NCBI RefSeq assembly: GCF_000012925.1
Contig: NC_007517.1
Location: 3,510,001 to 3,542,000 of the forward strand
DNA: 32,000 nucleotides
Origin: Geobacter metallireducens GS-15
Lineage (GTDB): Bacteria > Desulfobacterota > Desulfuromonadia > Geobacterales > Geobacteraceae
Direction: 5' to 3'
Shown: positions 1 to 32,000 of the stretch, piece by piece
Layout of the letters: the number at the start of each line of letters is the position of its first letter
How positions within the stretch are numbered: position 1 is the stretch's first letter
Made by a program: the position numbers and the translations under genes
Notes under the pieces: model-generated
Databases searched by the model: none
What the model saw: the letters and a program-made list of their open reading frames with translations, nothing else
Told to the model about the DNA's origin: nothing

Positions 1-480
1 GACGTCGGCGATCCGCATCACCACCTCGGCCTGGAGCTCCTGGGGAAGCATGGCGATGATCTCGCCGGTCTGCTTGGCCCGCAGCTTCGCCAGGATGACG
101 GCGATGGTCTGGGGATGCTCCTGGGAGAGGAAGTTGGCGATGGTCTTGCCATCCAGGTTGGCCAGGATGTCAACCATGTCGCCGAAGCTGGAAGAACTGA
201 TCTCCTTGAGGAGCATCTCGGCCTTCTGGGGCCCCAGAGTCTGCTCCAGGATCTTGCGGACGAATTCCTCCCCCTGGGAGAAGATGCCGGTCTCCGGGTT
301 GGTCATCTCGGTGAACTCGTTGACCACGTCCTGGATGACGGAATGGGGGACATGGCCCAGCTTCGCCATGCTCTTGGATATCTGCTTTATCTCGGAATCG
401 TCCAAATGCTCGAATACGCTGGCAGTCGCGTCGGGACCCAGGTAGAGGAGCAGAATGGCAGCCTTGTCGGTACCGTCCAT
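1..480 (-). CDS. fliG: Flagellar motor switch protein FliG, N-terminal about 160 aa; the C-terminus lies beyond the window start
   Basis: My manual minus-strand translation from the ATG at 480 gives MDGTDKAAILLLYLGPDATASVFEHLDDSEIKQISKSMAKLG...QELQAEVVMRIADV, typical of the FliG N-terminal and middle domains. It lies directly downstream of fliF, as in canonical operons. An in-frame stop lies upstream of the ATG. Confidence 0.9.
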   Translation of the reverse strand, partial: MDGTDKAAILLLYLGPDATASVFEHLDDSEIKQISKSMAKLGHVPHSVIQDVVNEFTEMTNPETGIFSQGEEFVRKILEQTLGPQKAEMLLKEISSSSFGDMVDILANLDGKTIANFLSQEHPQTIAVILAKLRAKQTGEIIAMLPQELQAEVVMRIADV

Positions 481-530
481 GGTCAGAGCCTCGGAAAACG
501 TGGGATGGGATGGTGGTTCATGCTAACGGA

Positions 531-2114
531 TCACTGTTCCTTGGCGCGGAGCCAGTTCTGGAGGATCTGGGCGGCCTGGTAGGGCTCTTCCTTCACTTTG
601 TTCATGAGTTCCACCTGCCGGATGGTCTGGTTCTGGATCTGGGCGCGGTGGACCTCGGCGATCTGGTTGATGGTTTCCTCGGCAGTGGAAATCGGCTCGA
701 AGGAGGTCTTCTTCTCGGGCTTCAGCATCTTCATGAGGGGGCGTACCACAAAGAGGAGGAGTGCCAGGAAGCCGAAGCCGATGAGGCCGTTCTTGAGGAG
801 CGAGAGGAAGATCGGCGCGTTCCACCACTGGCTCCCCTCGTCGGTGCCCGCCTCGGCGGTATCCTGGAACGGGATGTTCGCCACCGTCACCTGATCACCC
901 CTGACGGCGTTGAAGCCGACGGCGCCTTTGACCAGAGCCTCAATCTGTTGGAGTTCGGCGGGGGAGCGGGGGGTGTACTTGGGCTTGGCGTTCTTGCCGT
1001 CCTTGCCGACGGCCGGGGCGTCGTACTTGCCGTCCACGAGGATCGCCACCGACACCTTGGAAAGGGCTCCCACCGGCTCGATGGTCCGGGCCGTGGAGCG
1101 GCTCACCTCGTAGTTGAGGGTTTCATCGTTCTTGCTTCCGTTAGGGCCGGTGGCGCCGCCGGCGCCGGCCGGGGTGCGGCCCAGGTTCGTCTGTGCCCCC
1201 GGGACTCCCGCCGTGGCGTTGGCGCCTCCCATGCTCTCCTCGCTGCGCTGCTCGCTGCGGACCACGGTTTCGGGGTCGTACTTCTCCTCGTAGCGCTCCA
1301 CCTGCCGGAAATCGAAGACCGCCGACACGCGGGCCACCGACTTGCCAGAACCGACCGCCTTGTCCAGGAGCGACTGGAGCCGCTCCTCGGTGCCCCGCTC
1401 GTAGGTCCGCTGCACCTCCTGCATGGAGGCGGTCATCTTGCCGGCGGCGTCAGTGGGTCCATTCTTGGAAAGGAGCTTCCCCTTCTGGTCGAGGACGGTC
1501 ACGTGCTCCGGGTTCATCCCCTCGATGGAGGAAGCCACGAGATGGACGACCCCCTGAACATCACTGTCATTGAGTTGGCGATTCCCCTTCACCTTGAGCA
1601 CCACCGATGCGGTGGCGGGCTTCTCGTCCTCCTTGAAGAGGGCCTTTTCAGGAATTGCCAGGTGGACCCGAGCCTGCTCCACCCCGGCGATCTGGCCGAT
1701 GGTCCGGGAGAGTTCCCCCTGGAGGGCCCGCTGGTAGTTGAGCTTCTGGACGAACTCGGTCATGCCAAAGTTTTTTCGGTCAAAGATCTCGAAGCCGACC
1801 CCGCCCCCCTGGGGAAGCCCTGCGGAGGCCATGGTCAGGCGCAGATCGTAGACCTTGTCGGAGGGGACCAGGATTGCCTTGCCGTCGGCGGCGATCCGGT
1901 AGGGAACCTTCTGCTCCTTGAGCTTGGTGACGATCTCGCCGGCATCCTCGGTGGTGAGGTTGGTGAAGAGGGGCCGGTAGTCGGTCCGGTTGGCGACCAT
2001 TATCAGGAGGGCGAAGGCGATGATCGACACCCCCACGACCCCGCCCACGATCCACCGCTTCGCGGGGGGAAGGGCCATGAACGGCTCCAACAATTTTTTC
2101 AGACCTTCAGGCAT
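531..2114 (-). CDS. fliF: Flagellar M-ring protein FliF
   Basis: The 527-aa ORF has an N-terminal TM segment (WIVGGVVGVSIIAFALLIMV), a YscJ/FliF-type periplasmic region (DYRPLFTNLTTEDAGEIVTKLKEQKVPYRI) and a C-terminal TM segment. A GGAG RBS lies about 7 nt upstream. It sits between fliE and fliG. Confidence 0.95.
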   Translation of the reverse strand: MPEGLKKLLEPFMALPPAKRWIVGGVVGVSIIAFALLIMVANRTDYRPLFTNLTTEDAGEIVTKLKEQKVPYRIAADGKAILVPSDKVYDLRLTMASAGLPQGGGVGFEIFDRKNFGMTEFVQKLNYQRALQGELSRTIGQIAGVEQARVHLAIPEKALFKEDEKPATASVVLKVKGNRQLNDSDVQGVVHLVASSIEGMNPEHVTVLDQKGKLLSKNGPTDAAGKMTASMQEVQRTYERGTEERLQSLLDKAVGSGKSVARVSAVFDFRQVERYEEKYDPETVVRSEQRSEESMGGANATAGVPGAQTNLGRTPAGAGGATGPNGSKNDETLNYEVSRSTARTIEPVGALSKVSVAILVDGKYDAPAVGKDGKNAKPKYTPRSPAELQQIEALVKGAVGFNAVRGDQVTVANIPFQDTAEAGTDEGSQWWNAPIFLSLLKNGLIGFGFLALLLFVVRPLMKMLKPEKKTSFEPISTAEETINQIAEVHRAQIQNQTIRQVELMNKVKEEPYQAAQILQNWLRAKEQ

Positions 2115-2155
2115 TTATGACTCCGGGTTAAACCTTATAGAATTCCGCTCTTACC

Positions 2156-2277
2156 GTGAGCGCTCAAAAATGCCCAGATGCTAGGCGCCCGAACCCGAGG
2201 AGTGAAGCGTAGCACAGCCACGCCGCAGCGAACGAGGGTGAGAAGAACAACGCAGATGGGCGTTTTTCAGCGCTCAC
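2156..2277. repeat. Structured intergenic element: 26-bp imperfect inverted repeat arms (2156-2181 / 2252-2277, 22 of 26 complementary) enclosing a 70-nt segment that itself contains two similar direct repeats (about 2191-2209 and 2229-2246)
   Basis: The left arm gtgagcgctcaaaaatgcccagatgc compares with the reverse complement of the right arm, gtgagcgctgaaaaacgcccatctgc. The internal repeats are gaacccgaggagtgaag and gaacgagggtgagaag. The element fills the unusually long fliE-fliF spacer. Confidence 0.6.
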
Positions 2278-2283
2278 GCTCAC

Positions 2284-2589
2284 CTACACCTGCATCCGCA
2301 TGACTTCGTTGTACGCGTCGATGGCCTTGTTCCGGACCTGGCCCAGGAACTGGAAGGCAAGGGACGACTTCTCCATGGCGATCATCACTTCGTGGAGCCC
2401 CTGGGACTCTCCGGTGGCGAGGGCCTGAACGGCCGAGTCCGACTGGGACTGGAGCTCGTTCACCTTGGAGACCAGCTCGCCGAAGAATTTACCCGCGTCG
2501 CCGGCCATGTTGGCCGGTTTGGCACTTTTCGCGCCGATTTCGGGAAATGCCTGACCCAGGCCTATACCGCTTTCGATTCCGTCTATCAC
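2284..2589 (-). CDS. fliE: Flagellar hook-basal body complex protein FliE
   Basis: The 101-aa ORF has a GTG start preceded by AGGAGGGA. Its C-terminus (HEVMIAMEKSSLAFQFLGQVRNKAIDAYNEVMRMQV) is typical of FliE. It lies between flgC and fliF. Confidence 0.9.
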   Translation of the reverse strand: MIDGIESGIGLGQAFPEIGAKSAKPANMAGDAGKFFGELVSKVNELQSQSDSAVQALATGESQGLHEVMIAMEKSSLAFQFLGQVRNKAIDAYNEVMRMQV

Positions 2590-2645
2590 GACTCCCTCCT
2601 GAAAAACTCTAGCGTTTCACTACGTGCGGCCGATAAACTTCCATA

Positions 2646-2672
2646 GGGTGCCTGCGTCGCACCCTTTTTTTT
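2646..2672 (+). terminator. Terminator-like hairpin (gggtgc-ctgcgtc-gcaccc) followed by a T8 run on the plus strand, antisense to the flagellar operon
   Basis: A 6-bp GC-rich stem with a 7-nt loop is followed by tttttttt on the plus strand. On the minus (coding) strand the hairpin is preceded by A8 and is not followed by a U-tract. Confidence 0.35.
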
Positions 2673-2693
2673 ACGTCAAAAAAATGAAACCGA

Positions 2694-3137
2694 TTAGCGT
2701 GACCCGAGTTCCAGGGTCTTGAGGGCCATACCCTTGGCGGCCTGCACCGCCGTGACATTGGCCTCGTAGGCCCGGGTGGCGGCGATCATGTCGGCCATTT
2801 CCTCCACCACGTTCACGTTGGGGAGCGCCACGTACCCCTGGGCATTGGCGTCCGGATGGGTGGGGTCGTACTGGAGCCGGGGCGGGTTCTGGTCTTCGAT
2901 GACCTGGGTCACCTGGACCCCTGCGGGGCTTGTGCCGCGCCGCATCCGCTCCATGGCCGCCTGGAACTTTTCGGCAGCCGGGGTCGCGGCAAAGACGGCG
3001 TCCTTGCGCTTGTAGGGACCGCCCTCGGCGGTGCGGGTGGAGTTGGCGTTGGCGATGTTGGAGGAGATGAGGTTCATCCGCGTCCGCTCGGCAGAGAGAG
3101 CGGAAGAGCTGATCTGCATGGCGCTGAAGAAATCCAT
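2694..3137 (-). CDS. flgC: Flagellar basal-body rod protein FlgC
   Basis: The 147-aa ORF begins MDFFSAMQISSSALSAERTRMNLISSNIANANSTRT (the conserved rod N-terminus) and ends with a C-terminal rod-protein motif (VNVVEEMADMIAATRAYEANV). Confidence 0.95.
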   Translation of the reverse strand: MDFFSAMQISSSALSAERTRMNLISSNIANANSTRTAEGGPYKRKDAVFAATPAAEKFQAAMERMRRGTSPAGVQVTQVIEDQNPPRLQYDPTHPDANAQGYVALPNVNVVEEMADMIAATRAYEANVTAVQAAKGMALKTLELGSR

Positions 3138-3559
3138 TATTTATTCTCCCTGATAGCGGATTTGATTTCGTTGAACTGCTTGGAGAGGATCTGGATCGAG
3201 GCGTTGTACATGATCTGGTTTTCCGCCATGCGGGACATCTCCGTTTCCAGGTCTACCCCGTTATAGTCCTTGCCGGGGGAGAGGGAGGAGGTATCAATCA
3301 CCGTCCCCTGAACCTGCTGGATGGAGTTGCTCTGCCCCTTGAGCGGGATGTGCTTCGGATGGGTGATGGCCGGGGTTCCCACCTTTTTCCCCTTGAGGGC
3401 ACCCTTGAGCTCATTTTCGAAGGAAAGGGCCGTGGGGGTATAGTTGGGGGTCTCGACGTTGGCCAGGTTGGCGGAAATCATGGTGTGGCTCCGGGAGCGG
3501 AGATCGATGCTCTTGGCCAGAAGATCCACCGTGGTTCCAAATATTTTGTCAATCGGCAT
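3137..3559 (-). CDS. flgB: Flagellar basal-body rod protein FlgB
   Basis: The 140-aa ORF contains ISANLANVETPNYTP (rod-protein N-terminal motif) and a C-terminal MSRMAENQIMYNASIQIL. Its stop overlaps the flgC start by 1 nt. A GGAGGA RBS is present. Confidence 0.93.
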   Translation of the reverse strand: MPIDKIFGTTVDLLAKSIDLRSRSHTMISANLANVETPNYTPTALSFENELKGALKGKKVGTPAITHPKHIPLKGQSNSIQQVQGTVIDTSSLSPGKDYNGVDLETEMSRMAENQIMYNASIQILSKQFNEIKSAIRENK

Positions 3560-3591
3560 TGGGGTCCTCCTTGTTCCTACGCAACCTGTTC

Positions 3592-3607
3592 AGCAAAAGG
3601 CGTACCA
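3592..3607 (-). promoter_or_regulatory. Candidate sigma-54 (RpoN) -24/-12 promoter for flgB-flgC-fliE-fliF-fliG
   Basis: The minus strand reads TGGTACGCCTTTTGCT. GG and GC have the exact consensus spacing (TGGCAC-N5-TTGC). The -12 element is about 35 nt upstream of the flgB ATG. Confidence 0.6.
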
Positions 3608-3613
3608 GAGAAA

Positions 3614-3691
3614 GAAGTCAGGAGTCAGAATTCAGAATCCAGAATTTTCAATGTCTTTCATTCTGACTGCTGACTCCTGACTTCTGAATTC
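3614..3691. repeat. Two inverted arrays of four tandem 7-bp repeats forming a long interrupted hairpin; possible terminator of the upstream TPR gene and/or activator-binding region
   Basis: The left array (3617-3644) is GTCAGGA GTCAGAA TTCAGAA TCCAGAA. The right array (3661-3688) is TTCTGAC TGCTGAC TCCTGAC TTCTGAA. A perfect 15-bp complement joins 3614-3628 with 3670-3684. Confidence 0.7.
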
Positions 3692-3710
3692 CAAACCTTC
3701 TCTTTAGTCA

Positions 3711-5819
3711 CTATTTTGACAACTTCACCTGCGTCGCCAGTTTCTTTTTCAGCTCCATGTCGGCCAGGGCCTGGGCGGCCATCTGCTGCCAGACGGGGTC
3801 TTTCCCCTTGTCGGCAACCGCCTTGAAGTGGCCGGCGGCCTCGTCGTTGCGCCCCTCAAGGCGGGCAATCTCCCCCATCTTGTAGAGGAACGGGTCCCGC
3901 TGGGCCTCGGGGGCCGCGGTACTCCCGGCCCGGAGGAGTTCCATGGCACCTTTCCGGTCACCCCTCGCAAGCCGGGCCGAGGCAGCCACGTAATGGGCGT
4001 CGGGCGCCAGTTCCGACGTCCCCCCCCGCTGTCGGAGTTCTGACAGGAAGAGGATCATGGCCCGCTCCGCGTCTTTTTTGTTGCCCGCGCTTTCCAGGGA
4101 TTTGCCAAGGATGTAGTAGCTTTCCACGTCATCGGGACGCCCCTTGCCCGTCAGGAGGGGGGCGAGCCGCGCCGCTACCTTGGGCAGATTTCCCCGGCTG
4201 TAGTCGAGGGCCGCCACCCGCTCCCGGTACCCCTGGGCCAGGGGATGATCGGGAAAGCGCCTCAGAAAGTTGTCGGCTGAATTTTCCAGCAAGGGGATGT
4301 CGCCGGTCCGCTCCGCGGCCTCGATGATCCGACGGTAGAGTTCGGGTGCCTGGGGGGCGCTCCAATCCTTGCCGGCCAGGTACGAGAAGAGCTCCGCTTC
4401 TTCCGAGAAGCGTCCCTGATCGGCAAAAGCGATGACGAGGCTGCGCACGAAATCGGGATCGGCGATGCACCTCCCCAGGTAGTCCCGGTTCTCCTGGGCC
4501 AGCGTGATGAGGGCAGGAAAATCCTTGGCCTGAATCAACACCCGGACCATCGGCACGATGAGCTCTTCCCGCATCCCCCGGGCGACGCTTATGTAGGTGC
4601 CCCGGGAGAACTTCTTTTCGTACTCGGAGACGAGGGCGAAGCCGTCCGGGGCCTCGCCGAAGAGGGCGGTAAGAAGCGCCGCCTTGAAGAGCGACTCCTC
4701 ACGGAGGGAAAAGTCGCTGTTCCGGTTGATCTCCAGATACTCGTCCACGAGCCCCCTGAAGGTGGCCGGCTCGATCGTCATGAACTTGCGGTCGGCAAGC
4801 TTCATCCGTGCCTGCCACTTCGCCTTGTTGTCCGGGAAGTTTTCCGCGACAGTCCGGTAGATGGCCTCTGCCGCCATCTCCTTCCCCTGGCGGGAAAGGA
4901 TGTCGGCCAGCCTCACCAGGAGCACCGGCGCAAACTTCTTGTCGGCAAGGCTCGCAATGAGGCGTCCCAGCATCCTGCGCCCCCCCTCCAGGTCGCCGCT
5001 GCGGACTACGGCATCGGCGTAGGCAAAGGCCGTTCCTGGCGACTGGGCCAGGAACTCGGGCAGGAGCTTTTCCCCCTCCCGAAAGTCCCGCAGGGCCTCG
5101 CCGTATTTCTGGAGCATGGTGCGGGCCTCGCCAAGACGGTAGTAGGCCAGGGCTTTCACCGGCGATTGAACGGTGACGATGGGGGCAAATATCCTTTCGG
5201 CCTCGCTCCCCTGCCCCCGGTAGAGGGCAGCCTCGCCGGCGAGAACGATATCCACCTCCTCGGGGGTGAGCACTTTCTGGAGGACGCGGCGGTCGGTGGG
5301 TACAAAGGGGATGTCGCTCTTCACCGGAGGATCGAAGCGCGAGACAAGCTGCTCGACCCCAACCTTGATTCCATCACGCCCCTGGGCGAAGGGAGAGGTG
5401 CGGGAAGGGGCCAGGCGGCTCCCCACGTCGAGGGTGAGCGCCGCCACTCCCGGCATGGCGATGGCCCTCACTCCGCGGGGATCACCTTTGACACCCACGG
5501 TGACGAGGAGATCCCCCCGACGCCTGGCAACGGCGCAGCCGGCAATGTTGGGGTCGCTGTAGGAGCGGAGCCGCTTCCATCGGGCGCCGTCGGTATCCCG
5601 CAGCGTGACCCGCACCCGGTTTCCCGCAAGAGGGGTCAGCGTATAAGCCGGTTCCCGATCGAGCTTGAGCATAAGCCGCGTGAATCCGCTTCGGGGCCTG
5701 ACGTCAATGCGGCGGAGACGGTTCCGGTCGTCGGCCCGGCCAGGATCCGCTGTCGCCAGGATGGTCAGGAGCAGGAGGGCGCAGCCGAGGGCTGTTTTCA
5801 GTAATCTGTTCACGGTCAT
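3711..5819 (-). CDS. Secreted AMIN-domain-like / tetratricopeptide-repeat protein (flagellar-cluster associated, function unknown)
   Basis: The 702-aa ORF has a signal peptide (MTVNRLLKTALGCALLLLTILATADPG). An N-terminal beta-rich segment (RIDVRPRSGFTRLMLKLDREPAYTLTPLAGNRVRVTLRD) resembles AMIN domains. The rest has many A/L/Y/G-rich helical repeats typical of TPR. Confidence 0.7.
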   Translation of the reverse strand: MTVNRLLKTALGCALLLLTILATADPGRADDRNRLRRIDVRPRSGFTRLMLKLDREPAYTLTPLAGNRVRVTLRDTDGARWKRLRSYSDPNIAGCAVARRRGDLLVTVGVKGDPRGVRAIAMPGVAALTLDVGSRLAPSRTSPFAQGRDGIKVGVEQLVSRFDPPVKSDIPFVPTDRRVLQKVLTPEEVDIVLAGEAALYRGQGSEAERIFAPIVTVQSPVKALAYYRLGEARTMLQKYGEALRDFREGEKLLPEFLAQSPGTAFAYADAVVRSGDLEGGRRMLGRLIASLADKKFAPVLLVRLADILSRQGKEMAAEAIYRTVAENFPDNKAKWQARMKLADRKFMTIEPATFRGLVDEYLEINRNSDFSLREESLFKAALLTALFGEAPDGFALVSEYEKKFSRGTYISVARGMREELIVPMVRVLIQAKDFPALITLAQENRDYLGRCIADPDFVRSLVIAFADQGRFSEEAELFSYLAGKDWSAPQAPELYRRIIEAAERTGDIPLLENSADNFLRRFPDHPLAQGYRERVAALDYSRGNLPKVAARLAPLLTGKGRPDDVESYYILGKSLESAGNKKDAERAMILFLSELRQRGGTSELAPDAHYVAASARLARGDRKGAMELLRAGSTAAPEAQRDPFLYKMGEIARLEGRNDEAAGHFKAVADKGKDPVWQQMAAQALADMELKKKLATQVKLSK

Positions 5820-5863
5820 GACACCTTGAGTGAAGTCCGGGGCGCAATCCCCCCATCACGAAC

Positions 5864-5879
5864 GGCAAAAGTCGTGCCG
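5864..5879 (-). promoter_or_regulatory. Candidate sigma-54 -24/-12 promoter for the AMIN/TPR gene
   Basis: The minus strand reads CGGCACGACTTTTGCC (GGCACG-N4-TTGC, correct GG-N10-GC spacing), about 46 nt upstream of the ATG at 5819. Confidence 0.6.
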
Positions 5880-5943
5880 TTACGGCGAGGCGTCAAACAG
5901 GGGGATTCGGGACGATAGAGAGGGGCGAGGGGAAGGGTGACGT

Positions 5944-5985
5944 CAAAAGAGGTCCGTTTATGTCACAATTTTGACAAACGGGACC
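5944..5985 (-). terminator. Rho-independent terminator of the cheY-cheX-hybrid operon
   Basis: On the minus strand the hairpin ggtcccgtttgtca-aaattg-tgacataaacggacc is followed by TCTTTTG. It starts 12 nt after the stop at 5997. Confidence 0.7.
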
Positions 5986-5996
5986 AGGGTGGAAAA

Positions 5997-7094
5997 TCAT
6001 GCGGCGTTCAGGAACTTTTCCACCTTGGCCAGCACGTCGTCCTCCTGGTAGGGCTTGAGGATGATGTCGCGGGCGCCGTACCTGACCGCCTTGAGCACGG
6101 CGGTGCGGGTCCATTCCCGGGCGCACATGATGATGGGAAGGGTCTCGCCCTGGGCGATGGCCTTGATCTTGATGCAAAGGGACATGTCGCGGTCGTCGTT
6201 ATTGTGGATGCCGAGCACCACGAGCCGTACGCCCCCCTGGGAGAATATCTCACGGATGTCGGCATCGAGCCGGGCTTCCACCAGCTCGAACCCGCGGGTT
6301 TCCAGGAGTTCCCGCACCATCTGGCGATCGGTCTCGTCGTCTTCGAGGATGAGGACCCTGCGGGCGCAGCTTTCCACCACGGCAGACGCCGCCTCGCCCT
6401 CTTCGGCCACAGGAGCGACCACCGGCGTTGCGACGAACTCCTCCTCAGCAGCAGCCGCCTCATCCCCCTCTTCGCTGTCGCTGCCTGAGTCTTCGGGAAC
6501 CGGTTCAGGCTCTTCCGCCGGCGGATCGAAGAGTTCGGCAAGCCCCCGCGGCATGAGGATGTCAAAATTCCCCATCTCCAGCCCCGGCATCTCCATGCGG
6601 GCGCGGAACATGAGATACTCGCCGTCGGGAATCGGTTCGGTGTCGGTGATCTCGGTGGTCTCGGGGACAAACTTCTTGGGGGGAACTACCTTCAGGTGAA
6701 CCTTGTTCTCGAAGGCCGGCTGGAAAACCGTGTTGAACGATCCGATTGCCTGGTTGATGATCTCGGAGAAGGCGTCGGCGTCGTCAGTCTCCATGATGGC
6801 GAGGCGGCGCTTCTCGTTGATGCGGGCAGAGGGGATGCCAAGGAGGAAACCGCTCATGCAGATGGCGTCCCGCAACCCGAAAACCAGGTGGAACGTGCCG
6901 GGGTACTCACCGCTGGCCGTTACCTCCGCCACGAAACAGACCTCGTCCAGGTCGCAGAAGTAGGTGGCCCGGTTCGTGGCGATGATGTCGGCTTCGCCGA
7001 TGGTGAGTTCCTGCCCCAGAAGCATGCCGCTGTCTTCGGCGGTCTGCTTCAGGGCGTTATCGATGATGGAGGTGAGATTCGTAAACCCATCCAT
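5997..7094 (-). CDS. CheC/CheX-like phosphatase domain fused through an acidic linker to an atypical (pseudo-)receiver domain
   Basis: The N-terminal part carries a D-x3-E-x2-N motif (DAFSEIIN) like CheC/CheX/FliY. The linker is rich in E, P and A. The C-terminal 120 aa align to CheY (VLILEDDETDR...IILKP), but the phospho-acceptor position reads LVVLGIHNN (Gly where Asp is expected). Confidence 0.7.
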   Translation of the reverse strand: MDGFTNLTSIIDNALKQTAEDSGMLLGQELTIGEADIIATNRATYFCDLDEVCFVAEVTASGEYPGTFHLVFGLRDAICMSGFLLGIPSARINEKRRLAIMETDDADAFSEIINQAIGSFNTVFQPAFENKVHLKVVPPKKFVPETTEITDTEPIPDGEYLMFRARMEMPGLEMGNFDILMPRGLAELFDPPAEEPEPVPEDSGSDSEEGDEAAAAEEEFVATPVVAPVAEEGEAASAVVESCARRVLILEDDETDRQMVRELLETRGFELVEARLDADIREIFSQGGVRLVVLGIHNNDDRDMSLCIKIKAIAQGETLPIIMCAREWTRTAVLKAVRYGARDIILKPYQEDDVLAKVEKFLNAA

Positions 7095-7118
7095 GGATCA
7101 AGAGGCTCCTGCTGAGAT

Positions 7119-7625
7119 CTATGCTTCCTTCTGCAGTTTCAACCCCACGAGGAACCGCTGCGACTCGTTGACGAAGGGAATGATGACGCAGTCGCTGTCG
7201 GCCATGGCGTTCAGGGTGTACTCCTCGCCGGATATGACCGTCGGGACCGAAAGGTGGAGGTCCATCCCGCCTTTGGAGAGGACCATCTTCACGTAGCCGC
7301 CCAGCATGTTGGCAATCTCCCCCAGGGCGTCGTTCACATCCTCGCCCACTTGGTCCACCTCCATGCCGAGCATGTTTGAGGTGATCCGCAGGGCAAACTC
7401 CAAGGGACAGTGAATGGAAAGGATTCCCGAATAGGTACCGGCAAGCCCCACCATCCCGGTGACGCTGCAGCGGAATTTCGTAACCGGCTCCTGGAGGGGG
7501 TACTGGTCCTCCAGCTCCATCATCACCATGGTGTTGAATACTTCCTTGGTGGCATCGATGATGAAGCCGGCAACCTGCTCCTCGGTAAGCCTGGTCGCTT
7601 CGGCCACACCGCTCGCGAGGGTCAT
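7119..7625 (-). CDS. cheX: CheY-P phosphatase CheX
   Basis: The 168-aa ORF has the single CheX-type motif DALGEIANMLGG with Pro about 22 residues after the Asn. Its start overlaps the cheY stop (ATGA). Confidence 0.8.
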   Translation of the reverse strand: MTLASGVAEATRLTEEQVAGFIIDATKEVFNTMVMMELEDQYPLQEPVTKFRCSVTGMVGLAGTYSGILSIHCPLEFALRITSNMLGMEVDQVGEDVNDALGEIANMLGGYVKMVLSKGGMDLHLSVPTVISGEEYTLNAMADSDCVIIPFVNESQRFLVGLKLQKEA

Positions 7626-7984
7626 AGGAGGCCTCCGAGCTTCTCGTTGAGCTGGTCCGGGGTGAAGGGCTTTTTGATGCTGTCGCTGGCACCGTTTTCC
7701 AGAGCCTGTTTGAGGATGTCCTCGCCACCCTCGGTGGTGATCATGACGATGGGGGCCTTGCAGCCGTTGGCCCGGGCCTGCTTGATGAACTCGAGGCCGT
7801 CCATGTTCGGCATGTTGATGTCGGAGAGAATGAGGTCGACGCTTTTGCCGGCAAGGACATTGAGCCCCTCGATGCCGTCGCCCCCCTCGAAGATCTCGTC
7901 CACGGGGAGACCCGCCTGACGGAGCGAACGGGAGATGATCTTTCTCATGGTTGAGGAATCGTCCACAATGAGTACGTTGGCCAT
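7622..7984 (-). CDS. cheY: Chemotaxis response regulator CheY
   Basis: The 120-aa single receiver domain has LIVDDS, the DLILSDINMPNMDG phospho-acceptor region, VMITTE and IKKPF. Confidence 0.93.
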   Translation of the reverse strand: MANVLIVDDSSTMRKIISRSLRQAGLPVDEIFEGGDGIEGLNVLAGKSVDLILSDINMPNMDGLEFIKQARANGCKAPIVMITTEGGEDILKQALENGASDSIKKPFTPDQLNEKLGGLL

Positions 7985-8062
7985 GCCTTTCTCCTTCCGT
8001 TTCTACTATAACCGATAGAGTATGCCGGGTTGCCCCGACGAGTCAGAATATTGAACCGTTCG

Positions 8063-8350
8063 TCAAAGGAGCCCGGAGGAACGCAAGAGGCAGGCCATGT
8101 CGGCGGTCGCCCGCACGGAACGGTCCGCCGCCGCTGCAAGCTGATCGTCGCATTGACGCACCGGTGCCGTCTCCCACCCCCCGATGGCCATTTCGATAGC
8201 CAGGAGATTGGCCGCATCCGCCGATTCCTCGATGGTGCGAAGCACCTCCTCCATCCCTCTGACCGTTGCCCCCGCTTTGTTCACGTGTTCCCTCACCGGC
8301 CGCGGGAATACCCCCGGGCATCCGTGTCTCATGCACGGTCCGTTCCACAA
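8063..8350 (-). pseudogene. Possible relic of a methyl-accepting chemotaxis protein signalling domain
   Basis: The 95-aa ORF contains IEESADAANLLAIEMAIGG...DDQLAAAADRSVRATADMA. This resembles the highly conserved MCP hairpin motif I-IA-QTNLLALNAAIEAARAGE...DEVRKLAERS--AT-EI, but with substitutions and an apparent deletion. Confidence 0.3.
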
Positions 8351-8391
8351 AAGCTTGAAAGAAGAGAAATTCCGGAAGAAGGGTCGAGCGG

Positions 8392-8799
8392 CTACATCAC
8401 TCCCTTGCCGTTGAAGAAGACGCCGTACTTCTTGTCGTCGCCCTGGATATGCTTGGAGAGCCAGTCCCGCAGGAAGGTCATGACATTCTGGGTGAGAACC
8501 GCTTTCCCGTCCTGGAACTGTTTCTGGAGGTCAAGAACCTGCACGACAAGGGCGTTGTGCTCCTTCTTGTGGATCTCGAGGTCGGCGTAACCGTACTGCG
8601 TCATGAGCCGTTCCTCGGCGGCGAAATGGGTCTGCGTGTAGGCGATGAGCTGCTTGAGGATGTCCCCCACGACCAGACTTCCCTTGCCGGCCTTCATGGC
8701 GTCAAAGAGCTGATTCAGCATTTCGACGAGCTTCTTGTGCTGATCATCAAACTGTTTCACTTTCACACTCAGGCTGTCGTTCCAGGTAATGAGCGCCAT
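8392..8799 (-). CDS. Bacteriohemerythrin (hemerythrin-like metal-binding protein)
   Basis: MALITWNDSLSVKVKQFDDQHKKLVEMLN...HFAAEERLM...HKKEH...WLSKHIQGDDKKY carries the canonical H/HxxxE/HxxxH/HxxxxD iron ligands. I chose the ATG at 8799 (GGAGG RBS) rather than the longer ORF start at 8847. Confidence 0.9.
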   Translation of the reverse strand: MALITWNDSLSVKVKQFDDQHKKLVEMLNQLFDAMKAGKGSLVVGDILKQLIAYTQTHFAAEERLMTQYGYADLEIHKKEHNALVVQVLDLQKQFQDGKAVLTQNVMTFLRDWLSKHIQGDDKKYGVFFNGKGVM

Positions 8800-8913
8800 A
8801 GAGGTATTGCCTCCTTCGTCATGGTGATCGCACGGCGTCGCCGTCACGTACTACTATCAATCGACCAACGGAAGGTAAACTTTAGAAAAATAAGAGGGCG
8901 TATCTGGAAGGGT

Positions 8914-9297
8914 TCAGCGGAGAATGGGTAAGCCGTTGCGGTACCAGCCAACGATGCCGTCGGCCATGTTGTATACCTCCCGGTACCCTTTCCGGGAGAG
9001 GAAACCGGCCACGAGCCCCGAGCGGGAGCCCACGGCGCAGTAAACCACGACAGGCCGGTTGCGGGGGATCTCGCCGATGCGGCGCTCCACCTCGTTGATG
9101 GGTATCAGGACCGCTCCCTGGAGCCGCCCCTGGCCGAATTCTTCGGGAGTGCGAACGTCCAGGAGAAAGACCTTCTTGTTTGCGGCGAGGAGGCTCTTCG
9201 CCTCAGAGGCCTTGATGTCGCGGTAGCCGGCCGCCAGGACCGTGACCGCCAGGGCCAGAACGATCATCGGGAAGATGGCAATCTGTTTCATGACCAT
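8914..9297 (-). CDS. Periplasmic/secreted single-domain rhodanese (sulfurtransferase)
   Basis: The ORF has a signal peptide (MVMKQIAIFPMIVLALAVTVLAAG), a rhodanese fold sequence (LLDVRTPEEFGQGRLQGAVLIP) and the active-site loop YCAVGSRS. Confidence 0.88.
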   Translation of the reverse strand: MVMKQIAIFPMIVLALAVTVLAAGYRDIKASEAKSLLAANKKVFLLDVRTPEEFGQGRLQGAVLIPINEVERRIGEIPRNRPVVVYCAVGSRSGLVAGFLSRKGYREVYNMADGIVGWYRNGLPILR

Positions 9298-9318
9298 GAG
9301 TGACTCCGTTTTCGTTTC

Positions 9319-10149
9319 TTACACTTCGATAGTGTATCCCACGTGGGCCGGATGGAAGCGGCCCGGGAACTCCTGGTGGAGCCGGGCCGCGGCGGCGAAT
9401 CCGGTGCAGTGGCTCCCGAGGATCTTCCGCACGCCATACCCCCTGAGGGCCGCCACCGTCTCGTCCAACTGATTCTGGCCGCAGAAGCCGAGGTGAGTTC
9501 CGCCGATGACGGCATGGATCTCGGCCACGCCGGTGGCCTCCCGGGCCCACTCGATGGTGTTCACGAGCCCCGCGTGGCAGCATCCGAGAAGGAGCACGAG
9601 CCCCCGCTCCGTCCGGACAATGAGGGACTGGTCGTCGCGAATCGGGTCCGCGTCGCACCCCGCATCGTCACAGAAGAGCCCCGTGTCCCCCCTCTCGAAG
9701 GGGGCGGTGCGAGGCACCTCCCCCGTGAGAAAGAGGCCGGACCCCACCTCCCGGAACTGGTCCGAAAAGGAGAAGCGGGCCCCTTGGCCCCGAAGAAACT
9801 CCTCGGCATAGGGAATGCCGATGGAAAGGGCTTCGCCGGTGTCCTTCACGCGATAGCGCCGGGCAAAGATCCCCGGATGGGCCAGGATCTCTTTCCCCCC
9901 GCAGGAGGAGAGGAGTCCCCAGAGCCCGCCGGTGTGGTCATAGTGGCCGTGGGAGAGGGCCACCGTACCCACCCGGCGCAGGTCCCGGTTCATCCGCTGG
10001 GCATTGGGGAGGAGCCCCTCCCCCCGGCCGGTGTCGAAGAGGAGCGCGCCCCCCTCCCACTCCACCAGGGCGGAGAAGCCGTGCTCGCCGATGGTGCCGG
10101 CGATGGGGCCCACGGTGTTGTCGCAGAGGATGGTGATCCTCCGGGTCAT
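9319..10149 (-). CDS. MBL-fold metallo-hydrolase
   Basis: The 276-aa ORF carries an HxHxDH motif (SHGHYDHTGG). Its N-terminal ILCDNT...EHGFSALVE...LFDTG pattern is typical of a conserved MBL subfamily of unknown bacterial function. Confidence 0.85.
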   Translation of the reverse strand: MTRRITILCDNTVGPIAGTIGEHGFSALVEWEGGALLFDTGRGEGLLPNAQRMNRDLRRVGTVALSHGHYDHTGGLWGLLSSCGGKEILAHPGIFARRYRVKDTGEALSIGIPYAEEFLRGQGARFSFSDQFREVGSGLFLTGEVPRTAPFERGDTGLFCDDAGCDADPIRDDQSLIVRTERGLVLLLGCCHAGLVNTIEWAREATGVAEIHAVIGGTHLGFCGQNQLDETVAALRGYGVRKILGSHCTGFAAAARLHQEFPGRFHPAHVGYTIEV

Positions 10150-10358
10150 TTACGGCAGCATTCCGCGGGAAAGCGCGGCACTCCCAGTTTCTCCAGGATG
10201 GTAATCATCGGGCACCAGTTGGTGAACCCCGACTGGAGGAGGTTCAGCCCCACGAAGGCGGTGAACCAGAGCCAGTTGATGCTGTGGTAGTTGGCCAGGA
10301 GGAGCGAGATGAGGATGAAGCTCCCGGCGATGATTCTGAGCATGCGATCAATGTACAT
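10146..10358 (-). CDS. DUF2892 (YgaP-like transmembrane domain) small membrane protein
   Basis: The 70-aa ORF has two TM helices (RIIAGSFILISLLLA, WLWFTAFVGLNLLQSGFTNWCPM). Its stop overlaps the MBL start (ATGA). Confidence 0.8.
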   Translation of the reverse strand: MYIDRMLRIIAGSFILISLLLANYHSINWLWFTAFVGLNLLQSGFTNWCPMITILEKLGVPRFPAECCRK

Positions 10359-10379
10359 TGTTTGTTCTCCTTACGTGTG

Positions 10380-10778
10380 CTACAGGGCGGCCAGCACCCG
10401 CTCCATCTTTTGCCGCACGGCGGCGGCCACTTCGGTCAACTCCGCGTTGCCGATCACGCCGAGGGCCGCCACCGGGTCCATGACCATCACGACGGTCTTT
10501 CCGTCGTCGTCGGTGTAGACGCAGACGTTGCAGGGGAGGAGCGTCCCGATGTTCAGCTCCCGCTGGAAGGCCTCCCAGGCCATGGCCGGGTTGCAGGCCC
10601 CGAGGATAATGTAATCCCGGAAGTCGCGGCCCAGTTTCTCCCGGAACTTCTCGGTCACGTCGATCTCGGTGAGGACGCCGAACCCTTCCTTCCCCAGTTC
10701 CTCCCGGACCCGGGCCACGGCCTCGACGTAGCCCATCCCGACCGTCTTGCCGAATGCGTACGATGTCGTCAGTTCCAT
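10380..10778 (-). CDS. DUF302 domain protein
   Basis: The 132-aa ORF contains GFGVLTEIDVTEKFREKLG...YIILGACNP...LLPCNVCVY, characteristic of DUF302. Confidence 0.8.
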   Translation of the reverse strand: MELTTSYAFGKTVGMGYVEAVARVREELGKEGFGVLTEIDVTEKFREKLGRDFRDYIILGACNPAMAWEAFQRELNIGTLLPCNVCVYTDDDGKTVVMVMDPVAALGVIGNAELTEVAAAVRQKMERVLAAL

Positions 10779-10826
10779 GTCAAACCTCCCTGTTTCCTTG
10801 GAGCGATCCTCGTGACCGCCCCGATT

Positions 10827-11255
10827 CTACGACGCCAGAAGTTCCGCCATCTTTTTCGCCACCTCGCCCGTCAGGACGGCACACCCGCCCCTGTCCTTGG
10901 CATTCTTCGTGGCGATGCGGCAGCAGGAGGCGCCGTACTCCTGCTTGAACCACTCGTGGAGCTCCTTCGTGACCCGCTTAAGCTTGCGCTTGTCATCCTT
11001 GAGGACAAAGCCGAAGGCCATGGTGCCGCCGGCCACGGCGCCGCAGACGCATCCCACGCCGGAACCGCCGCCAAAGCCCGACGCGGCCCCCACGACATCC
11101 TCGGGCACCGACGGGAAAAACTGGTTGCGGGCCGCCATAAGCACCGCCTCGGCGCAGTGCATCTTCCCGGAGCGGTAGAACCCCTCCGCCTCGATCCCCA
11201 CCTTCTCGGCCACGGACTCGTCAGCGGGAGTCACTTGTTTCTTCTGCCAGAACAT
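10827..11255 (-). CDS. C_GCAxxG_C_C family putative redox-active protein
   Basis: The 142-aa ORF has the Cys pattern MHCAEAVL...GGGSGVGCVCGAVAGG...GASCCRIA...GGCAVL, typical of the family. Confidence 0.75.
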   Translation of the reverse strand: MFWQKKQVTPADESVAEKVGIEAEGFYRSGKMHCAEAVLMAARNQFFPSVPEDVVGAASGFGGGSGVGCVCGAVAGGTMAFGFVLKDDKRKLKRVTKELHEWFKQEYGASCCRIATKNAKDRGGCAVLTGEVAKKMAELLAS

Positions 11256-11292
11256 TGAACCTCCGGTTATGAATTGATTTTCTGAACGCCCT

Positions 11293-11320
11293 GTAGGGGC
11301 AATTCATGAATTGCCCCTAC
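11293..11320. repeat. Perfect 28-bp palindrome GTAGGGGCAATTCATGAATTGCCCCTAC overlapping the RND stop codon
   Basis: The sequence equals its own reverse complement. It lies between the RND gene stop (11317-11319) and the C_GCAxxG_C_C gene start (11255). There is no U-tract on either side. Confidence 0.85.
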
Positions 11321-14300
11321 GATACGGAAACACCCTTCCGGTGGCGCTCCTTCCAGTCTTCAACCATATAATAGAGTATTGGGATAGTCACCCGAGAGAG
11401 GGTCGTAGAGGCGATCTCCCCGAACATCATGGCCAGGGCGAGCCCCTGGAAGATGGGGTCGAAGACGATGACGAAGCTCCCCACCACCACCGCCGCCGCA
11501 GTCAGGAGCATGGGGCGGAACCGGACCGCTCCCGCCTCGATGATGGCCTCGTCGAGCGGCAATCCCTCCCGCCGCTTCAGCTCGGCAAAGTCGATGAGGA
11601 TGATGGAGTTCCGCACGATGATCCCGGCCAGGGCGATGAAGCCGATCATGCTCGTGGCGGTGAAGAAGGCGCCGAACAGGGCGTGTCCCGGGAGGATGCC
11701 GATGAGGGTGAGCGGAATCGGCGCCATGATGACCAGCGGCGTGGTGAAGTCCCGGAACCAGGCCACCACGAGAAGGTAGATGAGGATCATCACCGCCCCG
11801 AAGGCGAGCCCCAGGTCCCGGAAGACCTCGTAGGTGATATGCCACTCACCGTCCCACTTGATGCCGGGGCGCTCCTCGCTCCAGGGCTGGGTCGCGGCCC
11901 GCTGCTCGATGCGATACCCTCCGGGAAGCTCTATCTTGTCGATCTCCTTCTGCATCTTCAGGATGGCGTAGACCGGCGCCTCGATTGTCCCGGCCACGTC
12001 GCCGGTGACGTAGACCACGCTCTTCAGGTTCTTCCGGTAGAGGGTCTGGTCCTCGATGCCGGTGGAGACCCGCACCAGCTGCGACAGGGGGACATTCCCC
12101 CGGGGGCCGGGAACGTAGATGGAGGAGAGGGAGGCCACGGAGCTCCGCTGGGCCACGGGGAGCCGCAACGTGATGGGGACCGGTTCCTTCTCCGCCGGCA
12201 GGTGCATGATCCCCGCATCCATCCCCGCCAGGGCGATTCGCAGGGTCTTCGCCACGTCCGCCACAGCGATGCCGGAAAGGGCCGCCTTCTCCCGGTCCAC
12301 GGCGAAGGTGACCTTCTGCTGGTCGTCCTCCACATACCAATCGGTATCCACCACCCCGTCCACCTTCTGGTAGATGGCCTTGATCTTCCGGGCGATGTCG
12401 AGGCGGGTCGCCTGGTCGGGGCCGTAGACCTCGGTGACGAGGGTCGAGAGGACCGGCGGCCCCGGCGGCACCTCGGCCACCTTGATGCGGGCACCGTGGC
12501 GGTCGGCCACGGCCTTGAGAAGGGGGCGAATCCGCTTGGCCAGGGCGTGGGACTGGTCCGTGCGCTCTTCCTTGTGGACGAAATTCACCTGGATGTCGGC
12601 CACGTTGGAGCCGCTTCGCAGGTAGTAGTGGCGCACGAGGCCGTTGAAGTTGAAGGGGGCGCTGGTCCCCACGTAGGTCTGGAAGTCGGTCACCTCGGGC
12701 ACGGTGCGCAGCGCCTCGGCCATCTCGGCGGTCATGCGGGCCGTCTCCTCCAGGGGGGTCCCCTCGGGGGCGTCGATGATCACCTGAAGCTCGTTCTTGT
12801 TGTCGAAGGGGAGCATCTTCACGGTGACGAGCTTGAAGTAGATGAGGGAGCAGGCCACCAGGAGGAGCACCACAACCCCGGTCAGGAAACCGTAGCGGAG
12901 CTTCCGGTCATGGATCAGGCGCCCCATCCACTTCCGGTAGAAGGCGGTAAGCTTCGACTCCTCGGCCGGCGCCTCGCTCCCGAAGTGGGACTCCCCCTTC
13001 ATGAGCCGGTAGGCGAAGTAGGGAGTGACCATGAAGGCGATGAACATGGAGAGGAGCATCGCCATGCTGGCACCCACGGGGATCGGGCGCATGTACGGCC
13101 CCATGAGCCCCCCCACGAACCCCATGGGGAGGATGGAGGCGATGACCGCGAAGGTGGCGAGCACCGTGGGGTTGCCGATCTCGTCTACGGCCCGGATGGC
13201 CGCCTCCAGGGGCTTGAAGCGCGTCGTGGTGAAGTAGCGGTGGATGTTCTCCACCACCACAATGGCGTCGTCCACCAGGATGCCGATGGAGAAGATGAGG
13301 GCAAAGAGGGTGATCCGGTTGAGCGTATAGCCGATCAGATTGAAGACCAGCATGGTGAGGGCCAGGGTCACCGGGATGGCGATGGCCGCCACGGCCCCGG
13401 CCCGCCACCCCATGAAGACGGCGATGAGGATCGTGACCGAGATGGCCGCCAGGAACATGTGGAAAAGGAGCTCGTTGTTCTTCTCCTTGGCCGTCTCGCC
13501 GTAGTTGCGGGTGACCGTCACCTGCACGTCGGAGGGGATCAGCTTCCCCTTGAGGAATTCCACCCGCTTCAGAAGGTCCTCGGCCACCCAGGTGGCGTTG
13601 GCCCCTTTCCGCTTGGCAACGGAGAGAGTGACGGCAGGATAGCTCTCGGCCCGGTTGCCGGAAATCCCCTTGTGGTCCGCTGCCGGCCCGAGGCCGAAGG
13701 AGACGTAGTCCCTGGGCTCCTCAGGGCCGTCCACCACGGTTGCCACGTCGGAGAGGTAGACGGGACGGCCGTCGCGGGCGCTCACCACAAGGCGCCTGGC
13801 GTCGTCGGCACTGGCGATGAAGCCGCCGGTATCCACGAGAAGCTCCCGGTTCCCCGCGTCGAAGGAGCCAGAGGAAAGCCGGGCATTCCCCCCCTGGATT
13901 GCGCCCATGACCTGGAGGGGAGAGAGGCTGTAGGCGGCGAGCCGGGCCGAGTCGAGGCGGACCGAGAGCTGCCGGCTGAGGCCGCCCGTGATGCGGGTCT
14001 CGGCCACGTTGGTCCCCTTCTTCAGCTCGTCGCAGAGTTCGCGCCCGAGGCGTCGCAGGGTCTGGCTGTCGTAGCGGTCGGACCAGAGGGTAAGGGTCAG
14101 GATGGGGACGTCGTCGATGGATTTCGGAACGACCATCGGCTCACCCGCCCCCGGCGGAAGCATGGTCCGCTTCTCCATCACCTTGTTGTAGAGCTTGACG
14201 AGGGACTTCTCCATATCCTCGCCCACCAGGAAGCGTACCGTCACGATCCCCATCCCCGGCCGACTCATGGAGTAGACATACTCCACCCCCGGAAGCTCCC

Positions 14301-14532
14301 ACATGACCTTCTCGAAGGGGACTACCACCCGCTCCTCCACCTCCTTTGGGGTGGAGCCGGGCATGGGGAGATACACATCGATCATCGGCACGACGATCTG
14401 GGGCTCTTCCTCCCGGGGGGTCACGAGCACTGCGTAGACCCCCAGCAGAAGCGCGGCCAGTACGATGAGGGGGGTCAGTTTCGAATTGATGAACGCTTTC
14501 GCTATGTTTCCGGCGACGCCGAGTTTTTCCAT
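11317..14532 (-). CDS. RND efflux transporter permease (AcrB/CzcA superfamily)
   Basis: The protein is about 1071 aa with 12 predicted TM segments and two large periplasmic loops. The conserved N-terminus is [21 protein letters not shown]...[12 protein letters not shown] chose the start MEKLGVAG at 14532 rather than the upstream ATG at 14598. Confidence 0.93.
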
Positions 14533-14542
14533 TACGTGTACC

Positions 14543-14680
14543 TTATCCCATGTCCGGGAACGACCACCCGTGGCGCACCACGAGGATGATGCCAACAATC
14601 AGGAGCCAGACCGCCACAAAGCAGAGGAACCAGACAAGGTACCTCCTCCCGCTGCGGGTATCGTCATCGTCGCGACGCAC
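14543..14680 (-). CDS. Candidate 45-aa single-pass membrane protein between the MFP and RND genes (not in the ORF track)
   Basis: A GTG start directly follows an in-frame TGA, with a G-rich stretch about 8 nt upstream. The translation is (M)[44 protein letters not shown]: a charged N-terminus followed by one hydrophobic helix. It fills an otherwise empty 182-nt gap. Confidence 0.4.
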
Positions 14681-14714
14681 TCAAGGCACCCCCCCACGGG
14701 TGATGGGAGCCGTG

Positions 14715-15827
14715 CTACCGGACTTCCGCTCCTTCGACAACCTTCTCCATGCCGCTCGTCACGACCCGCTCGCCCTCGGTGAGCCCCGTCAGGATCTCCA
14801 CCCGATCCCCTTGGACCGCTCCGGGCTTCACGAGCCGCATCCGGGCGATGTTGCGCCCGTCAACCACCCAGACCGAGGTGAGGGCGCCCCGCTCCAGCAC
14901 CGCCCCCCGTGGCACGAGGATCCCCTTCTTTTCCCCGGTGGATAAAAGGACCCGGCCGAACATCCCCGACTTCAGCCCCTTGCCGGCAATATCCACCTTG
15001 GCGGTGAAGGTGCGGCTCGCCGGGTCGGCGGCCGGAACCACCTCGGCGATGCGTCCGGATGCAGCCGCACCGGCGCCATCCACGGCCACCCGCACCGTGG
15101 CGCCCACCTTGGCCTTGGCCACCAGGGACTCGGGAACCGCCACCTCAAGGCGGTAGTTCCCCTCCTCCTCAACGGTGAGAAGCGGCGTGCCGGGGAAGAC
15201 CGTCATCCCCCGCTCCACCTGTTTCGCCGTGACCACCCCGGTCAGGGGTGCGGTGATCCGGGTGTAGCCGGCAACGGCACCGGCGGCCCGGGCGCCTTCC
15301 CGCGCTGCGGCAACTCTGGCCTCGGCCCGGGCAACCCCCTGGTCGGCCACATCCTTGTCGGCACGCCGGTTATCCAGTTCCTGCCGCGTAACGGCCTCCT
15401 CCCTGAAAAGGTTGTGGTAACGTTCAAAAGTGGCGTCGGCAAGACGCTTGCGGGCCCGGGCCTCCTCCAGCCCACGCCTTGCCTCCTCCGCCGAGGCCGA
15501 TGCGGCCGCCGCCTGGGCCGTGCTCTCCGTGGCCTCCAGGGTCACGAGAACCTTCCCCCGCCCGACCCGATCCCCCTCGACCGCAAAGACGCCGGTGACG
15601 GTACCGGGGATGCGGGCGGCGATCACCGCGGCATTGCGGGCCTTCACCGTCCCCACCGCTTCAATCCCTTCGGGGACCGTCACCGCGGCGACCTTTTCCA
15701 CCGCGATCCCGGTCACGACAGGGGGTTTTTCTCTCTTCTCCGCTCCTTCCTTCCCCCCGCCGCAGCCGTAAAACGTCAGTACGGCAGCGGCGAAAAGGAG
15801 AAGGACGGTGATTGTCCGCATCCTCAT
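14715..15827 (-). CDS. Efflux RND periplasmic adaptor (membrane fusion protein, HlyD family) lipoprotein
   Basis: The 370-aa ORF has a lipobox (LTFYGCGGG), a coiled-coil hairpin rich in A/R/E, and beta-barrel C-terminal motifs (VLVPRGAV...VWVV...V.PG). Confidence 0.9.
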   Translation of the reverse strand: MRMRTITVLLLFAAAVLTFYGCGGGKEGAEKREKPPVVTGIAVEKVAAVTVPEGIEAVGTVKARNAAVIAARIPGTVTGVFAVEGDRVGRGKVLVTLEATESTAQAAAASASAEEARRGLEEARARKRLADATFERYHNLFREEAVTRQELDNRRADKDVADQGVARAEARVAAAREGARAAGAVAGYTRITAPLTGVVTAKQVERGMTVFPGTPLLTVEEEGNYRLEVAVPESLVAKAKVGATVRVAVDGAGAAASGRIAEVVPAADPASRTFTAKVDIAGKGLKSGMFGRVLLSTGEKKGILVPRGAVLERGALTSVWVVDGRNIARMRLVKPGAVQGDRVEILTGLTEGERVVTSGMEKVVEGAEVR

Positions 15828-17164
15828 GGTGCCATCTCCTTCAGGAATATGCCGGCGGTGTAATATATCCGGGCCGTTGCCAGCAGGTGGTCGGCCTCTC
15901 GCTCCACGAGTCCGGTCCTCGCCCGGCTGAGGGCCGACTGGGCATCCAGAAGCTCCACCATGGTGGCGAGGCCGTTGGCGAAGCGCTTGTTCACGAGCCG
16001 GGATCCCTCCTCGGCCGCCAGAAGCGCATGGCGCGCCACCTCCAGCCGTTTTCCCGCCTCGGCCCGGCGCAGAATGCTCTCCCGCACCTGGAGGTCCACT
16101 TCCTTGCGGAACTGCTCCAGGTACTGGGCGGCAGCGTCCCGCTCGGCCCGTGCCTTGGCCGCCCCGTGCATCCTTCCCATGCCGTCAAAGACCTCCCAGC
16201 GCAGGTTCACCCCGGCGCTCCACCCGTCGTTATCGCGACCGAAGGGAACATCCCTGTCGTTCATCTGCACGGACGCAGCGGCGTAAAGCGTGGGGAACCA
16301 GGCGCTACGGGCGAGCCCCACGGCGGCCGCGGCCCGCTCCACCCCCTTTTCGGCCCCCTTCAGGTCCCGGCGGTTGGCAACGGCCTGGCGCACGATCTCA
16401 TCCTCGTTCAAGCGGAACGCCTCACCCGTCACATCCCCGCGGATATCGAGGGATTCCCCGGGTCCGCCTCCCACGGCGAGGGCCAGGCGCATTTTGGCCA
16501 GCTTCAGGTCGTTGAGGGCGGTGATGGTCCGCTCCTCCGCCTCGGAAAGGAAGGTTCTTGCCCGCAATTCGTCGGACTTGAGCCCGGTTCCCTCATGGCC
16601 GCGGACCGTGGCCACCCGCAGGTGCTCCCGGGCCTCTTCCACGTCCTTCTCGGCGGCAGCCAGGACAGCCTTTGCCCGCTGCACTCCCAGATAGGCTCCA
16701 TAAACTGCGAACCCCACATCTTCACGGCGCCCCTCGAACCGGTACCCCATCCGCTCCGCCTCCCGCTCTGCCATCTCCCGACCGTAGCCGATCCCCAGGT
16801 CGAAGAGGGGCTGTTCCAGGGTAAGCGCCGTGCGGAAGTCATGGTAGGAAGAGGGAGTGTTCAGATTGCCGAGTTCGAAGTCGCTCGATGCAAAACGCCC
16901 CTGGTCCAGTTTCATCATGAAAACGCGGGTGGGAAGGTCCGAAGCGCTGAACGCCTCTTCCGCCACGATCCGGGGCAGGTACCGGCTGCGGCTCGCAGCC
17001 GCCCCCTCCACCGCCGCCTCTTTCTCGTAAGCGGCGCCGCTCACCAGGTGGTTCTGTTTCAGAGCCAGGATCAGGGCCTCGTTAAGGGCCACCGAGGGTT
17101 CGGCAGCCAGCAGGAACGACGGGGTAAGAACCAGTAACAATAAAGCGGCGGAAAAATACTTCAC
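15824..17164 (-). CDS. TolC-family outer membrane efflux protein
   Basis: The 446-aa ORF has a signal peptide (MKYFSAALLLLVLTPSFLLAAEP) and a two-fold repeated helical/beta pattern. Its 4-nt overlap with the MFP start indicates an operon. Confidence 0.88.
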   Translation of the reverse strand: MKYFSAALLLLVLTPSFLLAAEPSVALNEALILALKQNHLVSGAAYEKEAAVEGAAASRSRYLPRIVAEEAFSASDLPTRVFMMKLDQGRFASSDFELGNLNTPSSYHDFRTALTLEQPLFDLGIGYGREMAEREAERMGYRFEGRREDVGFAVYGAYLGVQRAKAVLAAAEKDVEEAREHLRVATVRGHEGTGLKSDELRARTFLSEAEERTITALNDLKLAKMRLALAVGGGPGESLDIRGDVTGEAFRLNEDEIVRQAVANRRDLKGAEKGVERAAAAVGLARSAWFPTLYAAASVQMNDRDVPFGRDNDGWSAGVNLRWEVFDGMGRMHGAAKARAERDAAAQYLEQFRKEVDLQVRESILRRAEAGKRLEVARHALLAAEEGSRLVNKRFANGLATMVELLDAQSALSRARTGLVEREADHLLATARIYYTAGIFLKEMAP

Positions 17165-17405
17165 GGAACGTCCCTTTCTCCTTGATGTCGGCCAAATCTA
17201 GCAGAACGTAAAATATATGAATTTATATATATGTATTGCACTCGATTGTGTCAACCGTAAAAGTATACCGGAAGGAGATAATTTGTCAGAGCTCTCAGCA
17301 AACGCCCGGGGATTTCATGTGCGGAGTGGTTGGGGGGTGAAATGAATTGACAAGGGGGGGGGCGGGCCTTTAGACTCGGACCCCTGCTGAACTAGGGAGG
17401 ATGAC

Positions 17406-17888
17406 GTGCTGGACAAGGAAAAGTGGAAAAAGAACTTCAGGGCCATCCTCTCCCTCGACAGCCATCCGGGGCACATCGCCGCCGGCCTTGCCGTGGGGGT
17501 CTTCATCAGCTTCACCCCTTTCTTCACGTTCCACACGGTCCTGGCCATCGCGGCCGCCTTCATCTTCCGGCTCAACAAGCTCACCTGCATCACCGGCGCC
17601 TGGGTCAACACCCCCTTTACCGTGGTCCCCATCCTGGCGGCCAGCTACAAGCTGGGGCGGGTGGTCCGGGGACTCCCCCCCCAGGAGTTCCATTTCAAGG
17701 GGCTCCACTGGGCTTACCTGAAGAGCCACGCCGCCACCCTCATAGTGGGAACCTCCCTCCTCGGCTTTGCCGCCGCCCTCGTCTCCTACGCCCTCTGCTA
17801 TTGGCTCGTGGTCCGCTTCCGGAAAAAGGATGAAACCCTTGCCACCCTTGCCGATGAGATGGAAGAGGTCGGCGAAGAGCTGGAATAG
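17406..17888 (+). CDS. DUF2062 domain membrane protein
   Basis: The 160-aa ORF has a GTG start preceded by GGGAGG. It contains HPGHIAAGLAVGVFISFTPFFTFHTVLAIAAAFIFRLNK...GAWVNTPFT, typical of DUF2062. Confidence 0.8.
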   Translation: MLDKEKWKKNFRAILSLDSHPGHIAAGLAVGVFISFTPFFTFHTVLAIAAAFIFRLNKLTCITGAWVNTPFTVVPILAASYKLGRVVRGLPPQEFHFKGLHWAYLKSHAATLIVGTSLLGFAAALVSYALCYWLVVRFRKKDETLATLADEMEEVGEELE

Positions 17889-17917
17889 AAAAAGCGGGGA
17901 CGATGCCCCGCTTTTTC
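17888..17917. terminator. Bidirectional rho-independent terminator between the DUF2062 gene (+) and pit (-)
   Basis: The sequence aaaaagcgggg-acgatg-ccccgcttttt has a GC stem flanked by an A-run and a T-run. Confidence 0.8.
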
Positions 17918-17964
17918 TGTTTCCTGTCGATTTGTCACCCGCCACTGTTCAGCGGCAACTCCGC

Positions 17965-18966
17965 TCACTTCCCAAGAATAGGATTGAGAACCTGGTAGCA
18001 GACATAGGCCATGATCGCCGATGCCGGGATGGTCAGGACCCAGGCGACGACTATCCTCCCGGCCACGTTCCAGTTGACCGCTGTGAGGCGCTTTGAGAGA
18101 CCAACGCCGAGAATTGCGGACGTGATGACGTGAGTAGTACTGACCGGCATCCCGATGGATGACGCCCCCAGAATGACCCCGGCCGAGGCGGTTTCGACAC
18201 AGAAGCCGTGAACGGGCTGAAGCTTCACGAAGTCTTTGCCGACGGTCTTGATGATCCGCCACCCGCCGGCGGCGGTGCCGAGCCCCATGGCCACGGCGCA
18301 GGCAATCTTCACCCAGGTGGGAACAACGAAGGAGGAGAGGGCTCCGTAGCTCACCAGCGCCATGGTGATGACCCCCATGGACTTCTGGGCGTCGGCGGTG
18401 CCGTGGGAGAAGGCCATGAAGGCCGCCGAGAGAACCTGAAGTCGCCGGAAGTGTTTATTAATGGAATAGGGTGATGTGCTTTTAAAACACCAGAGCATGA
18501 TGACCATGACGGCGAAACCGAGGAAGGTTCCCACGATGGGGGAAAGGACCAGGGAGAGGACGATCTTTTCGAGGCCTTTCCAGTGGAGGGCCGTCGTGCC
18601 GGCATGGGCGATCACCGCACCCATGAGTCCACCGATGATGGCGTGGGAGGAGGAGGCGGGGAGTCCGTAGTACCAGGTGATCAAATCCCAGACAATGGCG
18701 CCGAGGATCCCCGCCAGGACCACCATCTGGGTAACGTTGGGCGCATCGACGATCCCCTTGCCGATGGTGGCGGCCACCTTGGTGGAGATCATGGCGCCGG
18801 CGAAGTTCAGCACCGCCGCCATGATAATGGCGGCCCTGACGGAGAGTGCCCGGGTCGAGACGCAGGTGGCGATGGCATTTGCCGTATCGTGGAAGCCGTT
18901 GATGTAGTCGAACGCCAGCGCCGCTCCGATGACCAGGACGAGCATGATCAACGTGGCATCAAGCAT
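17965..18966 (-). CDS. pit: Inorganic phosphate transporter, PiT family
   Basis: The 333-aa polytopic protein has an N-terminal FDYINGFHDTANAIAT and an internal FSHGTADAQKSMG, the duplicated PiT (PHO4) signatures. Confidence 0.92.
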   Translation of the reverse strand: MLDATLIMLVLVIGAALAFDYINGFHDTANAIATCVSTRALSVRAAIIMAAVLNFAGAMISTKVAATIGKGIVDAPNVTQMVVLAGILGAIVWDLITWYYGLPASSSHAIIGGLMGAVIAHAGTTALHWKGLEKIVLSLVLSPIVGTFLGFAVMVIMLWCFKSTSPYSINKHFRRLQVLSAAFMAFSHGTADAQKSMGVITMALVSYGALSSFVVPTWVKIACAVAMGLGTAAGGWRIIKTVGKDFVKLQPVHGFCVETASAGVILGASSIGMPVSTTHVITSAILGVGLSKRLTAVNWNVAGRIVVAWVLTIPASAIMAYVCYQVLNPILGK

Positions 18967-19576
18967 TTTTCACCACCACGCTTTCCAGAATGTTGGCCGC
19001 GTCCTCGCACTTGTCGGTTGCCCGCTCCAGGGTCTCGTAGATCTCTTTCCACTTGATGAGCTGGATCGGGTCCTTCTCCTCGTCGAAGAGGCGGCTGATG
19101 GCCTCGCGGCAGACCCGGTCAGCCTCGTTCTCCAGGGCATTCACCTCCACGCAGGATTCGGCGATGTGCTCGAACTTGCCGCCGAGCTGGGCCACCGCCT
19201 TGGCAACCGCCTCGCACGACTTGAGGATGATGAAGGCGAGCTCCTTGGCCTCCGGGGTCGGCTTCTCCACGTTGTACATGATGAAGCGCTGCGATGATGC
19301 GTCAATCAGGTCCAGGATATCGTCCAGGGCAGCGGAGAGAGCATAGATGTCTTCCCGGTCCAGGGGGGTAACGAAGCTTTTGTTGAGTTTCTGGATGATG
19401 TCGTGGGTTATGTGGTCACCCTTGTGCTCCACGTCCTTGATCCGCTTCTGCATCCCCTGGGGATCGTCGTAGTTGTCGATCATATCCTTGAGGAGCTTGG
19501 CCCCCTCGATGATATTGGCGGTCATGTCCTTGAACAGGGCGAAAAATTTTTCTTCCTTCGGAATAAGGCCGAACAT
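18959..19576 (-). CDS. DUF47 / PhoU-like (TIGR00153) phosphate-transport-associated protein
   Basis: MFGLIPKEEKFFALFKDM...HKGDHITHDIIQKLNKSFVTPLDREDIYALSAALDDILD... matches the family. It overlaps the pit start by 8 nt. I chose the ATG at 19576 (GGAGGG RBS) rather than 19660. Confidence 0.88.
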   Translation of the reverse strand: MFGLIPKEEKFFALFKDMTANIIEGAKLLKDMIDNYDDPQGMQKRIKDVEHKGDHITHDIIQKLNKSFVTPLDREDIYALSAALDDILDLIDASSQRFIMYNVEKPTPEAKELAFIILKSCEAVAKAVAQLGGKFEHIAESCVEVNALENEADRVCREAISRLFDEEKDPIQLIKWKEIYETLERATDKCEDAANILESVVVKNA

Positions 19577-19684
19577 TGCTCCCTCCGCTTCTGGTGCGGC
19601 AGCAAAACGCCGCGGGTTTAAGGTCCAAAACAGATGAGACATAGCATAAAATCCCCCCACTGCCTATGAAATTATTACAACTGC

Positions 19685-19703
19685 GTTACAACTCCGTGTA
19701 CTT
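19685..19703. promoter_or_regulatory. Tandem direct repeat TTACAACT-GCG-TTACAACT (11-bp period) in the divergent DUF47-pit / uppP promoter region; candidate OmpR/PhoB-type response-regulator site
   Basis: Two perfect 8-bp copies lie 11 bp apart start to start. They are 109-127 nt upstream of the DUF47 ATG and 78-96 nt upstream of the uppP ATG. Confidence 0.3.
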
Positions 19704-19780
19704 CACTCCACTCTTTGACTTGTAGCGACACATCGGTTACGCTACGACGCTCACTTCAGGACGCCAAGGAGAAAGCAGTC

Positions 19781-20590
19781 ATGAATCCCCTTCACGCAAC
19801 AGTTCTCGGAGCCATTCAGGGTCTCACCGAAGTGCTCCCCGTCAGCAGTTCAGCGCACCTGATTCTCATTCCCTGGCTCTTCGGGTGGCCCGAATCGGGG
19901 ATCACCTTCGACGTGGCCCTCCATCTGGGAACCCTCATCGCTCTCGCCCTCTACTTCCGCCGCGACATCGCCGAACTGGTCGTGAATGCCCTCTCGGGCC
20001 TCACAGGGGGGGCACACTCCTCCGCCACCCGGCTTCCCTGGTACATCATCGCCGGCTGCGTCCCCGCCGCCATCGTCGGAAAGACCCTCGAAGAGCCCAT
20101 CGAAGCGATCTTCCGCGCCAACCCGGCCATTATCGCCGCTTTCCTGATCGGCTTCGGGCTTCTGCTGGCCCTGGCGGACACCCTCGGTTCGAAAAAGTCG
20201 CGCATGGACCAGATCGACCTCAAGAACGCCATGATGATCGGTCTCGCCCAGTGCCTAGCGCTCCTCCCCGGCGTCTCCCGCTCGGGGATCACCATCACCG
20301 CGGCGCTCTTCCTCGGCTTCAGCCGGGAAACGGCGGCCCGGTTTTCTTTCCTCCTCTCCCTCCCCATCGTGGCCGGAGCGGCGCTCCTGAAGGTGGGGCA
20401 CCTGGTGCGGCACGGCGTTCCCGAAGGGGAACTGCAGCCGCTCCTGATCGGCGTCGGCGTCTCGGCAGTGTTCGGCTATGTGAGCGTCGCCCTCCTCCTC
20501 AAGCTGGTGCAGCGCTACTCGCTCTACCCCTTTGTCTGGTACCGGCTCCTGGCAGGGGCAGGAGTGCTACTCTTCATCTTCAACCAATAA
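19781..20590 (+). CDS. uppP: Undecaprenyl-diphosphate phosphatase (BacA/UppP)
   Basis: MNPLHATVLGAIQGLTEVLPVSSSAHLILIPWLFGW... together with PGVSRSGITITAA gives the canonical BacA motifs. An AAGGAG RBS precedes the ATG at 19781. Confidence 0.93.
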   Translation: MNPLHATVLGAIQGLTEVLPVSSSAHLILIPWLFGWPESGITFDVALHLGTLIALALYFRRDIAELVVNALSGLTGGAHSSATRLPWYIIAGCVPAAIVGKTLEEPIEAIFRANPAIIAAFLIGFGLLLALADTLGSKKSRMDQIDLKNAMMIGLAQCLALLPGVSRSGITITAALFLGFSRETAARFSFLLSLPIVAGAALLKVGHLVRHGVPEGELQPLLIGVGVSAVFGYVSVALLLKLVQRYSLYPFVWYRLLAGAGVLLFIFNQ

Positions 20591-20678
20591 AACATCCTGA
20601 GCCTCTTTTCATTATTTACCACCCATGCTACAGTTCCCGCTCCCGATCCGGCACCAATCAGCAGGGAGGAACGACCAT

Positions 20679-21152
20679 ATGGCAGGCGGCATCAAGGCGT
20701 GGCCCGAGGACGAGCGTCCCCGGGAAAAACTCATGCGACGGGGAAGTCCGGCCCTCTCCGACGCGGAACTTCTGGCCCTCATCATCCGCACCGGCGACTC
20801 GGTCAGCAGGCGGAGCGCCATCGACCTCGGCAGGGCGCTCCTTCAGGAGTTCGGCGATCTCCGGGCCCTGGCCGGCGCCACCGTGGGGGAGCTCTGCGCC
20901 GTGAAGGGGACCGGACCGGCCAAGGCGGCCTCCATCAAGGCGGCCCTGGAGATCGCGTCCCGCATCAACTCTGAGCGACTCATGATCTGCAGCGAGCGGT
21001 TCACCTCCCCCGAACAGGTCTACAACCACTACCACTATGCCTTTCGGGACCGGCGCAAGGAGTACTTCATGGTGCTGCTGCTGGACGGAAAGAACCGGAT
21101 CATGCGGGAAGTGCAGATATCGGAAGGAAGCCTCAACCAGAGTATCGTGTAG
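20679..21152 (+). pseudogene. radC: radC (UPF0758 / JAB-domain protein), 3'-truncated: the N-terminal HhH part and the start of the JAB domain only
   Basis: MAGGIKAWPEDERPREKLMRRGSPALSDAELLALIIRTG...VKGTGPAKAASIKAALE...EYFMVLLLDGKNRIMREVQISEGSLNQSIV then stops. The family normally continues with HPREVF... and the HNHPSG JAMM motif. The stop coincides with an abrupt fall in GC content. Confidence 0.8.
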
Positions 21153-21184
21153 AATTTAACCCCGAAACATTTCTTTAAAATGGT

Positions 21185-21223
21185 AGCCCTTGGGACACAC
21201 AACTTGCCCAAGGGCTTTTTTTA
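21185..21223 (+). terminator. Rho-independent terminator just inside the island's left end
   Basis: agcccttggg-acacacaacttg-cccaagggct is followed by ttttttt. Confidence 0.75.
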
Positions 21224-21497
21224 TTTCATTAGAGTTCAAGACTCAACCCCATCACTCCACACCCCCCCACAACACCTTATAATTACATATATTTCTCCCT
21301 GCGCAACATTAGGTAAAAATAATTTATTTTATCCCGAGTTTTTGGGTCTTCCGAACATAAATAAACATGTTCAAGACCAAGTCTGAACTGAACCTCGAAA
21401 TGAACAACGCAGATCACTCCATCAGCAATGCTATGGGGCACTGCAACTAAACATTGAAAAATCACTATATCTACTTGATGGGAAAGGTGCATCTAAA

Positions 21498-22037
21498 ATG
21501 AACATTGAATCTACATATTCATATACATACCAAGACCAGCTCCACAAGAGCTATAAGGACTTTATAATGCAGTGCGCACCGTTTTCGTACTTTATAACGC
21601 TAACGTTCAGAAATCGGCAATCCGAAGACGAAAGCAAGCGGCAGATAAACTTTCTGCTTCATTTGCTTAAACAAAAGGTATTGGGAAGGAAATCAGACGG
21701 AGAGTATTTGAACGGATTTTGTGCTTTTGAAAAACATCGCTCTTTTGCAAACAATGAACTGCACTGTCATATTCTTTTATGTTCTCATGACAAACTGGAC
21801 TGTGAGGGCAAAAAGCCCTTTTCTGAGCACTTTTATGAGTGCTTGGGGAAGGTCAATGTTCAGTACGGGGTGCTTCATGGAAAGGACATTCCGCAGGTCA
21901 AAGCCTTTGCCAAAAATTGTTGTGATATTACTGTAATTTATGACTTGGATGGTCTAGTTAGCTATTTCACAAAGACCTTTGAAAGGAATTTGAACTTAGA
22001 TGCTTTTCAACCAATAGGCAAGTATGGAATACAATAG
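21498..22037 (+). CDS. HUH-motif endonuclease-like protein (rolling-circle Rep / inovirus Gp2, YagK-YfjJ-like)
   Basis: The 179-aa ORF carries the three ordered HUH-Rep motifs: FITLTF (motif I), ELHCHILL (H-u-H, motif II) and VSYFTKT (Y-x-x-K, motif III). Confidence 0.5.
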   Translation: MNIESTYSYTYQDQLHKSYKDFIMQCAPFSYFITLTFRNRQSEDESKRQINFLLHLLKQKVLGRKSDGEYLNGFCAFEKHRSFANNELHCHILLCSHDKLDCEGKKPFSEHFYECLGKVNVQYGVLHGKDIPQVKAFAKNCCDITVIYDLDGLVSYFTKTFERNLNLDAFQPIGKYGIQ

Positions 22038-22046
22038 GAGAAGGAT

Positions 22047-22226
22047 ATGCTAAAGCCTTATCGACAATCTCTTTATCATTGCAAGAAAACAGGGACCAAC
22101 AAACAGCGCCTCAGTATTTATGTCCCAGAAGACACGATGCAGAAGCTGGAGAATTGGATAGCTAAAAATGAATCAAAAATGACTCCTGGTCAAGCAATTA
22201 CAGACATATTGTCAATGGTGCTATAA
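22047..22226 (+). CDS. Small ribbon-helix-helix-like protein (59 aa, not in the ORF track)
   Basis: The ATG follows AGGAGAAGGAT. The translation is MLKPYRQSLYHCKKTGTNKQRLSIYVPEDTMQKLENWIAKNESKMTPGQAITDILSMVL. The segment RLSIYVPEDTMQKLENWI has the beta-strand/helix pattern of CopG/RHH proteins. It lies 9 nt after the Rep-like stop. Confidence 0.5.
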   Translation: MLKPYRQSLYHCKKTGTNKQRLSIYVPEDTMQKLENWIAKNESKMTPGQAITDILSMVL

Positions 22227-22258
22227 TTACATTTTTTGCCATACGCTAACTATATAAA

Positions 22259-22504
22259 TTATATAATTTTATTTTTTGTCTTGTACCTGTTGCTGTTAAT
22301 AAATTGCTTGAATGTCATAAAATTTTTGAGTATGGATGTATCAGACAATGAAATGTCCTTACTTCTTTTGGTTTCCGCGCAGTTATTGCACGATTTTTCT
22401 TGATGGTCGACATCCGTACCAGAATTGCAGTCACAATTACCTGTAATACTTTTCGTATCCAGTTTTATGTCTTTATTGCCCACCTTGCCCCTCCACTGAA
22501 TCAA
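22259..22504 (-). CDS. Hypothetical Cys-containing 81-aa ORF (weak)
   Basis: The ORF has a TTG start, no clear RBS and AT-rich sequence, and I recognise no family. It is listed only because it is the sole ORF in this spacer. Confidence 0.15.
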   Translation of the reverse strand: MIQWRGKVGNKDIKLDTKSITGNCDCNSGTDVDHQEKSCNNCAETKRSKDISLSDTSILKNFMTFKQFINSNRYKTKNKII

Positions 22505-22560
22505 ATTGTTAGTAGCAACGGCAAACCGTCGTTGCTTTAACTGTATTTATCGTATTTCTT

Positions 22561-22845
22561 GTGGGCAAATTTACCTTATACAGCCTGACATGGTACTGGA
22601 CCATGCAGCGGGCAAGCGTTAAACTGGGGATATTCGTAACTATGCGGGAGCCGACGCGGGGGATTCTTGGAACAGTCCAATGTTACGGATACTATGATTA
22701 CCAGCTGTCCGAAAACTTGCCAGTGCAGCGGATACCGAGTATCCATGTGTTATCGGAGGAGCAGTTCTTCCGGGGAAAATATCCCCATGAGCTACTCCTG
22801 CCACACCGAGGGACAGTCGGGAATACACGAAGGGCGATAACCTAG
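22561..22845 (+). pseudogene. Probable decayed 3' remnant of a DNA methyltransferase/REase-like-domain gene
   Basis: GIFVTMREPTRGILGTVQCYGYYDYQLSENLPVQRIPSIHVLSEEQFFRGKYPHELLLP resembles the conserved C-terminal pattern G-hh-IT-EEPT--M--EA--AG-Y-S------P-hQIhTIEELL-GK----P that I remember from a family of site-specific DNA methyltransferases. Key positions here are degenerate. Confidence 0.3.
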
Positions 22846-22905
22846 GGGAATATCGGGTAACTGTCTCTTTTCGACTTGGCAGCAGCAGGACAGGGACAAT
22901 ATAAA

Positions 22906-24624
22906 TCAAGCAGTCAAAACTGCTGCACGAGCAAGCACAGTTCTATCAATTTCAGCCTTCCATTCGGGAGCATGCAGGTCCGGTCGGAAACCGGTGCAGA
23001 TATTCAGCAGTTCCCGGATTTCTGCAACCCTAACATTGCCCGAACGGAACATGGCTTCGAACAGTGTCTTAAACTGGGCTATGGTCAGCGGAATAATGTC
23101 CAGTCCCATTCTATTATCGTCCCGGTCATACCAGACGCCGATACGGAACGTTTCAGCGGTATTGCTGTCAATCTTCTTGGCAAGGAACAGCCCATAAACC
23201 GGCTTATTCTGGGCAGCATACCGGACAACCTCGTCTGCTACATGCCGTCGGACTGGTTCCCCTTCAGCAGCTTCCTGCCGGGAATTCTCCGTCAGAGTGA
23301 CCTCAACGACGACCACAAAATCCTCAAATTCAAACAGCAGGTCAGGACCACCGCCCGGAGCCGGTCCAATAGGCAGGAAGTCCTGATCAATTTTGAACCG
23401 GCGAGCTTCGTAAGGACGGTTCATAAGGCTATCAATGGCAAGGAACGCCCGCCATAGCGTCCACTCGAAGTATGCTGGAGCTTCCGCCTGTGGAATGGCA
23501 ATAGCCTCTTCATCGTCATCGCCACCACGACGCCTACGCGGATTGATAAGCAGGTCCATATACTCCGCTATCTCATGCCATTCTTCCCCTTGGCGGTTCG
23601 CATATTCCTCTTCATTCATCCGGGACAGGATATCTTCGGCTTCGTGCCGGACAATCGCTATATCGGCAGCAGTATCAACCGTTCTTCCGGTAATGTTGAA
23701 CTGGACACCCCGGCGATTGACTTGAGCAACAAGGTCGTAAAGGACTATCCGAGCCGTATCACGGTTATCAGTCGGCAGCGTAGCGCCGTTGCACAGAGAA
23801 GAAACAAGCCGAAGGTCATTATCCGGAAGGGCAATATCCGCCACCAGCTGTTCAACAAAGACGTGTTTCTCCGGAACAATAGCAATCCCTCGTCCCTTGC
23901 TTTGCACAAGACCGGTAGCTTTCAGATACCGGAAGTTTGTATCTGCATAATCCCGGAATGTGCCCGGAGCATACTGATGCTCCACACCAGCGGCATTATA
24001 GCTATCTTGGTCGAAACGCCGCTTGTTCTGCGCTTCACTGCGTGCAGCGCGGAAAGTCAGTATCTGGTCAACGATTTCAACCGTTGGCGCTTCTGTGGCG
24101 GTAAGTTGGACATACAGCGCCATTTCCTGAAAGTTCAGCCTGCTTTCACCGGTCCGACGTTCCAGTTCCAGCAGCACCGCCAAGGTATGACGTAAAGGGG
24201 AAAACAGATTGTAGGTGTAATTTGGTTCAAGAACCGAAGGAATGTAATATGCTGCCAAGGACCGCAGGAAGCATTCCTGAATGCCGGAAACGCTTTCCGC
24301 TTCCACCAGTCGGCGACCGTTTGGGGTAATGATAAACGGTCTGCCCAGTTCTTCCTGTGCAATCCCGGCTCGTGTTGGAAGCTCCGGATAGATAAAGCCA
24401 AGCTGGCTCAATGCCGCCCGCCACTTGCGTCCCATGTCGGATACGTCTGCATCCGGTCGGATAATATTCACTACGCCAGCGTGGTGAAGTTCCCAAGCGA
24501 AACGGATTTCGTTTTCACGTCCCTTGATATTTCCGTCAAGGTTCGAGGTCGCTAATGCTAAAAGACCGTCGCGCAACCTGAATGGATTACGGACGGTCGT
24601 ATTGCCAAGGTACCAAGGTCTCAT
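22906..24624 (-). CDS. AlwI/BstNBI-family Type IIS restriction (or nicking) endonuclease
   Basis: The 572-aa ORF resembles my recollection of Nt.BstNBI/AlwI-family sequences. The matches are N-terminal WYLGNTTVRNPFRL, FRDYADTNFRYLKATGLVQSKG (family: RDVADATTRYFRYTGLF), FEWTLWRAFLAI, and the catalytic region GGGPDLLFEFEDFVVVVEVTLTENSRQ...EPVRRHV (family: GNQPDMEIIYEDFIVLGEVTTSKG...EPVTRHY). Confidence 0.8.
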   Translation of the reverse strand: MRPWYLGNTTVRNPFRLRDGLLALATSNLDGNIKGRENEIRFAWELHHAGVVNIIRPDADVSDMGRKWRAALSQLGFIYPELPTRAGIAQEELGRPFIITPNGRRLVEAESVSGIQECFLRSLAAYYIPSVLEPNYTYNLFSPLRHTLAVLLELERRTGESRLNFQEMALYVQLTATEAPTVEIVDQILTFRAARSEAQNKRRFDQDSYNAAGVEHQYAPGTFRDYADTNFRYLKATGLVQSKGRGIAIVPEKHVFVEQLVADIALPDNDLRLVSSLCNGATLPTDNRDTARIVLYDLVAQVNRRGVQFNITGRTVDTAADIAIVRHEAEDILSRMNEEEYANRQGEEWHEIAEYMDLLINPRRRRGGDDDEEAIAIPQAEAPAYFEWTLWRAFLAIDSLMNRPYEARRFKIDQDFLPIGPAPGGGPDLLFEFEDFVVVVEVTLTENSRQEAAEGEPVRRHVADEVVRYAAQNKPVYGLFLAKKIDSNTAETFRIGVWYDRDDNRMGLDIIPLTIAQFKTLFEAMFRSGNVRVAEIRELLNICTGFRPDLHAPEWKAEIDRTVLARAAVLTA

Positions 24625-24803
24625 TTGACAACAGTCAGAAGACGGAAAAGTTTCTGTTCCATTTTCACCAACGGTTGCAGCAGGTCATAAGCGTGCTCCA
24701 CCAGTATCATGTCGTCTGCCTTGTATAGTTCGGTTACAGATTGGCGGGAAAGGTCAAGCGCCTGCTGCGCCGCTTCCAACTTCTCACGGTCTGTTAATAA
24801 CAT
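24621..24803 (-). CDS. 60-aa helical protein translationally coupled to the AlwI-family gene (function unknown)
   Basis: A strong AGGAGG RBS lies 4 nt upstream of the ATG. The stop overlaps the endonuclease start (ATGA). Its GC content resembles the R gene, not the AT-rich gene upstream. Confidence 0.6.
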   Translation of the reverse strand: MLLTDREKLEAAQQALDLSRQSVTELYKADDMILVEHAYDLLQPLVKMEQKLFRLLTVVK

Positions 24804-24830
24804 ATTGCCTCCTGAACCTATATAAACTTA

Positions 24831-25826
24831 TTACGGAGAAAAATATGAAAGTAATTTCTGGGAGCCATCATGACATTCAAATGTCTTGAAATCTTCTGTC
24901 CATTCATAAGCAATCAGCCGGTCATTATTCAGGTAATCAATAACCCACTTGTCTTTCTTACTGATAGGTGCATTGGTCACTATACAGATACATGCATTTG
25001 GTTCTGAAAATACATACCGATATTCGTACAATTGAGACAATGCTTTTCGAATTTGGCTTACAAAGTTTGTATCTGTGATTGATTTCATTTCGTATAGGAC
25101 GATGTCTTTATTGTTTTTTGAGTATAAGTCAATTATTTCATTTTCAAATGCCGGGAGATTCTTGTTTTTTAGAAAAAGTGATTTTGCCGTGACAAGATTC
25201 CAATGTATCTGGTTTGCCCTGTCGAGTTTTTGTGATTGAACTTCGAATTTAATTTTTTTACCCACTTTAGGGTCAGATTTGAATTCTTTGTCAGAAATGC
25301 CATCACATAACAAAGTCTTGGTTTTTACCGCAGCTCCAATGTATTTGTTAAGGATGTAATTATCTTTATTAATAACAATGGTTTTATTTTTTACGAGATA
25401 ATTCAAATAATTAATAAAAGTCGAAAAACGTCTTTTAGCCGTACTTTCAGCACCTGGATAAAATTTCAAAAACCAAAGCCTCAATTGTGCTTCAGTAGGA
25501 TGATCACTATTGATATATGCAATGGCACGCTGAAAAACTATCGAATCAAGTACGCATCTTGTTAGAAATTCATTACGAGCAGATGACGTATTGAGAGAAG
25601 AAAATTCCTTGCCAAGAGCGGTAAGTTCAGAGTGATTATTACTGGTTACAATAAGACCAAGTATCTCTGCTGCAAGCCTATAATATCTTCCTTGTCTTCC
25701 GCCAGAATCTAACCCTATAACACCTTCAATGCTGACATCCGAAAAGTTCCCTTGTGATACAGCAATAGCGACTTCACCGACTTTTTCAAGTCTGTCTGCT
25801 TGCGGAAAGTCGCTTTGGGAAATCAT
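24831..25826 (-). CDS. PD-(D/E)xK nuclease-fold protein with an N-terminal wHTH-like domain (unassigned family)
   Basis: The protein is about 331 aa. The C-terminal part has IIDLYSKNNKDIVLYEMKS...QIRKALSQLYEY (a D...E-x-K arrangement followed by QL-Y). The N-terminal part (GGRQGRYYRLAAEILGLI...LTALGKEF) looks like a DNA-binding wHTH. The ATG at 25826 lies 2 nt after the methyltransferase stop; the ORF-track start at 25832 is TTG. Confidence 0.6.
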   Translation of the reverse strand: MISQSDFPQADRLEKVGEVAIAVSQGNFSDVSIEGVIGLDSGGRQGRYYRLAAEILGLIVTSNNHSELTALGKEFSSLNTSSARNEFLTRCVLDSIVFQRAIAYINSDHPTEAQLRLWFLKFYPGAESTAKRRFSTFINYLNYLVKNKTIVINKDNYILNKYIGAAVKTKTLLCDGISDKEFKSDPKVGKKIKFEVQSQKLDRANQIHWNLVTAKSLFLKNKNLPAFENEIIDLYSKNNKDIVLYEMKSITDTNFVSQIRKALSQLYEYRYVFSEPNACICIVTNAPISKKDKWVIDYLNNDRLIAYEWTEDFKTFECHDGSQKLLSYFSP

Positions 25827-25828
25827 TC

Positions 25829-27745
25829 TCAATACCCAACAAATAAGTATTCTTGCACGTCGTTATTGTTATCTCCGACCTTGTGCCCATGTGTTCCGAA
25901 TGAATACTTGTAGTCCACCGGAATGACCGCAACATTGGTCTTGTACTTGCCCATTATTTCAAGCATCTCGTCCTGCGTGGGCTGGCTGTTGGACGAGTAT
26001 GATACTATCAGAATATTGTTTTTGAACCGCTTAAACAAGTGGTCAAAGGCGTCCGCAGCACCCTTTCTTGTGGAAAATGGTGTCGGATAGGATTTGAATT
26101 TCTTGGTCTGGGTGTGTTCCTGTATCTCCACACCCTTCCAGTTCCTTGCCAGCCCTTCAACGAAGTGATACCGGCGGACATACTCGTTGTCCGACAGCGG
26201 GCTGTAATATGGCGGGTCAATGTAGACCAGTGCATTTTCTACGACCGGTACGGTCAAAGCGTCGCCGTGGCGTGATTTGTTTTCATGCCCATTATCAAAA
26301 ACGGCACTGTTAATCGCTTCCACAGCTTCTAGGAACTGGTCCGCAAATGACAGGTGAAGATCACGCCGCCCGTCGTCATAGCGACCAAGACCGGTATAAG
26401 TGAATATCCCGCGTGGACGCTTCTTGGTGCAGGCTCTGATAAGCGCCGAAAGGGCGATTGCCTTCTTATATTGATTCTTCAATGCCCAAATATTTGACCT
26501 CAAGACATCAATCAGGCGATTATCGGCATCCTCGAAGTAAAGACCCTTGAACTTCTCCGCCACGAAGCCGTCAGACTTGTGCTTTGGTTCCAACAGTCTC
26601 CGTGCTTCTTCAAGCGGAAGAATAACGGAATTATTCTCGACCATTGCTTTTGTAAAGCACGCCGACATGTGCATGTAGTCATTCGATATGACCGCCTTGC
26701 CATGAGACTTGAACATATAGCCGACAATCCCGCTACCGGAAAAAAGGTCAACGGCGGTATCGAAGTCAAACTGGGACGCTACTGCCCAAATGTCTTTCAG
26801 GAGTTTGTTCTTGCTTCCCATATAACGGGTAGGCGGATACAGCAAAGCCTGTTCCGGAAGTGGTTCCGGCACAAGTTTCAGGTTCAGACGTGCCTTGGGC
26901 TTGATGTCAACGATAACATCTTGCCCTGTGCGTCCTTGTCCATTACAACTGATATGGCGCTTGGTCTCAACGACGTACATTTCATAACGCCCGTATAGTT
27001 CATGCACCAAGGGATTGTTGCTGTTAGTCAATATGACATAGCACCCTAGTTCATGCAGGCGGGCGATTTCCGTAGCAAGTTCCACATGGTCTTCCTCGTA
27101 GAACTGTTCTTTGGTGTATCGCTTGAAATCAGCATACGCCGATACCGGGAGATATGGCGGGTCAAGGAAGACAAAATCACCGGAACGTGCGTGTTCCCGT
27201 AGTACGTCCTTATAGTCGCCAAGAACTATCGTTGCCTTGCTCAACAGGTAAGAAGCGGCACGCAATCCTTCTTCGTCAAGAATGCGGGGATTGACGTACC
27301 GACCATAGGGCGAGTTGAACTGACCGCTTTTGTTGACCCGGTACAATCCATTGAAGCAGGTCCGGTTCAAGAAGATTGTCCGAGCCGCTGCGGACGCTGG
27401 CGAAAGCTTGGTCCAGTCCTGCGCCCTGACCTTATAGAAATCGTCTTCCGTGTTATTGTGGCGTTTCAGGCACCGGATAACATTGTCAACATTGTCGGCA
27501 ACCGATTGGTACAGGTTGACCAGTTCCGGGTTGCTGTCGGCAATAATGGCATCTTCCGGCTTGACCGCAAAGAACAATGCTCCGCCGCCGAAGAATGGCT
27601 CGATATAGCGACCGTACTTCTTCGGCATCTTGGGCAACAGTTGCCCAAGCAGTTGCGACTTGCCGCCTGCCCACTTCAAAAGAGGTCGGCAACCAGACAA
27701 ATCGCACAACTCACTGATATTTCTGTTTGTTTTTGATTTTGTCAT
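25829..27745 (-). CDS. Two-domain N6-adenine DNA methyltransferase (Dam-like domain plus FokI-N-like domain fusion)
   Basis: Domain 1 (residues about 20-290) has LKWAGGKSQLL, EPFFGGGALFF, NPELVNLY and FLDPPY (Dam/D12 class). Domain 2 (about 300-638) has RYMGSKNKLL, DLFSGSGIVGYMF, MVENNSV, VYIDPPYY, ILIVSYSS and EYLFVGY. Domain 2 resembles the N-terminal half of M.FokI as I recall it, so the domain order is permuted relative to M.FokI. Confidence 0.85.
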   Translation of the reverse strand: MTKSKTNRNISELCDLSGCRPLLKWAGGKSQLLGQLLPKMPKKYGRYIEPFFGGGALFFAVKPEDAIIADSNPELVNLYQSVADNVDNVIRCLKRHNNTEDDFYKVRAQDWTKLSPASAAARTIFLNRTCFNGLYRVNKSGQFNSPYGRYVNPRILDEEGLRAASYLLSKATIVLGDYKDVLREHARSGDFVFLDPPYLPVSAYADFKRYTKEQFYEEDHVELATEIARLHELGCYVILTNSNNPLVHELYGRYEMYVVETKRHISCNGQGRTGQDVIVDIKPKARLNLKLVPEPLPEQALLYPPTRYMGSKNKLLKDIWAVASQFDFDTAVDLFSGSGIVGYMFKSHGKAVISNDYMHMSACFTKAMVENNSVILPLEEARRLLEPKHKSDGFVAEKFKGLYFEDADNRLIDVLRSNIWALKNQYKKAIALSALIRACTKKRPRGIFTYTGLGRYDDGRRDLHLSFADQFLEAVEAINSAVFDNGHENKSRHGDALTVPVVENALVYIDPPYYSPLSDNEYVRRYHFVEGLARNWKGVEIQEHTQTKKFKSYPTPFSTRKGAADAFDHLFKRFKNNILIVSYSSNSQPTQDEMLEIMGKYKTNVAVIPVDYKYSFGTHGHKVGDNNNDVQEYLFVGY

Positions 27746-27869
27746 AATAGATAGCGATGTTCAAAGGGTACAATCTACTCTAAAATTTAGCCACAATGCA
27801 AAGTAATTCCATGGACCCTGCTGTATATTTTCGCTGCTATAAATGTTGTAAGGAGTTACAAAGTTTTCA

Positions 27870-27879
27870 GATATCGAAA
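27870..27879. repeat. Left copy of the 10-bp target-site duplication GATATCGAAA
   Basis: It is identical to 29193-29202 and immediately abuts the IS terminal inverted repeat. Confidence 0.85.
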
Positions 27880-29192
27880 TACTACTGTCCGGTAAACTTT
27901 GATTGTACAGCTGTAACTTGTTGAACTTTATTGCTCTTTGGCACAATTGTTCTTTTTTCGACATGAATTCGTTCTGGGTGTAGCCTTCCTCCCTTTACAG
28001 GAGGGGAGCAATGCACACCGGTCCGACCGTTTTCAAACAACTTCTGCAGTTTCTGCCCCGGTACGAATTCAATCTCTGCGTTCGCCGACACCGTGGCGAG
28101 TATCGGGAGAAGAAGTTCTCGACCTATGACCAGTTCCTCTGCCTGGCTTATGCCCAGATGGCTGGCCGTGAGAGCTTGCGGGATATCGAGACCTGCCTGA
28201 ACTCCCACCAGGAGAAGCTGTACCACATCGGCTTTCGTGGTGATGTCTCCCGCACGACCCTTGCCGACGCGAACGAGCGCAGGGACTGGCGTATCTTCCA
28301 AGACTTCGGTCATGTACTGATCGGCATAGCTCAGCAGCTGTACCAGGCTGATGCCATCGCCGTTGAGCTTACGCAACCGCTCTACGCCTTTGACTCGACC
28401 ACTATCGACCTGTGCCTTACGCTGTTCCCATGGGCCGAGTTCCGCAAAACCAAGGCGGCGGTCAAGATGCATACGCTCATTGATCTGCGTGGTCCCATTC
28501 CAACCTGGGTCACTATTACCACTGGCAAGGTCCACGATGTCAGGATGCTGGACCATCTGCCGGTTGCAAAGGATGCCATTTACACGATGGACAGAGGGTA
28601 TGTCGATTTTGCCCGGCTCCACTCCATCCACAAGCAGGGAGCATTCTTCGTAGTTCGGGCAAAGGACAACCTGAAATGCCAGCGGTTATATTCCCATCCG
28701 AAGGACAAGGAATCAGGTGTACGGGCAGACCAGATTATCACCCTGGTGACGCAGAAGTCGAAAAAGGGGTATCCGGAGAAACTGCGCCGGGTCAGCTATG
28801 TTGACAAAGAACGGAACAAGCGACTCGTATTTCTCACGAACAACTTCGAGATTCCGGCAGCGACGGTGGCTGCGATTTACAAGCAGCGCTGGCAGGTGGA
28901 GCTGTTTTTCAAATGGATCAAACAGCACCTGCGGATCAAGTCGTTCATCGGAACGTCAGTCAATGCCGTGAAGAGCCAGATATGGGTTGCCTTGTGCATC
29001 TATCTGCTGGTGGCGATCACGAAAAAGAAGTTGGGGGTTCCGTGTTCGCTCTACACTTTTCTACAGATTCTGGAGGTCAACTTGTTCGAGAAAAAGCCCA
29101 TTTCATCGCTGGTTGCGGAGGCTCTCAAGCGAAATGCTGATTATCCTGAGCGCAACCAACTGAACTTATTCAACTATTAACCGGACAGTAGT
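27880..29192 (+). mobile_element. IS4-family insertion sequence (about 1.31 kb)
   Basis: The terminal inverted repeats are ACTACTGTCCGGT (27881-27893) and its complement ACCGGACAGTAGT (29180-29192). The element is flanked by a 10-bp direct repeat, has a single DDE transposase ORF, and is more GC-rich than the surrounding island. Confidence 0.9.
28011..29180 (+). CDS. IS4-family DDE transposase (DUF4372 N-terminus)
   Basis: The 389-aa ORF has a DUF4372-like N-terminus (FKQLLQFLPRYEFNLCV...FSTYDQFLCLAYAQMAGRESLRDIE), the DDE residues (YAFDSTTIDL, YTMDRGYVDF) and the IS4 Y-x2-R-x3-E-x6-K signature (YKQRWQVELFFKWIK). Confidence 0.92.
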   Translation: MHTGPTVFKQLLQFLPRYEFNLCVRRHRGEYREKKFSTYDQFLCLAYAQMAGRESLRDIETCLNSHQEKLYHIGFRGDVSRTTLADANERRDWRIFQDFGHVLIGIAQQLYQADAIAVELTQPLYAFDSTTIDLCLTLFPWAEFRKTKAAVKMHTLIDLRGPIPTWVTITTGKVHDVRMLDHLPVAKDAIYTMDRGYVDFARLHSIHKQGAFFVVRAKDNLKCQRLYSHPKDKESGVRADQIITLVTQKSKKGYPEKLRRVSYVDKERNKRLVFLTNNFEIPAATVAAIYKQRWQVELFFKWIKQHLRIKSFIGTSVNAVKSQIWVALCIYLLVAITKKKLGVPCSLYTFLQILEVNLFEKKPISSLVAEALKRNADYPERNQLNLFNY

Positions 29193-29202
29193 GATATCGA
29201 AA
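29193..29202. repeat. Right copy of the 10-bp target-site duplication GATATCGAAA
   Basis: It is identical to 27870-27879. Confidence 0.85.
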
Positions 29203-29363
29203 CGAAAAAATTGTGAATAAGCTACCCGATTTGTCTCAACAAATTCGGTAGCTGCCTTAAGAGATATGCTTGAATGGATTTCATGGCAGATTTAAGCTGG
29301 TTTTCTGGAAATAATAGAATTCCCCCTTTCATGCAGAAGCTATTGGTAAAAATCGGTCCACAT

Positions 29364-29975
29364 TCAGGCAGTCAACCCGCGTGTAGCAATGAAACTGTAG
29401 ACTGTACCGCGCGAAACCGAAAATATTTTAGCAATAGACGACAATGATACCTGCTTCCGCAGGAGTTCTGTTATCTGACCTTCCATACCGTCAAGTTTGC
29501 TTACCCCGGTAGCTCCTTTGGGACGTCCTAGCTTGACCCCGGCAGCCTTTCGGGCTTCTAGAGCCCTTTTTGTGCGATCAGAAATCAAATCTCTTTCCAA
29601 CTCTGCAAAGAGCGAGAACATCGTAACCATAACCTTTGCCTGAAGGTTCTCACTCCCATTTATATTCAGGTTTTGCTTTATCGCTATTAAGAACACCTTC
29701 TTAGATGCCAATTCATTTATAATATTCAAAACTTCTACTGTACTTCTACCTATCCGCGACAATTCAGAGACAATAACACGGTCCCCTTGAGACAACATAC
29801 TAACTAAATAGTCAATTTTACGCTCTTCTACTGACTTACGACTTGAAATCTCAACTTCTACAAAGTCGTCTATAGATAATCCATTCTTTTGAGCGTAATC
29901 AAGAATCTCAAATTTTTGATTTTTCAAATCTTGCTGACTTGTGCTGACTCTCAAGTATGCTATTGTTTTCGCCAT
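29364..29975 (-). CDS. Small serine recombinase (resolvase/invertase family) with a C-terminal HTH
   Basis: The 203-aa ORF has AYLRVSTSQQDL (catalytic Ser), VSELSRIGRS, FAELERDLISDRTK, GRPKG and the C-terminal HTH SIAKIFSVSRGTVY. Confidence 0.9.
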   Translation of the reverse strand: MAKTIAYLRVSTSQQDLKNQKFEILDYAQKNGLSIDDFVEVEISSRKSVEERKIDYLVSMLSQGDRVIVSELSRIGRSTVEVLNIINELASKKVFLIAIKQNLNINGSENLQAKVMVTMFSLFAELERDLISDRTKRALEARKAAGVKLGRPKGATGVSKLDGMEGQITELLRKQVSLSSIAKIFSVSRGTVYSFIATRGLTA

Positions 29976-30160
29976 ATTCAGCCTTCCTTTGCCTGTTAAT
30001 AAAATAGTTAATTGCTATTTTTATTTTACGGATACAGTCAAAGGAAGTCTATGGTTAATTTGTTATATATTGCATACTAAAAACGTATGTTTTGCTAGAC
30101 TCTTATTAATGGTAACTAGAGATGTCACTCTTACAATACCATTCATTATGTTTGGCGAGA

Positions 30161-32000
30161 CTAATTTGAATCCAGTTCAAATTCGGTTTCGAATGGGTGT
30201 AATTCTTCCTCTTCTCTAAATATTGGCGCCATTTCTTTATTCCCCATCCACCAATTCAATTTATCGTTAATTAATTCTGAAGTTACCCGGTACGCTTGTT
30301 GTTTCTTGTCGTATTTAATAGTTCGGTAGTTACCGTTTTTGAACCTGACGACGAAGAATCTATCATCTTTTGTGTTTTGCTGTGACTGCCTCATTCCATC
30401 CAAATCAATGGTTTTTTCATGCTTCAGAATGTGTTTTTCTGAATCAGATGCACTTTTTATTTTAATTTCGTAGTCTCTTTCTTTCTGTTCTATCTGTTCA
30501 TCACTAAAGACGCTTCCTCTCGGGTATACTAATATTTGGCTTATTATTTGTCTTAACTCGTCACGCAATCTGATTCTAAACATTATTTTGTCATCTTCTT
30601 TCACTGATTTATTCTGTGCCTTATCCAAAGTAAGCAAATTTTGCACTCTAACATCTATATTATTATTATCATATTCTGCGATGCATATTCCCTTACTCAA
30701 TTTTTCTATCTCTTCAGATAGGTTTGTTTTTTCTTCTAACTTTTTCTTTATCTGTTCGTGGTAATGCTCTAATTCTGCTCTTTCAGTAATATCATCTAAA
30801 AAAACATTCAACATATCAATTTGTTTTTGCACCTTCATTAGTTTGCCATTTCTTGCCGTTAAGCTTTTTCTCAGTTCATTTAATCTATTCTGGTCTGCCT
30901 GTTGTTCTGCTCTAAGCACATATCTAATATCAATTTCTCTGCAATATTCAAAAAATGCTTTCTCGATCTCATTACATTTCATAGAAATGTAACTACACTT
31001 GACTCCGCGTCTTGCACTATCACATACCAGATACCTTACTTCACCTCCAACGTTATGCCTAGCAACAACATCCATACGTGAACCACAGTAACCACACCTT
31101 GTATATCCGCTAAACAAATTTTCTACTTTAGCAGTTCTACCAGGTCTATGTGCTCCGTTTTTCAATTTAGCTTGTACTGCATAGAATGTATCGGTGTCTA
31201 TAATAGGAGGAAAATAATCTTTGATTAGTTCACCGTCCGGAACCGGTTTTGAATGTTTTGAGCCAAACACATGTGGCTGAAACTCTCCAATCACAGCACT
31301 ATTGGAAAGGATTTTTCTGACGGTTGTCTGATACCAACCTATTTTTGACCTAAAAGGTTCTATTTTTTGTTTATTTAATATGGTTGATATTGCCTTTACA
31401 CCAAGACCAGATAAAGATAATTCAAATATTTGTTTTACAATTTCGACTCTGTCTTCTTTCAGTATAAAATCTTTCTTGTCAGGAGTTAGTTCAAGCCACC
31501 CTGGACAATTCGCTGTCAACTTTATATTGTGAAGATTTTTGCGCTTCAGACGCCACGCCGCACATATTCGTTCTGATTTCCGCAAGCTTTCTTCATTTGC
31601 ACGAGCCATAATACCCAAGGAAATGAATATGTTGCCGATATTCGCTTCAAATCCTTCTTTTGTGTACTCCATTTTGTCACTAAGAGTAACGATTTTGATG
31701 CCAGCGTCCAAAATCTCTTGAAATTGCTTGAAGGCTGTCAATACACTCTCTCGACTCAATCGGTCCAGCGATTCGACTAGAAGAACCGATCCTTTAGGCA
31801 CCCGTCCTTGCTTCACAAATTCGAGAAATACACCAAATTCACCTTCCTTGACATGTTCACTCGTGAAGGCGGACTTACCCAAATCTTGATAGGAATGTTT
31901 ATCATCTAGCACTAACCCGTGTTCTTCTGCGTACGTTCGGGAGAGTTGAAGCTGTCTTTCCAAGCTGCTTCCCTCTGCTTGTGTTGCTTTTGAAAACCGG
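30161..32000 (-). CDS. Large serine recombinase (candidate island integrase), N-terminus just beyond the window end
   Basis: The in-frame translation continues to the window edge: RFSKATQAEGSSLERQLQ... (catalytic Ser motif). It is followed by the resolvase core (LLVESLDRLSR), a recombinase domain (GVKAISTILN...GWYQTTVRKILSNSAVIGE), a zinc ribbon (CGYCGSRM...LVCDS...KC) and a long coiled coil. The ORF-track M at 31963 is an internal TTG. Confidence 0.88.
   Translation of the reverse strand, partial: RFSKATQAEGSSLERQLQLSRTYAEEHGLVLDDKHSYQDLGKSAFTSEHVKEGEFGVFLEFVKQGRVPKGSVLLVESLDRLSRESVLTAFKQFQEILDAGIKIVTLSDKMEYTKEGFEANIGNIFISLGIMARANEESLRKSERICAAWRLKRKNLHNIKLTANCPGWLELTPDKKDFILKEDRVEIVKQIFELSLSGLGVKAISTILNKQKIEPFRSKIGWYQTTVRKILSNSAVIGEFQPHVFGSKHSKPVPDGELIKDYFPPIIDTDTFYAVQAKLKNGAHRPGRTAKVENLFSGYTRCGYCGSRMDVVARHNVGGEVRYLVCDSARRGVKCSYISMKCNEIEKAFFEYCREIDIRYVLRAEQQADQNRLNELRKSLTARNGKLMKVQKQIDMLNVFLDDITERAELEHYHEQIKKKLEEKTNLSEEIEKLSKGICIAEYDNNNIDVRVQNLLTLDKAQNKSVKEDDKIMFRIRLRDELRQIISQILVYPRGSVFSDEQIEQKERDYEIKIKSASDSEKHILKHEKTIDLDGMRQSQQNTKDDRFFVVRFKNGNYRTIKYDKKQQAYRVTSELINDKLNWWMGNKEMAPIFREEEELHPFETEFELDSN

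Follow-up and report, generated by a model that had tools for sequence, protein, structure and literature searches.

The GmeI restriction-modification locus of Geobacter metallireducens probably carries a second restriction endonuclease that shares its methylase

Introduction

Two additional genes separate the methylase from the AlwI-family endonuclease in a restriction-modification operon of Geobacter metallireducens, which raises the question of what they do there, and above all whether the larger one, X, serves the AlwI-type enzyme or acts on its own. The operon lies in a 32,000-nucleotide stretch of strain GS-15 (the window; NC_007517.1, positions 3,510,001 to 3,542,000), in which the following features were considered:

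25829..27745, minus strand: M, M.GmeI (Gmet_3140), 638 aa, fused double N6-adenine methylase
24831..25826, minus strand: X (Gmet_3139), 331 aa from the ATG at 25826, candidate second restriction endonuclease
24621..24803, minus strand: S, 60 aa, helical, member of a small-ORF family upstream of R
22906..24624, minus strand: R, GmeIP (Gmet_3138), 572 aa, AlwI-family Type IIS restriction endonuclease
22909..22924, minus strand: hairpin resembling a terminator, with a T-rich tail after it, at the end of R (consensus scan; weak)

The four-gene layout on the minus strand, the 2 nt between the M stop and the X start ('TAT TGA GA ATG') and the ATGA overlap of the S stop with the R start ('AAATGAGAC') can be read from the sequence just as the first-pass annotation described them. 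In the consensus scan, the number of terminator-like sites in the region was not above shuffled expectation. A G. metallireducens protein matches X with 100% identity, and the locus is the already published GmeI restriction-modification locus of this organism. Murray et al. 2012 (PMC3526280) described M.GmeI, GmeIP and an intervening 333-aa ORF, and remarked on the odd ORF without proposing a function. Homologues of M, X, S and R are conserved in many unrelated genomes with their relative positions kept, and therefore the ORFs are not chance features. An already characterised system, which the first-pass annotation had allowed for, applies in part: the locus is published and the M-X-R arrangement recurs widely, but X itself is uncharacterised. 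While the locus and the methylase specificity were known, the domains of X, its linkage to and co-divergence with M, its absence from most AlwI-type loci, the avoidance of GGATC and the conservation of S are new.

The methylase and the AlwI-type module

M contains two D12-class methylase domains, matched by PF02086 in two stretches (Pfam, E 9e-84). The N-terminal domain (residues about 20-276) is Dam-like (TIGR00571, residues 20-276, 276 bits), the C-terminal domain (about 303-636) is likewise D12-class, and the protein matches PADLOC MTase_II PDLC03261 at full length (1410 bits). How far it is permuted FokI-like, as described earlier, can be judged only loosely: the C-terminal half aligns to positions 2-334 of one 646-position double-methylase profile, the N-terminal half to positions 361-545 of another double-methylase profile. 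According to SMRT sequencing (Murray et al. 2012, PMC3526280), M.GmeI methylates both GGATC strands, as GG(m6A)TC and G(m6A)TCC, and the motif is >98% methylated; apart from it, the genome has a single m6A motif, which is that of a Type III enzyme.

R matches PF09491 (RE_AlwI) over the full profile (1-441 of 441, 625 bits) as well as PADLOC REase_II (695 bits), and aligns with Nt.BspD6I (E 1.6e-22). Residues E387, D428 and E441, the equivalents of E418, D456 and the EVT motif of Nt.BspD6I, are present and invariant, and the N-terminus MRPWYLGNTTVR is conserved among homologues. The site of R is expected to be GGATC. The original view of an AlwI-type system with two extra, tightly coupled genes is upheld.

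The smaller of these, S, is a real conserved gene that is translationally coupled to R. A strong Shine-Dalgarno sequence, AGGAGG (24808..24813, minus strand), can be read 4 nt upstream of its ATG, ORFs 62-82% identical to it occur in three loci (L026-L028), and diverged members occupy the equivalent slot in about 35. Members of the family are 60-72 aa long, 26 distinct sequences can be aligned with almost no internal gaps, and a gene of this type is found in roughly half of the AlwI-type loci; searches with Pfam, NCBIfam and PADLOC profiles gave no match for S.

As regards X, about 60 of the 72 R loci with upstream sequence lack it, as do about 90% of the close AlwI-family homologues, only about 7-10% of relatives having it, and the M and R genes of AlwI and EacI are adjacent with no X-type gene (PMC3526280). 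Judging from this distribution, R does not need X.

Domain structure of X

X is composed of a DUF7226 double winged-helix domain and a PD-(D/E)xK nuclease domain:

25323..25826, minus strand: N-terminal domain, residues about 3-170, two winged-helix units, DUF7226 (model secondary structure)
24834..25247, minus strand: C-terminal nuclease domain, residues 196-333 (invariant columns and domain model)
25128-25130, 25089-25091 and 25083-25085, minus strand: catalytic-motif codons of D235, E248 and K250, respectively

The mechanical ORF begins two codons earlier, with a TTG at 25832; the ATG start agrees with the N-termini of the homologues (M-x-x-x-x-DFPQAD). The homologues, about 335 aa long, fall into 405 clusters, and hundreds of copies are full-length with an intact motif. 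D235, E248 and K250 are invariant among 25 homologues, and so are Q267 and Y271 of QLYEY, the QxxxY motif. The AlphaFold2 model (pLDDT 89) has two winged-helix units and an alpha/beta domain; the C-domain model (pLDDT 93) follows the order alpha-beta-beta-beta-alpha-beta, and its best PDB matches are all PD-(D/E)xK nucleases (XisH, the N.BspD6I catalytic domain, PaqCI and Hjc), with probabilities of 0.84-1.0 but E-values of 6.6e-3 or weaker. Invariant residues, model and structural matches together support the first-pass assignment of a winged helix joined to a PD-(D/E)xK nuclease.

The N-terminal domain is matched by Pfam DUF7226 (E 8e-9) and, in Foldseek, by the BpuJI recognition domain (probability 0.99) and Nt.BspD6I with weak E-values, and it presumably recognises or targets DNA. 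Elsewhere, DUF7226 forms fusions with HNH, NOV_C, GmrSD_N and DndB modules and with DptF; a literature search returned no paper that mentions the domain. Sequence comparison detected no similarity of X to ss.BspD6I or any solved chain; X is not recognised by PADLOC restriction-enzyme profiles, and is annotated as hypothetical in public sources. Proteins of 395-545 aa with other N-termini also end in this C-terminal domain; one of them follows an m5C methylase on a Tolypothrix plasmid, and a 509-aa relative lies beside an ACCTGC methylase (Murray et al., PMC3526280). Such reuse with other N-termini beside methylases amounts to the modularity typical of restriction enzymes. An X-like nuclease domain is also present on a phage contig.

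Linkage of X to the methylase

In all 14 genome loci with upstream sequence, X is directly preceded by a double methylase 61-75% identical to M; 8 of these genomes lack an AlwI enzyme within 8 kb and have unrelated genes at the flanks. Two cassettes (L117, L120) show the reversed order X-M1-M2, with the methylase domains as separate genes (48% and 52% identity to the halves of M), and neither contains any other nuclease. X is accompanied by both methylase domains, fused or split, and never by one alone. Furthermore, a DUF7226-HNH variant begins 2 nt after a methylase 65% identical to M. The linkage is thus kept under reversed gene order, a split methylase and exchange of the nuclease domain. 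Pairwise distances of M and X correlate with a Pearson coefficient of 0.79 (21 loci), the trees being largely congruent, and the value for M and R is 0.80. Gene neighbourhoods and trees show that X is linked to the methylase and not to the AlwI enzyme, and that the linkage is strict and ancient. A single relative (P0114) stands alone, as there is no methylase within 6 kb of it; it could be tolerated in a Dam-positive host.

The neighbourhood of X is variable in other respects. X is distributed patchily over the M tree, and it stands before S in the GmeI locus and after S in L042. The closest relatives of X (L109-L111) belong to an operon of M, X, a McrB-like and a McrC-like gene, and such a McrB-like/McrC-like pair is also inserted between S and R in L028. 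In addition, stand-alone DUF7226 proteins of about 148 aa that lack the nuclease domain lie between M and R in two loci (L032, L081), and a DUF7226-only ORF follows M alone, with no nuclease, on an A. baumannii plasmid. These proteins hint at a non-catalytic role for the domain.

Base composition and GGATC avoidance

The GC3 of X is 0.30, versus 0.59 for M and 0.52 for R, and it is lower in several other M-X-R loci too. In the M-X-only cassettes, M and X match in GC and GC3 and differ as a unit from their flanks.

21102..28914, unstranded: GGATC-free stretch of 7.8 kb that spans the operon, the longest such gap in the window

The operon contains 0 GGATC sites versus 5.3 expected from codon shuffling, with 3 of 500 shuffles giving 0. 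In M-X cassettes without an AlwI enzyme, 12 sites were observed versus 33.5 expected (z = -4.5, codon-shuffle null), and GATC outside GGATC was not depleted in these cassettes (49 versus 54.6 expected). Under the same null, canonical M-R loci have 143 sites versus 231.5 expected. Composite M-X-R loci show little avoidance inside X (10 versus 10.3). Inheritance or the action of other enzymes could also explain the avoidance.

Models of X function

The GmeI locus is probably a composite operon with a single methylase that shields the host against two unrelated nucleases, R and X. M.GmeI methylates an adenine on each GGATC strand, and S and R form a canonical AlwI-type restriction module, in which translation of S is coupled to that of R and R would be a Type IIS enzyme blocked by M.GmeI methylation. 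X belongs to a separate, uncharacterised family of methylase-coupled nucleases with a Type IIS-like build, the N-terminal DUF7226 domain serving for targeting and the C-terminal RecB-like PD-(D/E)xK domain for cleavage. It would act alone as a second restriction endonuclease that cuts at or near unmethylated GGATC, and in other genomes it is the sole nuclease partner of a GGATC-type methylase. Since its family travels with the GGATC methylase, X is most likely a second, independent restriction enzyme that shares M.GmeI. Gene content, family memberships, M-X linkage, catalytic motif and fold, and GGATC avoidance are established here, and we infer that X cleaves DNA, reads GGATC, is blocked by methylation and works independently of R. 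The low GC3 of X is at odds with that of M despite the congruent trees, which counts against a composite operon, as do the weak E-values of the structural matches, the solitary relative P0114, the DUF7226-only proteins, the McrB-like/McrC-like pair behind the closest relatives and the scant GGATC avoidance inside X in composite loci.

It is rather unlikely that X is instead an accessory targeting or regulatory protein, whose DUF7226 domain would bind DNA or the methylase and recruit or control a downstream nuclease, namely the AlwI-type R here and the McrBC-like pair elsewhere, by analogy with R1 of LlaI and BsuMI. X could be serving other nucleases, since a McrB-like/McrC-like pair follows its closest relatives, which fill the R1 position of the LlaI gene layout; the conserved DUF7226-only ORFs and the fusion of the domain to many different effector modules fit as well. 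However, nothing conserved lies downstream in the eight M-X genomes, the two X-M1-M2 cassettes have no other nuclease to serve, D...ExK...QxxxY is invariant throughout the family, the N-terminal domain of LlaI.R1 is of another kind, an ERCC4-like beta sheet, and most R homologues function without X. The deviant GC3 of this gene-sized unit, its shifting position relative to S, its patchy distribution, a nuclease head that can be swapped for HNH and the occurrence on a phage contig would rather suit a selfish homing-type nuclease gene without a defence role, which would insert beside GGATC-methylase genes because it targets their conserved neighbourhood. This is a decidedly improbable reading, as X follows the divergence of M as tightly as R does, M and X share their composition in the M-X-only cassettes and specifically avoid GGATC there, the X-M1-M2 order places X at the opposite end of the methylase genes, and full-length, motif-intact copies number in the hundreds.

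The three hypotheses of the first-pass annotation do not fit as stated. In one, R and X form a heterodimeric Type IIS enzyme of the BspD6I kind, in which R is a nickase or depends on a partner and X cuts the second strand. In its favour, X and R share one operon, some AlwI-family members are natural nickases with separate small subunits (PDB 2p14, 6qnz), and the nuclease domain of X has a structural match to the Nt.BspD6I catalytic domain (probability 0.97). Nevertheless, a heterodimer is very unlikely: most loci have X or R without the other (AlwI and EacI included), R retains its catalytic residues and full-length family match, ss.BspD6I is homologous to the AlwI catalytic domain (E 9e-15 to R) and without a match to X, and X has a DNA-binding domain of its own. 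Two restriction-modification systems with different sites, each methylase domain serving another nuclease, are scarcely credible. The domains are distinct (Dam-like versus FokI-N-like) and encoded separately in the X-M1-M2 cassettes, but SMRT gave only GGATC and the Type III motif, X never accompanies one domain alone, and M-X cassettes do not avoid GATC other than in GGATC; what survives of this hypothesis is the merger of two nuclease systems in one operon. Similarly, the proposed capture of an unrelated nuclease module is right in that the GC3 values suggest an addition of X to an M-S-R operon, and wrong in that X is a dedicated partner of the methylase family.

Comparison with known systems

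Among the closest counterparts are the Type IIS systems AlwI and EacI, which combine a fused double methylase with an AlwI-family endonuclease; that the GmeI locus shares their recognition site, GGATC, was confirmed by SMRT (PMC3526280). M is 61-77% and R 54-76% identical to many members of this type, for example on Acinetobacter lwoffii and Geobacillus plasmids, where a Dam-family methylase and an AlwI-family enzyme are annotated. In AlwI and EacI, M and R are adjacent, whereas the GmeI locus has X and S between them. BspD6I and Nt.BstNBI belong to the same Pfam family as R, but ss.BspD6I is a copy of the family catalytic domain with no DNA-binding domain, whereas X is unrelated in sequence, has such a domain and is not co-distributed with R.

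Like FokI-type enzymes, X is modelled with a nuclease domain of its own behind two winged-helix units, and the BpuJI recognition domain, Nt.BspD6I and PaqCI, matched weakly in Foldseek, point the same way. However, X lacks sequence similarity to solved restriction enzymes, is much smaller at 331 aa, and bears the RecB-like QxxxY motif in its nuclease domain. The layout of LlaI and BsuMI (methylase, R1 DNA-binding module, McrB-like R2 and McrC-like R3) is matched by the closest relatives of X, but the window contains no McrBC-like genes, and LlaI.R1, described as a DNA-binding module, has its ERCC4-like domain where X has winged helices and an intact nuclease motif. Finally, defence proteins such as DptF, with DUF7226 at its N-terminus, and the GmrSD_N, DndB and HNH fusions have the N-terminal DUF7226 domain in common with X, but carry other effector modules and belong to other system types.

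Operon layout and gene identities

The first-pass annotation had placed four co-oriented minus-strand genes within 22906-27745, and these were found as stated there, including the 2 nt between the M stop and the ATG of X and the ATGA overlap at the S/R junction:

25829-27745, minus strand: M (M.GmeI, Gmet_3140), 638 aa, two D12-class adenine-methylase domains
24831-25826, minus strand: X (Gmet_3139), 331 aa counted from the ATG
24621-24803, minus strand: S, 60 aa
22906-24624, minus strand: R (GmeIP, Gmet_3138), 572 aa

The mechanical ORF of X opens at a TTG two codons before this ATG, and the 27 nt between X and S contain an AGGAGG ribosome-binding site. M has two PF02086 stretches in Pfam, the first domain being Dam-like, and is of the AlwI type, with two N6-adenine domains modifying both GGATC strands; its specificity is taken from published SMRT data (PMC3526280). 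R spans positions 1-441 of the 441 in the RE_AlwI profile PF09491 (625 bits, cutoff 23.1) and aligns to the nickase Nt.BspD6I, where its invariant E387, D428 and E441 correspond to E418, D456 and the EVT motif of that enzyme. The family profile and intact catalytic residues thus identify R as a predicted AlwI-family endonuclease. The public annotation of R (P0121) is 556 aa long, while the 572-aa form starts at the ATG overlapping the S stop (24577-24624); its N-terminus, MRPWYLGNTTVR, is kept in all homologues, and the annotated start is probably too short. The only profile match of X is to DUF7226 (residues 45-148, Pfam), with zero matches in PADLOC and NCBIfam, and S has zero family matches in Pfam, NCBIfam and PADLOC. 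Promoter and terminator scans gave about as many candidates as shuffled sequence and were left unused.

Published locus and methylome

Strain GS-15 has been resequenced by SMRT (Murray et al. 2012, PMC3526280). In that study Gmet_3140 was named M.GmeI, with GG(m6A)TC/G(m6A)TCC methylated at >98% of sites, and Gmet_3138 was named GmeIP, a putative AlwI/EacI-like enzyme. A 333-aa ORF between M and R was also flagged, which had nearly no homologues in 2012 and is lacking in AlwI and EacI, and the sole other m6A motif of the genome was TCCAGG, assigned to a Type III enzyme (PMC3526280). These data answer the question of which m6A motif belongs to M (GGATC, on both strands), and since only the Type III motif accompanies it, the earlier idea of a different site for each methylase domain is ruled out. 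X is 100% identical to a Geobacter metallireducens protein, and identical contigs recur in many sequencing runs. The locus, M and R were known before, and attention had been drawn to the odd ORF in 2012. The following appears to be undescribed: that X-family genes are tied to GGATC methylases strictly and in spite of rearrangement, that M-X and X-M1-M2 occur as stand-alone cassettes, that the nuclease head is exchangeable, and that S belongs to a conserved family.

Family and predicted fold of X

X homologues form 405 clusters of about 335 aa, and a profile search with X retrieved about 1900 related representative clusters. In the AlphaFold2 model (pLDDT 89, pTM 0.83) two winged-helix units are connected through a flexible linker to a C-terminal alpha/beta domain, and the 170-aa N-domain is predicted to be DNA-binding-like. 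D235, E248 and K250 (IDLY...YEMKS) as well as Q267 and Y271 (QLYEY) are invariant in the family. Modelled alone, the C-terminal domain (pLDDT 93) has an alpha-beta-beta-beta-alpha-beta order and carries D235, E248 and K250 on its adjacent strands 41-45 and 48-55 (domain numbering). Its top Foldseek matches are all PD-(D/E)xK nucleases, among them XisH, the catalytic domain of Nt.BspD6I, PaqCI, Hjc and Avs nuclease domains, with probabilities up to 1.0 and weak E-values (6.6e-3 or weaker). The motif and the modelled core fold together place this domain in the PD-(D/E)xK superfamily. No related solved structure emerged when X was compared with all PDB chains by sequence and by profile, and a literature search found no paper that names DUF7226.

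Both halves of X also occur in other combinations. The X-type nuclease domain stands at the end of 395-545 aa proteins with unrelated N-termini, one of which is encoded behind an m5C methylase gene on a Tolypothrix plasmid, while DUF7226 is elsewhere fused to HNH, NOV_C, GmrSD_N and DndB modules and to DptF. On a Priestia megaterium plasmid (L112, 11173-13569) a protein annotated as DptF, a phosphorothioation-dependent restriction protein, has an N-terminal DUF7226 domain that is 34% identical to X residues 8-146, directly downstream of an AlwI-type M-R pair. A 459-aa protein with a terminal X-type nuclease domain (39% identity) is found in a phage-like IMG/VR contig (L116, 4011-5390); its neighbours are a sigma-factor-like gene on one side and an HNH gene on the other, and the vicinity lacks a methylase gene. 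Contexts of distant full-length X-like proteins were sought in plasmid and viral collections, which gave domain-level matches only.

Linkage of X to the methylase

An X-anchored survey of one genome per species yielded 15 loci, and a double methylase 61-75% identical to M immediately precedes X in all 14 that have upstream sequence. An AlwI-family R follows X in six X-anchored loci, one of them apparently frameshifted, and in 8 of the 14 R is absent within 8 kb, the neighbours being unrelated housekeeping or island genes. In a Gallionellaceae MAG (L022, 941-2670) the AlwI-family gene after X lies in two frames (941-1519 and 1528-2670), which reflects pseudogene formation or else a misassembly. 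An R-anchored survey of metagenomes yielded 80 loci, which have a methylase upstream of R without exception; full X is present in only five, and a DUF7226-only ORF of 148-149 aa in two.

More distant relatives of X (42-43% identity) occur in X-M1-M2 cassettes beside SIR2 or TIR defence genes, in which the methylase domains are separate genes, with identities of 48% and 52% to the halves of M. A DUF7226-HNH variant, placed on one 1.7-kb contig only, combines the same N-domain with an HNH head; the methylase gene that ends 2 nt before it encodes a protein 65% identical to M. Furthermore, M-X distances are correlated (r = 0.79) and the trees are largely congruent; the M-R pair is as tight (0.80). 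In M-X-only cassettes the two genes have GC and GC3 in common, different from the flanks. In composite loci GC3 of X is discordant, and in the window it is 0.30 vs 0.59 for M and 0.52 for R. Mosaic structure along M, sought as the cause of the GC break at X, was not seen. Across lineages X is linked to a methylase of the M kind, with one solitary relative as the exception.

Stand-alone DUF7226-only proteins of 148-152 aa, with the same domain boundary at their end, are encoded between M and R in two loci (L032, 2279-2725; L081, 5552-6001) and after an XRE-M pair on the A. baumannii plasmid pARLG_6295_1 (L106, 4995-5453), an OXA-23 plasmid, where a nuclease is absent and Tn7-like transposition genes are adjacent. 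Several diverged representative clusters have the same DUF7226-only length.

The small ORF S and its slot

S-like ORFs 62-82% identical to S lie between M and R in three loci in which X is absent (L026-L028), and in about 35 loci the ~210 nt between M and R are taken up by diverged members of 60-72 aa, which in most cases have a stop codon that overlaps the R start. The 26 distinct sequences align nearly without internal gaps, and on this sequence conservation S is a genuine rather than a spurious ORF. The gene order varies, being M-S-X-R in L042 and M-X-S-R in the window. Translational coupling to R suggests a part for S in R expression or control; a controller (C) protein would fit the position upstream of R, and no HTH match was obtained in Pfam, NCBIfam or PADLOC. 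In three other loci (L012, 9021-9614; L013, 9154-9747; L045, 1100-1693) a conserved 197-aa ORF (MHPDT[RK]L...) without a family match takes the S position, its stop overlapping the R start, and therefore the slot upstream of R accepts alternative accessory genes. The first four codons of X (25815-25826, ATGATTTCCCAA, MISQ) and those of the S homologue in L026 (353-364, ATGATTTCTCAA, MISQ) are identical at 11 of 12 nt, and both genes directly follow a methylase stop. These shared codons may mark a recombination or insertion breakpoint, which is suggestive but could be chance.

Genomic island

The radC gene (window 20625-21152) is truncated, keeping only about the first 50 of the 121 residues of its JAB domain, and the sequence downstream of it (~21150-32000) has a GC of 0.32-0.55 vs 0.60-0.69. 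The following mobile-element genes are present:

21498-22037: Rep-like 179-aa ORF
28011-29180, plus strand: IS4-like DDE transposase
29364-29975: resolvase
30161-31963: large serine recombinase, 600 aa

The radC truncation, the low GC and the mobile genes together indicate that the R-M operon rides an island integrated into radC. No tRNA genes were found in the window. The IS4-like transposase starts only ~265 nt upstream of the M start (27745), a place taken in Acinetobacter plasmids by a small HTH/XRE (controller-like) gene; M may have lost its native promoter or controller to the IS.

Avoidance of GGATC

The longest GGATC-free stretch of the window lies between 21097 and 28915, and the window as a whole contains 67 GGATC sites against 108 ± 10 expected. 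The operon itself has none, with 5.3 expected from codon shuffling. The same null was applied to three classes of loci.

GGATC counts by class of locus, observed vs expected
Canonical M-R, 42 loci: 143 vs 231.5, ratio 0.62
M-X without AlwI enzyme, 9 loci: 12 vs 33.5, ratio 0.36, z = -4.5
Composite M-X-R, 11 loci: 55 vs 69.9, ratio 0.79
Control pentamers gave ratios of 0.59 to 1.33 over the three classes.

GATC sites other than those within GGATC are undepleted in the M-X class (49 vs 54.6), so these cassettes resemble units under GGATC-specific restriction pressure. The window operon (22906-27745) has 3 GATC of any kind vs 14.9 expected, and 0 vs 4.4 for GAGTC, the PleI/BstNBI site; GGTAC, GCATG, GGATG and TCCAGG are undepleted in it.

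Interpretation and alternatives

The most economical reading is that of a composite operon. X would then be the nuclease of another R-M lineage, M-X, which uses a methylase from the same family, and would have been added to a canonical M-S-R module. The same GGATC methylation would restrain the two nucleases; AlwI does not cut when the GATC core, which Dam also modifies within GGATC, is methylated. The case for X as a candidate restriction enzyme is comparative, and the depletion in M-X cassettes points indirectly to cleavage of unmethylated GGATC DNA, blocked by M.GmeI methylation, as its candidate function.

It had been proposed earlier that X may be the second-strand cutter of a heterodimeric, BspD6I-like enzyme; a small subunit of the BspD6I kind would be homologous to the catalytic domain of the large one and have no DNA-binding domain. 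This idea fails because both distribution and homology oppose it: X is found without R in 8 of 14 genomes and R without X in about 60 of 72 loci, so that co-occurrence is not obligate, X has no sequence match to 2p14 or any PDB chain, and its own 170-aa N-domain is modelled as DNA-binding-like. The further suggestion of a captured, unrelated nuclease holds in part, since X does look added by its GC3, but X is methylase-specific. The compositional break and the variable insertion point could also be explained by X being a selfish homing-type gene, for which a decoupled phylogeny would be expected; M and X instead co-diverge with largely congruent trees. Alternatively, X could be an adaptor or regulator, in agreement with the stand-alone DUF7226 ORFs and the LlaI-like contexts.

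A bolder version, which we regard as improbable, is that X is the prototype of a plug-in, methylase-guided nuclease class rather than an ordinary self-sufficient restriction enzyme. DUF7226 may then read the GGATC methylation state or dock onto the double methylase, and it may join exchangeable heads (PD-(D/E)xK, HNH, GmrSD-like) or alternatively pass targets to separate nucleases such as AlwI-type R or McrBC-like motors. If this were true, the stand-alone DUF7226 proteins would represent the minimal adaptor, and the architecture would lie between Type II, Type III and LlaI-like systems.

If, as the composite-operon reading predicts, X is an active GGATC-directed nuclease, it would define a new restriction-enzyme family (~400 clusters at 90% identity, ~1900 related representative clusters) with a compact Type IIS-like build, and could be a new isoschizomer or nickase with another cut position. 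X also gives a first way into the function of DUF7226, a domain that stands at the head of DptF and GmrSD-like defence proteins too. In addition, S represents a conserved small ORF of AlwI-type systems that annotation has overlooked.

Comparison with LlaI and related systems

Downstream of the closest relatives of the window's X (61-62% identity) come paired McrB-like and McrC-like genes, which is a LlaI-like layout (M, R1, McrB-like R2 and McrC-like R3). Such pairs (McrB-like ~545 aa, McrC-like ~537 aa, the latter consisting of DUF2357 plus PDDEXK_7) adjoin GGATC-type methylases in L028 (2745-6001), L109 (3752-6996) and L111 (7089-9790); in L028 the pair separates S from R, and in L109-L111 it comes after X. 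The M-X-McrB-McrC order raised the possibility that X is a homologue of LlaI.1/R1, which was set aside: LlaI.R1 is published as a two-domain fold with an N-terminal ERCC4-like beta-sheet domain, from which the X model differs when compared by description. A position upstream of McrB-like and McrC-like genes, as for R1, is seen for X-type genes only in L109-L111. LlaI, whose target site is still to be identified according to a 2026 preprint, is kept as a functional analogy only. Three unrelated nuclease solutions, namely the AlwI type, X and LlaI-like McrBC, are nevertheless common to one methylase family and are sometimes stacked in one operon, which illustrates the diversification of R-M systems by nuclease exchange around a fixed methylase. 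A plausible benefit of such exchange and stacking would be the escape from phage inhibitors of a single enzyme.

Follow-up and report, generated by a model that had tools for sequence, protein, structure and literature searches.

The 331-residue protein encoded in the middle of a GGATC restriction–modification (R-M) operon is predicted to be a second GGATC-directed restriction enzyme, belonging to an uncharacterised family; we put the probability of this reading at roughly 60%. The gene occupies positions 24831–25826 (minus strand, stop codon included) of the window, that is, of the whole 32,000-nt stretch of DNA analysed, and the operon reads methylase, DUF7226 nuclease, orf60, AlwI-type nuclease. 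As homologues and an AF2 model suggest, an N-terminal domain of tandem winged helices (DUF7226) would read the DNA, and a disordered linker of ~25 residues would tether it to the cleavage domain, a C-terminal PD-(D/E)xK unit whose candidate catalytic residues are D233, E246 and K248. The most likely activity of the enzyme is binding to GGATC that lacks methylation, followed by cleavage there or close by. This target is predicted because the family regularly partners M.AlwI-type methylases, which place m6A on both GGATC strands. The layout would be Type IIS-like, with one active site per chain, and unless it dimerised transiently to cut both strands, the enzyme would be a nickase. The upstream methylase, translationally coupled to the nuclease gene, would protect the host DNA. 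A single methylase would then cover two unrelated and probably independent nucleases, one of the DUF7226 type and one of the AlwI type with its coupled small protein, orf60.

The locus matches M.GmeI/GmeIP of Geobacter metallireducens. In strain GS-15, Murray et al. (2012) recorded an unexplained ORF of 333 aa between M.GmeI (Gmet_3140) and GmeIP (Gmet_3138) (PMC3526280); the layout of that locus (fused GGATC methylase, ORF, AlwI/EacI-like nuclease) is identical to the one in the window, and the ORF is very likely the same gene, its length being 333 aa when counted from a TTG and 331 aa from an ATG. Homologues have N-termini that align with the ATG at 25826, which is therefore taken as the true start. 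The specificity of the methylase comes from the same publication and carries over to the window if this is the GS-15 locus: M.GmeI produces GGm6ATC and Gm6ATCC, i.e., it modifies both strands, and more than 98% of the sites are methylated in vivo (PMC3526280). The next relative of the 333-aa ORF was located beside an ACCTGC methylase in S. lipocalidus; the published account goes no further than recording the ORF and this relative, and gives neither a function nor a domain structure nor a survey of the family (PMC3526280). A literature search for DUF7226 or Gmet_3139 found nothing apart from this paper.

Domain architecture and conservation of the 331-residue protein

The N-terminal domain (residues 1–165; 25332–25826, minus strand) is a putative DNA-reading module. 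It is a member of the DUF7226 family: PF23871 matches residues 45–148 with 35.9 bits against a gathering cut-off of 27 (E 8e-9). In the AF2 model of the full protein (pLDDT 89.9, pTM 0.85), the domain folds into two tandem winged-helix units, of which the first has helices at 13–24, 30–36 and 44–55 followed by a hairpin at 59–68, and the second has helices spanning 81–146 and a hairpin at 150–159. Foldseek relates this domain to the recognition domain of BpuJI (prob 0.90–0.96) and to Nt.BspD6I (prob up to 0.99), matches that are weak, like all of those obtained with Foldseek for this protein (E > 1e-3, sequence identity at most 20%).

The putative recognition helix is formed by residues 44–55 (RQGRYYRLAAEI; 25662–25697, minus strand). 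Among 71 sequences covering all architectures, R44, Q45, G46, R47, Y48 and R50 are invariant and Y49 is 99% conserved; the resulting RQGRYYR motif lies in the helix, and a beta-hairpin follows. In an hhalign comparison, this helix lines up with GRKWRAA..LGF, a motif that is invariant in the AlwI family (Prob 79%, E 1.6e-5), and scores 40.1 vs 15.7 ± 2.9 in column-shuffled controls. Downstream of the domain comes the flexible linker (residues 168–192, ~25 in number; 25251–25325, minus strand), where the model has no secondary structure and where pLDDT falls below 50 at residues 180–194. This is also the most variable and most gapped region of the alignment.

The remainder of the protein is a predicted PD-(D/E)xK nuclease domain (residues 193–331; 24834–25250, minus strand), for which a C-domain-only AF2 model reaches a pLDDT of 94.0. 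Its candidate catalytic residues D233 (25128–25130), E246 (25089–25091) and K248 (25083–25085), together with Q265 and Y269 of a QxxxY motif (25020–25034), all on the minus strand, are invariant across the homologues (alignments A1, A3 and A6). For the D, E and K, this invariance extends over 31 full-length sequences, 12 diverse C-domains (one of them with a different N-terminus) and the 25 sequences of A6. The segment Q265-LYE-Y269 follows the ExK strand; no PDDEXK_1 or Cas4 model matches the protein, and structures of the RecB family do not figure among its top Foldseek matches. These top matches are XisH (prob 1.0, TM 0.57–0.60), Hjc (0.99), the catalytic domain of Nt.BspD6I (0.97), PaqCI (0.77) and McrC (0.47). 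With its conserved D...(D/E)xK motif and, in the model, the core alpha-beta-beta-beta-alpha-beta fold, the domain is classed as PD-(D/E)xK.

How does this compare with what profile libraries recognise? In Pfam, NCBIfam, PADLOC and PHROGs, the C-terminal domain has no match to a nuclease model and the whole protein none to a named restriction-enzyme model, while searches of PDB sequences with the protein and with the family profile gave no matches. Nor does the 331-residue protein match HTH_3 or XRE models, so that it is not identified as a controller (C) protein. The initial annotation had read from the letters a winged helix combined with a C-terminal D...ExK...QxxxY core, and had tied the nuclease assignment to the conservation of the D, E and K among homologues. 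PF23871, the modelled winged helices and the five invariant residues bear out this proposal, and the structure search that it recommended returned both PD-(D/E)xK and recognition-domain matches, at the weak E-values given above.

The operon and its relatives

The first gene of the operon (25829–27745, minus strand) encodes a fused two-domain Dam-like adenine methylase of 638 aa (D12 class, M.AlwI/M.GmeI type). PF02086 matches it twice (E 9e-84), and TIGR00571 (dam) matches it as well (E 3e-82); both halves are 42–78% identical to methylases adjoining DUF7226 or AlwI-type genes in ~150 loci. Its TGA stop is separated by 2 nt from the ATG of the DUF7226 gene. Next comes orf60 (24621–24803, minus strand), which was read directly from the sequence and encodes a small helical protein with homologous small ORFs in ~28 loci; the gene is served by a ribosome-binding site of its own (AGGAGG), and through an ATGA overlap it ends on the start codon of the AlwI-type gene. 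The last gene (22906–24624, minus strand) encodes a GmeIP-like Type IIS restriction endonuclease of the AlwI family with 572 aa (PF09491, E 1e-187; PADLOC REase_II PDLC03463, E 2e-209). The C-terminal domain of this protein matches N.BspD6I and ss.BspD6I in the PDB, and the protein has the family residue at every invariant column of a 13-member family alignment headed by the window sequence itself.

The operon is located in a mobile island with recombinases and an IS element. This element (27881–29192, plus strand), with a DDE transposase gene at 28011–29180 (PF01609 and PF14294) and terminal inverted repeats of 16 nt (27881–27896 and 29177–29192), sits 135 nt upstream of the methylase start codon; assemblies with the same operon break 134–163 nt upstream of the methylase gene, and a second assembly has a copy of the 331-aa ORF at the same place. 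GGATC sites are absent from the 4.8-kb operon (0 observed vs 9.4 ± 3.3 expected) and scarce in the island (4 vs 18.7 ± 5.0). A scan of the operon for promoters and terminators gave no more sites than the number expected by chance, and no XRE controller gene was found in the window.

The DUF7226 nuclease has 405 homologous clusters of ~335 aa. Neighbourhoods were surveyed, as the initial annotation had proposed, in 80 genomic loci: in 67 of them the DUF7226 gene directly follows an M.AlwI-type fused Dam-like methylase. Where at least 2 kb of upstream sequence is available, only one locus lacks the methylase. The spacer between the two genes has a median of 2 nt; one of the 67 adjacent loci has 117 nt, and the other 66 lie between −4 and +15 nt. 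This co-oriented adjacency to a methylase of defined specificity (GGATC) is the one that characterises a Type II R-M system, and many family loci begin with an XRE/HTH_3 controller-like gene upstream of the methylase. In 44 of the 67 adjacent loci, a full-length DUF7226 nuclease occurs with no AlwI-type gene nearby; the two genes are adjacent in at least 12 loci besides the window.

DUF7226 is also found fused to GmrSD_N, to Mrr_cat and to a DpnII-like region, and on a Tolypothrix plasmid the same nuclease domain forms the C-terminus of a 516-aa protein beside an m5C methylase. In S. lipocalidus, too, it is the C-terminal part of the protein that adjoins the ACCTGC methylase (PMC3526280). Proteins of ~148 aa made of DUF7226 only persist beside the methylase, with or without an AlwI-type gene; for example, the A. 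baumannii plasmid pARLG_6295_1 carries a stand-alone DUF7226 beside the methylase, the nuclease being absent. Since such proteins are kept beside the methylase, the domain may have a role other than nuclease targeting.

From the other side, 68 of the 72 AlwI-type operons have no DUF7226 gene, and in about 28 of these AlwI-type systems a small orf60 gene lies between methylase and nuclease. The orf60 homologues are mostly 62–72 aa long, with the ATGA overlap in nearly all. Those closest to the window come from loci L093 (82% identity) and L092 (68%), and in L093, the closest methylase-orf60-AlwI operon, orf60 starts 1 nt past the methylase stop. Because DUF7226 loci are mostly without an AlwI-type gene and AlwI-type operons are mostly without DUF7226, the operon in the window is a composite of two kinds of GGATC R-M operon. 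It probably arose by recombination between these two kinds, which have homologous methylase genes in common. Methylases 72–77% identical to that of the window pair with either nuclease or with both, and a sliding-window comparison with the methylases of methylase-DUF7226 and methylase-AlwI operons at this identity gave no signal of a recombination breakpoint within the methylase gene.

The composite gene order is not recent, because L081, the closest relative, keeps a decayed, frameshifted orf60 after its DUF7226 gene. This relic, with the GC mismatch common to the closest relatives (see below), led us to reject a recent Geobacter-specific insertion. The AT-rich gene had first been described as a cassette, inserted with near-perfect translational coupling to the methylase stop. 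The term holds in that the composition differs from that of its partners and in that the gene is an insertion relative to the methylase-orf60-AlwI operon; the gene is not a stranger to its surroundings, however, given that the family regularly follows this methylase clade. Likewise, the coupling is real, but it does not imply precise insertion: a spacer of 2 nt is the family norm, and the methylase-DUF7226 junction is therefore inherited.

Base composition and competing explanations

The DUF7226 gene has a GC content of 0.354 over its 996 nt, vs 0.507 for its operon partners taken together (3815 nt; methylase 0.495, orf60 0.481, AlwI-type gene 0.524; two-proportion z = 8.6), and the lowest 996-nt window within the partner genes has a GC of 0.481. 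At third codon positions, the difference is just as evident, with a GC3 of 0.298 for this gene and of 0.585, 0.557 and 0.517 for methylase, orf60 and AlwI-type gene, respectively. The trough coincides with the gene edges: in 60-nt bins, it begins ~50 nt before the methylase gene ends and stops at ~24791, within the first four codons of orf60. The discontinuity that had been counted by hand on sample lines (~27–37% vs ~50%) is confirmed by these computed profiles, and it extends to GC3 and to amino-acid usage.

In 57 homologous loci, the GC of the methylase minus that of the DUF7226 gene is −0.03 ± 0.026 (maximum +0.048), vs +0.141 in the window; for GC3, the difference is 0.035 ± 0.055 in the family and 0.287 here. 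Low GC was rejected as a property of the DUF7226 family, and it is not a general requirement of it, because the mean GC content of these homologues slightly exceeds that of their own methylases. A mismatch in the same direction recurs in the closest relatives, only 61–62% identical: GC3 is 0.445 for the methylase and 0.333 for the DUF7226 gene in L081, and 0.517 and 0.301 in L083. Had there been one old transfer, with composition drifting neutrally ever since, a mismatch common to relatives so divergent would hardly be expected.

Does the low GC then reflect ancestry or selection? The DUF7226 allele would derive from a lineage with an AT-rich history. An alternative, which we regard as possible but doubtful, is that gene-specific selection maintains it, rare AT-rich codons or silencing keeping a toxic nuclease at a low level. 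The recurrence in L081 and L083 speaks for it, as neutral drift should have erased an old difference; the opposite tendency of the 57 other loci does not fit it, and amino-acid usage is shifted besides synonymous sites, the fraction of Phe, Tyr, Met, Ile, Asn and Lys (FYMINK) being 0.350 in the 331-residue protein vs a family mean of 0.276. Moreover, the remaining island backbone has a similarly low GC, 0.375–0.383.

As for function, the 331-residue protein could be one subunit of a heteromer with the AlwI-type protein, each cutting one strand as in R.BspD6I. The AlwI family does include nickases that need a separate small catalytic subunit, the AlwI-type protein of the window matches both subunits of that enzyme, the two nuclease genes share an operon here and are neighbours elsewhere, and Nt.BspD6I is the top Foldseek match of the full model. 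We consider this association improbable in view of the many loci where either nuclease occurs with the methylase and without the other, of the DNA-binding domain predicted in the 331-residue protein and missing from ss.BspD6I, and of a C-terminal domain whose profile does not resemble that of the AlwI catalytic domain (hhalign Prob 0.5%); the AlwI-type protein itself fits the PADLOC model for a Type II restriction enzyme far better than those for a Type II nicking endonuclease (E 8e-20). It is also unlikely that the winged-helix domain, instead of reading GGATC, docks on the methylase or regulates the operon, in which case the protein would be a methylase-dependent nuclease or a nuclease-bearing regulator. 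Such a role would agree with the almost constant proximity of DUF7226 to one methylase clade, with its retention there even when the nuclease is gone and with the absence of an XRE controller from the window; the fusions to other nuclease domains fit a DNA-targeting module better, the domain resembles the recognition domains of BpuJI and Nt.BspD6I and aligns with the N-terminal helix of AlwI, and many loci already have a classical XRE controller. A role outside defence we rate as highly improbable, whether in repair or strand discrimination, with the protein nicking hemimethylated GGATC (cf. MutH at GATC), or as an inactive relic. The link to a Dam-like methylase, the single active site per chain and the many decayed fragments of the family are in its favour. 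Against it are the position inside a mobile island, the controller-methylase-nuclease layouts typical of R-M systems, the defence genes near the homologues (McrC-like, TIR, Schlafen/AlbA-type (PF04326 SLFN_AlbA_2) and WYL) and the window copy itself, which is intact and keeps all invariant residues.

Implications and comparison with known enzymes

If a second GGATC-directed restriction enzyme is confirmed, the gain is an uncharacterised restriction-enzyme family of ~400 protein clusters with GGATC as its predicted specificity. The family is easy to test because Dam of E. coli, by methylating GATC, already makes the protecting modification, the GGm6ATC/Gm6ATCC marks that M.GmeI leaves. Confirmation would also mean that one methylase clade serves interchangeable nuclease partners, singly or paired; it would offer a small natural DNA-reading module to compare with AlwI in engineering, and it would explain the ORF of the M.GmeI/GmeIP locus of G. 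metallireducens that has been flagged as unexplained since 2012. A broader reading can be put forward only tentatively, and we would not yet favour it: DUF7226 may be a portable module for reading GGATC, of common ancestry with AlwI's recognition subdomain, that has been fused to at least four nuclease domains (its own PD-(D/E)xK, Mrr_cat, GmrSD_N and the DpnII-like region), the window being a natural one-methylase, two-nuclease system. Were this true, the same unmethylated site would face two enzymes of different mechanism, the dual nucleases would provide redundancy against anti-restriction, or cooperative cleavage, and the role of the coupled 60-aa protein would be to tune its AlwI-type partner.

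Among known enzymes, ss.BspD6I, the small subunit of heterodimeric R.BspD6I, is likewise the product of a second nuclease gene alongside an AlwI-family gene in an operon. It consists of nothing but a catalytic domain, which has its homologue in the C-terminus of the large subunit, whereas the 331-residue protein has its own N-domain of 165 aa, an unrelated C-domain and mostly no AlwI-type neighbour; it was rejected as a small subunit of this type. XisH and Hjc, the best structural matches of the C-domain, have a sequence identity of at most 17% and a different biological context, so that these model-based matches support the fold, not family membership. FokI and BpuJI-type Type IIS enzymes also tether a winged-helix recognition module to a PD-(D/E)xK module with one active site per chain, and the structural match to the BpuJI recognition domain follows this plan. 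Their cleavage module is non-specific; there is no sequence relationship, and the 331-residue protein is much smaller.

With regard to the AlwI/N.BstNBI/N.BspD6I family (PF09491), the 331-residue protein is ~240 aa shorter and has ExK (E246-M-K248) where that family has an invariant E-V-T on the corresponding strand. It has no PF09491 match, and full-length hhalign comparison gave Prob 2–36%, so that membership in the AlwI family was rejected, as was a relationship between the catalytic domains. What the two families have in common is the plan, a winged-helix recognition region, a linker and a C-terminal PD-(D/E)xK domain, with a local profile match of the DUF7226 recognition helix and wing to AlwI residues 63–121, and the methylase clade with which both of them pair.

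Composition and setting of the operon

The GC-rich backbone (1-21050, mean GC 0.627) gives way to a mosaic island of 0.443 GC, whose minus strand carries a four-gene operon: a methylase of 638 aa built from two D12/Dam domains (25829-27745), the gene for the predicted DUF7226 nuclease (24831-25826), a 60-aa ORF, orf60 (24621-24803), and a 572-aa AlwI-family endonuclease (22906-24624). The initial annotation had read the second gene as an AT-rich cassette dropped into this operon, and its hand counts of GC and its coordinates prove correct. GC is 0.354 in the DUF7226 gene against 0.507 in its three partners (z = 8.6), where every 996-nt window reaches at least 0.481, and GC3 is 0.298 against 0.585 (methylase), 0.557 (orf60) and 0.517 (AlwI-type gene). 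The trough extends from about 50 nt within the methylase 3' end to near 24791, within the first four codons of orf60. The protein itself is rich in FYMINK, the amino acids with AT-rich codons (0.350 versus 0.276 ± 0.036), an enrichment that the neighboring methylase lacks. The gene is compositionally foreign to its partners, as had been claimed; a live alternative to foreign ancestry is gene-specific selection for AT-rich coding.

Is this a feature of the family? In 57 other loci the DUF7226 gene averages 3 points above its methylase in GC, with a largest deficit of 4.8 points, so that low GC is a trait of the subclade. The closest relatives, at loci L081 and L083, show the same direction of GC3 mismatch between methylase and DUF7226 gene (0.445 versus 0.333 and 0.517 versus 0.301, respectively).

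As for the island, a RadC-like gene (20625-21152, plus strand) is cut short at 175 aa, at the very point where GC falls from ∼0.65 to ∼0.40 (about 21050), which suggests that the island integrated into radC. The other end lies outside the window, adjoining genes for a resolvase (29364-29975) and a large serine recombinase (30161-31963). Upstream of the methylase, 135 nt from its start codon, is an IS element (27881-29192) bounded by 16-nt terminal inverted repeats. In related loci an XRE controller gene often occupies that position; the window has none, and either that gene or the native promoter may have been displaced by the IS. The AT-rich segment at 21050-22550 (GC 0.383) encodes a 179-aa protein (21498-22037, plus strand) with a weak match, under the cut-off, to the replication-associated ORF2/G2P family (PF23343); it may be what is left of a small replicon or of the replication module of the island.

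Two predicted alternative nucleases and the age of their union

Whether homologues follow a methylase, a question raised in the initial annotation, was addressed by scanning one genome per species, which gave 80 DUF7226 loci. In 67 of these the gene lies immediately 3' of a homologous two-domain methylase, fused or split in two genes, and only one locus lacks the methylase despite sufficient upstream sequence. Full-length copies accompany the methylase without a nearby AlwI-type gene in 44 cases and with one in 12. A small XRE/HTH_3 gene heads many of the loci, the start of such an operon being the usual place of a controller protein. The DUF7226 protein is thus, in most loci, the sole candidate nuclease of a compact controller-methylase-nuclease unit. 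The spacer after the methylase is -4 to +15 nt in 66 of the 67 loci and 117 nt in the other; its median, 2 nt, is also the value in the window, where the ATG at 25826 is aligned with the N-termini of the homologues. The tight coupling to the methylase stop, formerly attributed to insertion, is therefore inherited.

The reciprocal picture comes from the AlwI-type protein. Among 72 informative metagenomic loci, the methylase is directly followed by the AlwI-type gene in 68; a full DUF7226 nuclease intervenes in three and a short DUF7226 protein in one. Methylases 72-77% identical to that of the window are partnered with either enzyme singly, DUF7226 nuclease or AlwI-type, or with the two together. 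These counts and shared methylases make the two nucleases alternatives to each other within one methylase clade, either one apparently enough by itself, and the window operon a composite of two operon types.

In about 28 methylase-AlwI loci, a gap of 213-222 nt contains a small ORF (mostly 67 aa, range 62-72 aa) whose pattern matches orf60, and in the window and nearly all of these loci its stop overlaps the AlwI-type start codon as ATGA. Besides L092 and L093, the loci concerned lie in the range L096-L139. The closest relatives of orf60 are in L093 (4834-5004, 82% identity) and L092 (368-556, 68%), both without a DUF7226 gene. In L093, whose methylase and AlwI-type protein are 75.8% and 72% identical to those of the window, 1 nt separates the methylase stop from the orf60 start; relative to this common order, the AT-rich gene is indeed inserted between methylase and orf60. 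The orf60 product is a small helical protein of a conserved family, with no match in Pfam, NCBIfam, PADLOC or PHROGs, and may control or chaperone the AlwI-type enzyme.

The union of the two types did not happen recently in this genome. L081 and L083 encode the closest DUF7226 proteins (61-62% identity, with methylases 77% and 73% identical), and L081 retains a frameshifted, clearly alignable orf60 relic directly after its DUF7226 gene (3527-3710), so that the methylase-DUF7226-orf60 order predates the split of these lineages. The observation behind the cassette idea is thus confirmed and its interpretation partly supported: foreign composition and inserted position stand, while the gene turns out to be a regular alternative partner in an old arrangement. 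We infer that an allele with a long AT-rich history joined a mid-GC operon when homologous GGATC operons recombined; crossover could plausibly have taken place at the conserved methylase 3' end and the orf60 5' end, and a sliding-window identity search within the methylase gene located no breakpoint.

The DUF7226 protein and its predicted target

Pfam places DUF7226 at residues 45-148 of the 331-aa protein, which had no further match in other model libraries or in a PDB sequence search. The AlphaFold2 model (pLDDT 89.9, pTM 0.85) divides into a tandem pair of winged-helix units (∼10-78 and ∼81-160), a disordered linker (∼168-192), and a compact C-terminal alpha/beta domain. The wHTH and D...ExK...QxxxY core described in the initial annotation are both recovered, and D233, E246, K248, Q265 and Y269 are invariant in 31 homologues and across diverse C-domains, one with a different N-terminus. 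Foldseek with the C-domain model (pLDDT 94.0) matched exclusively PD-(D/E)xK nucleases, including XisH (prob 1.0, TM 0.57-0.60), Hjc, the Nt.BspD6I catalytic domain, PaqCI and McrC, all at E > 1e-3 and ≤20% identity; the fold is soundly assigned, although no close relative has a solved structure. For the full-length model the top match was Nt.BspD6I, and the BpuJI recognition domain also matched.

The N-domain probably reads GGATC. Its RQGRYYR helix is nearly constant in 71 sequences that span every architecture and fall to as little as 30% overall identity (R44, Q45, G46, R47, Y48 and R50 invariant, Y49 99%), in parallel with the constancy of the methylase partner. The DUF7226 profile also matches AlwI-family residues 63-121, across the family's invariant GRKWRAA..LGF...ITPNG segment (hhalign Prob 79%, E 1.6e-5; score 40.1 versus 15.7 ± 2.9, maximum 27.3, in 60 column-shuffled controls). 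This N-terminal region of the AlwI-type protein is the part left unaligned by phmmer to N.BspD6I, which is GAGTC-specific.

DUF7226 is found as a stand-alone protein (∼148 aa), in fusions to GmrSD_N (beside an AAA ATPase gene), to Mrr_cat or to a DpnII-like region, and within longer proteins, a distribution that fits a portable targeting module. In P0314 (694 aa), P0355 (338 aa) and P0329 (432 aa) it is fused to, in turn, a DpnII-like C-terminal region, an N-terminal Mrr_cat domain and DUF6996/DUF6997; P0342 is a 1233-aa protein. With tblastn, a DUF7226-like segment was also located in a Priestia plasmid gene annotated as DptF. Within the same methylase clade, L068 and L070-L078 (e.g., L068:7995-11651) carry DUF7226 fused to GmrSD_N/DUF262 (∼524 aa), then an AAA_15/AAA_21 ATPase (∼421 aa) and an uncharacterized 272-aa protein, followed in L077 by an AlwI-type gene. 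Lone C-domain fragments adjoin DpnI-like genes in L174 (4138-5459), L175 (3868-5411) and L176 (2526-5642), the last a decayed controller-methylase-fragment operon. DpnI being m6A-dependent and GATC-specific, these loci hint that a methylating system was replaced by a methyl-dependent one.

Proposed mechanism and comparison with known systems

The proposed mechanism is that the winged-helix domain would bind unmethylated GGATC and the tethered PD-(D/E)xK domain would cut at or near it. With one active site per chain, a double-strand cut would require transient dimerization; otherwise the enzyme would only nick. The m6A of the upstream methylase would block binding, and the AlwI-type enzyme, known relatives of which cleave 4/5 nt downstream of the GGATC site, would work independently while sharing that methylase. 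Gene linkage, domain make-up and residue conservation are shown; the sequence bound, cleavage and independent action are predicted. Site counts are taken as support: the 4.8-kb operon has no GGATC (22906-27745; 9.4 ± 3.3 expected), which occurs 4 times in the island (21051-32000; 18.7 ± 5.0 expected), where GATC generally is depleted too (13 versus 42 ± 5.9), with mild to moderate depletion in the host part (63 versus 91 ± 10).

Assembly with the AlwI-type protein into a heteromer like that of BspD6I is unlikely: the two nucleases are mostly found apart, and their catalytic domains are unrelated. A role in repair, or a relic, is likewise improbable given the intact motifs and the mobile, defense-rich surroundings. 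Docking of DUF7226 on the methylase, or regulation, stays in play because 148-aa forms occur on their own, one of them adjoining a methylase only. This is L172, on an A. baumannii plasmid (CP081145.1, 12139-14796), with an XRE regulator, a fused Dam-like methylase and a DUF7226-only protein of 152 aa but no nuclease; it adjoins Tn7-like transposition genes, with blaOXA-23/ISAba1 ∼3 kb beyond.

The preferred reading, a second GGATC nuclease, can be set beside one published locus. In G. metallireducens GS-15, the fused methylase M.GmeI (Gmet_3140) produces GGm6ATC and Gm6ATCC, with >98% of its sites methylated in vivo, and GmeIP (Gmet_3138) is AlwI/EacI-like (Murray et al. 2012, PMC3526280). Between these two genes the paper notes a 333-aa ORF, for which it offers no explanation. 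The window layout agrees exactly with that description and is very likely the same locus. The identical 331-aa protein is also present in assembly GCA_000243475.2, and a literature search for this ORF or DUF7226 found no paper besides PMC3526280. There, the next relative of the ORF at the locus is a 509-aa protein adjoining an ACCTGC methylase in Syntrophothermus lipocalidus, with which a Tolypothrix plasmid agrees: the C-terminal nuclease domain stands behind a different N-terminus, adjoining an m5C methylase. The gene arrangement is thus already in print (PMC3526280), and the operon is a Type II restriction-modification system with two unrelated nucleases, one of them predicted and from an uncharacterized family.
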